Below are positions 1-64,000 of a stretch of 64,000 nucleotides of DNA, in pieces. The stretch covers positions 868,001 through 932,000 of the forward strand of contig NC_000964.3 in NCBI RefSeq assembly GCF_000009045.1, given 5' to 3'. This DNA is from Bacillus subtilis subsp. subtilis str. 168 (lineage in GTDB: Bacteria; Bacillota; Bacilli; Bacillales; Bacillaceae). A program made the translations under genes and the position numbers. Under the pieces are notes generated by a model, which was given only the letters and a program-made list of their open reading frames with translations, made no database searches and was not told the origin of the DNA. The stretch's first letter is position 1, and each line of letters starts with the position of its first letter.

Positions 1-6
1 CCGCAT

Positions 7-1128
7 CTAACTCCTGGCTTGACGTTTTGTGAAGTCTGTATCCTGATAATAACTGTTTTTGACAAGAACATTCGGTCCGAGGCACCGGACATTCGGGCAG
101 TGGCAACTCAGTTCTTTCGCAAGCTTGGTCTCTCTCCACTTTTCATAGGCGGAAGGGAGGCTGTCCGTCTGAATGTTGCCAAGCGGCGGGGTATCACCGA
201 AATCGGTCACGATAATGTTTCCGTCGAAAATGTTCACATTCAGGCGGGATCGGCCGTCAGGGTCATTTCGCACTGTGACGTTTTTCGCCGCGCGAAGCCG
301 GCGAAGCAGCTTTTGGTCGTCTTCGTCCGGACTGCAGGCATAAAACGGCAGCGTTCCGAACAGCATCCACGTATTTTCATCACGAATATCCAGCAAGCGG
401 TGAATGGCCTGTCTCATCTCTTTCAGGCTGAGGGATTCAAGAGCGCTTGCGAAATCGCTTGGATACATTGGGTGGACCTCGTGACGCTGACATTTCATAT
501 CTTCTGTGATTTGGCGGTGAATATGCTCAATATGCGGAAGTGTTCGTTTGTTCAGCATCGTTTCCGCAGATACCATTACTCCGGCATCCACGAGCGTGCG
601 GCTGTTTTCGATCATTTTTTCAAAATAGCGCGCGCGCTGTTCGAAGGTCGGTTTTCTGTCCATCATGGCAAAGCCGATTTCAGCAAAATCTTCAACTGTT
701 CCCCAGTTATGTGAAATATGTAGCACATCGAGATACGGAATGATCCATTCGTACCGCTCGATGTCGAGGGTCAGATTTGAATTAATTTGTGTCCGCACAC
801 CCCGTTCATGGGCATATTTCAATAAAGGAACAACATATTCTTTTACTGATTTCAACGAAAGCATCGGCTCTCCGCCTGTGATGCTGATGGATCTGAGGCG
901 CGGGATTTCCTCCAGCCGTTTTAACAGAAGATCTATTGGCAGAGCATTCGGGTCTTTAGGCTGCAATGTATAGCCTACAGCACAATGCTCGCATCTCATA
1001 TTGCACAGTGTCGTTGTTGTGAATTCAACGTTTGTCAGCTGCATGTCTCCGTATTGGTCAACATCCATATAGGCTTCCCAAGGGTCAAACTCGGGCGTAA
1101 TCGGACGCAGCTTCGTGTTTTGTGTCAT
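7..1128 (-). CDS. yfkA: Radical SAM / CxCxxxC-motif protein (YfkAB family)
   Basis: 373-aa ORF with CNMRCEHC radical SAM motif, GGEP motif and C-terminal CHCPNVRC; RBS AAGGAG. The stop TAG is followed directly by ATG CGG (positions 6-1), the probable start of the next gene. Confidence 0.9.
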   Translation of the reverse strand: MTQNTKLRPITPEFDPWEAYMDVDQYGDMQLTNVEFTTTTLCNMRCEHCAVGYTLQPKDPNALPIDLLLKRLEEIPRLRSISITGGEPMLSLKSVKEYVVPLLKYAHERGVRTQINSNLTLDIERYEWIIPYLDVLHISHNWGTVEDFAEIGFAMMDRKPTFEQRARYFEKMIENSRTLVDAGVMVSAETMLNKRTLPHIEHIHRQITEDMKCQRHEVHPMYPSDFASALESLSLKEMRQAIHRLLDIRDENTWMLFGTLPFYACSPDEDDQKLLRRLRAAKNVTVRNDPDGRSRLNVNIFDGNIIVTDFGDTPPLGNIQTDSLPSAYEKWRETKLAKELSCHCPNVRCLGPNVLVKNSYYQDTDFTKRQARS

Positions 1129-1272
1129 GACTATCTAACTCCTTTATAAATGGGCATACTAACGCTGCCAACAGTTAATTTTAGACCTGATTTGCCAAGA
1201 TCGCAAGTAGCGCGGCGATTGAAAAACGGCAAAAAATGAGCTACCATAATAAAAAATGAATGGAGGAACAGA

Positions 1273-1458
1273 ATGGGGAACGCCGTAAACAATAAAGATC
1301 AGCAGATTGATTATTTAAAGAACAGACTTGACATGTTTATGAACGTCATCGATTCATTAGACCCTGAAGCAACCGACGTTGAAGATATAGACAGGCTTAT
1401 CAGCATGCTTGATGACCTGGAAGCCAAATACGAACGTTTTAAAAAAGATTGGGAATAA
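1273..1458 (+). CDS. yfjT: Small acidic coiled-coil hypothetical protein
   Basis: 61-aa ORF, RBS GGAGG, followed by a terminator. Confidence 0.85.
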   Translation: MGNAVNNKDQQIDYLKNRLDMFMNVIDSLDPEATDVEDIDRLISMLDDLEAKYERFKKDWE

Positions 1459-1486
1459 AACCGCGTGCCCGCCGCGGTTTTTTTAT
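1457..1486 (+). terminator. Rho-independent terminator after yfjT
   Basis: AAAACCGCG...CGCGGTTTT stem plus T tract. Confidence 0.8.
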
Positions 1487-1558
1487 TGGCATAAAGCAAC
1501 AGTATAAAACAAAGTCTCTATCTGTAAAATAAGAAAAAATGCAGAAGGAGCGCTGGCC

Positions 1559-2350
1559 ATGAAGTGGATGTGTTCAATATGCTGCGCCGCCGTATTGCTT
1601 GCCGGAGGTGCAGCACAGGCGGAAGCGGTGCCGAATGAGCCGATTAATTGGGGCTTTAAACGAAGTGTCAATCATCAGCCGCCAGATGCCGGGAAGCAGC
1701 TGAACAGTTTAATTGAAAAATATGACGCGTTTTATTTAGGGAATACAAAGGAAAAAACGATTTACTTAACGTTTGATAACGGATATGAAAATGGCTATAC
1801 GCCAAAAGTGCTTGATGTCTTAAAAAAACATCGCGTAACAGGAACGTTTTTTGTCACCGGGCATTTCGTAAAGGACCAGCCTCAGCTGATCAAACGAATG
1901 TCAGATGAGGGCCATATTATCGGCAATCATTCCTTTCACCATCCGGATTTAACGACAAAAACAGCTGATCAGATTCAGGATGAACTTGATTCAGTCAACG
2001 AAGAGGTTTATAAAATTACGGGAAAGCAGGACAACCTGTATTTGCGTCCGCCGCGCGGCGTGTTCAGTGAGTACGTACTGAAAGAAACGAAACGCCTCGG
2101 CTATCAAACCGTTTTCTGGTCGGTCGCTTTTGTTGATTGGAAAATCAACAACCAAAAGGGAAAGAAATATGCCTACGATCATATGATCAAGCAGGCGCAC
2201 CCGGGAGCCATTTACCTGCTTCACACCGTATCGAGGGACAATGCAGAAGCGCTGGATGACGCGATTACAGATCTGAAAAAACAGGGCTACACTTTTAAAA
2301 GCATTGATGATCTGATGTTTGAGAAAGAAATGAGGCTGCCGTCTTTGTAA
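1559..2350 (+). CDS. pdaA: Spore cortex peptidoglycan N-acetylmuramic acid deacetylase (muramic delta-lactam formation)
   Basis: Signal peptide; CE4 motifs TFDNG, HSFHH and RPPRG. Confidence 0.95.
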   Translation: MKWMCSICCAAVLLAGGAAQAEAVPNEPINWGFKRSVNHQPPDAGKQLNSLIEKYDAFYLGNTKEKTIYLTFDNGYENGYTPKVLDVLKKHRVTGTFFVTGHFVKDQPQLIKRMSDEGHIIGNHSFHHPDLTTKTADQIQDELDSVNEEVYKITGKQDNLYLRPPRGVFSEYVLKETKRLGYQTVFWSVAFVDWKINNQKGKKYAYDHMIKQAHPGAIYLLHTVSRDNAEALDDAITDLKKQGYTFKSIDDLMFEKEMRLPSL

Positions 2351-2354
2351 AAGA

Positions 2355-2388
2355 GAAAGACCTCTCCTTAAACGGAGAGGCTTTTCTT
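2355..2388. terminator. Bidirectional terminator between pdaA and yfjR
   Basis: CCTCTCC/GGAGAGG stem with flanking A and T tracts between convergent genes. Confidence 0.75.
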
Positions 2389-3248
2389 TATTTTATACAT
2401 TTAATCAGTGCGGCCCAGTCCAGATCCCCGAAGCCTTTCTCAATCCCGCTTTCAAAATGGCTCTTGGCCAGCTCGGCAAGAGGAAGATTTGCAGAAACCC
2501 GTTTTGCGGCGGCGAGTGCCAGGTTGGTATCCTTCAGCCCTAAAGACATTTTGAAGCCGGCCGGCTCAAATTTCTGCTCGGCCATAATGGTTCCGTAATT
2601 TTGATAGACTGGAGAACCAAAGAGCGCGCTGGCGATTTCTAAAAATTGTTTTTGTTCTAAGCCGTATTTCTCCATCATTAAAAAGGATTCAGATAACGCC
2701 TCCAGCATGGACACAAGCAAGAAATTAATGCTGATTTTGGCTGCATTTGCCGTCTTGCTTTCTTCGCCGACGTCAAATATCTGCTGGCTCAGGCTGTCGA
2801 GCAGAGGCTTGGCAGCTTGCTTTGCTTCCGCCGGTCCGGCTGTTATGATACGGAGCGCGGCTTTGGCTGCGGCATCCGGTCTGCCAAGGACAGGAGCGGC
2901 GAGAAAAAATTGTCCTTTCTCTGCATGAGCCGCTGCGAGCTTTTCTGAGAACTCAACACTGATTGTGCTCATCGAGATGTGTATGCCGTTCTCTGCTAAT
3001 CCTTCAAGCAGCCCGTCTTCTCCGAATGTCACGGTGCTGACAGAATCATCATCTGCAAGCATTGTGATGACAATATCAGCGGACTTTGCCGCCAGCCGCG
3101 GCGTATCAGCTGCCTGTGCGCCTTCTGTGACAAGGTCTTCTGTCTTTTGTTTCGTCCGGTTATAGACAGTCAATTCGTAGCCTGCTTGAAGAACATTTCG
3201 GGCAATGGGCTGTCCCATATTGCCGAGTCCGATGACAGCAATTTTCAA
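2388..3248 (-). CDS. yfjR: NAD(P)-dependent beta-hydroxyacid dehydrogenase (3-hydroxyisobutyrate dehydrogenase family)
   Basis: GLGNMG Rossmann motif, catalytic Lys retained (AAKISIN); TTG start at 3248 after GGGAGTG. Confidence 0.88.
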   Translation of the reverse strand: MKIAVIGLGNMGQPIARNVLQAGYELTVYNRTKQKTEDLVTEGAQAADTPRLAAKSADIVITMLADDDSVSTVTFGEDGLLEGLAENGIHISMSTISVEFSEKLAAAHAEKGQFFLAAPVLGRPDAAAKAALRIITAGPAEAKQAAKPLLDSLSQQIFDVGEESKTANAAKISINFLLVSMLEALSESFLMMEKYGLEQKQFLEIASALFGSPVYQNYGTIMAEQKFEPAGFKMSLGLKDTNLALAAAKRVSANLPLAELAKSHFESGIEKGFGDLDWAALIKCIK

Positions 3249-3346
3249 TCTAATCACTCCCTGAATATTTTTTCCATTATAAACAATATGAACAGAATAT
3301 GCATAGCGATCGGCTTACAACAAAAAAGAACAGCTGCTCGCTGTCC

Positions 3347-4306
3347 TCATTTAAAAATATTGAACCATCCTTTATGTACAAACCAAATCAGCATTCCAAT
3401 CACAAGCGCGGCCATCAGGCCAAGTACAGCGAAATATCCGTATTTCCAATGCAGCTCCGGCATAAAGTCGAAGTTCATACCGTATACACCGGCAATAAAG
3501 GTGAGCGGGATGAAAATGGTTGATACGATCGTCAGTGTCATCATAATCGCATTCATCCGGTTTGAGTTTAGCGTCACGTAGCTGTCACGCAAGTCGGACG
3601 TCATGTCACGGTTGGATTCCACAATTTCAGACAACTTTAACAAATGATCATATATGTCGCTGAAATAGGCTTTCGTTTCCCGCTGCTCTTTCACATGGTC
3701 AAGGCTTAAAATCCGGTAGAGCAAATCACGCATCGGGATAATCGTCCGTCTCAAATGCAATAGGTCTGTTCTGAGATCAAACACCTCGTTCATCAGCGTT
3801 CCATACGTTTTGTGGGGACGGCTTTCTTCAATTTCATTCAGCCGGTCTTCAATTTTATACACGAGAGGAAAATATTCATCAACAAGCTGATCCATGATCA
3901 TATAAGAAATATGCCCGGGCCCTTTTTTCAATATGTCCGGTGAAGCATACAAACGCTCCCGGACTTTAGCGATACCGGGCGTTTCGTGTAAATGAAAGGT
4001 GACGACAAATTTTTCGCCTTGAAAGATATCGACTTCCTCCGTCTCAAGTGTTTCCTTATTCAGCGCATGAATCACGTAAAAACGATAGCCGTCATAATGG
4101 TCAAGCTTTGGCCGCTGCATATGCTGGAAGCAATCCTCAATGGCAAGCGGGTGAAAATGAAAAAAATCTCTCAATAACGCCGTTTCCGTATCCTCCGGGC
4201 CGTAAAAATCAACCCAGTACCATGCAATATCAGGCTGTTCCACTCGTTCGATCGGTATATTTTTCAGCAGCTGATGCTCTGTTGTGATTGCGGTAATGTT
4301 GATCAT
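3347..4306 (-). CDS. yfjQ: CorA-family Mg2+/Co2+ transporter
   Basis: GMNF signature, two C-terminal TM helices, MPELHW loop; ATG at 4306 after GGAGGG. Confidence 0.93.
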   Translation of the reverse strand: MINITAITTEHQLLKNIPIERVEQPDIAWYWVDFYGPEDTETALLRDFFHFHPLAIEDCFQHMQRPKLDHYDGYRFYVIHALNKETLETEEVDIFQGEKFVVTFHLHETPGIAKVRERLYASPDILKKGPGHISYMIMDQLVDEYFPLVYKIEDRLNEIEESRPHKTYGTLMNEVFDLRTDLLHLRRTIIPMRDLLYRILSLDHVKEQRETKAYFSDIYDHLLKLSEIVESNRDMTSDLRDSYVTLNSNRMNAIMMTLTIVSTIFIPLTFIAGVYGMNFDFMPELHWKYGYFAVLGLMAALVIGMLIWFVHKGWFNIFK

Positions 4307-4424
4307 AAACAACCCTCCACCTGCCATTATATCATGCGGTCTTTATGAGAAAAGTATACGGTACTCTCTGCCTAATTCCAGCGGCATGTTATACTGAACA
4401 AAAACGGAAAAAAGGGTGGATCTC

Positions 4425-5288
4425 ATGTGGAAGGAAAAAGTATCTGTCACGCCTCCGTATCATTTTGACCGCGTGCTGGACAGGCTGTCTTTAGACCCCC
4501 TCAATGCTGTTGATCGAGAGGCGAGGGAAGTCCGTGTGCCAATCAGAAATCAAGCGGGGGACGTATGTATTGTAAAGGTACAGGCGTTAGGCCATGCGGG
4601 CGAGCCTGAGTTCCTCGTCAGCGGGGAAACGGATCAGGGAGAAATGATGAAGGAAATCAAGCGGATTTTTCAATGGGAAAATCATTTGCAGCACGTTCTG
4701 GATCATTTTTCAAAAACGAGCCTGTCCGCCATTTTTGAAGAGCATGCCGGGACGCCGCTTGTTCTGGACTACAGCGTGTACAACTGCATGATGAAATGCA
4801 TTATCCACCAGCAGCTTAATCTTTCCTTCGCTTACACGCTAACAGAACGGTTTGTTCATGCGTTTGGCGAGCAGAAGGATGGCGTGTGGTGCTATCCAAA
4901 GCCGGAAACGATTGCGGAACTCGATTATCAGGATCTGCGTGATCTGCAATTCAGCATGAGAAAAGCGGAATACACCATTGATACATCAAGGATGATCGCA
5001 GAAGGCACACTCAGCTTGTCAGAGCTGCCGCATATGGCGGATGAAGACATTATGAAGAAACTGATCAAAATCAGGGGTATCGGCCCGTGGACCGTGCAAA
5101 ACGTCCTCATGTTCGGACTTGGCCGTCCCAATTTATTCCCGCTTGCCGATATCGGCCTCCAGAATGCCATCAAACGCCACTTTCAGCTGGACGATAAGCC
5201 GGCAAAGGATGTCATGCTGGCGATGAGCAAGGAGTGGGAGCCTTATTTAAGCTATGCGTCTTTGTATTTGTGGAGGAGTATAGAATAA
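4425..5288 (+). CDS. yfjP: AlkA-like DNA-3-methyladenine glycosylase (HhH-GPD)
   Basis: HhH motif IRGIGPWT and FPLADIGLQ; extended -10 TGTTATACT near 4387. Confidence 0.9.
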   Translation: MWKEKVSVTPPYHFDRVLDRLSLDPLNAVDREAREVRVPIRNQAGDVCIVKVQALGHAGEPEFLVSGETDQGEMMKEIKRIFQWENHLQHVLDHFSKTSLSAIFEEHAGTPLVLDYSVYNCMMKCIIHQQLNLSFAYTLTERFVHAFGEQKDGVWCYPKPETIAELDYQDLRDLQFSMRKAEYTIDTSRMIAEGTLSLSELPHMADEDIMKKLIKIRGIGPWTVQNVLMFGLGRPNLFPLADIGLQNAIKRHFQLDDKPAKDVMLAMSKEWEPYLSYASLYLWRSIE

Positions 5289-5401
5289 TTCGTCTGACAA
5301 TGAAGGAAATCCTGCAAACGTGTTATACTAGAAAGATGTGAAAAAACCATTTCACTTTCTGCCATCCGCAGAAAGCTTCATATAGAAACGGAGAGAACAA
5401 C

Positions 5402-6802
5402 GTGAACCAACAAAAGAAACAGGCGCCCGTCGAACTGAAGGTCGGACAAACTTTTCCGCTGACGATTAAGCGTCTCGGCATTAACGGAGAAGGTGTTGGC
5501 TATTTTAAGAAAAAAGTCGTCTTCGTGCCCGGCGCGCTTCCTGGCGAAGAAGTTGTTGTGCAGGCCACAAAGGTCCAGCCGAAGTTTTCGGAGGGCCGCA
5601 TTAAGAAAATCCGCAAGGCATCTGAGCACCGGGTGGCACCGCCTTGCCCTGTTTATGAACAATGCGGCGGCTGTCAGCTTCAGCACCTTGCATACAGCCA
5701 GCAGCTTCGGGAAAAACGTGATATCGTCATTCAGTCTCTTGAACGCCATACGAAGTTTAAAGTTGAAAACATGGAAATCAAAGAAACGATTGGCATGGAC
5801 AACCCGTGGAATTACCGCAATAAAAGCCAATTCCAGATCGGGCGCTCGCAAAGCGGCAGCATCATCGCCGGCTTATACGGCCTTGATTCTCATGATATCG
5901 TGCCGATTAAAGACTGTATCGTTCAGCATCCGGCAACGAACAAAACAACAGGCATCGTCCGCCGCATTTTAGAGGACTTCAATGTGTCTGTTTATAATGA
6001 AAGAAAACGAAAAGGCGACGTTCGCACGATCGTGACGAGAGTCGGCTTTGAAACAGGCGAAGTGCAGGTCGTGCTTGTAACCGCAAAAGAAACGCTTCCG
6101 CACAAGGAAGAAATCGTCAAAGCGATTCAAAAGCGATTGCCAGAGGTCAAATCCATTATTCAGAATGTAAACGGGGCGAAAACCTCAGTGATTTTTGGTG
6201 AGAAAACAAAACAGCTCGCCGGAAAAACAGTGATTCAAGAAGTGCTCGGCGACGTATCTTTTGAATTGAGCGCCCGCGCTTTCTTCCAGCTCAATCCGGA
6301 ACAGACCGTCAAGCTGTATGATGAAGTGAAAAAAGCGGCGCAGCTGACCGGAAAAGAAAAAGTCGTTGATGCGTATTGCGGCGTCGGCACTATCGGCATG
6401 TGGGTTGCGGACGGAGCGAAGGAAGTCCGCGGCATGGACGTCATCAAGGAATCAATTGACGATGCTAAGAAAAACGCCAAAAAACACGGCATGGCAAATG
6501 CCACATACGTAACAGGAACAGCCGAGCACTGGCTCCCGAAATGGACGAAAGAAGGCTTCCGCCCGGACGTCGTCATTGTAGACCCGCCAAGAACGGGCTG
6601 TGACAGCACGTTCTTGGACACGATCAAAAAAGTCAAACCGAAACGCTTTGTCTACGTTTCCTGCAATCCATCCACGCTTGCGAAAGATTTGCAGACGCTG
6701 TCGAAGGACTATCGCGTGGACTATATTCAGCCTGTCGATATGTTTCCGCAGACGGCGCATGTTGAAGCAGTGGCGAGGCTTGTATTAAAATCGTCTAACT
6801 AA
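5402..6802 (+). CDS. yfjO: RlmD/RumA-family 23S rRNA (uracil-C5)-methyltransferase
   Basis: TRAM domain, Fe-S motif [42 protein letters not shown] and [10 protein letters not shown]. Confidence 0.95.
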
Positions 6803-6840
6803 AAAGAACATTTCCCAGTCATAAAATAGTTTTCCTAATA

Positions 6841-6898
6841 AGACCTGGATTTCGGTAAAATAAACAATTCCGATTTCCGGGTCTTTTTCGTGCGCAGC
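6841..6898 (+). repeat. Left copy of a degenerate direct repeat, also the yfjO terminator
   Basis: ACCTGGATTTCGGTAAA...TCCGGGTCTTTTTCGTGCGCAGC; matches 9472-9512 with a 16-nt insertion; forms a hairpin plus T tract. Confidence 0.8.
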
Positions 6899-7427
6899 TC
6901 TTGTCCTAACGGTCTGTTCTCAATTTTATCTTCCTTCTTTTCGCGGAGATCTTTATTTTAACTGGCGAAAAGAATTGAAAAAACGTGTTGAAAAGCAGGT
7001 GAAAAAAAGCGTTATTTAACCGGAAAAATATCCTCCCAGTATGTTTAAAATACATGAGTAGAATGATGTAAAATCATAGATGTATTTTCATAATTTGTAA
7101 AATTATATATTGACTTGCAGTTATTACGTGTGAAATATTGATGATAGGAATATAAGGAAAGTATGGCGTATATCATTTCAAGAGTCATTCGATGTAAAAA
7201 GTTGAAACATTGTAATAAATGAAAGAGGTGAAAATGATGGCCAACCCCATTTTAAAATGCATAACGTATGAGCACTACAACAATTAAATAATAGTGCCGA
7301 GACGATAACAACTATTACAGTAATACCTACAATGGTTATATCCTTGCGACAATCATGCTTCATAATATAATGATTTTAGATTGACACTTGGCTAAAAAGT
7401 ATTGCAGAGAAGGAAATGGATAATTAA

Positions 7428-7694
7428 ATGGATAAAGTATATAAAAGAAGTTGGTTTCAAACATTTTTGGCATTTTTAGTATCTCAGCTTTATTTTAATT
7501 TTGTAGAATTAACGGGATGGGGTCCTAAGTATAGAGAAATGAATGGATTCCCAGCAAACATAGTTGAACTAGATTTCTTTCAAACATATCTTTCATTCTA
7601 TGATAATCCATGGTTTAATATTATTACTGTTTTCTTGGGAGTTTTCACTATTATACAAATAATTACAGGGATAACAAAGGATATTCGAAATTAA
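7428..7694 (+). CDS. yfzA: Small membrane protein, YfzA family
   Basis: 88 aa, two hydrophobic segments, AT-rich codons, RBS AAGGA. Confidence 0.8.
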   Translation: MDKVYKRSWFQTFLAFLVSQLYFNFVELTGWGPKYREMNGFPANIVELDFFQTYLSFYDNPWFNIITVFLGVFTIIQIITGITKDIRN

Positions 7695-7764
7695 AGCAAT
7701 AACTTCTGATGCCTTATTTAATGATGAAAGAAAATGTACACTTTCTTAATTATCTTATGAGTGA

Positions 7765-7796
7765 AGACTGCGACACTTAGTCAGCAGTCTATTTTA
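7765..7796 (+). terminator. Probable terminator downstream of yfzA
   Basis: AGACTGC/GCAGTCT stem followed by ATTTT. Confidence 0.55.
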
Positions 7797-8024
7797 TGGT
7801 TCTGGATCAGGATTACCGAATTATAACCCTATACAAATATATAGTAGGTTGCCACTTGCTGCGTTGGTTATTTTCTAAATCATGAGCAAATCCCAAATGA
7901 TTCAGATTGAAGTTCTTGAATTCTTTTAAATAAGGGTTTATTTTCTCTTCTCATCCTCTTTACTCCATGTGATTCACAAGTGGTAGCAGCTTAAGTAGGT
8001 TTTTTCATTCTCTTGAGTACTCAG

Positions 8025-8400
8025 TTATACCACCCCCAACTCAATTTGCTTTATCTCTATTAGTTTTTCCGCAAATATGATATAGAGATACGGATATGGT
8101 GTAGTGTTAAATATCTTATCTTCAATAACAGGGCAATTATTTTGCGTTGGTAATATGGAGAACTCATATGATATTCTATTTAGGTTGGAATCCTTTTTAT
8201 CCAAAAAGTTCAAAAGCAAGGCCACTAAGAAAGACGAAGGTCAGCGCCAGTTAACCAGAATATAAAAAATAGGGTAGATAATCATCCCACGTGAAATCTT
8301 CAAAATTTACTATAGATTGATAAGAAATGCTTTCGCATGCGATAAGTGTAAAAGAAGCATGGTCAGTTTTTAATTTGGGATAAAGGTTCAGCCGTATCCC
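8025..8400 (-). pseudogene. Possible decayed foreign gene in two frames
   Basis: Two adjacent minus-strand reading frames (...FEDFTWDDYLPYFLYSG and LLLNFLDKKDSNLNRISYEF...) with protein-like composition, no clear RBS, AT-rich. Confidence 0.3.
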
Positions 8401-8425
8401 ATAATGAAAGGATTTGATTTTTGTT

Positions 8426-9403
8426 ATGACAGAAAATTTCTGGCGTGAATTACCACGGCCGTTTTTTGTACTGGCACCAATGGAAGATGTGACAGATGTT
8501 GTTTTCCGGCATGTAGTAAGTGAAGCAGGCAGACCGGATGTGTTTTTTACAGAGTTCACAAACTCAGAGAGCTATTGCCACCCGGATGGGAAGGATAGCG
8601 TGCGCGGCCGTTTGACTTTTACAGAGGATGAACAGCCAATTGTGGCCCATATATGGGGAGATAAGCCTGAAAACTTCCGTAAAATGAGTATTGGCATGGC
8701 AGAGTTAGGATTTAAAGGACTAGATATCAATATGGGCTGCCCTGTGCCTAATGTGGCGGGGAATGGAAAGGGAAGCGGCCTTATTTGCCGTCCTGCAGTT
8801 GCGGCAGAATTAATACAAGCTGCAAAAGCAGGGGGATTGCCTGTAAGCGTGAAGACAAGACTTGGATACACGGATGTGGATGAATGGCGCGAGTGGCTGA
8901 CACACATTTTGAAACAGGATATTGCGAATCTTTCTATTCATCTGCGTACAAGGGCAGAAATGAGCAAAGTAGATGCGCATTGGGAGCTCATCCCAGAGAT
9001 TAAGAAACTTCGTGACGAGGTGGCACCAGATACATTGCTAACAATAAACGGGGATATTCCTGACCGTCAAACTGGCTTGAAACTTGCTGAACAATACGGC
9101 GTCGATGGAATTATGATAGGGCGCGGTATTTTTACAAATCCTTTCGCTTTTGAAAAGGAGCCGAAAGAGCATAGCAGCAAGGAATTGCTTGATCTCTTAA
9201 GGCTGCATCTGGATCTCCATGATGAATATTCAAAAGAAGAAGCCCGTCCATACAAGCCTCTTCCTCGCTTTTTCAAGATTTATCTCCGCGGATTCCGAGG
9301 GGCAAGTGAATTAAGAAATCAATGCATGAACACAAAGTCAACAGATGAAGTGCGTGCATTGCTCGACGACTTTGAGAGAAAGTATCTTGATGGGATAGAG
9401 TAA
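8426..9403 (+). CDS. yfjN: tRNA dihydrouridine synthase (Dus, DusB2-type)
   Basis: [31 protein letters not shown] and DGIMIGRG motifs. Confidence 0.95.
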
Positions 9404-9463
9404 CAGCAGTGCTTGATTCAAAAAAGGCTAACAAAATAAAGGGATTTTTACACAATTCTTGAC

Positions 9464-9512
9464 TAAAATAAACCTGGATTTTCGGTAAATCCGGGTCTTT
9501 TTTGTACGCAGC
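9464..9512 (+). repeat. Right copy of the degenerate direct repeat, also the yfjN terminator
   Basis: TAAAATAAACCTGGATTTTCGGTAAATCCGGGTCTTTTTTGTACGCAGC; hairpin ACCTGGATTT/AAATCCGGGT. Confidence 0.8.
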
Positions 9513-9598
9513 TTTTACTCAGCCTGTCTTTTCTCTAATTTATTGTAAGAAAATAATGGTATATTTAGTGGAGATATCATATAAAGGGGGAGAGGAAA

Positions 9599-10051
9599 AT
9601 GAAACGGCTATGCATCATCCCCTGCGGCAAGAAAAAAATCTGGGATGTCCAGCCTGATGCCGGGCCGGTAAGAGCAGAGGACGCTTATCTCAGCCCGTTT
9701 CATCAGGCGTGCGAGCGGTATGCAAAAACATTTTTCGATGAGTGGGTGATTTTGTCGGCGAAGCACGGGTTCCTCCGCCCTGATGATCTCGTTTCGGGAA
9801 ATTACGATGTCACTTTTGGCACCGGTCATCCGGAAATCATGACAGCGGACGAGCTGCGCCGTCAATTTCACGAAAAAGGCTTTTCTGATATCGAAGAGCT
9901 AGTCATGCTTGGCGGAAAAAAATATCGAAGCGTTCTAAACGCCGTCATCGGAGAACACCAGCATATCAGCTGGCCGCTATCATCATACAAAGGCATAGGC
10001 TATATGCTCCAAGCGCTGAACCGGGCTGTTGAAGAAAAGCATGAACTGTAG
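9599..10051 (+). CDS. yfjM: Hypothetical protein resembling DUF6884/YaaA-like family
   Basis: 150 aa; IIPCGKKK, AEDAYLSPF and ILSAKHG pattern; RBS GGGGGAGAGG. Confidence 0.8.
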   Translation: MKRLCIIPCGKKKIWDVQPDAGPVRAEDAYLSPFHQACERYAKTFFDEWVILSAKHGFLRPDDLVSGNYDVTFGTGHPEIMTADELRRQFHEKGFSDIEELVMLGGKKYRSVLNAVIGEHQHISWPLSSYKGIGYMLQALNRAVEEKHEL

Positions 10052-10080
10052 CACGTACATATGAGGAAAAGAGTGGGAAC

Positions 10081-10770
10081 ATGAAAAAACTTGTGTTTGG
10101 CTTGCTTGCCATTGTGTTATTCGGATGCGGACTATATATCTATCATGTATGGTTCGGTGATCCATTTTCGAAAAATGCTGCAGAACAGAAGCTAGTGTCT
10201 TATGTGAAACAAACCTATCCTAAGAAAGAAATCAAGATCACGAATGGGGTATATAACGCTAAAACGTCTGAATATGTATTTGAAGCAACCTCCCAATCTC
10301 ATCGCTACCCAATGTGTACGAAGGGATTTCTGCATCCTAAAGTAACGTGCGATGGAATTGAAGAAGCGTATACCGAATCAGTAGCAAAACATGTAAATGA
10401 AGAAGCAACGAAGGCAATCGAAGCAGATCTGAAAAAAGCGGTTCCTCGATTTATAAAAGCTGATGCTGCTTTGAGTATCGAAAACGGACAGTTCACGTTA
10501 GATACAAAATGGAACAAAAAGCTGGCTGAAAAAGCGCCTATGAGCATGACGATTCAGTTAGACGCCAGCGGGTTATCAAAAACAGATGCCGCAAAGATGG
10601 CGGAAACGGTCAGAAAAACGCTTAATGAAAAGGGATATACATACTCAAACGGCACGATAGACTGTATGCAGAAGGACGGGGACGGCGGTATTGGATATGT
10701 CAAATATTCAATTGATTTTCTTTCAAAAGCAGCTATTCAGTCAAACGATGCAGAGGAACTAGGAAGTTAA
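10081..10770 (+). CDS. yfjL: Membrane-anchored extracytoplasmic hypothetical protein
   Basis: 229 aa, N-terminal MKK plus hydrophobic helix, Lys-rich soluble domain with four Cys after the anchor. Confidence 0.82.
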   Translation: MKKLVFGLLAIVLFGCGLYIYHVWFGDPFSKNAAEQKLVSYVKQTYPKKEIKITNGVYNAKTSEYVFEATSQSHRYPMCTKGFLHPKVTCDGIEEAYTESVAKHVNEEATKAIEADLKKAVPRFIKADAALSIENGQFTLDTKWNKKLAEKAPMSMTIQLDASGLSKTDAAKMAETVRKTLNEKGYTYSNGTIDCMQKDGDGGIGYVKYSIDFLSKAAIQSNDAEELGS

Positions 10771-10807
10771 AAAGATTTCCAAGGAAATAAATACGTCGAT
10801 CATTGTC

Positions 10808-10837
10808 AAAGGCCGGGTGATATCCGGTCTTTTTTTT
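10808..10837 (+). terminator. Terminator after yfjL
   Basis: AAAGGCCGG/CCGGTCTTT stem plus T tract. Confidence 0.75.
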
Positions 10838-10851
10838 GCATGCTGTAAAAC

Positions 10852-10904
10852 GAGACAAATGAATCAGTTTGAGACAAAACGAGACACACGTCTCAAACTG
10901 TCTC
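10852..10904. promoter_or_regulatory. AcoR upstream activating sequences
   Basis: GAGACA repeats at 10852, 10871 and 10881; perfect 11-bp inverted repeat CAGTTTGAGAC (10865-75) / GTCTCAAACTG (10890-900) upstream of a sigma54 promoter. Confidence 0.75.
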
Positions 10905-10946
10905 CAAAGTGAAGATGAGAAGACTGATTTTACGGGCTCAAAAGAC

Positions 10947-10962
10947 TGGCACACTTCTTGCA
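10947..10962 (+). promoter_or_regulatory. SigL (sigma54) -24/-12 promoter of acoABCL
   Basis: TGGCAC-ACTTC-TTGCA consensus. Confidence 0.9.
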
Positions 10963-11001
10963 TTTATAATGGTGAACCCTAAATAGAAGGAGGCGCACAA
11001 A

Positions 11002-12003
11002 ATGAAATTGTTAAAACGAGAAGGCTTGTCATTAACTGAGGAAAAAGCGCTGTGGATGTACCAAAAGATGCTGGAGATCAGGGGCTTTGAAGACAAAGTG
11101 CATGAACTGTTCGCCCAGGGAGTGCTTCCCGGATTCGTTCATTTATATGCCGGTGAGGAAGCCGTGGCTGTAGGGGTGTGCGCTCATTTACATGATGGCG
11201 ACAGCATTACAAGCACCCACAGGGGACATGGACATTGTATCGCCAAAGGCTGTGACCTGGACGGCATGATGGCGGAAATTTTCGGGAAAGCGACCGGATT
11301 GTGCAAAGGCAAGGGCGGTTCTATGCACATTGCGGATCTTGATAAAGGCATGTTAGGCGCAAATGGAATCGTCGGGGGCGGCTTTACGCTCGCATGCGGA
11401 TCAGCGCTCACGGCTAAATATAAACAGACTAAAAATGTAAGCGTTTGCTTTTTCGGGGACGGGGCAAATAACCAAGGTACCTTCCACGAAGGGCTGAATT
11501 TAGCGGCTGTATGGAACCTTCCTGTCGTATTTGTTGCTGAAAACAACGGCTATGGCGAAGCTACCCCATTTGAGTACGCATCAGCCTGTGATTCAATCGC
11601 CGATCGGGCGGCTGCTTATAACATGCCGGGGGTTACAGTTGACGGCAAAGATATTTTAGCAGTTTACCAGGCAGCCGAGGAAGCGATAGAAAGAGCAAGA
11701 AACGGCGGCGGCCCGTCTTTGATTGAATGTATGACCTACAGAAACTACGGCCATTTCGAAGGAGATGCCCAAACCTATAAAACGAAGGATGAAAGAGTTG
11801 AGCACCTTGAAGAAAAAGATGCCATTCAAGGTTTTAAAAACTACCTTTTAAAAGAAACAGATGCTAATAAGCTGTCAGACATTGAACAGCGTGTCAGCGA
11901 ATCGATTGAAAAAGCCGTCTCGTTCAGCGAAGACAGCCCATATCCAAAAGATTCGGAGCTGCTGACAGATGTGTATGTGTCATATGAAAAAGGAGGAATG
12001 TAA
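11002..12003 (+). CDS. acoA: Acetoin dehydrogenase E1 alpha (TPP-dependent)
   Basis: GDGANNQG TPP motif, HRGHGH, YRNYGH. Confidence 0.97.
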   Translation: MKLLKREGLSLTEEKALWMYQKMLEIRGFEDKVHELFAQGVLPGFVHLYAGEEAVAVGVCAHLHDGDSITSTHRGHGHCIAKGCDLDGMMAEIFGKATGLCKGKGGSMHIADLDKGMLGANGIVGGGFTLACGSALTAKYKQTKNVSVCFFGDGANNQGTFHEGLNLAAVWNLPVVFVAENNGYGEATPFEYASACDSIADRAAAYNMPGVTVDGKDILAVYQAAEEAIERARNGGGPSLIECMTYRNYGHFEGDAQTYKTKDERVEHLEEKDAIQGFKNYLLKETDANKLSDIEQRVSESIEKAVSFSEDSPYPKDSELLTDVYVSYEKGGM

Positions 12004-12006
12004 GAG

Positions 12007-13035
12007 ATGGCGAGAGTCATAAGCATGTCAGACGCGATCAATGAAGCAATGAAGCTTGCGATGAGAAAAGACGAAAATGTGCTTTTGATCGGTGAGGATG
12101 TCGCCGGGGGAGCGGCGGTCGATCATTTGCAGGATGATGAAGCATGGGGCGGTGTATTAGGGGTCACAAAGGGACTCGTACAGGAATTCGGGCGTACAAG
12201 AGTGCTGGACACTCCGATTTCTGAGGCAGGCTATATGGGAGCGGCTATGGCTGCGGCATCAACCGGTTTGAGACCGATTGCCGAGCTGATGTTTAACGAT
12301 TTTATCGGCACGTGCTTTGATCAGGTGATCAACCAAGGGGCGAAATTCCGTTATATGTTCGGCGGAAAAGCGCAAGTGCCGATTACCGTCCGCACCACAT
12401 ACGGAGCAGGGTTCCGGGCCGCTGCCCAGCATTCACAATCGCTGTATGGCCTTTTCACGAGCATCCCTGGACTGAAGACAGTTGTTCCATCCAATCCGTA
12501 TGATGCCAAAGGTCTTTTGCTTGCAGCAATAGAAGATAATGATCCGGTGTTTTTCTTTGAAGACAAAACGTCCTACAACATGAAGGGCGAGGTGCCGGAA
12601 GATTATTATACAATTCCCCTCGGAAAAGCGGATATCAAACGCGAAGGCAATGATGTTACGCTCTTTGCAGTCGGCAAGCAGGTCAATACTGCGCTTGAAG
12701 CGGCTGCACAGCTTTCAGAGAGGGGCATCGAAGCCGAGGTCCTTGATCCCCGCAGTCTGTCTCCTCTGGATGAGGATGCGATTTTCACATCGTTAGAAAA
12801 AACAAACCGGCTGATCATCATTGATGAAGCCAATCCGCGATGCAGCATTGCCACGGATATTGCTGCGCTTGTCGCTGACAAGGGCTTTGATTTGCTTGAT
12901 GCGCCGATTAAACGGATTACAGCGCCGCATACACCGGTTCCGTTTTCACCAGTGCTTGAAGATCAATATTTGCCGACACCAGATAAAATTGTCAGCGTCA
13001 CGCTTGAATTGCTTGGCGAGCCGGCATTGAATTAA
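12007..13035 (+). CDS. acoB: Acetoin dehydrogenase E1 beta
   Basis: GEDV, DTPISEAG, AAQHSQ motifs. Confidence 0.97.
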   Translation: MARVISMSDAINEAMKLAMRKDENVLLIGEDVAGGAAVDHLQDDEAWGGVLGVTKGLVQEFGRTRVLDTPISEAGYMGAAMAAASTGLRPIAELMFNDFIGTCFDQVINQGAKFRYMFGGKAQVPITVRTTYGAGFRAAAQHSQSLYGLFTSIPGLKTVVPSNPYDAKGLLLAAIEDNDPVFFFEDKTSYNMKGEVPEDYYTIPLGKADIKREGNDVTLFAVGKQVNTALEAAAQLSERGIEAEVLDPRSLSPLDEDAIFTSLEKTNRLIIIDEANPRCSIATDIAALVADKGFDLLDAPIKRITAPHTPVPFSPVLEDQYLPTPDKIVSVTLELLGEPALN

Positions 13036-13048
13036 AGGGGGGACACAA

Positions 13049-14245
13049 ATGGCGGTAAAAGTAGTGATGCCAAAATTGGGAATGGCCATGAAACAAGGGG
13101 AAGTATCGATATGGAATAAAAAAGTAGGCGACCCGGTTGAAAAGGGAGAAAGCATTGCCAGCATTCAATCGGAGAAAATTGAAATGGAGATCGAAGCGCC
13201 TGAAAAAGGAACGCTGATCGATATCAAAGTGAAAGAGGGAGAAGAGGTTCCGCCCGGCACAGCTATCTGCTATATCGGGGACGCCAATGAGTCGGTGCAG
13301 GAAGAGGCGGGGGCGCCTGTTGCTGAAGACAATATGCCGCAAGCCGTCCAGCCCGTCAAACAAGAAAACAAACCCGCAGCCTCCAAAAAAGATCGAATGA
13401 AAATATCTCCAGTCGCCAGGAAAATAGCAGAAAAAGCAGGATTAGACCTAAAACAACTGAAAGGAACTGGACCAGGCGGACGAATCGTGAAGGATGACGT
13501 AACAAAGGCTCTTGCTGAACAGAAAAAAGATCAAGCAAAGCCTGTTTCGGAGCAGAAAGCGCAGGAAATCCCGGTGACAGGCATGAGAAAGGTCATCGCT
13601 GCCCGAATGCAGGAAAGCCTGGCAAACAGCGCGCAGCTGACGATCACGATGAAAGCTGATATCACCAAGCTTGCCACTCTTCAAAAACAGCTTTCACCAA
13701 CTGCGGAAGAGAGATACGGCACAAAACTGACGATCACTCATTTTGTCTCAAGAGCCGCCGTTCTCGCTCTGCAAGCTCACCCTGTGCTGAACAGCTTTTA
13801 TCAAAATGAGCGCATCATCACACATCCCCATGTGCACCTTGGTATGGCTGTAGCCTTGGAAAATGGCTTAGTGGTGCCTGTCATCCGCCATGCTGAAAAG
13901 CTATCGCTGATTGAACTGGCTCAATCCATCTCAGAAAATGCCAAAAAAGCACGCGAGGGACGTGCGGGAAGCGAAGAACTGCAAGGATCTACTTTCTCCA
14001 TTACAAACCTTGGCGCGTTTGGAGTTGAGCATTTCACACCGATACTAAATCCGCCGGAAACAGGCATTCTCGGCATCGGAGCAAGCTATGACACACCGGT
14101 GTATCAAGGGGAGGAGATCGTCAGAAGCACGATCCTGCCACTCAGCCTGACATTTGATCACAGAGCGTGTGACGGCGCCCCTGCCGCTGCATTCCTGAAG
14201 GCGATGAAAACATATTTGGAAGAACCCGCAGCATTAATTTTATAG
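13049..14245 (+). CDS. acoC: Acetoin dehydrogenase E2 dihydrolipoamide acetyltransferase
   Basis: Lipoyl domain SEKIEME, E3-binding domain GTGPGGRI, catalytic DHRACDG. Confidence 0.97.
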   Translation: MAVKVVMPKLGMAMKQGEVSIWNKKVGDPVEKGESIASIQSEKIEMEIEAPEKGTLIDIKVKEGEEVPPGTAICYIGDANESVQEEAGAPVAEDNMPQAVQPVKQENKPAASKKDRMKISPVARKIAEKAGLDLKQLKGTGPGGRIVKDDVTKALAEQKKDQAKPVSEQKAQEIPVTGMRKVIAARMQESLANSAQLTITMKADITKLATLQKQLSPTAEERYGTKLTITHFVSRAAVLALQAHPVLNSFYQNERIITHPHVHLGMAVALENGLVVPVIRHAEKLSLIELAQSISENAKKAREGRAGSEELQGSTFSITNLGAFGVEHFTPILNPPETGILGIGASYDTPVYQGEEIVRSTILPLSLTFDHRACDGAPAAAFLKAMKTYLEEPAALIL

Positions 14246-14265
14246 GAAAAGCAGGTGAAAACGAC

Positions 14266-15642
14266 ATGACATTAGCCATTATCGGCGGCGGACCTGCAGG
14301 CTATGCGGCTGCGGTTTCCGCGGCACAGCAGGGCAGAAACGTGCTGCTCATTGACAAAGGCAAGCTTGGGGGGACCTGCCTGAATGAAGGCTGCATCCCG
14401 ACAAAGTCTTTGTTAGAAAGCGCAAACGTTCTTGATAAAATCAAGCATGCCGACAGCTTTGGAATCGAACTTCCGGCAGGTGCGATATCAGTCGATTGGA
14501 GTAAAATGCAAAGCCGAAAACAACAGGTTGTCAGTCAGCTTGTCCAAGGCGTTCAGTACCTAATGAAGAAAAATCAAATACAGGTTGTAAAGGGAACAGC
14601 CTCCTTTCTTTCTGAAAGAAAGCTCTTGATCGAAGGAGAAAACGGAAAAGAAATCAGAGAGGCGGACCAAGTATTGATTGCCTCCGGGTCAGAGCCAATC
14701 GAGCTGCCTTTTGCCCCATTTGACGGCGAATGGATCCTCGACAGCAAAGACGCGCTTTCTCTTTCCGAGATTCCGTCTTCACTAGTCATTGTCGGCGGCG
14801 GTGTCATCGGGTGTGAGTATGCAGGGCTGTTCGCCAGATTGGGATCGCAGGTGACCATCATTGAAACAGCGGACCGGCTGATCCCGGCTGAAGATGAAGA
14901 TATTGCCCGTCTCTTTCAGGAGAAACTTGAGGAAGACGGTGTCGAAGTGCATACTTCATCCAGATTAGGGCGGGTGGATCAAACGGCCAAAACGGCAATA
15001 TGGAAAAGCGGTCAGCGAGAGTTTAAAACGAAGGCCGATTATGTGCTGGTGGCGATCGGCAGAAAACCCCGTCTTGACGGATTGCAGCTGGAACAGGCCG
15101 GAGTTGATTTTTCTCCAAAGGGCATTCCGGTGAATGGGCACATGCAGACGAACGTGCCTCATATTTACGCGTGCGGAGATGCTATAGGGGGCATTCAGCT
15201 CGCGCATGCCGCTTTCCATGAGGGCATCATCGCTGCTTCTCATGCTTCCGGAAGGGATGTCAAAATCAATGAGAAACATGTGCCGCGCTGCATCTATACG
15301 TCCCCGGAAATCGCGTGTATCGGAATGACAGAACGACAGGCAAGAAGCATATACGGGGATGTGAAGATCGGCGAATTTTCATTTTCCGCAAACGGCAAGG
15401 CGCTCATTAAACAGCAAGCGGAAGGAAAGGTCAAAATCATGGCTGAACCGGAATTCGGCGAAATCGTGGGTGTCTCGATGATTGGCCCGGATGTAACCGA
15501 GCTCATCGGCCAAGCGGCAGCGATCATGAATGGTGAGATGACGGCAGATATGGCGGAGCATTTTATCGCCGCCCATCCGACTTTATCGGAAACATTGCAT
15601 GAGGCGCTGTTAAGCACGATCGGCCTTGCGGTACATGCATAA
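14266..15642 (+). CDS. acoL: Dihydrolipoamide dehydrogenase E3
   Basis: GGGPAG, GGTCLNEGCIP redox disulfide, HPTLSE. Confidence 0.97.
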   Translation: MTLAIIGGGPAGYAAAVSAAQQGRNVLLIDKGKLGGTCLNEGCIPTKSLLESANVLDKIKHADSFGIELPAGAISVDWSKMQSRKQQVVSQLVQGVQYLMKKNQIQVVKGTASFLSERKLLIEGENGKEIREADQVLIASGSEPIELPFAPFDGEWILDSKDALSLSEIPSSLVIVGGGVIGCEYAGLFARLGSQVTIIETADRLIPAEDEDIARLFQEKLEEDGVEVHTSSRLGRVDQTAKTAIWKSGQREFKTKADYVLVAIGRKPRLDGLQLEQAGVDFSPKGIPVNGHMQTNVPHIYACGDAIGGIQLAHAAFHEGIIAASHASGRDVKINEKHVPRCIYTSPEIACIGMTERQARSIYGDVKIGEFSFSANGKALIKQQAEGKVKIMAEPEFGEIVGVSMIGPDVTELIGQAAAIMNGEMTADMAEHFIAAHPTLSETLHEALLSTIGLAVHA

Positions 15643-15650
15643 TAAAGGAA

Positions 15651-15686
15651 AAAGCAGGCGCATGGATATAAGGCGCCTGCTTTTTT
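15651..15686 (+). terminator. Terminator of the aco operon
   Basis: AAAGCAGGCGC/GCGCCTGCTTT stem plus T tract. Confidence 0.85.
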
Positions 15687-15691
15687 ATTGT

Positions 15692-15705
15692 TGAAAGCGC
15701 TTTAT
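15692..15705. promoter_or_regulatory. cre site (CcpA) upstream of acoR
   Basis: TGAAAGCGCTTTAT resembles the cre consensus. Confidence 0.7.
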
Positions 15706-15757
15706 TTTTCCCCTACAATAGATGAAAACGGCGTGTAAGGGAGGAGCGATCAAGGAA

Positions 15758-17575
15758 ATGAATTCGGTCCCAAACGATTTGCAAACCTGGAAACGTTTTG
15801 TGAAAGACGGTGTGCTTGACGAAGCCCGATTAAGAAAACGGATTGCAGAGTCATGGCATCGCTGCAAAAAAGCTGAGGTCAATCCTTATTTAGAAAAAGG
15901 CCCGAAGGTTTTACAGCAAACGGAGCTGGATCAGCAGTCAAAAAAACATTCATTCTTCTTGACGACCGCAAAGCCTTACCTCGAAAAACTGCTGCCTGCC
16001 ATAAAAGAAATGGAAATGATGGCGCTGTTAATTGATTCAGACGGTGTTGTTCTGGCATTGGACGGCCATCCGCGCGCGCTCTATGAAGCCAAACGCATCA
16101 ATTTCGTCGAAGGGGCATGCTGGACAGAAACGGCTGTCGGAACAAATGCGATTGGCACGGCGCTCCACATCAGCGAGCCGGTTGCAATACAAGGATCAGA
16201 GCATTACTCTATCGCTTCCCATCTTTGGAACTGTTCAGCTGCTCCGATTCACCATGAGGATGGCAGCCTTGCGGGTGTAATTGACATATCATGCCCGGCG
16301 GCAGGCGCGCATCCTCATATGCTTGGTATTGCCACGGCGATTGCCTATGCCGCTGAACGGGAACTCGCAGCTAAAAGCCGTGAGAAAGAGCTGGAGCTGA
16401 TCAGCCGTTTTGGGGAGAGAGCTGCATCCAGTGTGCCGATGGTGCTCTGTAATACCAAGCAGCACATCATCAGTGCGAGCATGCCGATTCGAACCTCAAT
16501 GCCGGATTGGCAGGGCCGGCACCTGTACGAGTTGAAGGAACGGGGCTATTCAATCGAAAATGCTGTCACCATAGGAGATGGCGGCACTTGTTTTTATCTT
16601 TCGGAACAAAAGAAAAAGAAGGCGTTTCGATTCAATGGAGTGATCGGGCAAAGCGGCCGATCGCAAGCGATGCTGATGCACCTTGAACGAGCAGCTGCGA
16701 CGGATGCATCGGTCTGTTTGTCGGGTGAAACGGGTACGGGGAAGGAGGTCGCGGCTCGCGCGCTTCATGAGAACAGTGAGAGACGGCACGGTCCGTTTGT
16801 TGCTGTCAATTGCGGAGCGATTCCGTCTGATTTGATTGAAAGCGAACTGTTCGGATATGCAGAGGGCGCTTTTACGGGAGCGAAACGAAATGGCTATAAA
16901 GGCGCCTTTCAAAAAGCGAATCAAGGCACATTATTTTTAGATGAAATCGGAGAAATTTCCCACTCGATGCAGGTTGCACTTTTACGGGTGCTTCAGGAAC
17001 GCAAGATAACGCCAATCGGCGGGACGAAAGAAATTCCGGTTGATATCAGAGTTATTGCCGCCACACATTGTGATTTACGCGAGCTTGCCGAAAACGGAAA
17101 AATCAGAGAGGACTTGTTTTACCGTCTTCATGTCTATCCAATTGAACTCCCTCCATTACGCGATCGCACCGAGGATATCCCGGATCTCTTTGAGTACTAC
17201 AAACAGAAGAATCATTGGCCAGGCGATCTTCCTTCTGATTTTTGTAATGTGCTGAAGCAATGGAAGTGGCCGGGGAATATCCGCGAGCTGTTTAATGTGT
17301 TTGAACGTCTTTCTATCAGATTTCCGGACGGCCGGCTGAGAGATGAATCGCTTCCCGCTTTACTGGAAGCCGCTGGATTGCCGGCCAGCTCTGCAGAAAA
17401 AAAGCCGGCTGCTGCCGGCGTGCTTACTTTTCGTGAGCAAATCCAAAAGGATATGATGATCAAAGCGCTTGAATCTGCAAAAGGAAACGTCTCTCAAGCC
17501 GCAAAAATCAGCGGGATCCCCCGAAGCACTTTCTACAAACGCCTGAAAAAATTCAACTTGTCCGCTGAATCATAA
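15758..17575 (+). CDS. acoR: Sigma54-dependent transcriptional activator of the aco operon
   Basis: GAF domain, AAA+ [23 protein letters not shown]-terminal Fis-type HTH; ATG at 15758 after GGGAGGAG. Confidence 0.96.
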
Positions 17576-17577
17576 AG

Positions 17578-17607
17578 CATACTTCCTTCAGGAAATGGAA
17601 ACGTTAT
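17578..17607 (+). promoter_or_regulatory. Forespore SigF/SigG-type promoter of sspH
   Basis: GCATA-N15-GGAAACGTTA. Confidence 0.55.
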
Positions 17608-17628
17608 GTATTGAAGGAGGGTGTTACG

Positions 17629-17808
17629 ATGAATATTCAAAGGGCGAAAGAAATTGTAGAATCTCCCGACATGAAGAAAGTAACATATAACGGCGTTCCT
17701 ATTTACATTCAGCACGTAAATGAAGAAACTGGAACAGCAAGAATTTATCCGCTTGACGAACCGCAAGAGGAGCATGAAGTGCAGCTGAACAGCTTAAAAG
17801 AGGATTAA
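17629..17808 (+). CDS. sspH: Small acid-soluble spore protein H
   Basis: 59 aa MNIQRAKEIVESPDMKKVTYNGVPIYIQHV; RBS AAGGAGG. Confidence 0.93.
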   Translation: MNIQRAKEIVESPDMKKVTYNGVPIYIQHVNEETGTARIYPLDEPQEEHEVQLNSLKED

Positions 17809-17811
17809 ACA

Positions 17812-17842
17812 AAAATGGCCCGCTTCATAAGCAGGCCATTTT
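17812..17842. terminator. Bidirectional terminator sspH/yfjF
   Basis: AAAATGGCC/GGCCATTTT stem. Confidence 0.8.
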
Positions 17843-17843
17843 G

Positions 17844-18173
17844 TTATCCGCGCGGCGCAAATAAAATAACACAGACACCGATGAGACAAATGAATGCGCC
17901 GATCCAGTCATACAGATCAGGTGTTTTCCGGTCAACAAGCCATCCCCACAGGACCGCAAGCACGATGAATACTCCGCCATAAGCGGCGTATACACGGCCG
18001 AAAGATGGGAAGGACTGAAACGTCGGAAGAATGCCGTATACAATGAGGATCAGCGCCCCGGCGATTCCGTAGCCAGCTGGCTTTGCCTCTCTCAGCCATA
18101 GCCAAACCAGATATCCGCCGCCAATTTCAGCAAGCCCTGCCGCGAGAAATAAAAGAATGGTAATCAGCATCAT
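17844..18173 (-). CDS. yfjF: UPF0060 (YnfA/SMR-like) small membrane protein
   Basis: 109 aa, four TM helices, AEIGGGY and [11 protein letters not shown] motifs. Confidence 0.9.
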
Positions 18174-18222
18174 GAGCACTCCTCAATTTGCATTTATCTT
18201 TCATTATAGAGGAGGAGAGCTT

Positions 18223-18765
18223 TTAAAGCTTCGGATGATTCTCAAATTCCTTCAAATACGCTTTTCGCTGAACCTCTGTAAATTGGCTGATCCAATTGTT
18301 TTGAGCCTCTTCATTCAAATGGGGAAGGATATAGCGTTCAACCGCTTCGAAAAACAGCGGATTCGTGATGATGTTCCAGGTCGGGATTCGAACGATTTTG
18401 CCGTCTGTTTTCTCGATGATAATATCCTCAAAAAAGATCCCTTTCAAACTGTATTGATGGCGTCCCATATAAAGCCGCTTCACCTCGGAAAACAGCACGC
18501 TGCGCTTTCTCAAGAAGATTTCGCCACTAGGTCCGGTCTTTATGGTGAAAATGACATTTCCACGGCTTGTGAACGCAGGAAAAGCCATAAAGAATGTGAT
18601 CAATCCATAAATCATCGCCAGTAATCCGCCGCCCAAATAAAGCAGGGCATATTTAGATTCAAACGTGAGGGCTTCAGACACCAGCCAGACTCCCACAATA
18701 AAGGCGCCCCCTGTAGCGAGGAACAGCCAAGCCCTTAGAAACATCATGCTTTTTACTTCAATCAT
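18223..18765 (-). CDS. yfjE: Two-TM membrane protein, paralogue of YfjD (candidate immunity protein)
   Basis: 180 aa; near-identical C-terminus to YfjD (IRIPTWNII.NPLFFEAVERYILPHLNEEA...EFENHPKL). Confidence 0.85.
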   Translation of the reverse strand: MIEVKSMMFLRAWLFLATGGAFIVGVWLVSEALTFESKYALLYLGGGLLAMIYGLITFFMAFPAFTSRGNVIFTIKTGPSGEIFLRKRSVLFSEVKRLYMGRHQYSLKGIFFEDIIIEKTDGKIVRIPTWNIITNPLFFEAVERYILPHLNEEAQNNWISQFTEVQRKAYLKEFENHPKL

Positions 18766-18774
18766 GTGCTGCCC

Positions 18775-19332
18775 CTAAAGCTTCGGATGATTCTCAAATT
18801 CCTTCAAATACGCACTGCGTTGGATGTCTGTAAACTGTCCGATCCAATTGCTTTTCGCCTCTTCATTCAGATGTGGAAGGATATAGCGTTCAACCGCTTC
18901 GAAAAACAACGGATTCGGAATGATGTTCCAAGTGGGAATGCGAATGGTCTTCTGATCCACGGTTTGGATCAATATATCTTCTTGGAAGATTCCTTTTAGA
19001 CTAAATTTATGGCGGCTCATCTCAATTTTCTTGATATCAGTAAACGTAACAGACACTTTGTCAGTGAACACTTCTCCATTTTTTCCTGTCTTGATGCGGA
19101 AAATGGTATTTCCCCGCGGGGTGAAAGCCGGAAAGAAGATGATAAATAAATATAAACAAAACAAGGTGAACAGAAAGCCAGCAGGAATGGCTAATAGGTA
19201 ATATTTCGTTTGAAACGTAATACCCATATAAAAGAGCCACAAACATGCTAATCCCATACCGGCAGATCCGACAAAAGCCCATATTCTCAGGAACATTTTG
19301 CTTTTGACTTCAATGATTTCTTGGTTTTTCAA
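18775..19332 (-). CDS. yfjD: Two-TM membrane protein (candidate immunity protein)
   Basis: 185 aa, TTG start, RBS AAGGAG, two N-terminal TM helices plus soluble domain. Confidence 0.85.
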   Translation of the reverse strand: MKNQEIIEVKSKMFLRIWAFVGSAGMGLACLWLFYMGITFQTKYYLLAIPAGFLFTLFCLYLFIIFFPAFTPRGNTIFRIKTGKNGEVFTDKVSVTFTDIKKIEMSRHKFSLKGIFQEDILIQTVDQKTIRIPTWNIIPNPLFFEAVERYILPHLNEEAKSNWIGQFTDIQRSAYLKEFENHPKL

Positions 19333-19363
19333 TGCTTTTCTCCTTTTGTTAATTCAATTCTTA

Positions 19364-20131
19364 TCATTTTGAAATGATTTGATTTACAACATCCTTATGA
19401 GCAGGGAGGATAGAAAATTCATTCTGGGTGATGCCTGTGACAAGCCAAGTATGGTGGGCCCCCGGCAGGACGAATGCCATGTCAGCCACTTCAGGAGTGT
19501 TATCTTTTCCATATGCCAGACGCATAAGTGTATCCATTTTCCCTTTCCGCAAAGCCAGATCATTTGCAAATCGGGTAACGTCCTCTTGGTGGTCATGTTT
19601 TTCAAGGAACTCTTTTAGATATGAAGGGTTGTCTGAAGCGCCCTCCAAGAGTTTTTCAAATTCATTTGATGTCAATGTTACAATCGATTCTCTTTTATCC
19701 TCTGTATCTATTATATGTAAAAACTCATCTGTCTTAGCAAGTAACCCTTCACTTGATTCCATTTTTGTAATGCGATGGACTTGTTCATCAAAAAGGAGTT
19801 CGTGAGAGTAGGTGCCGAATTTTGATACATGGCATGACACATTCTGTTCGGCACCTTGCCCGTTAAATTTAGAAAGCTTCACTGTATAGTCAGCGTCGTT
19901 TAATACATGGATAAACGGACAGTACTCGTCCTTTAACCGATATTGATGGTTCCGATATTCCGCTGCATCCTTGGCTAAGAGTGAGCGGCACGCGGCTTCA
20001 AATAAGGCGCCGAGCTGTTCATCTTCTATTTCCGGAAAATAGGCCTGCTTCAAGGCCATTCCCTGTTCAAAAAACCCTTCGCTGTAAAAGCAAAACAAGA
20101 GTTCTTCTATGCTAATTGTAAACTGCTTCAT
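19364..20131 (-). CDS. yfjC: Soluble acidic hypothetical protein in a WXG100 locus
   Basis: 255 aa, RBS GGAGAG, co-oriented with yfjB and yfjD with short spacers. Confidence 0.85.
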   Translation of the reverse strand: MKQFTISIEELLFCFYSEGFFEQGMALKQAYFPEIEDEQLGALFEAACRSLLAKDAAEYRNHQYRLKDEYCPFIHVLNDADYTVKLSKFNGQGAEQNVSCHVSKFGTYSHELLFDEQVHRITKMESSEGLLAKTDEFLHIIDTEDKRESIVTLTSNEFEKLLEGASDNPSYLKEFLEKHDHQEDVTRFANDLALRKGKMDTLMRLAYGKDNTPEVADMAFVLPGAHHTWLVTGITQNEFSILPAHKDVVNQIISK

Positions 20132-20142
20132 TGTTTATTCTC

Positions 20143-21366
20143 CTATCCAAATGAAAATTTCCCTTTAAGGAAATGGGTTGCGCCGTGTATAAGCGAATCC
20201 GCTGTTTTCTTTGCTTTTTCCATTCCTTTTTTCGCGCTGTCTATCCCTTTATGTATCGATTTATTCGCCGCATCTATGCCGTCATTCACTGATTTGACGA
20301 CTTTGCCGGCTGATTCCAGCCCTTTTTTGGCTGTATCAACAACAGCATGGATCGGTTCTTTCAGCTTTAAGGCTGCTTTTTCAGCAAAACCGGCTGTATA
20401 TTTGGCGATTTGTTCTCCGACGACTCCGCCAATGTATGAACCTGCTGCCCCAAGAAGGACAGTACCCACAGGTCCTGCAAAGCTTCCGATTGCACCGCCG
20501 ATGACAGCACCAGCTGTGGCACCGCCGGCAACAAAAATCGTATTATTCACAGCATTCCCGACGGCCTTGGCGTTTTCACGCTTGAGAACTTCCGGTTTAT
20601 CCTGGTATTTTGCATAATTTTCAGCAATTTTCACGCCTGCTCCGAATGTTTCGGTCGCTCCGGTAATCAGTGTGGCGGTAATGGCATTTCCTTTCGCGAA
20701 TCTCAAGCCCGTTTTTCCCACATCCTTCAAAGTGGAGCGTACGCCGGCTTCATTAAGAAATCCTTTTGTGTAGCTTCTGACGCTGTTTGAAAAATCCACC
20801 GTGTCCTGAGGAAAGTATTTTGTAAACTTTTTATGTACCAAATCTGAAAATGGACGGTTTGTCTTTTTCAACAAATATTTAGGATTCAAAAGCACTCTTG
20901 CCGCTTTTTGATAACGTGAGCTGTCAACGGCCCTGGAAATATCCAAGAGCAGTTTTGAGTGCTGGGCTGTATGCAAGCCGCTTGGTTGTTTCACAAATTT
21001 CGTAAGCCCTAATCCGTAATATTTTCCCTGCGTCAGCATAAGAGCGGTTAAGCTTGTCATCGTACCGTATTTGTCGTAGGCATTGTAGAGCTTTCGCAAA
21101 ATATCATCTTGTTCCACAAATTTATCGCCTGTTTTTCTGATGAAAATCTCATTGTCACTCAGCTTAGTGACGAGCGCCTTTCCTGAGCTCCACGCATCGC
21201 CCACTCCAGAAAAACAGCTGCTGTAGCGGGGATCGCATTGCAAAATCATCTGCCCCAGCTCCACATGCAGGTCCTTATATTTGTTTTCCATATCAGTTAA
21301 TTCAGTGACTACATCATTTGCAAGCTGTTCGAGCTTATCCGGATCAACTGCAATGTTTCCTGACAC
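20143..21366 (-). CDS. yfjB: WXG100/LXG-like N-terminus plus glycine-zipper C-terminal region; candidate T7SSb effector
   Basis: GTG at 21366 after GGAGGT; IAVDPDKLEQLA start, DAWSSG, Gly/Ala hydrophobic hairpin AGGATAGAVIGGAIGSFAGPVGTVLLGAAGSYIGGVVG. Confidence 0.8.
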   Translation of the reverse strand: MSGNIAVDPDKLEQLANDVVTELTDMENKYKDLHVELGQMILQCDPRYSSCFSGVGDAWSSGKALVTKLSDNEIFIRKTGDKFVEQDDILRKLYNAYDKYGTMTSLTALMLTQGKYYGLGLTKFVKQPSGLHTAQHSKLLLDISRAVDSSRYQKAARVLLNPKYLLKKTNRPFSDLVHKKFTKYFPQDTVDFSNSVRSYTKGFLNEAGVRSTLKDVGKTGLRFAKGNAITATLITGATETFGAGVKIAENYAKYQDKPEVLKRENAKAVGNAVNNTIFVAGGATAGAVIGGAIGSFAGPVGTVLLGAAGSYIGGVVGEQIAKYTAGFAEKAALKLKEPIHAVVDTAKKGLESAGKVVKSVNDGIDAANKSIHKGIDSAKKGMEKAKKTADSLIHGATHFLKGKFSFG

Positions 21367-21371
21367 ACCGT

Positions 21372-21686
21372 TCACCTCCCGAGTTTATGTCTTTCCTCTC
21401 TTGCTTTACGCTCCAGTTCTTCCATTCTGGCAATTTCAGCTTTTCGTTCTTCTATTTTGACAGCGGCAGCCTTCAGCTCTTGGCTTGTTTCAAGCAGCTC
21501 CTGTTCGAATTGATCGTAGGCGGCTTTCGTTTCCTCGAAATCCTGGTCAAACGAATCTCTTGCTTTGCCCTGCCAAGCATCTCCCAATGCAGATAACCGG
21601 GATTCAAGCAGCATTTTGGAGCTTCTGACCTCTTCTGCGGCCGCACTATACTTGTTTGCCAGCTCAATGACTTTATATGAGTCCAA
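21372..21686 (-). CDS. yfjA: WXG100-family protein
   Basis: 104 aa from TTG at 21686 (RBS AGGGG); central W-Q-G motif (DAWQGKA) between two helical halves. Confidence 0.88.
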   Translation of the reverse strand: MDSYKVIELANKYSAAAEEVRSSKMLLESRLSALGDAWQGKARDSFDQDFEETKAAYDQFEQELLETSQELKAAAVKIEERKAEIARMEELERKAREERHKLGR

Positions 21687-21940
21687 CTTTTGTCCCCTGC
21701 CTTTTCTAAATTCACGCACAATTGGATGTTTTATATAAATGATTATAAATAATTCGGCATGTATCCGAATCGTACAAAAGAACCTTTTCATAAGAATTGG
21801 AAGGGCGTATATTCACTTAAAATTCACAGTTGGTGAGACTTTAAGATTACAAAAAAGGTAAAAAAACCAAATCTCTCAGACATAAGGCAAATGAGAAATT
21901 TCCCGCTCTATGGGAAAAAACACTAAAGTTGATCAAATGA

Positions 21941-23371
<1,431 letters not shown>

Positions 23372-23435
23372 ATGAAATTCCCCCATTTTCGAATCTGTAA
23401 TTGTATATAATAGAAAGAAAATGGGGGGATCTGAT

Positions 23436-24200
23436 ATGCAGCTCGAAGAACTGATCAATCAGCACTACAGCAAATTGAATGACAACGATTTTCATATTTT
23501 AAAATATATATTGAATCATAAGCACACATGCTATCACCTTGGAATCGACGCGCTGGCCAAAGCTTGCAGTGTATCGCGTTCCTCAATTTTACGGCTTGCC
23601 CAAAAGCTCGGTTTCAGCGGTTACAGTGAATTTCGCGTCTTTTTAAAGTGGGAAGATCAGCCGGAAGAAGGCGAGAGTATGAGTTTTGAAAAGCTGCTTG
23701 ATGATATTGAAGCAAATTTGAAGTTTTTACGGACAAAGGACATGACGGACATGTGCCAGCTGATTGATGCAGCTGACCGCATTTTCGTCTACGGTTCTGG
23801 AAATGCGCAAAAGATATGCGCCCGCGACCTGCAAAGAATGTTTATTCCGCGCCATCGCTATCTTATTTTGATTGAAGACACAAATGAATTTAATTTGATG
23901 CGCGATGATTTTAAAGTGAACGATCTGTTTATCATCATTTCTCTTTCCGGAGAAACACCGGAGCTGATTCCTCAGGCAAGAATGCTTTCTGCAAAGGGTA
24001 TTCCCTTTATTTCCATTACGAATTTAAAAAACAATGTCCTCGCCCAGCTGACTCCGCATAATCTTTATGCGACAAGCAAACCTGTGACATTAAGCGATAG
24101 AACGGAAATTGTCGCTTTTGCACCGTTTTTTCTCGTTGGCGAAGCATTGTTCCGCGCATATGTTGATTACAAAGAGGCAGAAAAAAATGACAATGAGTAG
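23436..24200 (+). CDS. malR: RpiR-family regulator of the mal operon
   Basis: HTH (SVSRSSILRLAQKLGFSGYSEF) plus SIS domain. Confidence 0.93.
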   Translation: MQLEELINQHYSKLNDNDFHILKYILNHKHTCYHLGIDALAKACSVSRSSILRLAQKLGFSGYSEFRVFLKWEDQPEEGESMSFEKLLDDIEANLKFLRTKDMTDMCQLIDAADRIFVYGSGNAQKICARDLQRMFIPRHRYLILIEDTNEFNLMRDDFKVNDLFIIISLSGETPELIPQARMLSAKGIPFISITNLKNNVLAQLTPHNLYATSKPVTLSDRTEIVAFAPFFLVGEALFRAYVDYKEAEKNDNE

Positions 24201-24214
24201 CAGGGGGTTCTGGT

Positions 24215-25798
24215 ATGATGCAAAAAATTCAGCGCTTTGGAAGCGCGATGTTTGTGCCTGTTTTATTATTCGCGTTCGCCGGCATTATCGTCGGTATCAG
24301 CACGCTCTTTAAAAATAAAACCCTCATGGGACCGCTCGCCGATCCTGACGGTTTTTGGTATCAGTGCTGGTATATCATTGAGCAGGGCGGCTGGACTGTT
24401 TTTAACCAAATGCCGCTCTTATTCGCCATTGGCATCCCGGTTGCTTTGGCGAAGAAAGCTCAGGCACGCGCCTGTTTGGAAGCGCTTACTGTCTACCTGA
24501 CATTCAACTATTTTGTCAGCGCGATATTGACGGTATGGGGAGGAGCATTTGGCGTCGACATGAATCAAGAGGTCGGCGGAACGAGCGGGTTAACGATGAT
24601 TGCGGGCATAAAAACGCTCGATACCAACATCATCGGAGCCATCTTTATTTCTTCGATTGTCGTCTTTTTGCATAATCGCTATTTTGATAAAAAACTGCCC
24701 GATTTTCTCGGCATCTTTCAAGGCTCAACATATATCGTGATGATTTCCTTCTTTATTATGATCCCAATTGCGTTGGCTGTGTCTTATATTTGGCCGATGG
24801 TTCAATCGGGAATCGGCTCGCTTCAAAGCTTCCTGGTTGCTTCTGGGGCGGTGGGCGTTTGGATATACACGTTTTTGGAACGGATTTTAATTCCGACCGG
24901 CCTTCATCACTTTATTTACACGCCGTTTATTTATGGCCCGGCTGTAGCGGAAGGCGGGATCGTCACGTATTGGGCACAGCATCTCGGCGAATATTCGCAA
25001 AGCGCCAAACCGCTGAAGGAGCTCTTTCCGCAAGGCGGATTCGCGCTTCACGGCAACTCGAAAATCTTCGGTATTCCGGGTATCGCCCTGGCTTTTTATG
25101 TGACAGCCAAAAAGGAAAAGAAAAAACTCGTCGCAGGGCTGCTGATTCCTGTCACACTGACAGCGATTGTCGCCGGTATTACAGAGCCGATTGAGTTTAC
25201 GTTCTTATTCATTTCACCTTTCTTATTTGCGGTTCACGCCGTGCTTGCCGCCACAATGTCGACAGTTATGTATATGGCCGGCGTCGTCGGAAATATGGGA
25301 GGCGGACTGATTGAGGCGGTAACCTTGAACTGGATTCCGCTCTTTGGCAGCCACGGTATGACATATGTGTATCAAATTTTGATCGGGCTCTCGTTTACAG
25401 CAATTTATTTTTTCGTCTTCAGATTTTTAATCCTCAAATTCAATATCGCTACACCAGGACGGGAAAAGGATGAACAGCAGGAAACAAAGCTATATTCGAA
25501 AAAGGAATACAGAGAACGAAAAAACAAGGATGAAACGGCCTCCGCTGCTGAAACGGCTGATGACACCGCTTTTCTGTATATTGAAGCGCTGGGCGGAAAA
25601 GACAACATCACTGAAGTCACAAACTGCGCCACCCGCCTCAGAGTCAGTGTCAAGGATGAAACAAAGGTTGAACCCGACAGCGTATTCCGCGCGCTTGGCG
25701 CACACGGCGTTGTCAGGAACGGGAAGGCGTTTCAGGTAATTATCGGATTAAGCGTGCCGCAGATGCGGGAGCGTGTGGAAAAAATATTGAATCAATAA
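24215..25798 (+). CDS. malP: PTS maltose-specific EIICB
   Basis: GITEPIEF in EIIC; EIIB NCATRLR. Confidence 0.96.
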   Translation: MMQKIQRFGSAMFVPVLLFAFAGIIVGISTLFKNKTLMGPLADPDGFWYQCWYIIEQGGWTVFNQMPLLFAIGIPVALAKKAQARACLEALTVYLTFNYFVSAILTVWGGAFGVDMNQEVGGTSGLTMIAGIKTLDTNIIGAIFISSIVVFLHNRYFDKKLPDFLGIFQGSTYIVMISFFIMIPIALAVSYIWPMVQSGIGSLQSFLVASGAVGVWIYTFLERILIPTGLHHFIYTPFIYGPAVAEGGIVTYWAQHLGEYSQSAKPLKELFPQGGFALHGNSKIFGIPGIALAFYVTAKKEKKKLVAGLLIPVTLTAIVAGITEPIEFTFLFISPFLFAVHAVLAATMSTVMYMAGVVGNMGGGLIEAVTLNWIPLFGSHGMTYVYQILIGLSFTAIYFFVFRFLILKFNIATPGREKDEQQETKLYSKKEYRERKNKDETASAAETADDTAFLYIEALGGKDNITEVTNCATRLRVSVKDETKVEPDSVFRALGAHGVVRNGKAFQVIIGLSVPQMRERVEKILNQ

Positions 25799-25804
25799 AG
25801 ACTG

Positions 25805-25826
25805 CCCTCCTTTTCGGGAGGGTTTT
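25805..25826 (+). terminator. Terminator after malP
   Basis: CCCTCC/GGAGGG stem plus TTTT. Confidence 0.7.
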
Positions 25827-25903
25827 CGTTTGCCGTCAAAAAGACCGCCATAGTAAAGTAAAGAAAGAGACAATCGAGTAAAAAGGGGTTTGGAGGCTTT
25901 TAC

Positions 25904-27625
25904 ATGCAAAAGGCTTTGTCGTTTTTAAAACCATATTCATTGCTGGCGGGAATTGCTCTGATTCTTATGCTGACGGAGCTTGCAGTTGAACTGATGCAGC
26001 CTTTATTGATTGCAAAAATCATCGACGATGGGATATTGAAGCAAGATCTGCGGCATGTATGGATATGGGGCACGGTCATGATCGGGCTGACCGTGTTATC
26101 CTTTGCGGCGGGGATGCTGAATTCCTTTTATGCCGCCCATGTCAGCCAAAGCTTTTCCTATGATACGAGAAAAGGGCTTTTTCAAAAAATCCAGTCCTTC
26201 TCCTATTCCACATTTGGACAGTTTTCGTCCTCTTCTTATATTACAAGGCTGACAAACGACGTCACACAGGTTCAAAATATGATTTTTATGAGTTTGCGGT
26301 TTATGCTGCGGGCTCCCTTAATGATTGCAGGCGGCATTGTGCTGTCGCTTGCCGTTAATGTGAAACTCGGGTTTTTTCTGCTTGTGACCATTCCGATCCT
26401 GATCTTGTTTTTGCTATGGGTATTAAGGAAAGGCGGGGCACTGTTCCGCTCAGTGCAGAAAAGGCTGGATCAAGTGAACACCATCATGCAGGAAAATTTA
26501 ATTGCAATCAAGCTGATCAAAGCGCTGCTTCGCGGCAGCCACGAAGTCAAACGATTTATCAAAGCCAACACAAGGCTGATGGAAAAAACGGTTTCGGCCT
26601 TTCAGCTTGTGGAATTCACGATGCCTGTACTGATGCTGCTGATGAATCTCTGCATCCTTTTGATTTTGTGGGCGGGGTCCTACAGTATTACGAGCGGAAG
26701 CACTCAGGTTGGCGATGTTGTTGCGATAATTAACTACGCAACACGAATTACAGGCGCGCTTTCGATGTTTCCGTTTTTGATTATGATTTTCACCCGGGCG
26801 AAGGCTTCAGGGGATAGAATCGGTGAGGTGCTTGAAACAGAAGGCGACGAGCGGGAGGAAGGCACCATATCTGATCGTTTGTCAGGACGGATTGAGTTTC
26901 AGCATGTATCCTTTCGCTATCCTGAAATGGACAGAGAAGCGCTCAGGAATGTCTCATTTTCCGCAAAGCCAAGAGAAACGATCGCGATTCTCGGTGCGAC
27001 GGGCTCGGGCAAGTCCACGCTTTTTCAGCTCATTCCGCGGCTTTATCAGCCGGATTCAGGCCGCATTTACATAGATGAAAAGCCGGTTCAAGATATTCCG
27101 GCTGAAGGGCTGCGCAGGCAAATTGGATATGTACCGCAGGAAGTCCTCTTGTTTTCCGGCACAATCAAAGAAAACATCGCTTGGGGCAAAGAAAATGCTT
27201 CACTAGATGAAATAATGGATGCGGCAAAACTTGCGCAAATTCATGAAACGATTTTAAAGCTCCCAAATGGATATGACACTGTTTTGGGGCAAAGAGGCGT
27301 CAACCTGTCCGGCGGCCAAAAGCAGCGGATTTCCATTGCGCGGGCGCTGATTCGAAAACCGGCTATCCTTCTATTAGATGACAGCACAAGCGCGCTTGAT
27401 CTGCAAACGGAGGCGAAGCTGCTTGAAGCAATCAGCACATACCATTGCACAACTTTGATCATTACACAAAAAATAACCACGGCGATGAAAGCTGATCAGA
27501 TTTTGCTGCTTGAGGACGGCGAACTGATTGAAAAAGGCACTCACAGTGAGCTGCTTTCTGAATCTCAGTTATACAAGCGCATTTACGAGTCACAATTCGG
27601 AAGGGAGGGGAGCGAGTCATGCTAA
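25904..27625 (+). CDS. yfiB: Heterodimeric ABC exporter subunit (TMD-NBD)
   Basis: GATGSGKS, LSGGQKQ, non-canonical Walker B LLLDD and Gln in place of the switch His. Confidence 0.92.
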   Translation: MQKALSFLKPYSLLAGIALILMLTELAVELMQPLLIAKIIDDGILKQDLRHVWIWGTVMIGLTVLSFAAGMLNSFYAAHVSQSFSYDTRKGLFQKIQSFSYSTFGQFSSSSYITRLTNDVTQVQNMIFMSLRFMLRAPLMIAGGIVLSLAVNVKLGFFLLVTIPILILFLLWVLRKGGALFRSVQKRLDQVNTIMQENLIAIKLIKALLRGSHEVKRFIKANTRLMEKTVSAFQLVEFTMPVLMLLMNLCILLILWAGSYSITSGSTQVGDVVAIINYATRITGALSMFPFLIMIFTRAKASGDRIGEVLETEGDEREEGTISDRLSGRIEFQHVSFRYPEMDREALRNVSFSAKPRETIAILGATGSGKSTLFQLIPRLYQPDSGRIYIDEKPVQDIPAEGLRRQIGYVPQEVLLFSGTIKENIAWGKENASLDEIMDAAKLAQIHETILKLPNGYDTVLGQRGVNLSGGQKQRISIARALIRKPAILLLDDSTSALDLQTEAKLLEAISTYHCTTLIITQKITTAMKADQILLLEDGELIEKGTHSELLSESQLYKRIYESQFGREGSESC

Positions 27626-29433
27626 AAGACATCCGCAAGCCTTTCCAATATCCCAAACTGCCAATTGACAAAAAAGAAGGCGCGAAAAAGCGGGCGAAAG
27701 CAAAGGATACAAAGGGCACACTGAGACGAATCTGGTCTTACTTGGCTGAAAGAAAAGGACTGCTCATACTTGTCATGCTAATGGTTGTCATCAGCGCCAT
27801 ATTCGGACTCCTTGGTCCCTTTGTGATCGGAAAGGCCATCGACCATTTTATCGTCGGGAAAACGGTCAGCGGCTTGATTCCTGTTTTGCTTCTTCTGCTC
27901 GCTATCTATATCATTCAGTCCCTGTCGCTTTGGTTTCAAAACTATTGGATGATTACGATCTCGCAGGGCACGGTTTTCAGAATGAGAAGCGAATTGTTCA
28001 CCCATCTGCATGAGCTGCCGATTCCATTTTTTGATAAACAGCGGCACGGCGAGCTGATGAGCCGGGTGACGAATGACATCGAAAATGTCAGTTCTACCTT
28101 AAACACGTCAGTCATTCAAATTTTGTCAAGTGTGATCACCTTTGTCGGGACGATTGCGGTGATGCTGTACATGAGCCCGCTCCTTACTTTGATTACGCTG
28201 ACCATTATTCCGGTGATGGCAGCGAGCCTGAAATGGATCACCAACCGAACGGGAAAGCTGTTTAAAGAACAGCAGAAAAACCTTGGTGATCTGAATGGGT
28301 ATATTGAGGAATCTGTTTCAGGCGCAAAGGTCATCAAAGCATATTCACGTGAGAAGCAGATTACTGCTGAATTCCTCGAAAAAAACGCTGCACTCAAGAC
28401 GTCGGGCTTTTGGGCGCAGACGATTTCCGGGTTTATTCCGAAGGTCATGAACTCTTTGAATAACTTAAGCTTTACAATGATTGCGGCAATCGGCGGTTTG
28501 TTTGCGCTGAAAGGCTGGATCTCGATCGGCTCCATCGTTGTCTTTGCCGAGTATTCAAGACAATTTACACGCCCTTTAAACGATCTGGCCAACCAGTTTA
28601 ATACGATGCTGTCCGCAATCGCCGGCGCTGAACGGGTGTTTGACGTGCTTGATGAAAAAGAAGAGCGCGAGGATGAAAAGAACGCCGTGCATCAGCCCAT
28701 CCAAACAGGCAGCATTGAATTCCGGGATGTGTCCTTCGGTTACGATAAAGGGCAGCAGACACTGAAGCATTTACAGTTTACCGTGCCTGCGGGGCAGTCC
28801 ATCGCGTTTGTAGGACCGACGGGGGCGGGGAAGACAACCGTCACTAACCTTCTCGCCCGTTTTTACGAGCCTAACGATGGAAAAATTTTAATCGATGGTA
28901 CAGATATTAAAACCCTTACTAGAGCAAGCCTAAGAAAAAACATGGGGTTTGTTCTTCAGGATTCTTTCTTATTTCAGGGAACGATCAGAGAAAACATTCG
29001 CTACGGCAGGCTTGATGCTTCTGATCAGGAAGTCGAAGCCGCTGCAAAAACAGCGAATGCCCATAGTTTTATTGAAAGGCTGCCAAAAGGGTATGACACC
29101 GTACTGACGCAAAACGGTTCGGGCATCAGTCAAGGGCAGAAGCAGTTGATTTCTATAGCGAGGGCGGTGCTTGCCGATCCGGTTCTTCTCATTTTGGATG
29201 AAGCGACAAGCAACATTGATACCGTTACAGAAGTCAACATTCAAGAAGCGCTCGCCCGTTTAATGGAAGGAAGAACAAGCGTCATCATTGCCCACAGGCT
29301 GAACACCATTCAAAGAGCGGACCAGATTGTGGTGCTAAAAAACGGTGAAATGATTGAAAAAGGCAGCCATGACGAGCTGATTCGGCAAAAAGGATTTTAC
29401 AGTGACTTATATGAAAGCCAATTTGAGAAATAG
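27619..29433 (+). CDS. yfiC: Heterodimeric ABC exporter subunit (TMD-NBD)
   Basis: GPTGAGKT, ISQGQKQ, ILDE, AHRL; overlaps the yfiB stop. Confidence 0.92.
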   Translation: MLKDIRKPFQYPKLPIDKKEGAKKRAKAKDTKGTLRRIWSYLAERKGLLILVMLMVVISAIFGLLGPFVIGKAIDHFIVGKTVSGLIPVLLLLLAIYIIQSLSLWFQNYWMITISQGTVFRMRSELFTHLHELPIPFFDKQRHGELMSRVTNDIENVSSTLNTSVIQILSSVITFVGTIAVMLYMSPLLTLITLTIIPVMAASLKWITNRTGKLFKEQQKNLGDLNGYIEESVSGAKVIKAYSREKQITAEFLEKNAALKTSGFWAQTISGFIPKVMNSLNNLSFTMIAAIGGLFALKGWISIGSIVVFAEYSRQFTRPLNDLANQFNTMLSAIAGAERVFDVLDEKEEREDEKNAVHQPIQTGSIEFRDVSFGYDKGQQTLKHLQFTVPAGQSIAFVGPTGAGKTTVTNLLARFYEPNDGKILIDGTDIKTLTRASLRKNMGFVLQDSFLFQGTIRENIRYGRLDASDQEVEAAAKTANAHSFIERLPKGYDTVLTQNGSGISQGQKQLISIARAVLADPVLLILDEATSNIDTVTEVNIQEALARLMEGRTSVIIAHRLNTIQRADQIVVLKNGEMIEKGSHDELIRQKGFYSDLYESQFEK

Positions 29434-29462
29434 ACCTTTGTCCTGCACAGAGGTCTTTTTTT
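29432..29462 (+). terminator. Terminator after yfiC
   Basis: AGACCTTTG/CAGAGGTCT stem plus T tract. Confidence 0.8.
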
Positions 29463-29515
29463 GTTACAGTTTTATAGTACTTTTATTTCATTTTCGTAAA
29501 ATGTAACAAAATTAC

Positions 29516-29576
29516 TTGACGTAAACAAGTTATGTATATATACTAGCTTACATTAAGTAAGTGATAACATTTATCA
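29516..29576 (+). promoter_or_regulatory. catDE SigA promoter with a CatR/YodB-type inverted repeat and a Fur box
   Basis: TTGACG(29516)-N17-TATACT(29539); CTTAC-ATTAA-GTAAG (29547-61); TGATAAC-A-TTTATCA (29562-76). Confidence 0.75.
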
Positions 29577-29587
29577 AGGAGGATAAA

Positions 29588-29992
29588 ATGAATAAATCAT
29601 TTGAAATTGGCACATTACTTTTAAGAGTTATTACAGGTATTATCTTTTTTGTTCACGGTTTATCAAAGTTTCAGGGAATGGAGGGCACCATCCAATTTTT
29701 CGGCAGCATAGGCCTTCCAAGCTTTATGGCGTATGTCATCGCAGCGATTGAACTGATTGGCGGAGTGCTTGTCTTCTTCGGATTGGCTACACGTATTGTC
29801 GGTGTACTGTTCGCTCTTACACTGATCGGCGCCATCATCACTGTTAAGCTGAAAGCGCCATTCATGGGCAATGCAGAATTTGATTACCTTCTGCTTTTGA
29901 CATCCATTCACCTGGCGCTTACTGGAAGTCGATTCCTGGCGCTGGACCCATTTGTGTTTAAAGGAAAAAAGAACGGAAACGTTTCAGCATAA
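29588..29992 (+). CDS. catD: DoxX-family membrane protein
   Basis: 134 aa; LLLRVITGIIFFVHGLSK, ELIGG, GSRFLALD. Confidence 0.9.
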   Translation: MNKSFEIGTLLLRVITGIIFFVHGLSKFQGMEGTIQFFGSIGLPSFMAYVIAAIELIGGVLVFFGLATRIVGVLFALTLIGAIITVKLKAPFMGNAEFDYLLLLTSIHLALTGSRFLALDPFVFKGKKNGNVSA

Positions 29993-30009
29993 GAAAAGAG
30001 GCATGCAGC

Positions 30010-30867
30010 ATGACCAGCATTCATGAGGATACACACATTGGCTATGCCAAACTCACAATTCGCAGTCTGGAGCGTTCGCTTCAGTTCTACTGTAACGTCA
30101 TCGGTTTTCAAGTCTTAAAAAAGACGGACCGCCAAGCGGAATTAACGGCTGACGGGAAACGCGTACTGCTTATTCTTGAAGAAAATCCGAGCGCTGTCGT
30201 CTTGCCTGAACGGTCTGTGACAGGCCTTTATCACTTTGCGATTCTTCTTCCGGACAGGAAAGAACTTGGGATCGCGCTCGCCCGCCTGATTGAACACGGC
30301 ATTGCTATCGGACATGGAGACCATGCTGTCAGCGAAGCGCTCTACCTGTCTGATCCTGACGGAAACGGCATTGAAATGTACGCTGACCGCCCCCGCAGCA
30401 CGTGGCAGCGTGATCGGGAAGGAAACTACGTCATGACGACAACCGCTGTTGACATTGAGGGCCTTCTGGAAGAGGCAGGAGATGAGCGGAAAACATCGCT
30501 TCCGAACGATACAATCATCGGACACATTCATCTGCATGTCAGTGATTTGAAAGAAGCAAAGGCGTTTTATACAGATGTACTGGGCTTTGACATTGTCGGA
30601 AACTATGCGGGCATGTCCGCCCTCTTCGTTTCAGCCGGGGGGTACCACCATCATATCGGCTTAAACATTTGGGCGGGAAGAAATGCGCCGCCTAAACCGA
30701 CAAATGCCAGCGGACTAGATTATTATACTGTTGTCCTGCCCCACCAAGAGGAGCTGGATTTGGTGGCAAACCGAGTCAAACATGCCGGGTATTCGATTGA
30801 AGAGACGGAAAACAGCTTTCGTGTGAAAGACCCTGTTTCCGGCGCCTATATTACATTTGTGATTTAA
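30010..30867 (+). CDS. catE: Catechol 2,3-dioxygenase (VOC fold)
   Basis: GLYHFAILLP, DPDGNGIE, GHIHLHV, YHHHIGLN. Confidence 0.93.
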   Translation: MTSIHEDTHIGYAKLTIRSLERSLQFYCNVIGFQVLKKTDRQAELTADGKRVLLILEENPSAVVLPERSVTGLYHFAILLPDRKELGIALARLIEHGIAIGHGDHAVSEALYLSDPDGNGIEMYADRPRSTWQRDREGNYVMTTTAVDIEGLLEEAGDERKTSLPNDTIIGHIHLHVSDLKEAKAFYTDVLGFDIVGNYAGMSALFVSAGGYHHHIGLNIWAGRNAPPKPTNASGLDYYTVVLPHQEELDLVANRVKHAGYSIEETENSFRVKDPVSGAYITFVI

Positions 30868-30871
30868 CTGC

Positions 30872-30907
30872 AATCCCCTTGCCGAAATAACGGCAGGGGG
30901 ATTTTTT
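30872..30907 (+). terminator. Terminator after catE
   Basis: AATCCCCTTGCCG/CGGCAGGGGGATT stem plus T tract. Confidence 0.85.
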
Positions 30908-30960
30908 ATTTTTGTCCGCCTTGTTATGATGAGAGAACCAACTTGTTAGGAGGCGTTTAC

Positions 30961-31905
30961 ATGGAACTCAACCACCTTGTGACGGGCAAAATAGCATTAA
31001 ATCAATATGTGCATCGCTTAGAGCAAAAGGATGTTTCATTTTACGTCCACTACTGGGGAGCGATGACGAACCACTATAACACACTGCTTCATAAGCATTC
31101 CTTTTATGAAATTTGTTACGTGGTAAGAGGTGAAGGATATTACCTTGAAGGCGATCGTACATATCCGCTTCGTGAACAGACGATTTTTTTGTCAAAGCCG
31201 GAGCATTTGCACCAAATCAAAAGTGAAACAGGGCTGTTCCTTTTTTACGTCGCTTTCGAGCTGAGCGAGGATCAGTCAAGCGCCGAATGGATCAAAGTGA
31301 TGGAAGAAGTGAAACAAAGCCCCTTTATCACAATGCAATTGAAAGATGGCGAACCGCCGGGCCTGCTTTGGAAAACGTTAATGCTGCAAGCAGCGCAACC
31401 TGTCAATGCTTTTGACAAAGAGATCCTATCTCATTTGTCGCATGCATTGATCCTGTCATTAATCCAAACCTTTCTCCCGTACGCCCAACGCCCGAAACAA
31501 AAGCAGCCCATTCACACATCTTCTGCTTTGCTGACAGAGGTGAAACTGCACATAAAAGACAATCTGTCACAGCCGTTAAAGCTGACGGATGTCGCTAGCC
31601 ACTTTCATATCTCAGGGAGGCATTTATCACGTTTATTTGCAGCAGAACTGGGCGTCAGCTACTCAGAATTTGTCCAAAATGAAAAAATAAACAAAGCTGC
31701 CGAACTGCTGAAATCAACGAATTTGTCGATTAAAGAAATAGCGGAAGAAATCGGTTTCTCAGTACATTATTTCACTCGCGTCTTTTCCGCTAAAATCGGC
31801 AGCTCTCCAGGGCTTTTCCGCTCCCTTTATAAAGACTCAAAAATGACCGCATTTCAAATCAATAAACCTTTTCAAAAAATCGAACAGGCCAAGCCGCACG
31901 AATAA
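30961..31905 (+). CDS. yfiF: AraC-family transcriptional regulator with cupin sensor
   Basis: HKHSFYEICYV cupin motif; C-terminal double HTH. Confidence 0.92.
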   Translation: MELNHLVTGKIALNQYVHRLEQKDVSFYVHYWGAMTNHYNTLLHKHSFYEICYVVRGEGYYLEGDRTYPLREQTIFLSKPEHLHQIKSETGLFLFYVAFELSEDQSSAEWIKVMEEVKQSPFITMQLKDGEPPGLLWKTLMLQAAQPVNAFDKEILSHLSHALILSLIQTFLPYAQRPKQKQPIHTSSALLTEVKLHIKDNLSQPLKLTDVASHFHISGRHLSRLFAAELGVSYSEFVQNEKINKAAELLKSTNLSIKEIAEEIGFSVHYFTRVFSAKIGSSPGLFRSLYKDSKMTAFQINKPFQKIEQAKPHE

Positions 31906-31979
31906 GATGTCCTGAAATGACAAAACAATGTCTTCATATGATAAAGACGCGAGAAATCTCGTTGTCTTATAATCTTTTT

Positions 31980-31993
31980 AGAAAGCGGTTACA
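31980..31993. promoter_or_regulatory. Candidate cre site upstream of yfiG
   Basis: AGAAAGCGGTTACA, one mismatch to the cre consensus. Confidence 0.5.
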
Positions 31994-32079
31994 ACAAGGG
32001 GTATTGCTGAAGGAGGGATGCATTGGCTTATGCTTGGTGTCGGGTGCTCTGCCATTCTTGAAAGAAGGGGAAGAAAGCC

Positions 32080-33528
32080 GTGAGTACAAAAAAGAAAGAG
32101 GCTGTAATAGGAAAAGAAAGCTTAGCTCATAAAGGGCTTTTACGAACGATTACATTGGTATCTACATTCGGCGGCCTGTTGTTCGGTTATGATACGGGTG
32201 TCATTAATGGGGCACTTCCTTTTATGGCAACTGCAGGTCAGCTGAATCTTACACCTGTTACAGAAGGACTGGTTGCGAGTTCCCTGCTTCTCGGGGCAGC
32301 CTTCGGGGCGATGTTTGGAGGACGTCTGTCCGATCGGCACGGCCGCCGAAAAACGATCCTTTATTTAGCCTTACTCTTCATCGCAGCCACACTTGGCTGT
32401 ACCTTTTCACCAAACGCGTCCGTGATGATTGCCTTTCGTTTTCTGCTTGGACTGGCGGTTGGCTGCGCTTCTGTAACGGTTCCAACCTTTTTAGCGGAAA
32501 TTTCGCCGGCAGAACGCAGGGGACGAATCGTGACACAAAATGAACTGATGATCGTAATTGGCCAGCTTCTGGCATACACCTTTAACGCCATTATTGGCAG
32601 CACAATGGGGGAGAGCGCAAATGTATGGCGGTATATGCTGGTCATCGCGACACTTCCGGCTGTTGTGTTATGGTTCGGAATGCTCATCGTGCCTGAAAGC
32701 CCGCGCTGGCTGGCAGCTAAAGGCAGAATGGGTGACGCCCTGCGGGTGCTTCGGCAAATCCGTGAAGACAGTCAGGCACAGCAGGAAATAAAAGAAATCA
32801 AACATGCGATTGAGGGCACAGCAAAAAAGGCCGGCTTTCATGATTTTCAAGAGCCGTGGATAAGGCGCATTCTATTCATTGGGATTGGAATCGCCATCGT
32901 ACAGCAAATTACCGGTGTCAATTCGATTATGTACTATGGGACAGAAATTCTGAGAGAAGCCGGTTTTCAAACAGAAGCTGCATTAATCGGCAATATTGCA
33001 AACGGTGTTATTTCAGTTATTGCGGTCATTTTTGGGATATGGCTTCTCGGCAAAGTCCGTCGCCGGCCCATGCTGATCATCGGACAGATTGGCACGATGA
33101 CAGCCCTTCTGCTGATCGGGATTTTATCCATTGTCCTTGAAGGAACACCCGCCCTGCCGTATGTTGTGCTGAGTTTGACCATTTTGTTTCTTGCGTTTCA
33201 GCAGACTGCCATTTCTACGGTGACGTGGCTGATGCTCTCGGAAATCTTTCCTATGCATGTGCGGGGGCTTGGCATGGGGATCAGCACCTTCTGCTTGTGG
33301 ACAGCTAACTTTCTCATTGGATTCACCTTTCCCATTTTGCTCAATCATATTGGGATGTCGGCGACATTTTTTATCTTTGTCGCTATGAATATCCTAGCGA
33401 TTCTATTTGTGAAAAAATATGTGCCTGAGACAAAAGGGCGGTCACTTGAACAGCTTGAGCATTCCTTTCGCCAGTATGGCCGCCGCGCTGATCAGGAAAT
33501 CCAAAATCAAACAACTCACTTATCGTAA
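32080..33528 (+). CDS. yfiG: MFS sugar porter (IolT-like inositol/sugar transporter)
   Basis: [39 protein letters not shown]. Confidence 0.93.
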
Positions 33529-33554
33529 CCTGAGATACCAGGAGGAATCTATCA

Positions 33555-34496
33555 ATGAAACTATCTTATGTAACAGACAGCCTAGGGCATTTGCCTTTTG
33601 AAGACATGCTCAATTTTGCCGCAAAGCTTGGGATCGATACACTTGAAATGACAACCGGGGGCTGGTCGCCGGCACCTCACTTGAATCTTGATGAATTGCT
33701 GCAAAGCAGCGAAAAAAGAAAAGAATTTTCACAAGCGCTGGAAAAGCGGAACATGACACTTTGCGCATTAAACTGCTCGGGGAACCCTTTAGATCCGGGT
33801 GAATTGGGCAAATCGCACAGAGACATAACTGACAAAACGATGGAGCTGGCTGGATTATTAGGCGTCAAAAAAGTGATCATGATGAGCGGTTTGCCAGCCG
33901 GCGGCCCGGACGACAAAGTGCCGAACTGGATCACATACACAGTAAGCTGGCCTCCCGTTTTAAAAGATATCCTCAACTATCAATGGGAAGACGTTGCGAT
34001 CCCATATTGGAAGAAGCTTGTCAAAAAAGCGGAGGCCTGCGGCGTGGGGAAAATAGCGCTTGAGAACTTCAGCTCTCAATTAGTCTATAATCCTGAGACT
34101 CTCTTTCGGCTCAGAAATGCAGTCGGCCCGATGGTCGGTTTGAATCTTGACCCGAGCCATTTGTTATGGATGGGCGCAGACCCGATCATCGCAGCAAGGG
34201 AGCTCGGCTCAGCCATTCACCATGTCCATGGGAAAGATGTCAGAATTGAAAGATATTTATCGGCGGTCAACGGACTTTTAGAAACAAAAGAAGTGACAGA
34301 TCCTGCAAACCGGGCGTGGAATTACGTAGCTGTCGGCTGTGGACAGGATTTACAGTGGTGGAAGGAATTTTTTTCAGTTGTAAAAATGATGGGATATGAA
34401 GGTGAGGTTTCTTTAGAAATGGAGGATCTGACGATGTCACCTGAAGCGGGCATCCGTACTTCTGTAGAAGCTTTAAAACAAACCATCAGCCAATAG
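33555..34496 (+). CDS. yfiH: Sugar phosphate isomerase/epimerase (xylose isomerase-like TIM barrel, IolE/MocC-like)
   Basis: ALENF, NLDPSHL, HHVHGKD, SLEMED metal-binding motifs. Confidence 0.88.
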   Translation: MKLSYVTDSLGHLPFEDMLNFAAKLGIDTLEMTTGGWSPAPHLNLDELLQSSEKRKEFSQALEKRNMTLCALNCSGNPLDPGELGKSHRDITDKTMELAGLLGVKKVIMMSGLPAGGPDDKVPNWITYTVSWPPVLKDILNYQWEDVAIPYWKKLVKKAEACGVGKIALENFSSQLVYNPETLFRLRNAVGPMVGLNLDPSHLLWMGADPIIAARELGSAIHHVHGKDVRIERYLSAVNGLLETKEVTDPANRAWNYVAVGCGQDLQWWKEFFSVVKMMGYEGEVSLEMEDLTMSPEAGIRTSVEALKQTISQ

Positions 34497-34505
34497 GAGG
34501 TTTTC

Positions 34506-35687
34506 ATGATGCTAAATGGAGAAAGAATCATCTCTAAGCCGCTTCGCTGGGCAATGGTAGGCGGCGGGCGGCTCAGCCAGGTTGGATATAAACATCGTAT
34601 TGGAGCGCTGAGAGACAATACTGCTTTTCAATTAACTGCTGGCGCTTTTGATATCGATGCCGAAAGAGGAAAAGATTTCGGGGTGAACCTTGGAGTGGAT
34701 GCGGAACGCTGTTATCCCAACTATCAAACCATGTTTGCCGAGGAAGCGAAAAGACAGGATGGCATAGAGGTAGTATCGATTGCCACTCCGAACGGCACTC
34801 ATTATGAGATTTGTAAGGCGGCGCTTGAAGCAGGAGTGCATGTCATCTGTGAAAAACCGCTGTTCTTCACTTCAGCAGAGGGGCAGGAAATCAAAGCGCT
34901 CGCAGAGAAAAAAGGGAAAATTGTCGGCGTGACGTACGGTTTTTCAGGCAATCAAATGCTTCTTCAAATGCGTGCGATGATTGAACAAGGAATGATCGGC
35001 GATATTCGCGTGGTTGACTTGCAGTACACACACGGTTTTTGTGCAACAGATGAAGGTGAAAAGATAAGCGCTGCACAGAAATGGCGTGTCGACCCTGCGA
35101 TCGCCGGGCCAAGCTTTGTGCTGGGCGATTTATCTACCCACACGTATTATATGTCACAGCTTATTATGCCAAAGATGAAAATTAAGGAGCTGCTGTGTGA
35201 CCGACAGAGCTTCGTCGGCAGCCGCGCACCGCTAGAGGATAATGCCCATGTGCTGATGCATTATGAAAATGGAGCGGTCGGAACGATGTGGACATCGTCA
35301 ATCAATGCCGGATGTATGGATGGCCATAGAATCCGGATTGTCGGCTCAAAGGCAAGCATTGAGTGGTGGGACAGCAAGCCAAATGAACTGACGTATGAAG
35401 TGCAGGGAGAGCCGGGCCAGACACTCGTTCGCGGCATGCCGTATTTAGATGATGTTTGCAACGCCGATGAACGACTGGGCGCCTTACACAGCGAAGGGCT
35501 GTCCGAAGCATGGGCCAATATTTATCTTAAATTTGCCATTGCGATAGACGCCAAAAACCGTGAAGATGAAGAAATCTTGAACAACTTGGTTTATCCTGAC
35601 ATTGATGCAGGGATCGAGGGCATTCGCTGGATTGAGAACTGCGTGCGCTCGGCAAACCAAGGGTCAGTTTGGGTTGAATTTAAATAA
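34506..35687 (+). CDS. yfiI: Gfo/Idh/MocA-family oxidoreductase
   Basis: Rossmann VGGG, IATPNGTH, ICEKP, DLSTH. Confidence 0.9.
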   Translation: MMLNGERIISKPLRWAMVGGGRLSQVGYKHRIGALRDNTAFQLTAGAFDIDAERGKDFGVNLGVDAERCYPNYQTMFAEEAKRQDGIEVVSIATPNGTHYEICKAALEAGVHVICEKPLFFTSAEGQEIKALAEKKGKIVGVTYGFSGNQMLLQMRAMIEQGMIGDIRVVDLQYTHGFCATDEGEKISAAQKWRVDPAIAGPSFVLGDLSTHTYYMSQLIMPKMKIKELLCDRQSFVGSRAPLEDNAHVLMHYENGAVGTMWTSSINAGCMDGHRIRIVGSKASIEWWDSKPNELTYEVQGEPGQTLVRGMPYLDDVCNADERLGALHSEGLSEAWANIYLKFAIAIDAKNREDEEILNNLVYPDIDAGIEGIRWIENCVRSANQGSVWVEFK

Positions 35688-35698
35688 ATGAGGGAATG

Positions 35699-35735
35699 CG
35701 CCGCATATGACATAAAGTTCATATGCGGTTTTTAT
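35699..35735 (+). terminator. Terminator after yfiI
   Basis: CCGCATATGA/TCATATGCGG stem plus T tract. Confidence 0.8.
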
Positions 35736-35810
35736 TTTCCAGAAACTCCTGTCAAAAATGCCCTGAGGCAGGTATGATAAGAAGGGAATTGGGTATCGGG
35801 AGTGATGAGC

Positions 35811-37013
35811 GTGAAAGCTCTTTTTTTTACGAGAATGTTCACCTTGATGGTGAGCTGTTTAATGTATCTGTCCATTGTGAAAGAGGATAACTGGTTTGGA
35901 TATGTATTTATAGCAGCAGGTGCTGCCATGTATGCAGCCAATCATGTTTTGCTGACAAAAGAGACAAATGCCATCTGGTTCTGCCTGATTGATATTGCAA
36001 TCGGCTTTTCGTTCGGATTTATCTTTCCCGGCACAGGTTTGTTCATTATTATGCTTTGTCCGGTTGCGGTCGCCTTTTTTCTGCGGGGGTTTCCTAAAAG
36101 AACAGCATGGTCTGTCTTATGTCTTTCCTCTATTTTATTTTTGACCGTCCTCATCCGTACATATGCGATGTTCGGCAATGAATTTGTCATTGATCATTTG
36201 ACTAGCATGACATTCGTTGTCTTCTGCGGTGTCGTGGGCAAATTAATCCGCAAGCTGTTGGATGCGCAGGATACGGCAAAACAGCAGTTTCAGGAACTGA
36301 CGGAGTCCCATCTGGCGCTGTCTGCTGCACATCAGGAGCTCCATTTATATGCGAAGCAGGTTGAAGAGCTGACTGCCATTTACGAGCGGAACAGAATGGC
36401 GCGTGAAATCCATGATACAGTGGGGCATAAAATGACGGCCCTTCTCGTCCAGCTGCAGCTTTTGCGTGAATGGCAAAAAAGAGACAGCCAAAAAGCGGAT
36501 GAGACAGTAGGTGTCTGTGAAACACTTGCCCGTGAAGCGCTTGATGATGTCCGCTTATCAGTACGCACTCTGCAAACTGAAAACGATCCTTCGCTAATCG
36601 AATCGCTGAAACAGCTGACAGAGGACTTTTGCAAAAATGCAGGAGTCACAACAGAATTTGCGGTCAGCGGTGATCCTGCAATCATCCCGCTGTCTCTCCA
36701 TCCGACCCTGATCAGAACGGTGCAGGAAGCACTGACCAATGCCAAACGGCACGGCGGCGCCGCAGCCTGTTCGATACAGCTTGCCTGCACAACGGACAGC
36801 ATCAGCCTTGTCATTAAGGATGACGGCAAAGGCAATCCTGAGGCAGCACTTGGTTTTGGTCTCTTGAATATGAAAAAGCGGGCAGCGGAGCATGGCGGAA
36901 TGATCCGCTTTGAAAGCGAACGGGATCAAGGATTTACTGTAAATGCAGAATTTTCACTTGCCAATAAAAAATGGAGCTTCGGGCCCGTGCAGCAAAAGGA
37001 GAGTTTATCATGA
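35811..37013 (+). CDS. lnrJ: Membrane sensor histidine kinase (HisKA_3), linearmycin response
   Basis: ERNRMAREIHDTVGH, QEALTNAKRH, DDGKG, GFGLLNMKKR; formerly yfiJ. Confidence 0.92.
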   Translation: MKALFFTRMFTLMVSCLMYLSIVKEDNWFGYVFIAAGAAMYAANHVLLTKETNAIWFCLIDIAIGFSFGFIFPGTGLFIIMLCPVAVAFFLRGFPKRTAWSVLCLSSILFLTVLIRTYAMFGNEFVIDHLTSMTFVVFCGVVGKLIRKLLDAQDTAKQQFQELTESHLALSAAHQELHLYAKQVEELTAIYERNRMAREIHDTVGHKMTALLVQLQLLREWQKRDSQKADETVGVCETLAREALDDVRLSVRTLQTENDPSLIESLKQLTEDFCKNAGVTTEFAVSGDPAIIPLSLHPTLIRTVQEALTNAKRHGGAAACSIQLACTTDSISLVIKDDGKGNPEAALGFGLLNMKKRAAEHGGMIRFESERDQGFTVNAEFSLANKKWSFGPVQQKESLS

Positions 37014-37672
37014 TTAAGATCATCATTACCGACGATCAGGATATCGTCAGAGAAGGGCTGGCATCCCTGCTCCAGCTCCGAGAAGAGCTCGATGTGATCG
37101 CAACGGCGCGAAACGGACAGGAAGCCTTCGAAAAGGCGAAAGAGCTGGAGCCGGATATCGTGTTAATGGACATCCGCATGCCGGTTTCCAACGGGGTGGA
37201 GGGAACAAAATTAATCACAAGCTCGCTGCCAAGCGTAAAGGTTTTGATGCTGACAACCTTTAAGGATTCAGCGCTGATTGCTGAAGCGCTTGAAGAGGGA
37301 GCAAGCGGGTATCTGCTGAAGGATATGTCTGCAGATACGATTGTAAAAGCAGTGATGACTGTTCATTCTGGCGGAATGGTGCTTCCGCCGGAATTGACTG
37401 CCCAAATGCTGAATGAATGGAAGCGTGAAAAACAGCTGAAAGGAATAAATGAGATAGAAAAACCTAACGAGCTGCTCGACCTGACCGAGCGCGAAATCGA
37501 AGTTCTGGCTGAGCTGGGATACGGGCTGAATAACAAAGAAATTGCCGAAAAGCTTTACATTACAGAAGGCACAGTCAAAAACCACGTTTCAAATATTATC
37601 AGCAAGCTGGCTGTCAGGGACAGAACCCAAGCCGCCATTTACTCGGTCAGATATGGTGTATCTGTCTTTTGA
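37010..37672 (+). CDS. lnrK: NarL/LuxR-family response regulator
   Basis: DDQ, DIVLMDIRMP, LTEREIEVL...TVKNHVSNI; ATGA overlap with lnrJ. Confidence 0.93.
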   Translation: MIKIIITDDQDIVREGLASLLQLREELDVIATARNGQEAFEKAKELEPDIVLMDIRMPVSNGVEGTKLITSSLPSVKVLMLTTFKDSALIAEALEEGASGYLLKDMSADTIVKAVMTVHSGGMVLPPELTAQMLNEWKREKQLKGINEIEKPNELLDLTEREIEVLAELGYGLNNKEIAEKLYITEGTVKNHVSNIISKLAVRDRTQAAIYSVRYGVSVF

Positions 37673-37702
37673 CATATGACGTTTTGCATATACGCTTCTC
37701 TG

Positions 37703-37728
37703 AAAAGGCCTTTTACAGGCCTTTTTTT
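37703..37728 (+). terminator. Probable terminator after lnrK
   Basis: AAAAGGCC/GGCCTTTT stem plus T tract. Confidence 0.7.
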
Positions 37729-37815
37729 CATGCCCTATGTTCTATCTGCCGCTACATGCCGCACGCCTTTCTTTCTTCTACAATGGCAATGGATCAAAAA
37801 AAGGAGTGAGACGAC

Positions 37816-38751
37816 GTGCTGCAAGCAGAAAACATCAAAAAGGCATACGGAAAAAAAACAATCGTGAAAGGCATTTCTTTTTCCCTCAAAAAGGGGGAGT
37901 CGTTCGGTCTGCTCGGGCCTAACGGTGCGGGGAAATCCACAACCATCTCGATGATTTCCGGCCTTGTGCCGCATGACAGCGGGAACATCACGGTGGGCGG
38001 CTATGTTATCGGAAAAGAAACGGCCAAAGCGAAACAAAAAATCGGCATTGTTCCGCAGGAAATTGCATTATATCCGACGCTGACGGCTCATGAGAATCTT
38101 ATGTTTTGGGGGAAAATGTACGGACTTACGCACGGTGAGGCCAAAAAAAGAGCGGCTGAGGTCCTTGAATATGTCGGTCTGACTGAGCGGGCTAAAGATA
38201 AGATTGAAACATTTTCCGGGGGGATGAAACGAAGAATCAACATCGGTGCGGCTTTAATGCATAAGCCCGAGCTGCTGATTATGGATGAACCGACTGTCGG
38301 TATTGACCCTCAATCGAGAAATCACATTTTAGAAACGGTCAAACAGCTCAACGAAACGGGCATGACGGTGATCTATACGAGTCATTACATGGAAGAAGTT
38401 GAGTTTTTATGCGACCGGATCGGGATAATTGATCAGGGGGAAATGATTGCGATTGGCACAAAAACTGATTTGTGCAGCCGCCTTGGGGGCGATACCATCA
38501 TTCAGCTCACGGTCAGCGGGATCAATGAAGCGTTTCTTGTGGCGATCCGATCTCTGGCCCATGTGAATGATGTAACAGTACATGAATTAGAGCTCAAAAT
38601 TGACATTTCTGCGGCTCATCATGAGAAAGTCGTCACAAGCCTGCTTGCTGAAGCCACTGCTCATCATATAAACCTGCTGTCTCTTCAGGTGCAGGAACCG
38701 AATCTGGAGCGCCTGTTTCTGAATCTGACCGGCCGCACGTTGCGGGATTGA
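37816..38751 (+). CDS. lnrL: ABC transporter ATP-binding protein (linearmycin resistance)
   Basis: GPNGAGKS, FSGGMKRR, MDEPTVG. Confidence 0.92.
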   Translation: MLQAENIKKAYGKKTIVKGISFSLKKGESFGLLGPNGAGKSTTISMISGLVPHDSGNITVGGYVIGKETAKAKQKIGIVPQEIALYPTLTAHENLMFWGKMYGLTHGEAKKRAAEVLEYVGLTERAKDKIETFSGGMKRRINIGAALMHKPELLIMDEPTVGIDPQSRNHILETVKQLNETGMTVIYTSHYMEEVEFLCDRIGIIDQGEMIAIGTKTDLCSRLGGDTIIQLTVSGINEAFLVAIRSLAHVNDVTVHELELKIDISAAHHEKVVTSLLAEATAHHINLLSLQVQEPNLERLFLNLTGRTLRD

Positions 38752-38763
38752 GGAGGGACGGCA

Positions 38764-39954
38764 ATGAAAAAAAGCATATGGATCGCATGGAAAGATGTGA
38801 AAATCAGAATCACGGACAGAAAAGGGTTTATGATGCTTATCCTAATGCCGCTCATCCTAACCTGTATTTTAGGCGCAGCGCTCGGATCAGTTGTTGACGG
38901 AGGCAGCCGGATTGATGATATCAAAGTCGGCTACATTCAATCAGACCAGTCAGATACAGCAAACATGTTTACAAAAGATGTTCTCAAAAAAATGAAGTCG
39001 ATAAAGGTCACAAAAGTCGGCAGCAAAGACAAGATGAAAAAACTGATTGATGAAAAGAAAATCGATGTAGGCATCGTTATCCCGAACCATTGGGAAGCCG
39101 GCAAAACCTCAGCTGTTGTTAATGCCGCTCCTGATCAAACATTGAAAAGTTCCATCATTGAAACAGCTGCAAGCTCATTTATAGAGCAATATAAAGCGGT
39201 AAAGGAAGCCGCGTCAGGCTCAATGGACTACATCAGTAAAACGGAAGCTGTAAAGCAAGGAAAACTTGACCCTGCACAGTTTGCAGAAAAGCTGGCAAAG
39301 ACGCTAGAAAAAGAAACAGGTGACAAGCTTACTATTGCGGAAAAATCTGTCGGCAGCAAAGCCGTTACCAGTTTTCAATACTATTCGGCGGCAATGCTTT
39401 GCATGTTTATGCTGTTTCATATCACAGTCGGGGCGAAATCATTTTTACAGGAAAAGGATACGGAGACGCTTGCCAGAATGCTGATGACGCCTGCGCAAAA
39501 ATCCGTCATTCTCTTCGGAAAATGGCTTGGGACGTATCTGTTTGCCATCATACAATTTTTCATATTTCTGATCGTCACAATCAACGTATTTGGTGTGGAC
39601 TGGGGCGGTAATCTGCTGTTAGTGAGTGTACTCGGGCTTTCTTACGCCGCAGCTGTATCTGGTATTTCAATGCTGCTTGCGTCGTGCATCAGCGATATGA
39701 AAACTGCAGATGCGATAGGCGGCTTCGGCATTCAATTGCTTGCGGTTCTCGGCGGGTCCATGCTGCCGCTGTACCAATTTCCGGACGTCTTGCAGTCTGT
39801 ATCCAAAGCGGTGCCAAATCGCTGGGCGCTTGACGGCTTTCTTTCTTTAATGGAAGGGGGAGGCTGGGCTGACCTTCAAAAGCCTGTGCTTCTTTTTGCG
39901 GCGATCGGCTTTTGTTCACTTGTAATTGGTATCAGACGGCTTCATACAAGATAA
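38764..39954 (+). CDS. lnrM: ABC-2 permease
   Basis: N-terminal TM, extracellular domain, five C-terminal TM, P..W motif. Confidence 0.9.
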
Positions 39955-39967
39955 GGAGGTACAAAAG

Positions 39968-41125
39968 GTGAAAAAAATTCTAGCCATTTGCGGCATTGAG
40001 CTTTCTCTCATTTTTAAGAAGCCACAGAACTATTTGATCATGTTTGCTGCCCCGCTTTTGCTTACCTTTGTATTTGGGAGTATGCTCAGCGGCAATGATG
40101 ATAAGGTGCGGCTTGCAATCGTTGATCAGGACGATACGATTCTCTCACAGCATTATATTCGGCAGCTGAAGGCACACGATGATATGTATGTATTCGAAAA
40201 CATGTCTGAAAGCAAAGCGTCAGAAAAGCTGAAACAAAAGAAAATTGCCGGGATCATCGTCATTTCCCGCTCGTTCCAGACACAGCTGGAAAAAGGCAAA
40301 CATCCTGAGCTGATTTTCCGTCACGGCCCTGAGCTGTCGGAAGCGCCGATGGTCAAACAATATGCAGAAAGCGCATTGGCAACGCTCAATATTCAGGTGA
40401 CCGCGGCAAAAACGGCATCTCAGACAGCGGGAGAGAACTGGAAGGCGGCGTATAAAACGGTTTTCGCCAAAAAACATGAAGATATAGTTCCGGCTGTAAC
40501 ACGACAGACGCTCAGTGATAAAAAAGAGGGTGCGGAAGCAAGTGACACAGCCTCCAGAGCAGCAGGGTTTTCCATCCTGTTTGTCATGCTGACCATGATG
40601 GGAGCGGCTGGAACCATTTTAGAAGCAAGAAAAAACGGCGTATGGTCCAGATTGCTTACAGCCTCTGTCAGCCGAGCCGAAATCGGTGCTGGGTATGTGC
40701 TGTCCTTCTTTGTCATTGGCTGGATTCAATTTGGAATATTGCTTCTTTCCACCCATTGGCTGTTTGGCATCAACTGGGGGAATCCGGCTGCAGTTATTGT
40801 ATTAGTGTCACTTTTTCTATTGACCGTTGTCGGCATTGGATTGATGATTGCGGCCAACGTCAGAACGCCAGAACAGCAGCTTGCGTTCGGCAACTTGTTT
40901 GTCATCGCAACATGTATGGTGAGCGGGATGTATTGGCCGATCGACATTGAACCGAAATTTATGCAATCCATCGCTGAATTTCTTCCGCAAAAGTGGGCGA
41001 TGAGCGGGTTGACAGAGATTATCGCTAACGGTGCCCGCGTCACAGATATTCTCGGAATCTGCGGCATTTTGCTTGCATTTGCTGCGATCACTTTCGCAGC
41101 GGGGCTGAAAGCGCTCCGAGCCTAA
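39968..41125 (+). CDS. lnrN: ABC-2 permease
   Basis: GTG at 39968 after AAGGAGG; ABC-2 permease topology. Confidence 0.9.
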   Translation: MKKILAICGIELSLIFKKPQNYLIMFAAPLLLTFVFGSMLSGNDDKVRLAIVDQDDTILSQHYIRQLKAHDDMYVFENMSESKASEKLKQKKIAGIIVISRSFQTQLEKGKHPELIFRHGPELSEAPMVKQYAESALATLNIQVTAAKTASQTAGENWKAAYKTVFAKKHEDIVPAVTRQTLSDKKEGAEASDTASRAAGFSILFVMLTMMGAAGTILEARKNGVWSRLLTASVSRAEIGAGYVLSFFVIGWIQFGILLLSTHWLFGINWGNPAAVIVLVSLFLLTVVGIGLMIAANVRTPEQQLAFGNLFVIATCMVSGMYWPIDIEPKFMQSIAEFLPQKWAMSGLTEIIANGARVTDILGICGILLAFAAITFAAGLKALRA

Positions 41126-41157
41126 AAAACATCTGCCGTTTAGGCAGATGTTTTTTT
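41124..41157. terminator. Bidirectional terminator lnrN/padR
   Basis: AAAAAACATCTGCC/GGCAGATGTTTTTT perfect stem. Confidence 0.9.
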
Positions 41158-41197
41158 GCATGTGGGTACATTCGTATGGGTGCAGCCTGAACTGCGG

Positions 41198-41746
41198 TTA
41201 ATCCTTATCTATCATAGCTAAAATTGATTCCAGCCAAGAAACGTAATTTTTCTCCCGCTCCAGCGCTTTCGTTAGCACAAGATAGTGGCCGAAGTCCGGT
41301 GAAGAAAATGACATCGGCTCTGCTGAAGCCATAAGCTTTTCATAGCTTCCCTGTAAGTCAGAAAGCTTGGCCTGGCGTTTTTGCAGCTGGTCTTTGAACA
41401 AATCAGAAGCCTCCTGGCGCGATAGACAAGAAATGAAATAAGCCTTCAGCATAAATTCATCCTTCACCGTCTCGGGTATCGGCTGGTGGCGGATCAGCCA
41501 GTCATGCAGCTCCTGCTTTCCGCTGTCTGTCAGGGTGTACATCTTTTTCTCCAGCTTTGTGCCCTGAATCGTTGTCCGGAACGTGATAAATCCTTCATCC
41601 GTCAGCTTTTTGAGCTCAGGGTAAATCTGGCTGTGCTTGGCGCTCCAAAACTGGCCGAGCTCCTCTTTAAAATAACTCGTAATATCGTATCCACTCAATT
41701 CGCCTTTTCGCAAAAGCCCTAATATGGCGTATTTTAATACTCTCAT
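41198..41746 (-). CDS. padR: PadR phenolic-acid stress repressor
   Basis: SGYDI, SQIYPELKKL, KMYTLTDSG wHTH plus C-terminal domain. Confidence 0.93.
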   Translation of the reverse strand: MRVLKYAILGLLRKGELSGYDITSYFKEELGQFWSAKHSQIYPELKKLTDEGFITFRTTIQGTKLEKKMYTLTDSGKQELHDWLIRHQPIPETVKDEFMLKAYFISCLSRQEASDLFKDQLQKRQAKLSDLQGSYEKLMASAEPMSFSSPDFGHYLVLTKALEREKNYVSWLESILAMIDKD

Positions 41747-42018
41747 GCTATCCTCCGTGTCTGGCTGTTTCGCAAAACAGATGAGCCGGTGCTCAACTGT
41801 GATTCTAACTGCCTATTCCCCTTATTATAGAAAAGGGAGGAAGGGAACACAACCGGGCTCTTTGGAAATGAAGATAAAAGGTTTGTCAGAAGGTATCCGA
41901 TTTATCTCCGTCAATATAAAAGAGATTTAAATTTAATTTTCAGAAAAAATAGTAACGATATTGATTTTTTATATATAATAGGAAATTGGTGGTATGAAAA
42001 TTTTTTGGGGGAATAAAC

Positions 42019-42651
42019 GTGAAAAAAGTACTTATGGCATTCATTATTTGTTTATCGCTGATTCTATCTGTTTTAGCCGCTCCGCCGTCTGGCGCAAAAG
42101 CTGAGTCAGTACATAATCCTGTCGTTCTTGTTCATGGAATAAGTGGTGCATCATACAACTTTTTCGCTATTAAAAACTACTTAATTTCTCAAGGCTGGCA
42201 AAGCAACAAACTGTACGCAATTGATTTTTATGATAAAACAGGAAACAACCTAAATAACGGCCCGCAGCTTGCTTCATATGTTGACCGTGTTTTAAAAGAG
42301 ACTGGGGCAAAAAAAGTAGATATTGTGGCTCATAGTATGGGAGGCGCCAATACGCTGTACTATATTAAATATTTAGGCGGGGGCAATAAGATTCAAAATG
42401 TCGTAACGCTTGGAGGGGCTAATGGTTTAGTGTCATCAACCGCGCTGCCGGGCACAGACCCTAATCAAAAGATCCTCTATACATCTATTTACAGTCTCAA
42501 TGATCAAATTGTCATCAATAGCTTGTCTCGGTTACAAGGAGCGCGAAACATCCAGCTTTATGGCATCGGTCATATTGGCTTGCTTTCTAATAGCCAAGTG
42601 AACGGCTATATCAAAGAAGGGCTGAATGGCGGAGGCCTCAATACAAATTAA
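42019..42651 (+). CDS. lipB: Secreted esterase/lipase B
   Basis: Signal peptide, [14 protein letters not shown] nucleophile motif; also called estB. Confidence 0.95.
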
Positions 42652-42839
42652 TATCTTCAAAAAACAACCTGCTGTCTCCGTTACAGTGGGTTTTTTCGTC
42701 TGAGAAAGCCATAGGGTCTTATGACCTTAGTCTATCATGCATACGTCAATTTATGACATCAGGCACTTTTTCAAATAGAGCGGACATGTTAAGGTACAAC
42801 CATCGATTTCTATCAATTTGAAATAAAAGGAGCGCTGTT

Positions 42840-43928
42840 ATGCAAATTAAAGAAATTTTTATGATCCGCTGCATTTCGTGCTTAAGTGTCGTCTTGCTCC
42901 ATATCATTTCAATGGTCCTGATGCTTCAGGCAGAAGCTCTTGCAGATATTTCTCACACTGTTGATTCTTTCCGCACACTCCTGATGTTCAGCACGCCCGC
43001 TTTTATTTTCATCTCTGAATTTTTACTGGCCCGTTCTTATCCTGATGGGGTGCCTGACGGTTTTTTAAAGAAGCGGGGAAAAGTGATTTTTGTTCCTTTT
43101 TTATTTATCGCAGCCATCGATGCGCTGCTGATGACCAGTGCGATGGGGGGAGAGGTAACCTTTCTCGCGTTTGTGCAAAAATATCTGGCGAACGTATTCT
43201 TAGGAAACTTTATCGGATACTTCATTCTCGTCATCTTTCAATTTTACATGCTGCATATGATGTTTCATGAGTATTTGAAAAAAGCATCGCCGAAATGGGT
43301 GCTGTCTATCTCATTTGTGGTGACAGCCGCTTATTTAGGCTATTTCTCCGCAGCCAGCCCGGCTCCTGCTTCTGAAGAGGGAGGGGCATTTCCGTTCTTC
43401 TGGGTTCCGTTCGCAGGCTGGCTTTTCTACTTTTGTCTAGCCTACTATTGCGGAAAAGAATACAAGCGTTTTTTAGCGCTGCTGAACCAATACCGCTGGG
43501 TGGTGTACGGCGCCGCAATTGCTTCTGGGGCGCTGGTTGTCACTGTTTCTTATGTCGGTGAAATCGGCATGATCAGCTCGAAGCGGCCTGATATCATGCT
43601 GTATTCAACAAGCATGATTTTCCTGTGTTTTCATTTGTTTTCCAAAATGAAGCATGTGCCGAAAATCATGATGTTTATCAGCAACTATTCCTTTTCGATT
43701 TATCTGCTTCATGCCTATTTTATGATTATAGGCTACGTGTTGCTTTTGAATATGCCCGAAATTCCTGCCGTACCGGCTGTTCTCCTGTTGTTTGCCGTGT
43801 GCACAGCCGGCCCGATTATGACCTCATGGGCGCTGAATAAGTTCAAATACGGGTATTTATTTGTGGGGAAAATTTATCAGCCAAAACAGAAGAAGGTAAC
43901 AGTCGAAGTGCGTGATCACGCAGGGTGA
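42840..43928 (+). CDS. yfiQ: Acyltransferase-3 (IcaC-like) membrane O-acyltransferase
   Basis: IRCISCLSVVLLH, TPAFIFIS, GYFILVIFQFY, YSFSIYLLH. Confidence 0.88.
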   Translation: MQIKEIFMIRCISCLSVVLLHIISMVLMLQAEALADISHTVDSFRTLLMFSTPAFIFISEFLLARSYPDGVPDGFLKKRGKVIFVPFLFIAAIDALLMTSAMGGEVTFLAFVQKYLANVFLGNFIGYFILVIFQFYMLHMMFHEYLKKASPKWVLSISFVVTAAYLGYFSAASPAPASEEGGAFPFFWVPFAGWLFYFCLAYYCGKEYKRFLALLNQYRWVVYGAAIASGALVVTVSYVGEIGMISSKRPDIMLYSTSMIFLCFHLFSKMKHVPKIMMFISNYSFSIYLLHAYFMIIGYVLLLNMPEIPAVPAVLLLFAVCTAGPIMTSWALNKFKYGYLFVGKIYQPKQKKVTVEVRDHAG

Positions 43929-43935
43929 AAAACAA

Positions 43936-43957
43936 GCGGCAGGAGGGCTCCTGCCGC
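43936..43957. terminator. Bidirectional terminator yfiQ/yfiR
   Basis: GCGGCAGGAG/CTCCTGCCGC perfect stem. Confidence 0.8.
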
Positions 43958-43963
43958 GTTTCT

Positions 43964-44581
43964 TTACTTCTCATCCGCTTGCAGAACTGTTTTTAAATAT
44001 AGTTTTGCAGACTCAGCAAGTCCAGATACATCAGCCTTTTCTTCATCGAAATACAGGGCGTTTTGAATGATGCCGTCATTCATATTGAGGAAAAACTTGG
44101 CGATAGTCGCAAGAGGCTGAACCGGCTGAAACTCTCCCTGATCGATCCCTTTTTGCAATAGCCTTGAAAACCTTTCCACAAAAAGATCATACCTTTTCTC
44201 CAAATACTGCCGCCGTTCTTCATTGCGCCAAGCTGTCACTAAATATTCAAATTGCACCGGCGCCAGCGTATCTGCTACATCTCGCAGGCCCTCAGTCAGT
44301 TCATCCAAATAGCTGGAAATGGAGGCCCAAACACTTTGGTGTTCAGCTGATTTATCAAGCTTTCGGAGTCCTTCATCCAGCCCTGTTTCAATAATGCGGC
44401 GAAACATCTCCTCAGTGCTTGAAAAATAAAGATAGACACCGCCCCGGCTGAAACCTGACTCTTCTACAACATCCTTCATCGTCGTTAATTCGAATCCTTT
44501 TCGTTTAAAAACCGTTTTGGCAGCCTCTAAAATCTCTGCCTGCCGTTTATCCTTGTGCTCCTTTGTTACTTTTGGTGACAA
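43964..44581 (-). CDS. yfiR: TetR-family regulator
   Basis: ILEAAKTVFKRKGFELTTMKDVVEESGFSRGGVYLYF; TTG at 44581. Confidence 0.92.
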   Translation of the reverse strand: MSPKVTKEHKDKRQAEILEAAKTVFKRKGFELTTMKDVVEESGFSRGGVYLYFSSTEEMFRRIIETGLDEGLRKLDKSAEHQSVWASISSYLDELTEGLRDVADTLAPVQFEYLVTAWRNEERRQYLEKRYDLFVERFSRLLQKGIDQGEFQPVQPLATIAKFFLNMNDGIIQNALYFDEEKADVSGLAESAKLYLKTVLQADEK

Positions 44582-45800
44582 GATATCGCCTGCTTTCTGC
44601 AATTTTCTTACCTATAAGTGTAATCAACCCAATCATGATCAGCAAGCAGCCACAGACAAGAAAAGCAAGTGATACACCGATCCATTCCGCCAGCACGCCC
44701 CCGCCCGCCATGCCGAGGATAGAGGCGAGGGTTGTCGCACTCTGAATAGCGCCGAACACCCTACCGCTGTAATCGACAGGCACTGTTGTTTGCACGAGAA
44801 TCTGAAATGGAATATGGACGAGGCCGAAAGCCGCCCCCATGATGAAAAAAGCAAATATAAAGAGAGTGATGCCGGCAATTCCCATACCGCTTAGGAATGG
44901 CGCACCTCCAGTTGCTAGTCCAAGAAGAAGGGTTCCAGCTGAGAAATAAAGCAAATAAGAAGTGATTCGCCGTCTGCCGGTAATGGCCGCTGTAAGGAGC
45001 ATCCCGGCTCCGCTTACGGCCATGCACCAGCCTGCCAGCTCGGGCGGAGCTCCTGAAAAGGAGCGGATAAGAATAATCGCTTGGGAATCACCAATCTGCA
45101 AAACAAAGAGAACGACACAAGCTGTTAGTAAGCCTGTTAATAGAAGCGGCATCCGTTTCAAAAACTGAAGGCCTTCCTTGATAGAAGTAAGTGCTGCTGT
45201 TTTTTCTTGAGGTGTATTGGCTTTTTGTAAAAAAGCATCTCTGGGAAGGAAAAACAAAATGACAGCGGAAAGAAAGAAGGCGCCGGCGTTTATATAAAAA
45301 ACAGAGTGTATCGAGAAAGCAGCGATCAGCGTGCCGCCAAGGGCAGGGCCGAAGATTTTTGAGCTGTTATCAATGATGCTGCTGACGGAAACGGCCTGCT
45401 GAATGTGTGCTTCCGGAGCCAATTCCTTAAGCTTTCCGTTTTTAGCAGGTAAAAAAAGTGAAGAAAAACAGCTCTGAACGGATAGCAATACGTAAAGCTG
45501 CCAAAGCTCACTGACATAAACGCAGCTGATAACAGTGAGGGCACGGCCGATTTCAGATAGAAACATGATCGTTTTTCTGTCAAAACGGTCGGCAAGCAGA
45601 CCCGATACAGGTCCGAGTACAATGACAGGCAAAGCAAACGACATCATTAAAAGCGACATATCTAATGGAGAAGCATGAAGCTGAAAAGCGGCTAATGTTA
45701 GCACGGCCAAAATGTGAAGCCAGTCTCCAAGTGAAGAAATGGTTTGCGAGGCTAACAGTGTCATCAGTCCTTTTTGATTGCGAAACAACGGTTTTTCCAT
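44547..45800 (-). CDS. yfiS: MFS efflux transporter
   Basis: 12-TM pattern, GLLADRFDRK motif A, GRVFG. Confidence 0.9.
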   Translation of the reverse strand: MEKPLFRNQKGLMTLLASQTISSLGDWLHILAVLTLAAFQLHASPLDMSLLMMSFALPVIVLGPVSGLLADRFDRKTIMFLSEIGRALTVISCVYVSELWQLYVLLSVQSCFSSLFLPAKNGKLKELAPEAHIQQAVSVSSIIDNSSKIFGPALGGTLIAAFSIHSVFYINAGAFFLSAVILFFLPRDAFLQKANTPQEKTAALTSIKEGLQFLKRMPLLLTGLLTACVVLFVLQIGDSQAIILIRSFSGAPPELAGWCMAVSGAGMLLTAAITGRRRITSYLLYFSAGTLLLGLATGGAPFLSGMGIAGITLFIFAFFIMGAAFGLVHIPFQILVQTTVPVDYSGRVFGAIQSATTLASILGMAGGGVLAEWIGVSLAFLVCGCLLIMIGLITLIGKKIAESRRYLVTKSNKGAQG

Positions 45801-45817
45801 GATTCATCCTCCTGATT

Positions 45818-45846
45818 ATTAAAATGACACTAGTGTCGTTTTTAAT
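45818..45846. promoter_or_regulatory. Candidate YfiR (TetR) operator in the yfiS/bstA divergent region
   Basis: Perfect palindrome GACACTAGTGTC (45826-37) extended by ATTAAAA/TTTTAAT. Confidence 0.6.
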
Positions 45847-45923
45847 TGTATGGGAAAAAGACACAATATACAATCTTTTTCTTGTAAAATAAAGGAGAAG
45901 ATTGAATAGAAGGGAGAACATTC

Positions 45924-46460
45924 ATGACATCAGTCAATCTAAGCTACCCAATAGGAGAATACAAGCCGAGGGAATCCATATCGAAGGAGCAAAAAGATAA
46001 ATGGATTCAAGTACTTGAAGAAGTGCCGGCAAAATTGAAGCAAGCTGTAGAGGTCATGACGGACAGCCAGCTTGACACACCGTACCGGGACGGTGGATGG
46101 ACCGTTCGGCAAGTTGTTCATCATCTGGCTGACAGTCATATGAACAGCTATATTCGTTTTAAATTGAGCTTGACGGAAGAGACACCGGCTATCCGTCCGT
46201 ATGATGAAAAAGCATGGTCGGAGCTAAAAGACTCGAAAACGGCAGATCCGAGCGGCTCACTCGCGCTTTTGCAGGAGCTTCACGGAAGATGGACGGCTCT
46301 GCTCCGCACCCTGACGGATCAGCAATTTAAGCGCGGATTTTATCACCCTGATACAAAGGAGATCATTACCCTGGAGAACGCGCTCGGCCTGTATGTCTGG
46401 CACTCACATCACCATATCGCTCATATTACGGAGCTTTCCAGACGGATGGGGTGGTCTTAA
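45924..46460 (+). CDS. bstA: Bacillithiol S-transferase (DinB/YfiT family)
   Basis: YRDGGWTVRQVVHHLADSH, WHSHHHIAH metal His triad; formerly yfiT. Confidence 0.93.
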   Translation: MTSVNLSYPIGEYKPRESISKEQKDKWIQVLEEVPAKLKQAVEVMTDSQLDTPYRDGGWTVRQVVHHLADSHMNSYIRFKLSLTEETPAIRPYDEKAWSELKDSKTADPSGSLALLQELHGRWTALLRTLTDQQFKRGFYHPDTKEIITLENALGLYVWHSHHHIAHITELSRRMGWS

Positions 46461-48013
46461 CGCTTTTGCCGGCGGAAAGCCGGAATACTGATAGCAGCAA
46501 TCACCAGAAGTGAGACCACAGCAGCCGCTGCATATAAATGATCATAGCCGCTGGCGACACTCGCATGAATGGCGTCGCTTATCGCGGTTTTGACTTCAGG
46601 AACGGGAATGCGTTCGATTTGTTCTTGTAAAGAAGAAACTTCAGAACTGTCGATCTCCGGAATCATCTGCATCGCCTTTTCTGAATATCCGCTGTCCGAT
46701 AAGCGGCTGTTGATCTCATCACCTATTTGGTCAAACCCGGCTGTGATAAAACCTGCATAAAGAGTAGGCGCCAAGGTCAGTCCAATTTGCCTTACTAATG
46801 AAAGCGTGCCAAGAGCTGTACCCTTATTTGTTTTTGCCGCTTCTGATACAAGGACGTTCAGCGGAGCGCCTAACAGAAAGCCAAAACCGATCCCAGCTGC
46901 CACACTTGCGATCACAAACTCCCATTTTTCCGTGACCCAGAGCGGAAATAAAGCAAACCCCGCACATGAGATGATTCCCGAAAGAATAACGGTTTTTACA
47001 GGACCTTTTTTGTCGGTAAGTGCTCCGCCAAGCCAAGCGCCGATTCCGGAAGCCAACGCAAGCGGTGTCATCCAATAGCCTGCTTTTGCGGCAGGGACAC
47101 CCAAATACTGTTCGACATATGACGGGATAAAAATGACTGCCGCCAAGAGCCCCCCGGATAACAAACCGATGATAAGCGTGCGCTGAAACATATGGTTTCG
47201 CAGCAGAGAATACGCCAAAATGGGATCGCCTCCTCGCATTTCAACTCTCTTTTCATACGAGATAAGCGCTGCAAAACAGAGTATGCCAAAAATAATACAT
47301 CCATAAACCTCCGGATTCCCCAAGCTGTGTAAGAGATTTGCCCCGTCAAGATTGGTCATGCCGTACATCACAGCTAAAATCGACAGGGACAAAAGGAAGA
47401 TTCCGGCCGCATCGAGGCGCTTAGCCTCAGGTGCTTTTGTTTCCGCGATAAAACATGCGCCGAAAACAACCAATAGCACGGCAATCGGCAAATTAATCAA
47501 AAATAGCCAATGCCAAGACCCGGTCCAATCAAGCAGAAAGCTTCCGATATTTGGCCCGAGCACAGCGGCCATCCCGTTCATTGCGCCAAGCAGCCCAAGC
47601 GCCTTCCCCTGTTTTTCCTTTGGAAGGGTCGCGAGAATGTGAGAGCTGCCGATGATGAAAATCCCGCCGCCTCCAAGCGCCTGAATCAGCCGCGATATCA
47701 GAAAGAGCGGGAAGCTTTGGCTCAAAGCAACAAGCAAAGAACCAAGTCCGAACAGGCAAACCTCAATGAGAAAGAGTTTTTTTCTGCCGTAGCGGTCGGA
47801 AAGTTTTCCGACGATTGGCACACTGACGCTAAGACCGAGCGTATAAAGGGTAATGCCCCATGATCCCCAGGAAGGGGAAACGGAAAACGACTCGTTTATC
47901 GTTGTTAAAGCAGCCGAAATAATTCCGTTATCTAAAGCAGCCATAAACACGCCAATCGTAAACAGGCTGATTGCCCACTTTTGGCTTTTCTGCTCTGTTA
48001 ATGCTTCAGACAT
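46457..48013 (-). CDS. yfiU: MFS DHA2-type multidrug efflux transporter
   Basis: 14-TM pattern, GKLSDRYGRK, WHWLFLINLPI. Confidence 0.9.
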   Translation of the reverse strand: MSEALTEQKSQKWAISLFTIGVFMAALDNGIISAALTTINESFSVSPSWGSWGITLYTLGLSVSVPIVGKLSDRYGRKKLFLIEVCLFGLGSLLVALSQSFPLFLISRLIQALGGGGIFIIGSSHILATLPKEKQGKALGLLGAMNGMAAVLGPNIGSFLLDWTGSWHWLFLINLPIAVLLVVFGACFIAETKAPEAKRLDAAGIFLLSLSILAVMYGMTNLDGANLLHSLGNPEVYGCIIFGILCFAALISYEKRVEMRGGDPILAYSLLRNHMFQRTLIIGLLSGGLLAAVIFIPSYVEQYLGVPAAKAGYWMTPLALASGIGAWLGGALTDKKGPVKTVILSGIISCAGFALFPLWVTEKWEFVIASVAAGIGFGFLLGAPLNVLVSEAAKTNKGTALGTLSLVRQIGLTLAPTLYAGFITAGFDQIGDEINSRLSDSGYSEKAMQMIPEIDSSEVSSLQEQIERIPVPEVKTAISDAIHASVASGYDHLYAAAAVVSLLVIAAISIPAFRRQKR

Positions 48014-48027
48014 TTTCGTCAACTCCT

Positions 48028-48076
48028 TTTAGTTCACTTGAAATATATTATTCATTTTAAATGAACTAAATGTCAA
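48028..48076 (-). promoter_or_regulatory. yfiU promoter with a candidate MarR (YfiV) operator
   Basis: Minus-strand TTGACA (48076-71)-N18-AATAAT; palindrome TTCATT-TTA-AATGAA (48051-65); TTTAGTTCA/TGAACTAAA inverted repeat. Confidence 0.5.
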
Positions 48077-48123
48077 ATAAAAAAAGCCTGCTCCCGCAGT
48101 TTGCGGATGACAGACTTACTGAT

Positions 48124-48606
48124 TTATTCTTTTTTCGCATTCTCTAATGCTCTTGAAAGGATAGACAGCCCTTCGTAAACAGCCTGCTTTTCTTCAGGGG
48201 ACAGCAGCTCTAATGAACGCTTCAATTTCAGGTGGCCCTTTTCATACAAACCCCGGAAAATCTTTTTCGCATTCTCTGTCAACTGAACAACTACAGAGCG
48301 GCGGTCCTCTTCAGAATGTGAGCGTTTGACAAATCCTGATTTTTCAAGCCGGTCAAGCAGCCCAGTTGTATTGGACAGGGAAGCCCCCATTTTTTCAGCA
48401 ATGTCGCTCACTTTCAATGTTCCATGGTTGTTTAATAGCATCAGCACCTTCATTTGCGGCATGCTCATATCCAGTTTCATCCACTCGGACACATCACCGA
48501 GCCCGGCGGACGTTAAGACTTTCATATAGAGCACCCATATTTCCCGTTCCTCCGATGAAAGAATGTTTTCGTTTAAGACTGTTGTATCGTGTAAATTATA
48601 TTCCAT
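48124..48606 (-). CDS. yfiV: MarR-family regulator
   Basis: TTGLLDRLEKSGFVKRSHSEEDRRSVVVQLT. Confidence 0.92.
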   Translation of the reverse strand: MEYNLHDTTVLNENILSSEEREIWVLYMKVLTSAGLGDVSEWMKLDMSMPQMKVLMLLNNHGTLKVSDIAEKMGASLSNTTGLLDRLEKSGFVKRSHSEEDRRSVVVQLTENAKKIFRGLYEKGHLKLKRSLELLSPEEKQAVYEGLSILSRALENAKKE

Positions 48607-48777
48607 TTCATCACTTCCTCATCATTCACTCCTCTTACCATATTACTCGATTTTCACTCCTGAAAGAAAGTGAGCAGAAACCGCATGCGGGACTTTGTCC
48701 GAAAAATAACGGTAGTGTATAATGAGTTGGAGATTATTGGGGGAGAGGATCGAACTAGAATATGATTGGAGAGACCA

Positions 48778-51348
48778 TTGCTGATTAAAAAGAATGCTTT
48801 ATCAATATTAAAAATCGTTTTTCCTATTGCTGTTTTGCTATTTGTTATTTATCAATCGAAAAAAGAACTGACAAATCTGTCATTCAAACGTACGCTCATG
48901 GTCATCAACGGACTGGAACGAACGGATTTATTCATGCTTGTGTTGATCGGCTTGCTGGCTGTTGCGGCTATGTCGCTGTATGATTACGTCCTGAAGTACT
49001 CACTGCGCCTATCGATCACAAACGGAAAAGTTTTCAGGGTTTCCTGGATCGCCAATTCATTTAATAATGTGTTGGGATTCGGCGGTTTAGCCGGAGTCGG
49101 GTTAAGAATGATGTTCTATAAGGAGCATACGAAAGACCATAAGGCACTCGTGAAAGGAATCGCCTGGCTCACATCATCTATGCTGCTCGGATTATCTGTT
49201 TTCAGCATTTTCGTTGCTGCGAGAGTGCTGCCAGTTGATGAAGTGATTCATGAGAAGCCTTGGCTGTGGGCGGTCGTTATCGGTTTTGCACTGATATTGC
49301 CGTTATCTTTAGCGGTGTCCAAAATAAAAGACCGCAAAGCTGGGGACGAAGAGAATGCGGATAAAGTGAAAAATCCGATTTTCGCATATATTGGAGCTTC
49401 AGTTGTTGAATGGCTCATGGCCGGGACCGTCATCTATTTTGCTTTGTTCGCTATGGGCATTCATGCAGATATCAGGTATGTGTTCGGGGTGTTCGTCATT
49501 GCGGCGATCGGAGGAATGATCAGCCTCGTGCCGGGCGGCTTCGGCTCGTTTGACCTTTTATTTTTGCTGGGGATGGAGCAGCTTGGCTATCATCAAGAGG
49601 CCATCGTTACTTCTATTGTGTTGTACAGGCTCGCCTACTCATTTATCCCATTTATCTTGGGACTGTTCTTTGCCGCCGGCGACCTGACGGAAAATACAAT
49701 GAAGCGGCTCGAAACGAACCCGCGCATCGCACCGGCAATTGAGACGACAAACGTTCTGCTTGTTGTTCAGCGTGCGGTATTAGTGAGAATTTTGCAAGGC
49801 TCGCTTTCCCTTATTGTGTTCGTAGCAGGTCTGATTGTCTTGGCCTCAGTTTCCTTGCCGATTGACAGGCTGACGGTTATACCGCACATTCCGCGCCCGG
49901 CGCTTTTGCTGTTCAACGGCCTGTCCTTAAGCTCAGCGCTCATTCTGCTCATTTTGCCGATCGAGCTTTATAAACGGACAAAACGTTCCTACACGATGGC
50001 CATTACAGCGCTTGTCGGCGGCTTTGTGTTCAGCTTTTTAAAAGGGCTTAACATCAGCGCGATATTCGTACTGCCGATGATTATCGTATTGCTTGTGCTA
50101 TTGAAAAAACAATTTGTCCGCGAACAGGCATCCTATACACTGGGACAATTGATATTCGCTGTGGCGCTGTTTACTGTGGCGCTCTTTAACTACAATCTGA
50201 TCGCGGGCTTTATTTGGGACCGGATGAAGAAGGTGCTGCGTCACGAATATTTCGTCCACAGCACCTCGCATATTACACATGCAACCATCATGGCGATCAT
50301 CATTGTGCCGCTGTTCTTCTTGATATTTACAGTGGTCTATCATAAGAGAACGAAACCGATCGGAGAGAAAGCTGACCCTGAGCGTCTTGCTGCGTTTCTC
50401 AATGAAAAAGGCGGCAACGCGCTGAGCCATCTTGGTTTTCTTGGAGATAAGCGGTTTTATTTTTCTAGCGATGGAAATGCACTGCTTCTGTTTGGGAAAA
50501 TCGCCAGAAGGCTGGTCGTGCTCGGCGATCCATCTGGCCAAAGAGAATCATTCCCGCTCGTGCTGGAAGAATTTCTGAACGAAGCGCATCAGAAGGGATT
50601 CAGTGTTTTGTTCTATCAAATTGAACGAGAGGACATGGCGCTGTATCACGATTTTGGCTACAACTTCTTTAAATTGGGTGAGGAAGCATATGTAGATTTA
50701 AATACATTTACCTTGACTGGGAAGAAAAAAGCCGGCCTTCGGGCAATCAATAACCGCTTTGAGCGGGAGGAGTATACTTTCCATGTGGATCATCCCCCAT
50801 TTTCTGATGCGTTTTTGGAGGAGCTGAAGCAAATCTCAGACGAATGGCTCGGCTCGAAAAAAGAGAAGGGATTCTCGCTCGGATTTTTTGATCCTTCCTA
50901 TTTACAGAAAGCGCCGATCGCCTATATGAAAAATGCAGAAGGAGAGATCGTTGCATTCGCAAATGTCATGCCGATGTACCAGGAAGGAGAGATATCGGTC
51001 GATCTGATGCGCTATCGCGGCGACGCTCCAAATGGCATTATGGACGCATTGTTTATCCGTATGTTTTTATGGGCAAAGGAAGAGGGCTGTACGTCATTTA
51101 ATATGGGGATGGCACCCTTGGCCAATGTCGGCACTGCCTTTACATCCTTCTGGTCCGAAAGGTTTGCCGCTGTCATTTTTAATAATGTCAGATACATGTA
51201 CAGTTTCAGCGGCCTAAGAGCCTTTAAAGAAAAATATAAACCGGAGTGGCGAGGGAAATACTTAGCGTATCGGAAAAACAGATCTCTTTCTGTCACCATG
51301 TTCCTCGTTACACGTCTGATTGGCAAAAGCAAAAAAGACTCCGTCTAA
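48778..51348 (+). CDS. mprF: Phosphatidylglycerol lysyltransferase/flippase MprF
   Basis: Multi-TM flippase (VPGGFGSFD) plus C-terminal transferase (DLMRY, FSGLRAFKEKY); TTG at 48778. Confidence 0.97.
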   Translation: MLIKKNALSILKIVFPIAVLLFVIYQSKKELTNLSFKRTLMVINGLERTDLFMLVLIGLLAVAAMSLYDYVLKYSLRLSITNGKVFRVSWIANSFNNVLGFGGLAGVGLRMMFYKEHTKDHKALVKGIAWLTSSMLLGLSVFSIFVAARVLPVDEVIHEKPWLWAVVIGFALILPLSLAVSKIKDRKAGDEENADKVKNPIFAYIGASVVEWLMAGTVIYFALFAMGIHADIRYVFGVFVIAAIGGMISLVPGGFGSFDLLFLLGMEQLGYHQEAIVTSIVLYRLAYSFIPFILGLFFAAGDLTENTMKRLETNPRIAPAIETTNVLLVVQRAVLVRILQGSLSLIVFVAGLIVLASVSLPIDRLTVIPHIPRPALLLFNGLSLSSALILLILPIELYKRTKRSYTMAITALVGGFVFSFLKGLNISAIFVLPMIIVLLVLLKKQFVREQASYTLGQLIFAVALFTVALFNYNLIAGFIWDRMKKVLRHEYFVHSTSHITHATIMAIIIVPLFFLIFTVVYHKRTKPIGEKADPERLAAFLNEKGGNALSHLGFLGDKRFYFSSDGNALLLFGKIARRLVVLGDPSGQRESFPLVLEEFLNEAHQKGFSVLFYQIEREDMALYHDFGYNFFKLGEEAYVDLNTFTLTGKKKAGLRAINNRFEREEYTFHVDHPPFSDAFLEELKQISDEWLGSKKEKGFSLGFFDPSYLQKAPIAYMKNAEGEIVAFANVMPMYQEGEISVDLMRYRGDAPNGIMDALFIRMFLWAKEEGCTSFNMGMAPLANVGTAFTSFWSERFAAVIFNNVRYMYSFSGLRAFKEKYKPEWRGKYLAYRKNRSLSVTMFLVTRLIGKSKKDSV

Positions 51349-51367
51349 TAAGACGGAGTCTTTTTTT
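51331..51367. terminator. Bidirectional terminator overlapping the mprF 3' end and the yfiY stop
   Basis: Perfect 16-bp stem AAAAAAGACTCCGTCT/AGACGGAGTCTTTTTT. Confidence 0.9.
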
Positions 51368-52343
51368 ATTTCGTTTTTAAGAAGTAGGTTTCAATATCAT
51401 CAAGCAGGTAGTTTGCGGCTTTAATTCCGCCTGCGGTTGTCCATACGACGTCATCGACTTCATGTGCATTACCTGACTTCACGGCCTTCAGGTTTTTCCA
51501 TAGTGAACTGCTTGTCCACTGATTGGCCCATTTTTCATTTTCTTTTGCATTATCGGCTTTATAAGTGAAATAAAACAGCACATCAGCATCCATATCAGGA
51601 ATAGATTCTTTACTGTCGGTTGAGAACGTAAATTGGTCCTTTTGTTTCTTAAACAGTTCCACTTGTTTTTCAGGGCGTTTGAAGCCAAGCTGGTCTAAAA
51701 TAATCCCAGGAAATGAATCGGTATAATAGATTCTTGATTCACCGGATAAAAAGCGTACGACTGAAACGGTTTTGTTTGTCTGGTCGCCCAGCTTGTTTTT
51801 TAAATCAGAAACACGTTTATCAAAATCGGCAATGACTTCCTTGCCTTTGTCCGCCTTATTCACCGCGTTGGCGTATAGAGTCAGGTTATCCTTCCAGTTC
51901 CCGGCCAAAGATTCAGCAAAAACAGTCGGCGCAATCGCATTTAACTGATCATAAATTTTTTCCTGGCGCACTTTGTTTCCAATAATCAAATCAGGCTTTA
52001 ATTCTGCGATGGCTTCCACATTCGGTTCCGTTTCAAGACCGACGTTTTTAACACCTTTCATGTCATCTTTCAGATAGTCATACCACGGGTCGCCCTTCCA
52101 TGACTTTACGGCTCCGACCGGCTTAATGCCAAGCGCTAAGAGCGCCTCTGTTCCTTCATTAGTTAAAACAACAATCCGTTTTGGATTGGCGGGGATGTTG
52201 TCTGATGTCCCCATTGCATGTTTGACCGTTCTTGTTTTGCTGCTTGACACCTCGCTGTTGCTTGAACTTTCTGAACTATTACAGGCAGAAAGTACCATAA
52301 CGGCCATTAAAAATACGAATAGCATGCTGATATGCTTTTTCAT
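51366..52343 (-). CDS. yfiY: Iron-siderophore binding lipoprotein (hydroxamate-citrate type)
   Basis: Lipobox LSAC, PKRIVVL, PNVEAIAELKPDLII, IAPTV. Confidence 0.93.
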   Translation of the reverse strand: MKKHISMLFVFLMAVMVLSACNSSESSSNSEVSSSKTRTVKHAMGTSDNIPANPKRIVVLTNEGTEALLALGIKPVGAVKSWKGDPWYDYLKDDMKGVKNVGLETEPNVEAIAELKPDLIIGNKVRQEKIYDQLNAIAPTVFAESLAGNWKDNLTLYANAVNKADKGKEVIADFDKRVSDLKNKLGDQTNKTVSVVRFLSGESRIYYTDSFPGIILDQLGFKRPEKQVELFKKQKDQFTFSTDSKESIPDMDADVLFYFTYKADNAKENEKWANQWTSSSLWKNLKAVKSGNAHEVDDVVWTTAGGIKAANYLLDDIETYFLKTK

Positions 52344-52360
52344 CTTTTTCCTCCCAATAT

Positions 52361-52375
52361 TGAAATTCATTATCA
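52361..52375. promoter_or_regulatory. Fur box (yfiY)
   Basis: TGAAATT-C-ATTATCA 7-1-7. Confidence 0.75.
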
Positions 52376-52417
52376 TTTAGATCATAATAAGCAGTGTTAA
52401 GAGTGTCAATCCCTAAT

Positions 52418-52432
52418 TGAGGATTATTCTCA
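52418..52432. promoter_or_regulatory. Fur box (yfiZ)
   Basis: TGAGGAT-T-ATTCTCA 7-1-7. Confidence 0.7.
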
Positions 52433-52473
52433 AAAACAAACATTACATAGTAAATAACTAGGAGAATTAGATC

Positions 52474-53475
52474 ATGATCTGCAAAAAGGCATCTTCAAAA
52501 TGGATTGTGTTAGTATGTCTGATTTTCATTTTACTGACGGCTGTCTGCGCAAGCGTCGTGTATGGCTATACAGGTACGTCATGGAGACAGGTCTATCAGG
52601 CGTTTACTTCCTTCAATGGAACAAATGAGCATGTCATCATCAAGGATGTCAGGCTTCCGCGCGCTTTGGTTGCGACAGTCGTCGGCGCCTCGCTTGCAGC
52701 CGCGGGCGCTCTCATGCAGGCGCTCACAAAAAATCCGCTTGCGTCACCGGGGATTTTCGGGATTAACGCCGGTGCAGGTTTTTTTATTGTTGCCGGATCG
52801 TTTTTTCTGCATATTCAGTCACCTCAGGCATTAGTATGGAGCTCGTTTCTGGGGGCAGCATTTACCGCTGCGATCGTCTATGCAGCAGGCTCGCTTGGGA
52901 GGGAAGGGCTGACGCCAATCAAACTGACGCTGGCGGGAGCTGCCATGGCAGCCATGTTTTCTTCTCTGACACAGGGCTTGCTGTCTGTCAACGAACTCGA
53001 GCTTGCCCAGGTGCTTTTTTGGCTGACTGGCTCTGTGCAGGGCCGGAGTCTGGATCTGTTGATGACGATGTTTCCATATGCAGCGGCAGCGCTGGTAATC
53101 TGCTTCTTTCTCGGCCAAAAAATTAATCTCCTCGTTATGGGAGAAGATGTGGCAAAAGGACTCGGCCAAAAAACAGGCCTGCTGAAATTTGTGATGGCGC
53201 TTTGTGTTGTCATGCTTGCAGGGTCCGCTGTCGCCATTGCCGGGCCGATTTCTTTTATCGGCATCATTATTCCGCATTTTGCCCGCTTTGTCGTTGGTAA
53301 TGATTATCGCTGGGTTCTGCCATTTTCCGCTGTTTTGGGTGCCATTTTGCTTGTTTGCGCGGATATCGGTGCGCGATATATCATTATGCCTCAGGAAGTT
53401 CCTGTCGGGGTCATGACCGCCATCATCGGAATGCCTGTGTTTGTGTACATCGCAAGAAGGGGGGCGAAGCTATGA
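52474..53475 (+). CDS. yfiZ: FecCD-family siderophore permease
   Basis: RLPRAL, TKNPLASPGIFGINAGA, ISFIGIIIPH. Confidence 0.93.
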   Translation: MICKKASSKWIVLVCLIFILLTAVCASVVYGYTGTSWRQVYQAFTSFNGTNEHVIIKDVRLPRALVATVVGASLAAAGALMQALTKNPLASPGIFGINAGAGFFIVAGSFFLHIQSPQALVWSSFLGAAFTAAIVYAAGSLGREGLTPIKLTLAGAAMAAMFSSLTQGLLSVNELELAQVLFWLTGSVQGRSLDLLMTMFPYAAAALVICFFLGQKINLLVMGEDVAKGLGQKTGLLKFVMALCVVMLAGSAVAIAGPISFIGIIIPHFARFVVGNDYRWVLPFSAVLGAILLVCADIGARYIIMPQEVPVGVMTAIIGMPVFVYIARRGAKL

Positions 53476-54503
53476 AACTTCGTTTTGGCGTTACTGCGGC
53501 TGAAAAGAAAGCATGGATCGTCTTTTTGGTTTTACTGGGGTTAACAGCTGCTGTACTCATCATAAGCGCTGGTCTCGGACAAAGGTTTATTCCTCCCTGG
53601 GATGTAGCAAAAACATTCTTTGGTGCAGGTTCCAAGCTGGATGAACTGATGATCATGTCGTTCCGCATGCCAAGAATTTTGACGGCTTTATGCGCCGGTG
53701 TCTGCTTGGCAGCGGCAGGCGCGATATTGCAGGGGCTCGTCAGAAACCCTCTCGCATCTCCGGATATTATCGGAATAACAGGAGGAGCGGCGGTAGCGGT
53801 CGTGCTTTTAATGATGTTCTTCTCAGACCGCAGCAGTTCACTTACGATCAGTCTGTCATGGCTTCCAGCAGCCGCATTTATCGGCGCATCGGCTGTCGGG
53901 CTCATCGTCTATTTACTGGCATACAAAAATGGCGCCTCCACATTTCGGCTGGTGCTTATCGGAATCGGATTTTCAATGTCGGCGCAGGCGATGACTACCC
54001 TGTTGATGATCAAAGGCCCGATTTACCGAGCATCACAAGCCAATGTGTATATCACTGGGTCAGTTTATGGGTCAAACTGGCAGCATGTAAAAATAGCTAT
54101 TATCTTATCTGTCATTCTCTTATTCATTTGTTTTGTCGCGCTAAAAAATATGAATATACAGGTGCTGGGTGAAGATATTGCGGCGGGTGCAGGAAGCGCT
54201 GTGCAGCGAAATCGTTTTTTCTTGCTCCTTTTGAGTACGGCTCTTACTGGTTGTGCAGTTTCAGTTGCCGGCACAATCGGTTTTGTCGGGCTGATGGCGC
54301 CCCATATTGCAAGACGGCTTGTCGGCTCATCTTATGGCGCGCTGCTCCCAGCGTCGGCACTTATTGGAGCTCTGCTCGTTTTAACAGCTGATATCGTCGG
54401 CAGAACCTTATTTGCTCCGGTGGAAGTGCCGGCCGGCGTCTTTACAGCGGCTATCGGCGCACCTTATTTTATTTATTTGCTCTATAAAACAAGAAATTCT
54501 TAA
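53472..54503 (+). CDS. yfhA: FecCD-family siderophore permease
   Basis: RMPRIL, RNPLASPDIIG, IGFVGLMAPH; ATGA overlap with yfiZ. Confidence 0.93.
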   Translation: MKLRFGVTAAEKKAWIVFLVLLGLTAAVLIISAGLGQRFIPPWDVAKTFFGAGSKLDELMIMSFRMPRILTALCAGVCLAAAGAILQGLVRNPLASPDIIGITGGAAVAVVLLMMFFSDRSSSLTISLSWLPAAAFIGASAVGLIVYLLAYKNGASTFRLVLIGIGFSMSAQAMTTLLMIKGPIYRASQANVYITGSVYGSNWQHVKIAIILSVILLFICFVALKNMNIQVLGEDIAAGAGSAVQRNRFFLLLLSTALTGCAVSVAGTIGFVGLMAPHIARRLVGSSYGALLPASALIGALLVLTADIVGRTLFAPVEVPAGVFTAAIGAPYFIYLLYKTRNS

Positions 54504-54617
54504 TCGTTACACCCATTTTCTTAAAAAAGAAAATGGGTTTTTTTGATAATGACTGAAGATTCGTAATTATTTTTGCTATACTGACAGAGACATTGATAAA
54601 GAAAGGGCGGCAGATGA

Positions 54618-55499
54618 ATGAAAGAAGCAGAGGTATTAAAATATGAAGCATTTACAAGCAGTCCCGGCAAAGGAAACCCCGCAGGCGTCGTTTTGCAGGG
54701 AGACGATTATACGGAAGACGAGATGCAGATCATAGCTGAACGTGCCGGGTATTCAGAAACCTCCTTTATCCGAAAAAGCGAGTCGGCCGATCTTGAACTC
54801 CGTTACTTTACCCCTGGACACGAAATGAATTTGTGCGGTCATGCGACAGTTGCTTCTCTTTACGCATTATGTGAGAAAGGAATGCTGGAGAGCGGTAAAA
54901 CGTACAGCATCCAAACGAAAGCGGGTATCCTGCCTGTGAAGATTTCTGAAAAAGATGGCCGCATTCATATCACGCTTGAACAGGCCTCTCCGCAATTCAA
55001 ACCATTTACAGGCGATCGGAAAAAACTTGCGGACGCACTGGGTATCACCGATGAAGATTTTCATGAAGACCTTCCGATTGTGTTTGGCAGCACTGGGATA
55101 TGGACAGCCATCGTTCCGCTTAAATCATTGGAGGCTTCCAAAAAAATGGTGCCAGATAACAAACAATTTCCGGAAGTGTTAGTTGATCTGCCAAAAGCTT
55201 CAGTCCATCCGTTTACCTTTGAAACCGTCCATCCCGACAGCGACCTGCACGGGCGCCACTTTTCATCCCCGTATTCGGGAACGATTGAAGACCCCGTGAC
55301 CGGCACAGCATCCGGCGTGATGGGGGCTTATATGAAACATTATGGCAATGCCGAGCAGCATAAATTTATCATTGAACAAGGGCAGGAAATTGGAAAAGAC
55401 GGAAAAGTGGAGATCGAAATGAACGAAGCCGGCGGCCATGTGAAAGTGAACATGACAGGAACAGCCGTTTACTCAGAAACCCGTATTCTTAAAATCTAA
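54618..55499 (+). CDS. yfhB: PhzF-family isomerase/epimerase
   Basis: GNPAGV, SETSF, EMNLCGHAT, EDPVTGTASG. Confidence 0.9.
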   Translation: MKEAEVLKYEAFTSSPGKGNPAGVVLQGDDYTEDEMQIIAERAGYSETSFIRKSESADLELRYFTPGHEMNLCGHATVASLYALCEKGMLESGKTYSIQTKAGILPVKISEKDGRIHITLEQASPQFKPFTGDRKKLADALGITDEDFHEDLPIVFGSTGIWTAIVPLKSLEASKKMVPDNKQFPEVLVDLPKASVHPFTFETVHPDSDLHGRHFSSPYSGTIEDPVTGTASGVMGAYMKHYGNAEQHKFIIEQGQEIGKDGKVEIEMNEAGGHVKVNMTGTAVYSETRILKI

Positions 55500-55548
55500 T
55501 ACGGATGATGGTTTACAAAAAGATGCACTTTCCGTTATCATTATGAAA

Positions 55549-55563
55549 TGATAATCATTTTCA
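55549..55563. promoter_or_regulatory. Fur box (yfhC)
   Basis: TGATAAT-C-ATTTTCA 7-1-7. Confidence 0.85.
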
Positions 55564-55586
55564 ATTGCATAGGAAGGTGAGACGGT

Positions 55587-56171
55587 ATGCCTCAAACCGA
55601 ACAAATACATCAGCATTCAGTACTGAGGGACATCATACGCAGCAGAAGATCGATTCGAAAGTTTAAACAAGAGCCAGTACCTTCAGCAGTCATTCTTGAC
55701 ATGCTTGAAACGGCAAAATATGCGCCAAATCACAGAGTGACAGAGCCATGGAGATTTATTTACGTTTCCAGTGAGACAGGTAAAGCGAACCTCATTAATA
55801 CATTTGCAGCGTTCTCTAAGAAATCCAAGCCGGATATGACAGAGGAAAAGCTTCAAAATTTCAAAAACACACTTGGGCGCGTTCCGGGATTTCTCCTCGT
55901 CGTGTTTCAGGAAGATGAAAACGAAAGAGCGCGGGACGACGATTTTGCGGCAACAAGCTCGTTGATTCAAAATCTTCAGCTTCTCGCTTGGGAAAAAGGA
56001 ATCGGCATGGTTTGGAAAAGCGGAAAAATCCTTTATGACAAAGAAGTCCATCAGGCCTTTGGTTTACAGGATAATGAGCGTTTCGCCGCCATCATACAAA
56101 CAGGTTATCCTGACGAGGCGCCGGAAGTGAAAAAACGCACACCGATCCGCGACCGATTCACTGAAATGTAA
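55587..56171 (+). CDS. yfhC: Nitroreductase-family flavoprotein
   Basis: RRSIRKF, APNHRVTEPWRF, GIGMVWKSG. Confidence 0.92.
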   Translation: MPQTEQIHQHSVLRDIIRSRRSIRKFKQEPVPSAVILDMLETAKYAPNHRVTEPWRFIYVSSETGKANLINTFAAFSKKSKPDMTEEKLQNFKNTLGRVPGFLLVVFQEDENERARDDDFAATSSLIQNLQLLAWEKGIGMVWKSGKILYDKEVHQAFGLQDNERFAAIIQTGYPDEAPEVKKRTPIRDRFTEM

Positions 56172-56207
56172 AAAACCCCTTGTCTCAAACGGAGACAAGG
56201 GGTTTTT
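56171..56207. terminator. Bidirectional terminator yfhC/yfhD
   Basis: AAAAACCCCTTGTCTC/GAGACAAGGGGTTTTT perfect stem. Confidence 0.9.
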
Positions 56208-56209
56208 CA

Positions 56210-56401
56210 TTAACGAGATTTCTTTTTCGCTCTGTTGTCGGCTGCTTTCGCACGCTCTTGCGCTTCGCGGTCATCTGCATCAGCAAGCTCGGTTGAATAT
56301 TCTTCGTAAACGCCGTCAGTTTCCCTTTTTAAGGCATCGGGAACTTGTGGAAGCTTTTGTTTGTTTTTATCACGGTTTTTGTGGATATGATTTCTGCCCA
56401 T
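56210..56401 (-). CDS. yfhD: Small hydrophilic general stress protein (YfhD family)
   Basis: 63 aa, EYSTELADADDREAQERA. Confidence 0.88.
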   Translation of the reverse strand: MGRNHIHKNRDKNKQKLPQVPDALKRETDGVYEEYSTELADADDREAQERAKAADNRAKKKSR

Positions 56402-56407
56402 ATCAAA

Positions 56408-56432
56408 TTCCCCCTAAAAAGTGATATCAAAC
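56408..56432 (-). promoter_or_regulatory. SigB-type promoter of yfhD
   Basis: Minus-strand GTTTGA-N13-GGGGAA. Confidence 0.55.
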
Positions 56433-56467
56433 AAATATAGTATTTGGTTTTAAGGGGCTATGTATTC

Positions 56468-56578
56468 CTACTTCCGCTTAGCAGCTTTTTCCGCTTTTTT
56501 AAATTCGCCTGAATAAAGAACTTCCTGCATTTTTTTCAGGTTGGCGCCTTGCTGGTGCTTCTCCCTCTTTTTTTCCAT
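56468..56578 (-). CDS. yfhE: 36-aa small basic protein (YfhE family); absent from the ORF track
   Basis: MEKKREKHQQGANLKKMQEVLYSGEFKKAEKAAKRK; strong RBS GAAGGAGG. Confidence 0.85.
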   Translation of the reverse strand: MEKKREKHQQGANLKKMQEVLYSGEFKKAEKAAKRK

Positions 56579-56632
56579 AAAAAGGACCTCCTTCAACCAT
56601 GTTATTCTTAAGGTTGACGCTTCCTGCTGTTT

Positions 56633-57544
56633 TTATACAGTCTTTCGGTCCGCTATCAGCTGTGAGAGTGCAAATTCAAGATCCGAATATGTAAAACGAA
56701 ATCCAGAGGTTATCGCTTTTTTCGGAAGAGCGCGCTGTCCTTTCACAATCAAAAGACTCATTTCACCCAATGCTTTTGATAAAAAGAATTCCGGGACGGG
56801 GAGCCAGTGCGGGCGGTGCTTCACCCGTGCAATCGTTTTTCCGAATTGCTTCATGTCCACAGGATTGGGCGCGGTGACATTCATTGGGCCTGAGATGCCG
56901 GCGTTTTCCACCGCATATCGGATCATCTGGGCCGCATCCTCGACATGAATCCATGACAGCCACTGCCTTCCCGTTCCGATCGTTCCGCCGGCCAGAAACT
57001 TATAGGGGAGAATCATGAGCGGGAGAGCGCCTTTTTCTCCAAGCATCACGCCAAATCTCGCATAAACTGTCCGGATGCCCATCGCTTCAATATGCTGTCC
57101 TTCCTTTTCCCACAGGTGTGCAGTATGGCTGAGAAAATCCTCATCTGACGTTGCAGAATCCTCTGTGAAAGTTTTCTCAAGGCTTGTGCCGTAAATGCCC
57201 ACGGCACTGGCTTGGATCAATGTCTTCGGCTTCTCCTTCTGTTTCTGAATAAGCCGCTGCACTTCACGCGTCGCATTGATACGGCTGGAGAGAATGTGCT
57301 GCTTCGTTTTTTCTGTCCAGCGGCCAAAAATCGATTTTCCCGCAAGATTTATCCAGACATCAATATGAGGAAGTTCCTGCTCCGGTGCGGCTCCTTCCGA
57401 CAGCCATTGGACATATGTCATATTTTTTTGTTCAGTTTCCCTTGCGTTTCTTGATAAAATATAAACATGGTGTCCCTGGCGGGTAAGAACGCCTGTCAGA
57501 TGCTGGCCGAGAAAACCGGTTCCGCCCGTCATTGCGATATTCAT
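56633..57544 (-). CDS. yfhF: NAD-dependent epimerase/atypical SDR (TIGR01777-like)
   Basis: TGGTGFLG, INLAGKSI, ASAVGIYG, WIHVED. Confidence 0.9.
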   Translation of the reverse strand: MNIAMTGGTGFLGQHLTGVLTRQGHHVYILSRNARETEQKNMTYVQWLSEGAAPEQELPHIDVWINLAGKSIFGRWTEKTKQHILSSRINATREVQRLIQKQKEKPKTLIQASAVGIYGTSLEKTFTEDSATSDEDFLSHTAHLWEKEGQHIEAMGIRTVYARFGVMLGEKGALPLMILPYKFLAGGTIGTGRQWLSWIHVEDAAQMIRYAVENAGISGPMNVTAPNPVDMKQFGKTIARVKHRPHWLPVPEFFLSKALGEMSLLIVKGQRALPKKAITSGFRFTYSDLEFALSQLIADRKTV

Positions 57545-57632
57545 GAACATCTCTCCTCATCGTTCTAATAAATATACTTTACCTCATTGTAATAAAAGAA
57601 AACGCGTTTCAGGCCTGAGAAGGGAGATTAAG

Positions 57633-58427
57633 ATGCCGTTTATTACAAAAATATCAACGCAAAAAAAGAATACGGAACGCTTCAATATTTTTCTGGATGA
57701 TAAATACGCCTTCAGCGTGGACGCGGATGTGCTCGTGAAATTTGAGCTCAAGAAGGGAAAAGAACTCGATGATCTTGACATCATTGAGATTCAATACGGC
57801 GATGAAGTGAAGAAAGGCTTCAACCGTGCGCTTGACTTTTTATCCTATCGAATGCGGTCGACGAAAGAGGTCGAGGATCACTTAAAGAAAAAAGAAACCT
57901 CGCCCCCCGTCATTGCGGAAGTCATCCATAGGCTTAACGATTACAAGTACTTAAACGACCAGGAATTTGCCGCAGCCTATGTCAGCACTCACAAAAAAAC
58001 AAACGGAAAAGGCCCTGATGTTTTGTTCAGAGAGCTAAGAGCGAAGGGAATTGATGACGATACAATTAAGGAGGCGCTAAGTTCCTTTTCCTTTGAAGAT
58101 CAGACAAGAGAAGCGGTCAAGCATGTTGAAAAGCTTCTCAAAAAAGATAAAAAGCTTTCGACGAAAGAACTCAAACAGCGCGCCCAGCTGCAGCTTCAGC
58201 GCAAGGGCTTCTCATTTGATGTTATCAGCGCGGCGATGGATCAGATTGAATATGAAAATGATGAAGACACAGAGAAAGAAGCGCTGCGCCTTCACGCGGA
58301 AAAAGCGTTTAGAAAATACCGCTATGACGGCTCATATGAAAGCGCCATGAAGGTCAAACAATTTTTATTCCGCAAAGGATTCTCACTCGATTTAATCGAG
58401 CAATTACTGCAGGAAGAGGAGTACTGA
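57633..58427 (+). CDS. recX: RecA modulator RecX
   Basis: ALDFLSYRMRSTKEV, YLND..FA, G...L..ELRAKGI, FLFRKGF; ATG at 57633. Confidence 0.95.
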   Translation: MPFITKISTQKKNTERFNIFLDDKYAFSVDADVLVKFELKKGKELDDLDIIEIQYGDEVKKGFNRALDFLSYRMRSTKEVEDHLKKKETSPPVIAEVIHRLNDYKYLNDQEFAAAYVSTHKKTNGKGPDVLFRELRAKGIDDDTIKEALSSFSFEDQTREAVKHVEKLLKKDKKLSTKELKQRAQLQLQRKGFSFDVISAAMDQIEYENDEDTEKEALRLHAEKAFRKYRYDGSYESAMKVKQFLFRKGFSLDLIEQLLQEEEY

Positions 58428-58428
58428 A

Positions 58429-58743
58429 ATGGAGAAACGATACAGTCAAATGACACCGCATGAACTCAATACCGAAATCGCATTACTTTCTGAAAAAGCA
58501 AGAAAAGCCGAACAGCATGGAATCATAAACGAACTGGCAGTGCTCGAACGGAAAATTACGATGGCAAAAGCATATTTGCTGAACCCGGAAGATTACTCAC
58601 CGGGAGAAACATATCGTGTGGAAAACACTGAGGACGAGTTTACCATCAGTTATTTAAATGGCGTTTTCGCATGGGGATACAGGACCTCTTCCCCTCAGCA
58701 AGAGGAAGCGCTGCCAATCTCAGTATTGCAAGAAAAAGAATAA
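58429..58743 (+). CDS. yfhH: YfhH-family (DUF1811-like) protein
   Basis: 104 aa, YSQMTPHEL, YLNGVFAWG; 1 nt after the recX stop. Confidence 0.88.
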   Translation: MEKRYSQMTPHELNTEIALLSEKARKAEQHGIINELAVLERKITMAKAYLLNPEDYSPGETYRVENTEDEFTISYLNGVFAWGYRTSSPQQEEALPISVLQEKE

Positions 58744-58753
58744 AGCGTAACAG

Positions 58754-58777
58754 GAGGCTGATGATCAGCCTCTTTTT
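58754..58777 (+). terminator. Terminator after yfhH
   Basis: GAGGCTGAT/ATCAGCCTC stem plus T tract. Confidence 0.8.
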
Positions 58778-58879
58778 GTTTGCAGCACATTTACACGAAT
58801 TCTTAAAGAAAAAATCATTGAATTCACTTGAAAAATCTTTTAAGATGAAACTCGTTGTTTTTTAAAATCAAAGGAGGCG

Positions 58880-60079
58880 ATGACGTTGAGTATCAAAAAC
58901 CCATCTGTAAAATTTATTATATTTGTTCTTATGATTTGTACATTTTCAATCGGCTATACAGAATACGCGGTGATGGGTATTTTGACGTCGATTGCCAATG
59001 ACTTTCATATACAGGTTTCATCCGCAGGGCTTCTTGTCACGGCTTATGCGGCAAGCGTTTGTTTGACAGGGCCGCTCGTCACCATCATTTCCGTCAAGCT
59101 TCCGAGAAAGCCTGTGCTTCTTGGGCTGATGGCGATATTTATCCTTTCCAACCTGATGAGCGCACTGGCGCCGAATTTTGCGGTATTGGCCATTTCAAGA
59201 ATTTTATCTGCGTCCATTCACGGCGCTTTCTTCGCGATTGCCATGGTATTCGCAAGTGAAATGGTTCCGCCGGAAAAGCGTGCTGCAGCTGCTGCTTCAA
59301 TGAACGGCGGACTGACAGTGGCTCTAATGCTTGGTGTTCCATTCGGCTCTTATCTCGGAGATGTCCTGAATTGGAGAGCGGTGTTTTCCATCATTACGGC
59401 ACTTGGTGTCATCGGATTTTTAGGCCTTATGGCTGCCGTGCCGAACAGAAAACCAAAAGTGATCCCAATGCTTATGAATGAGTGGGGTGTTTTTAAACAC
59501 AAACAAGTGCTGTTTTCCTTCGCGATTACCATTTTAGGCTATTCCGGTGTCTTTATCGCCTACACCTTTATCGAACCCATTTTGAGGCATTCAGCCGGAT
59601 TCAGCACGGTTGGCATTACAGGTGCTCTCTTTGCGTATGGATTGGGAGGCGTTGCCGGGAATTTCTTTGCTGGAAAGGTACCGCTGCCTTTGCTGACTCG
59701 GACGATGATCGGCGTAATGATCGGTTTAATCGGTGTTCTGGCTGTATTTCCTTACATCGCCATTTACCCGGCTGCAGCCATTGTGGCAACGTTCCTATTC
59801 GGGGCATGCGCATTCGGCACGCCGCCTCTTCTGCAAACAAAGGTCATTTCCTCATCTGAGGGCGGCACAACCATTGCCGCAGCTGTCAGCGTATCAGCAT
59901 TTAACCTTGCCAATGCCCTTGGTGCATGGATCGGCGGAATGATTTTAAACGGAACAGGCTCTTATTCCTGGCTGTTTGCAGGAGGTGCGCTTATGACCGC
60001 ATGCGGACTTGTGCTTTCTACCTTCGCACACTTATCAGAAAAGAAGAGCGTCTACGAATATCAAGTCAATAAAGGGTAA
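58880..60079 (+). CDS. yfhI: MFS transporter (AraJ/DHA1-like)
   Basis: TEYAVMGIL, GLLVTAYA, 12-TM pattern; start could be TTG at 58886. Confidence 0.9.
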   Translation: MTLSIKNPSVKFIIFVLMICTFSIGYTEYAVMGILTSIANDFHIQVSSAGLLVTAYAASVCLTGPLVTIISVKLPRKPVLLGLMAIFILSNLMSALAPNFAVLAISRILSASIHGAFFAIAMVFASEMVPPEKRAAAAASMNGGLTVALMLGVPFGSYLGDVLNWRAVFSIITALGVIGFLGLMAAVPNRKPKVIPMLMNEWGVFKHKQVLFSFAITILGYSGVFIAYTFIEPILRHSAGFSTVGITGALFAYGLGGVAGNFFAGKVPLPLLTRTMIGVMIGLIGVLAVFPYIAIYPAAAIVATFLFGACAFGTPPLLQTKVISSSEGGTTIAAAVSVSAFNLANALGAWIGGMILNGTGSYSWLFAGGALMTACGLVLSTFAHLSEKKSVYEYQVNKG

Positions 60080-60081
60080 AA

Positions 60082-60110
60082 AACAGCTGCAGTGTATGCA
60101 GCTGTTCTTC
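60082..60110. terminator. Bidirectional terminator yfhI/sspK
   Basis: AACAGCTGCA/TGCAGCTGTT stem. Confidence 0.75.
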
Positions 60111-60111
60111 T

Positions 60112-60264
60112 TTACCGTTTGCCTGAGGCTCTCATTCTTTCTTGAGGATGCTGATTGATAGATCCGTCAGCACGCTTTGAAGCATAGTCGTCCTTTGCTC
60201 TCGGTTCACCCTGAAATTTGTTTTCGTTTTCGTAAGGAAATCCTTTTTCTTTATTTCGGACCAT
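60112..60264 (-). CDS. sspK: Small acid-soluble spore protein K
   Basis: 50 aa [10 protein letters not shown]...[19 protein letters not shown]; RBS GGGGGA. Confidence 0.92.
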
Positions 60265-60388
60265 GTCATATCCCCCTAGGTTCGAGATCAAAAAGTTGCG
60301 TCTTTTCAGATGAAGACGTAAGGTTAGTATATGGAGAACACCACGTAATAAAGCGTTATTTTTTTCCTGAAGAAAGGAGACTGCACAC

Positions 60389-60658
60389 ATGAATATGTAC
60401 ATTGAGAAACTGACTAATCTGCTTCTGGAAAAGAACGAGATGATCAGCTATATACAGGCAAAAACGTGGGTGGAATTGTTATGGAGCGATTTCGAAGCAA
60501 CCTACGCAAAAGCCGGACACGCCTATCAAGGTGAAAAAATGACTGAAAAAATCGTCACACAATGGATTGAAAACTATGGCGGCCAGCTCCACCTTTTTCA
60601 AAGCTCCCGTAACGACGTGAATGATTACTTAAATCAAAGCAGAGGCCTTTTGCATTAA
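60389..60658 (+). CDS. yfhJ: YfhJ-family hypothetical protein
   Basis: 89 aa, ARTWVE-like [20 protein letters not shown]; RBS AAGGAG. Confidence 0.85.
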
Positions 60659-60689
60659 AAACCTGCCGTTAACGACCGGCAGGTTTTTT
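60657..60689 (+). terminator. Terminator after yfhJ
   Basis: AAAAACCTGCCG/CGGCAGGTTTTT stem. Confidence 0.85.
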
Positions 60690-60736
60690 CATTTTCTTAA
60701 AATTACCTTAACAGGAAGAAATCATAAACAAAACAT

Positions 60737-60763
60737 GTTTCACCAGCCTGTCAATCAGGGAAT
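60737..60763 (+). promoter_or_regulatory. SigB-type promoter of yfhK
   Basis: GTTTCA-N15-GGGAAT. Confidence 0.6.
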
Positions 60764-60802
60764 ACCACTTATATCTTGTCAAAATGCGAGGAGGAGCTTT
60801 AT

Positions 60803-61321
60803 ATGAAAAAGAAACAAGTAATGCTCGCTTTAACAGCTGCCGCAGGACTGGGTTTGACAGCACTTCATTCCGCTCCCGCAGCAAAAGCTGCGCCCCTTCA
60901 CGACATATCTGTCAGCATGCCATCATCCGATACTTACATCATAAAAGCAGGAAAGCTGAATGTCCGGACTGAGCCAAATCATGAAGGTGATATTCTCGGC
61001 ACTGTATCATCAGAACAAAAGGTAAAAGTCGATAGGTTCGTAAATGCCGATTGGGCTCAAATTCATTTCAAAGGAAAGAAAGCATATATTTCAACTCACT
61101 TTTTAATGAAAACCGCAAGCCAAGCGAAAACAACGAAACAGACAGCCTTCTATACACCGACGCCCGAAAACGGAAAAGCTAAGCAGCTCTCATCTGGAAC
61201 AGAGGTGACAATACTTGGGTGGGGATTCAGTGAAAACGGCGGATTTGACTTCACTTGGGCGTTCGTGGATTATGGCGGAGTTAAAGGCTATATTCACACA
61301 AAGGATTTACAAATGCGATAA
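60803..61321 (+). CDS. yfhK: Secreted protein with two bacterial SH3 domains
   Basis: Signal peptide; LNVRTEP..GKKAYISTHFL and GGVKGYIHTKDL SH3b repeats. Confidence 0.88.
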   Translation: MKKKQVMLALTAAAGLGLTALHSAPAAKAAPLHDISVSMPSSDTYIIKAGKLNVRTEPNHEGDILGTVSSEQKVKVDRFVNADWAQIHFKGKKAYISTHFLMKTASQAKTTKQTAFYTPTPENGKAKQLSSGTEVTILGWGFSENGGFDFTWAFVDYGGVKGYIHTKDLQMR

Positions 61322-61356
61322 AAAGGCAGGCCGAGGCTTGTCTTTTTGCCTATGCA

Positions 61357-61383
61357 TGAAACATTTCTTCTTTCTGCACGTAA
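61357..61383 (+). promoter_or_regulatory. SigW promoter of yfhLM
   Basis: TGAAAC-N16-CGTAA consensus. Confidence 0.85.
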
Positions 61384-61405
61384 CAATGAGAAAGGAGATG
61401 ATGAT

Positions 61406-61738
61406 ATGACGGGTTTAGTCGGCGGAGGGCTTATGATCATTGCGGGCATACTGATCAAACTGTTTCCTCCCAAATCGATCAACAGTGTGTACGGATACAG
61501 AACGAGACGCTCAATGTCAGATCAAAGATTATGGAATGAAGCGAACCGTTACAGTGCATCATTAATGATCCTGTCAGGCTTGGTGATTGCGGGAATGGGT
61601 TTGCTGCTGGGATCAAACTTGTTTATTCTTCAGCTTATCCTGCTGATTGCCGCCTGTGTCATAACATTTATGCTAACGGAGAAAAGGCTGAAAATCATGA
61701 CGCACAGTCAAGGAGGAGATAGAAGTGGACGGAGTTAA
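61406..61738 (+). CDS. yfhL: SdpI/YhfL-family membrane immunity protein
   Basis: 110 aa; N.VYGYRT..SM.DQRLWNEAN motif, three TM helices. Confidence 0.9.
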   Translation: MTGLVGGGLMIIAGILIKLFPPKSINSVYGYRTRRSMSDQRLWNEANRYSASLMILSGLVIAGMGLLLGSNLFILQLILLIAACVITFMLTEKRLKIMTHSQGGDRSGRS

Positions 61739-62585
61739 ATGCCAGTTTGTCAATACGAACGGAATCACGCTTCACGTTGCAGCCGCAGGACGGGAAGATG
61801 GCCCGTTAATTGTCCTGCTCCATGGATTTCCTGAGTTTTGGTACGGCTGGAAAAATCAAATCAAACCGCTTGTTGATGCGGGTTACCGGGTCATTGCTCC
61901 TGATCAGCGGGGCTACAATCTCAGTGACAAACCGGAAGGAATTGATTCGTATCGGATTGATACATTAAGAGATGATATCATCGGGCTTATTACGCAATTC
62001 ACTGATGAAAAAGCAATTGTCATCGGTCATGACTGGGGAGGAGCTGTCGCATGGCATTTGGCTTCCACACGCCCGGAATATCTTGAAAAACTGATCGCGA
62101 TCAATATCCCGCACCCGCACGTCATGAAAACCGTAACGCCGCTTTATCCGCCGCAATGGCTGAAAAGCTCGTATATCGCATACTTCCAGCTGCCCGATAT
62201 ACCGGAGGCATCACTAAGGGAAAATGATTATGATACATTAGACAAAGCGATTGGATTATCCGACCGTCCCGCGCTTTTTACATCCGAGGATGTCAGCAGG
62301 TACAAAGAAGCGTGGAAGCAGCCGGGCGCGCTGACAGCTATGCTGAACTGGTACAGAGCCCTCAGAAAAGGAAGCTTGGCAGAGAAACCCTCTTACGAAA
62401 CAGTACCTTACCGAATGATCTGGGGAATGGAAGACCGCTTTTTGAGCAGAAAGCTTGCGAAAGAGACGGAAAGGCATTGCCCGAATGGACATCTCATCTT
62501 TGTTGATGAAGCTTCCCATTGGATTAACCACGAAAAGCCAGCCATCGTCAATCAGCTGATTTTGGAATATCTTAAGAACCAATAA
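61725..62585 (+). CDS. yfhM: Epoxide hydrolase-like alpha/beta hydrolase
   Basis: HGFPEFW, APDQRGY, GHDWGG, LNWYR, ASHW. Confidence 0.92.
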   Translation: MDGVKCQFVNTNGITLHVAAAGREDGPLIVLLHGFPEFWYGWKNQIKPLVDAGYRVIAPDQRGYNLSDKPEGIDSYRIDTLRDDIIGLITQFTDEKAIVIGHDWGGAVAWHLASTRPEYLEKLIAINIPHPHVMKTVTPLYPPQWLKSSYIAYFQLPDIPEASLRENDYDTLDKAIGLSDRPALFTSEDVSRYKEAWKQPGALTAMLNWYRALRKGSLAEKPSYETVPYRMIWGMEDRFLSRKLAKETERHCPNGHLIFVDEASHWINHEKPAIVNQLILEYLKNQ

Positions 62586-62703
62586 GCTAAAATTTCTCTC
62601 CATCCGTCTGTCATAATGGCAGACTTTTTCTGTGCGTTTTTTTTCATAGTCTGTTTTAAACATGACAAAATAACATTAAAAATCATGAATGTCACCATAA
62701 AAT

Positions 62704-62744
62704 TGTAACAAAAAACAGGTTTAAACGACTTTAAAAAAAGGAAT
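62704..62744 (+). promoter_or_regulatory. Overlapping SigX and SigB promoters of csbB
   Basis: TGTAAC(62704)-N16-CGAC(62726); GTTTAA(62719)-N14-AGGAAT(62739). Confidence 0.75.
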
Positions 62745-62817
62745 AGCCTTACTGAAGATTTGTGTAAAACTCCCCTAAGGCAATACTTAAAAAGAATAAT
62801 AAAAAGAAGGTGCCTTA

Positions 62818-63807
62818 ATGAAGCAAGGATTAATCTCGATTATTATCCCGTCTTACAATGAAGGGTATAATGTTAAACTCATTCATGAATCTTTAAAAAA
62901 GGAATTTAAAAACATTCATTATGACTATGAAATATTCTTCATAAACGACGGAAGTGTTGATGACACGCTTCAGCAGATCAAAGACTTGGCAGCGACGTGC
63001 AGCCGGGTAAAATATATATCTTTTTCTCGAAACTTTGGAAAAGAAGCCGCAATTTTGGCGGGCTTTGAGCATGTTCAGGGCGAGGCGGTTATTGTCATGG
63101 ATGCCGATCTGCAGCATCCGACATATTTGCTGAAGGAATTTATCAAAGGCTACGAAGAAGGGTATGACCAAGTCATTGCCCAAAGGAACAGAAAAGGGGA
63201 CAGCTTTGTCCGCTCACTCTTATCATCTATGTATTACAAGTTCATTAATAAAGCGGTGGAAGTCGATTTGCGTGACGGTGTCGGTGACTTCAGATTGTTA
63301 AGCCGCCAAGCTGTGAATGCACTTTTGAAGCTGAGCGAAGGAAACCGCTTCTCAAAAGGCCTTTTTTGCTGGATTGGCTTTGATCAGAAAATTGTATTTT
63401 ATGAAAATGTCGAACGAAAAAACGGCACCTCCAAATGGTCGTTCAGCAGTCTGTTTAACTACGGAATGGACGGCGTCGTTTCATTTAATCATAAGCCGCT
63501 GAGATTATGTTTTTATACAGGCATTTTCATCCTGCTGCTTTCCATCATTTATATCATTGCCACATTCGTTAAAATTCTGACTAACGGTATTTCTGTGCCT
63601 GGGTATTTCACCATTATCTCAGCAGTGTTATTTCTCGGCGGAGTACAGCTGTTAAGTCTTGGAATAATAGGTGAATATATCGGCCGAATCTATTATGAAA
63701 CAAAAAAACGCCCGCATTATTTGATCAAAGAGGCGAATATCCCGAACAAAGACCTGCCTGAAACGAACGAATTAAAAAGCATGCGGCGTCTGACAAAAAT
63801 GCACTGA
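62818..63807 (+). CDS. csbB: Undecaprenyl-phosphate glycosyltransferase GT2 (GtrB-like) for LTA glycosylation
   Basis: IIIPSYNE, INDGS, SRNFGKEAA, DADLQHP, two C-terminal TM helices. Confidence 0.95.
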   Translation: MKQGLISIIIPSYNEGYNVKLIHESLKKEFKNIHYDYEIFFINDGSVDDTLQQIKDLAATCSRVKYISFSRNFGKEAAILAGFEHVQGEAVIVMDADLQHPTYLLKEFIKGYEEGYDQVIAQRNRKGDSFVRSLLSSMYYKFINKAVEVDLRDGVGDFRLLSRQAVNALLKLSEGNRFSKGLFCWIGFDQKIVFYENVERKNGTSKWSFSSLFNYGMDGVVSFNHKPLRLCFYTGIFILLLSIIYIIATFVKILTNGISVPGYFTIISAVLFLGGVQLLSLGIIGEYIGRIYYETKKRPHYLIKEANIPNKDLPETNELKSMRRLTKMH

Positions 63808-63878
63808 AAATACCAAGCGCCATTGGCAGTGCTTTTTTTGCGTGTCTATTATCTTAAAAGCAAGACTGGAGAATTCAT

Positions 63879-64000
63879 ATGAAAAGAAAACATATCATGA
63901 TCTATGCGGCCAGTTTGCTGGTGTCCGTTCTGGCACACGCTTTTTTTGTGAAAGAATGGGCGGAAGGCAGGTATATGACAGGTCCGGGTGACGGGCTTGC
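63879..64000 (+). CDS. yfhO: GT-C LTA glycosyltransferase, 5' part only
   Basis: MKRKHIMIYAASLLVSVLAHAFFVKEWAEGRYMTGPGDGL..., RBS GGAG, open to the window end, follows csbB. Confidence 0.75.
   Translation, partial: MKRKHIMIYAASLLVSVLAHAFFVKEWAEGRYMTGPGDGL

Follow-up and report, generated by a model that had tools for sequence, protein, structure and literature searches.

[quoted passage not shown] A first-pass annotation of this DNA had proposed a T7SSb effector module with a WXG100 partner, a membrane-active zipper toxin and membrane immunity, distinct from the nuclease LXG toxins, and that is upheld by the analyses here together with published genetics. It had also called the module uncharacterised, which is not so: the operon was characterised in 2023 and is real, not new. 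The joint product of yfjB and yfjC was named the YFJ toxin in B. subtilis NCIB 3610 (Kobayashi 2023, bioRxiv 10.1101/2023.08.02.551746), where the locus itself shows no difference, and a 2023 review (PMC10765036) cites that preprint, of which a peer-reviewed form was not found. The gene order, the similarity of YfjC to EspG and the glycine zipper are published features reproduced here independently; what is added is the conservation of the module, the existence of two zipper/immunity variants and a reading of yfjE as an orphan immunity gene. Comparison with sister species brings out two variants of toxin and immunity, and these may explain the 'spare' gene yfjE.

The five genes yfjA to yfjE all lie on the minus strand where they had first been placed (Table 1), with intergenic gaps, in order, of 5, 11, 31 and 9 nt, and translational coupling and anatomy fit one module. 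The sixth and final gene of the transcript, yfjF, had been left out by the earlier reader; it lies 3' of the module in subtilis-group loci only and is probably not part of it. The single strong terminator of the operon is 3' of yfjF, before a convergent small spore-protein gene. At the other end the operon promoter is presumed to lie in the intergenic region 5' of yfjA; no outstanding consensus sigma-70 site was seen between 17500 and 22100, with 7 promoter-like matches against 7.8 expected. Induction of the operon has been reported to be DegSU-dependent (10.1101/2023.08.02.551746). The mechanical ORF of yfjB begins at 21375, which would give 410 aa.

Table 1. Features of the yfj operon and its surroundings (window positions)
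Feature	Position	Strand	Description
Region 5' of yfjA	21687..22021	-	intergenic, common to divergent 6-phospho-alpha-glucosidase gene
yfjA	21686-21372	-	TTG start; 104 aa; W38-Q39-G40
yfjB	21366-20143	-	GTG start; ribosome-binding site GGGAGGTGA upstream; 407 aa
YfjB residues ~1-100	21067..21366	-	WXG100-like helix-turn-helix hairpin with W-x-x-G turn (GDAWSSG)
YfjB residues 279-326	20389..20532	-	two-helix GxxxG glycine-zipper hairpin, allotype-determining, D-type here
yfjC	20131-19364	-	255 aa; no hydrophobic segment
yfjD	19332-18775	-	185 aa
176-nt direct repeat, copy 2	18776-18951	.	yfjD 3' end
yfjE	18765-18223	-	180 aa
176-nt direct repeat, copy 1	18224..18399	.	yfjE 3' end
yfjF	18173-17844	-	UPF0060/YnfA membrane protein (PF02694, 170.8 bits)
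Intrinsic terminator	17842-17812	-	14-bp stem with 6 G-C pairs, then T run

By its sequence YfjA, annotated from the start as a small protein with a central W-Q-G, is a WXG100 protein, scoring above curated cut-offs with both Pfam WXG100 (47.5 bits against 27.3) and TIGR03930 of NCBIfam (52.2 against 44.85), and it matches solved structures of the EsxA/EsxB type (best E 2e-6). It is presumed to be the secretion partner of YfjB: competition requires YfjA, toxicity does not (10.1101/2023.08.02.551746).

YfjB, 100% identical to the B. subtilis cluster representative, is an all-helical toxin. Its N-terminus had been described as WXG- or LXG-like. The former description survives in weak form: WXG100 was matched below threshold by 23 of 41 YfjB family members, the profile of the family alignment gave an E of ~0.03 with Bacillus anthracis EsxB (positions 3-88), and Foldseek matches of the N-terminus to EsxB were local (probability 1.0, TM(target) ~0.7, rmsd 2.4-3.9, E >0.3) with a YfjB model of low confidence (pLDDT 60); the N-terminus is only weakly WXG100-like, the similarity never being significant. 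The latter description is not supported, no family member matching the LXG model, which is not among the best 25 of the 32 families matched by these 41 proteins. Gly-zipper_Omp was matched at E<0.1 by all 41 family members, and the GxxxG register runs through G282/286/290/294/298, then P299, then G309/313/317, with a hydropathy peak of 1.7; G286/290/291, P299, G301 and G309/313/317 are conserved across the family alignment.

YfjC had been seen as soluble and unknown. Soluble it is; unknown it is no longer, as it is needed for toxicity and its confidently predicted structure (pLDDT 90.7, pTM 0.85) has an EspG-like chaperone fold. The best 18 PDB matches to the model in Foldseek are all EspG1, EspG3 or EspG5 (E 4.5e-9 to 3.7e-5, TM 0.50-0.69, with 0.68 for EspG3), the first non-EspG match having an E of 0.07; at the sequence level a profile search gave no match to Pfam EspG. 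EspG proteins are cytoplasmic ESX chaperones, themselves unsecreted. YfjB and YfjC are toxic together and neither is alone, and YfjC is also required for competition (10.1101/2023.08.02.551746); because YfjB alone is nontoxic, YfjC may do more than chaperone.

YfjD and YfjE (DUF5381; PF17353, 253 and 207 bits) are, as had been noticed, tandem paralogues, 61% identical (BLASTP E 2e-78), each having two hydrophobic segments with a Kyte-Doolittle score >=1.6 (residues 20-38 and 44-73 in YfjD). Identity is spread unevenly, 37% over the membrane segments as against 83% over the last 60 residues. In the tree YfjD falls in the D clade (support 100/100) and YfjE in the E clade (98/96), where it groups with the genes of eight sister species that have one DUF5381 gene each. 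YfjD is D-type, the cognate immunity protein of the window's D-type toxin, and is the published antitoxin; no phenotype followed the loss of yfjF, nor that of yfjE when isogenic strains were compared (10.1101/2023.08.02.551746). The claim of duplicated immunity genes is thus half shown, since yfjE deletion had no effect. On comparative grounds we propose that YfjE is an orphan E-type immunity protein against E-type toxins of sister species. The 3' ends of the two genes carry the copies of a direct repeat, 86% identical and spaced 552 nt (repeat search, family D1), and in loci lacking yfjE (L001) or yfjD (L007, L003) the deletion end points are at these paralogous repeat blocks.

Of 61 Bacillales species loci, 58 keep a WXG100 gene, yfjB and yfjC in one orientation with DUF5381 genes of the immunity type, which number 1-7 per locus; the arrangement is not due to chance, since the same order recurs so widely. 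One locus has an orphan cassette. In Brevibacillus fulvus a distant YfjC relative lies within a T7SS cluster, its neighbours being EspC/WXG100-like, EspG-like and YukD-like proteins and an FtsK/SpoIIIE ATPase.

Within the subtilis group, sequence comparison resolves the zipper hairpin into two old variants, each neighboured by a DUF5381 gene of the corresponding type, D or E. All 9 YfjB sites separating D-type from E-type loci are at 293-325. Between the window and B. stercoris YfjB differs at 17 of 57 positions in residues 276-332 as against 4 of 349 elsewhere (Fisher p 1.3e-12), and between B. halotolerans and B. mojavensis at 15 of 57 as against 8 of 342 (p 7e-9). DNA identity to B. stercoris is mosaic, 64% at the zipper versus 95-100% on both sides, and dS is 1.2-2.3 in the zipper versus 0.13-0.31 in yfjA and the rest of yfjB (~4- to 10-fold lower), with 0.27-0.40 in yfjF. 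dS is likewise high in yfjC residues 86-255, and most of the YfjC sites separating the two types are in its C-terminal 50 residues. The association is based on 12 related loci and could in part reflect linkage, not co-adaptation. In the window the toxin and its cognate YfjD are D-type and YfjE is E-type; B. halotolerans retains the same D-then-E order.

As we envisage the system, YfjA and the WXG100-like hairpin of YfjB would form a helical bundle recognised by the Yuk/Yue machine, while YfjC, with its EspG-type fold, would bind YfjB in the producer and keep it export-competent and active. In a touching neighbour the zipper would insert into the membrane and oligomerise, damaging the permeability barrier; the toxin has been reported to cause propidium iodide uptake (10.1101/2023.08.02.551746), and a pore would account for it. 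YfjD, the published antitoxin, would neutralise the toxin, probably by helix-helix contact with the zipper within the membrane, as the covariation found here suggests. Zipper, YfjC C-terminus and immunity gene would be adapted to one another in each of the two old variants, D and E, which move by recombination among subtilis-group species, with YfjE of the window a putative orphan immunity protein against the E-type toxins of the sister species. Export of YfjB by the T7SS is inferred from genetics, all from the one preprint: competition needs YfjA, YfjC, the yukE T7SS operon and EPS plus TasA (10.1101/2023.08.02.551746).

Is it a weapon at all? Kobayashi's reading is of a kin-to-kin signal, exported YFJ dampening DegSU in YfjD-bearing neighbours and so delaying sporulation in rich biofilms, with toxicity to cells lacking immunity a side effect. 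Among 13 B. subtilis strains the operon hardly varies, and for this reason its discoverer favoured a signalling role; the toxin is weak (~10% dead cells on overexpression, the mutant falling to ~20% in competition), operon deletion raises DegSU-regulated expression and speeds sporulation, and wild-type cells lower bslA expression of co-cultured mutant cells dose-dependently (10.1101/2023.08.02.551746). Across species, however, the system has features typical of a polymorphic weapon, namely a zipper in two far-diverged forms that go with corresponding immunity genes, the immunity-type arrays and the orphan cassette, and the recipients in the signalling assay lacked immunity. That signalling is the main function seems to us rather doubtful; signal and weapon are not mutually exclusive. 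About equally doubtful is the view of yfjE as no more than a yfjD duplicate, redundant or decaying, that serves no separate function. Its deletion left colony form, bslA expression and competition unchanged and it is missing from many B. subtilis strains (10.1101/2023.08.02.551746) as well as from L001; its terminal branch is long (0.096), its dN/dS roughly double the value for other E-type genes, and the YfjE N-terminus is 5 residues shorter than those of its orthologues. But YfjE is no recent copy of YfjD, given its place in the tree, its dN/dS of 0.10-0.23 means that purifying selection still acts, its membrane segments are one residue apart from those of the cognate sister-species proteins, the D-then-E order persists in B. 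halotolerans, and the isogenic tests of the preprint were unable to reveal protection against a different toxin variant.

That YfjB and YfjC instead form a two-component toxin, YfjC belonging to the active complex that damages the membrane or to the delivered cargo and not being a producer-side chaperone, would suit the need for both proteins, the clustering of type-separating sites in the YfjC C-terminus and the zipper-like high dS of yfjC residues 86-255. We consider it improbable, as YfjC has no hydrophobic segment and a confident fold of the unsecreted EspG kind, and one locus, that of Mesobacillus zeae (L053), has the toxin with 3-4 immunity genes and no yfjC. Least probable is an indirect T7SS link, with YfjA and YfjB leaving by another route or lysis and the yukE operon serving only susceptibility or expression. 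Proteomics found YfjA equal in the medium of every strain examined, wild type, yukBA mutants and other secretion mutants included, from which its authors concluded that YfjA is not a YukBA substrate (PMC4010439), and yukE-operon deletion also suppresses self-killing of the yfjD mutant, possibly, according to the author, through a receptor-like role (10.1101/2023.08.02.551746). Against this, the growth conditions of the proteomic study differ and leave the DegSU-dependent operon and the T7SS weakly active, partners of the WXG100 and EspG-fold kinds occur specifically in type VII systems, and the B. fulvus family member adjoins T7SS core genes.

With export of a membrane toxin by the T7SSb as the preferred reading, several known systems are akin. 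TspA/TsaI of Staphylococcus aureus (PMC7456083) and EsxX with ExiAB/ExiCD (PMC12258717) are also T7SSb substrates with a helical N-terminal targeting domain and a membrane-depolarising C-terminal part, in EsxX a glycine zipper as in YfjB, and their immunity proteins are membrane proteins that, like DUF5381 genes, also occur as arrays or orphans. However, TspA and EsxX carry LXG domains, for which YfjB has no match, their polytopic immunity proteins are of families other than DUF5381, the likeness to yfj being by description, and the EsxX zipper is bound by a soluble producer-side protein that neutralises the toxin, unlike YfjC, without which there is no toxicity. In Streptococcus gallolyticus (TelE/TipE, PMC10434224) the T7SSb toxin TelE likewise depends on a C-terminal glycine zipper to disrupt membrane integrity, and its immunity gene adjoins it; yet TelE belongs to the LXG proteins, TipE, small and of DUF5085, is not a two-segment DUF5381 membrane protein like YfjD, and no EspG-like gene is described there. 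Mycobacterial PE-PPE-EspG (ESX) and S. aureus EsaD-EsaE follow the same plan of small helical partner, longer helical substrate and globular EspG-fold chaperone, though YfjC has no detectable sequence similarity to EspG (identity 11-14%), and yfj, unlike PE-PPE-EspG, is type VIIb, in Bacillota, with an antibacterial membrane toxin as cargo. Like CDI/Rhs systems and the immunity arrays of esaG and tipC (PMC9484751), yfj couples a toxic segment that varies with an immunity gene to suit; those arrays and yfj share tandem immunity paralogues with homology blocks allowing recombinational gain or loss, and orphan immunity genes. Unlike in those polymorphic toxins, no more than two yfj variants are seen in the subtilis group, and the variable part is not a whole C-terminal domain but a short internal membrane hairpin, the C-terminal tail of YfjB being conserved.

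A role for the yfj operon as a T7SS toxin/antitoxin locus is already known. The first-pass annotation had described yfjA-E as an uncharacterised type VIIb secretion effector/immunity module, and the adjective does not stand: that role was reported in 2023 in a preprint devoted to the operon (10.1101/2023.08.02.551746), and a 2023 review (PMC10765036) repeats its points, including the similarity of YfjC to EspG. The operon is induced by DegSU, and overexpression of YfjB and YfjC together, neither alone, leads to propidium iodide uptake in >10% of cells, the joint product being named YFJ toxin (10.1101/2023.08.02.551746). Mutants of yfjA or yfjC no longer outcompete an operon deletion; loss of yfjD leads to self-killing, from which deletion of yfjC rescues the cells, and YfjD is on this account the antitoxin; deletion of yfjE or yfjF has no phenotype (10.1101/2023.08.02.551746). 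A literature search found neither a peer-reviewed version of this preprint nor a later paper on the YFJ system. Apart from 'uncharacterised' and from an 'LXG-like' label for the N-terminus of YfjB, the original interpretation of a T7SSb membrane-toxin and immunity module is supported, and the sole part of what follows that goes beyond the literature found is the hypothesis on yfjE and toxin allotypes.

On T7SS dependence of YfjA export the literature conflicts. Competition requires the yukE T7SS operon (the Yuk/Yue system), and also exopolysaccharide and TasA, so that contact by way of the matrix is needed (10.1101/2023.08.02.551746). Against this, YfjA, listed earlier as the second B. subtilis WXG100 protein (PMC3701619), is found in the medium in equal amounts in yukBA mutants (PMC4010439), and this secretion regardless of yukBA is the main contrary observation to a T7SS link.

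Five co-oriented minus-strand ORFs lie exactly where they had been placed, with intergenic gaps, read directly from the DNA, of 5, 11, 31 and 9 nt in order from yfjA. Since the only strong terminator comes after yfjF, the transcription unit comprises six genes rather than five; membership of yfjF in the module itself was rejected, its linkage being confined to the subtilis group. Also rejected was origin from a mobile element, the flanks being syntenic with and 93-98% identical to those of sister species and the G+C of 0.40-0.50 unremarkable for the B. subtilis genome. A promoter scan gave no enrichment (7 matches versus 7.8 expected), and no Rfam RNA family was found anywhere in the whole window. 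Plus-strand ORFs at 18157-18624 and 18766-18999, antisense to yfjE and yfjD, have similar N-termini; they mirror the paralogous repeat of these genes and are without support as genes.

Table. Genes and terminator of the yfj operon, in order of transcription (window positions)
Feature	Position	Strand	Remarks
yfjA	21686-21372	minus	104 aa; TTG start behind AGGGGA
yfjB	21366-20143	minus	407 aa; GTG start; GGGAGGTGA precedes the start, inside the end of yfjA
yfjC	20131-19364	minus	255 aa
yfjD	19332-18775	minus	185 aa
yfjE	18765-18223	minus	180 aa
yfjF	18173-17844	minus	sixth gene, 49 nt after yfjE
terminator	17842-17812		14-bp stem; sole strong one, 3' of yfjF

By every sequence test YfjA classes as a WXG100 protein: its size (104 aa) is appropriate, PF06013 (WXG100) scores 47.5 bits against a curated cut-off of 27.3 and TIGR03930 52.2 bits against 44.85, the W-x-G turn is present as the central W-Q-G that had been noticed (W38-Q39-G40), and in a sequence search residues 8-87 match solved proteins of EsxA/EsxB type (3gvm, 3o9o, 2vs0 and 4j42, E 2e-6 to 6e-3). 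For YfjB no family match exceeds its threshold. The N-terminal ~90-100 residues have, weakly, the look of a WXG100 hairpin with a W-x-x-G turn: WXG100 is matched by 23 of 41 YfjB relatives, all below threshold (best E 3.3e-4), the family profile reaches B. anthracis EsxB at E ~0.03, and the low-confidence YfjB model (pLDDT 60) superposes on EsxB locally and non-significantly (TM(target) ~0.7, E >0.3). In 59 of 61 loci, drawn from species representatives with a YfjB relative, a WXG100 gene lies upstream of the YfjB-like gene. Of the suggested affinities of YfjA and the YfjB N-terminus, that to WXG100 holds for the former and is sub-threshold for the latter, and that of YfjB to LXG fails: LXG (PF04740) gives no match at E up to 1, nor is it among the 25 most frequently matched of the 32 families found at E up to 0.1 in the 41 relatives, so that YfjB as an LXG toxin was rejected. 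One relative is named 'LXG domain-containing' in one database source, a label not reproduced here. A fold for the whole protein was dropped, the model standing at pLDDT 60 and every PDB match at E 0.3 or above, and the likeness to the alpha-pore-forming toxins AhlB and SmhB is meaningless (probability <0.1, rmsd >40).

The glycine-zipper region of YfjB is present as a hairpin, with G282/286/290/294/298, P299 and G309/313/317 and a hydropathy peak of 1.7 at residues 287-305, and its glycines and P299 are invariant in the 41 aligned relatives. The model Gly-zipper_Omp scores 18.7 bits, under its cut-off of 25, and is matched at E<0.1 by 41 of 41 relatives (best E 4.7e-7). YfjB has in this the tandem GxxxG within a moderately hydrophobic helical hairpin that marks the functional class of glycine-zipper membrane toxins (TspA, TelE, EsxX and CdzC). 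Searched by sequence against the PDB, the hairpin (20389-20532) is most like a stretch rich in glycine in a phage tape measure protein (9ki1 chain g; E 2.6e-5 for the single sequence and 1.7e-8 for the family profile), which probably reflects common membrane-hairpin composition and not common descent.

YfjC, described from the outset as soluble, has no hydrophobic segment. In the Pfam and NCBIfam copies searched it matches no family, Pfam ESX-1_EspG (PF14011) included, and it matches no PDB sequence even in a profile search. Its structure model (pLDDT 90.7) has an EspG fold: the 18 best Foldseek matches in the PDB are all mycobacterial EspG1/3/5 (E 4.5e-9 to 3.7e-5, TM up to 0.69), followed by a clear gap, the next match being at E 0.07. 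A yfjC-like gene adjoins the WXG100 and toxin genes in 59 of the 61 loci. The family is small, a YfjC profile retrieving only 145 relatives from 1.84 billion representative proteins, and those that are named are all from Bacillales; for such relatives the database lists the precomputed Pfam families PF27282 and PF27351, which the Pfam copy searched does not contain. Members are encoded with T7SS substrates or core genes. In Brevibacillus fulvus (L064 4465-12828) a distant YfjC relative is inside a T7SS cluster, having on one side a 398-aa protein with an EspC/WXG100-like N-terminus (PF10824, 27.5 bits versus 23.5) and on the other genes for an EspG-like protein (the second in the cluster), a YukD-like protein and an FtsK/SpoIIIE ATPase. 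Further genes of this Brevibacillus cluster match von Willebrand A and PP2C phosphatase weakly. In Tumebacillus and Aneurinibacillus migulanus the YfjC relative is again preceded by a gene whose product has weak WXG100-like and glycine-zipper matches. In the assembly of B. halotolerans ATCC 25096 (L005 7215-7999) yfjC reads as two frames that overlap, the first of 137 aa, owing either to a frameshift or to a sequencing error; other B. halotolerans entries have it intact at 261 aa.

The module is widespread in Bacillales. The 61 genomes span the subtilis and pumilus groups, Metabacillus, Peribacillus, Cytobacillus, Neobacillus, Mesobacillus, Fictibacillus, Aneurinibacillus and Paenibacillus, a distribution wider than the preprint's 'rarely found in other species' (10.1101/2023.08.02.551746). 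Iterated profile searches of all ORFs in these loci found an upstream WXG100 gene, the toxin gene, a YfjC-like gene and DUF5381 (the family of YfjD and YfjE), all co-oriented, in 58 of the 61, the exceptions being two short contigs and Mesobacillus zeae, where yfjC is missing. There (L053 6001-9390) three full DUF5381 genes and a truncated one come directly after the toxin gene, and this is the sole full-length locus without the putative chaperone gene. The number of immunity-type genes varies from locus to locus: one DUF5381 copy in 38, two in 11, three in six, four in four and seven in one. In Metabacillus (L028 5658-5849) and Mesobacillus (L053 5761-5970) an ORF of 63-69 aa, with a basic N-terminus, a hydrophobic C-terminal tail and no family match, is present between the WXG100 and toxin genes; it is missing from the window.

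YfjD and YfjE are, as had been proposed, tandem paralogues with two membrane segments: their identity is 61% (E 2e-78), both have two hydrophobic segments, and they match DUF5381 (PF17353) with 253.3 and 207.5 bits, the cut-off being 26; matches in the most distant loci are at 84-105 bits. The identity is uneven, 37% over the two membrane segments and 83% over the last 60 residues. A DUF5381 profile finds no match in the PDB, the soluble C-terminal domain being without fold assignment, and a PH-like fold is no more than a candidate for it (bPH_2 matched by 1 of 19 members, E 0.19; a PH model by 1 of 19, E 0.075). Lipoprotein processing of YfjD has been suggested (10.1101/2023.08.02.551746). 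Some DUF5381 relatives have the YfjD cysteine; YfjE and many others are without it, and it is therefore not a feature of the family, for which two membrane segments are the simpler reading. At the DNA level the 3' ends of yfjE (18224-18399) and yfjD (18776-18951) form a direct repeat of 176 nt, 86% identical, which is likely a substrate for recombinational gain or loss of either gene; the deletion end points in one relative without yfjE (L001) and another without yfjD (L007) are consistent with this. The start of YfjE in the window is five residues later than in its orthologues, on account of the yfjD stop 9 nt upstream.

Subtilis-group species with one DUF5381 gene have either a YfjD-like or a YfjE-like one, and the YfjB zipper hairpin (residues 279-326) varies with it. 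In an alignment of YfjB from 12 related subtilis-group loci, one zipper sequence is common to those that have a D-type gene as their sole or leading immunity gene (this window, Bacillus sp. N13C7, B. halotolerans and B. atrophaeus), and another to those with an E-type gene only (B. inaquosorum, two B. spizizenii, B. tequilensis, B. stercoris, B. mexicanus, B. rugosus and B. mojavensis). The nine positions that fully separate the two sets are all in residues 293-325. Comparison of YfjB from the window with that of B. stercoris gives 17 differences in the 57 positions of 276-332 and 4 in the 349 others (Fisher p 1.3e-12), and within the sister pair B. halotolerans (D-type) and B. mojavensis (E-type) the figures are 15 of 57 and 8 of 342 (p 7e-9). 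In the immunity tree the D clade has support of 100/100 and the E clade 98/96, and YfjE of the window clusters with the sole gene of eight E-type species and the second gene of B. halotolerans. Across these 12 loci the presumed toxic segment covaries with the adjacent immunity gene.

Positive selection on the zipper was considered and rejected: dN/dS is 0.08-0.17, the divergence being old rather than fast. dS values of 1.2-2.3 for the zipper and 0.6-1.3 for yfjC codons 86-255 stand against 0.13-0.31 for yfjA and the remainder of yfjB and 0.27-0.40 for yfjF. DNA identity is a mosaic, 95-99% across yfjA and 5' yfjB, 64% at the zipper (20500-20401), 99-100% in the yfjB tail and 72-85% in the 3' two-thirds of yfjC, after which comes the alternative immunity gene. 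The raised zipper dS, the low dN/dS and this mosaic therefore mark the variants as old alleles moved by recombination and not as products of recent fast evolution.

How might such a module work? YfjA would pair with the N-terminal hairpin of YfjB to give a recognised bundle, YfjC would hold YfjB in the producer, the zipper hairpin would insert and oligomerise in the membrane of a neighbour, and DUF5381 would neutralise it via membrane-helix contacts. Three elements would make up a variant, namely the zipper hairpin, the YfjC C-terminal part and the DUF5381 immunity gene, and, if so, the specificity contact would be that of the toxin hairpin with the membrane segments of the immunity protein. 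The natural D/E residue differences are a small set expected to define how DUF5381 recognises a glycine-zipper toxin within the membrane.

The author of the preprint proposes that the toxin is mainly a biofilm signal which dampens DegSU (10.1101/2023.08.02.551746). Our comparative results sharpen the question of whether YFJ is weapon or signal; the two are compatible, and the polymorphism across species argues that antagonism shaped the locus. We see about equal grounds for belief and doubt in the fuller proposition, that YFJ is a polymorphic inter-species weapon of two ancient co-adapted variants, with yfjE in 168/3610-type genomes a putative orphan immunity gene that guards B. subtilis from the E-type toxin which sister species carry. 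Among these sources would be B. spizizenii, B. inaquosorum, B. stercoris, B. tequilensis and B. mojavensis, and an orphan immunity role would account for deletion of yfjE having no phenotype, the tests having been isogenic. Within its membrane segments YfjE departs from the cognate E-type proteins at a single position; the protein also has 11 substitutions seen in no other E-type protein, which suggest mildly relaxed constraint. With a different, old hairpin variant and its matching immunity gene present in close relatives of B. subtilis, there is a concrete and cheap test of yfjE function.

The closest known entity is the YFJ system itself, the yfj locus. In function YfjB is akin to TspA, EsxX and TelE, glycine-zipper or membrane-depolarising T7SSb toxins, from which YFJ differs in not being LXG and in having another immunity family; in architecture the module is like PE-PPE-EspG and EsaD-EsaE. 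Bacillus sp. FJAT-47783 has, downstream of its main module, a second, toxin-less cassette (L040 9397-11746) made up of a yfjB-like 3' remnant (tail only, cut off by a stop ahead of the zipper), a yfjC-like gene that is intact and a pair of DUF5381 genes, resembling the orphan modules of other polymorphic toxin loci.
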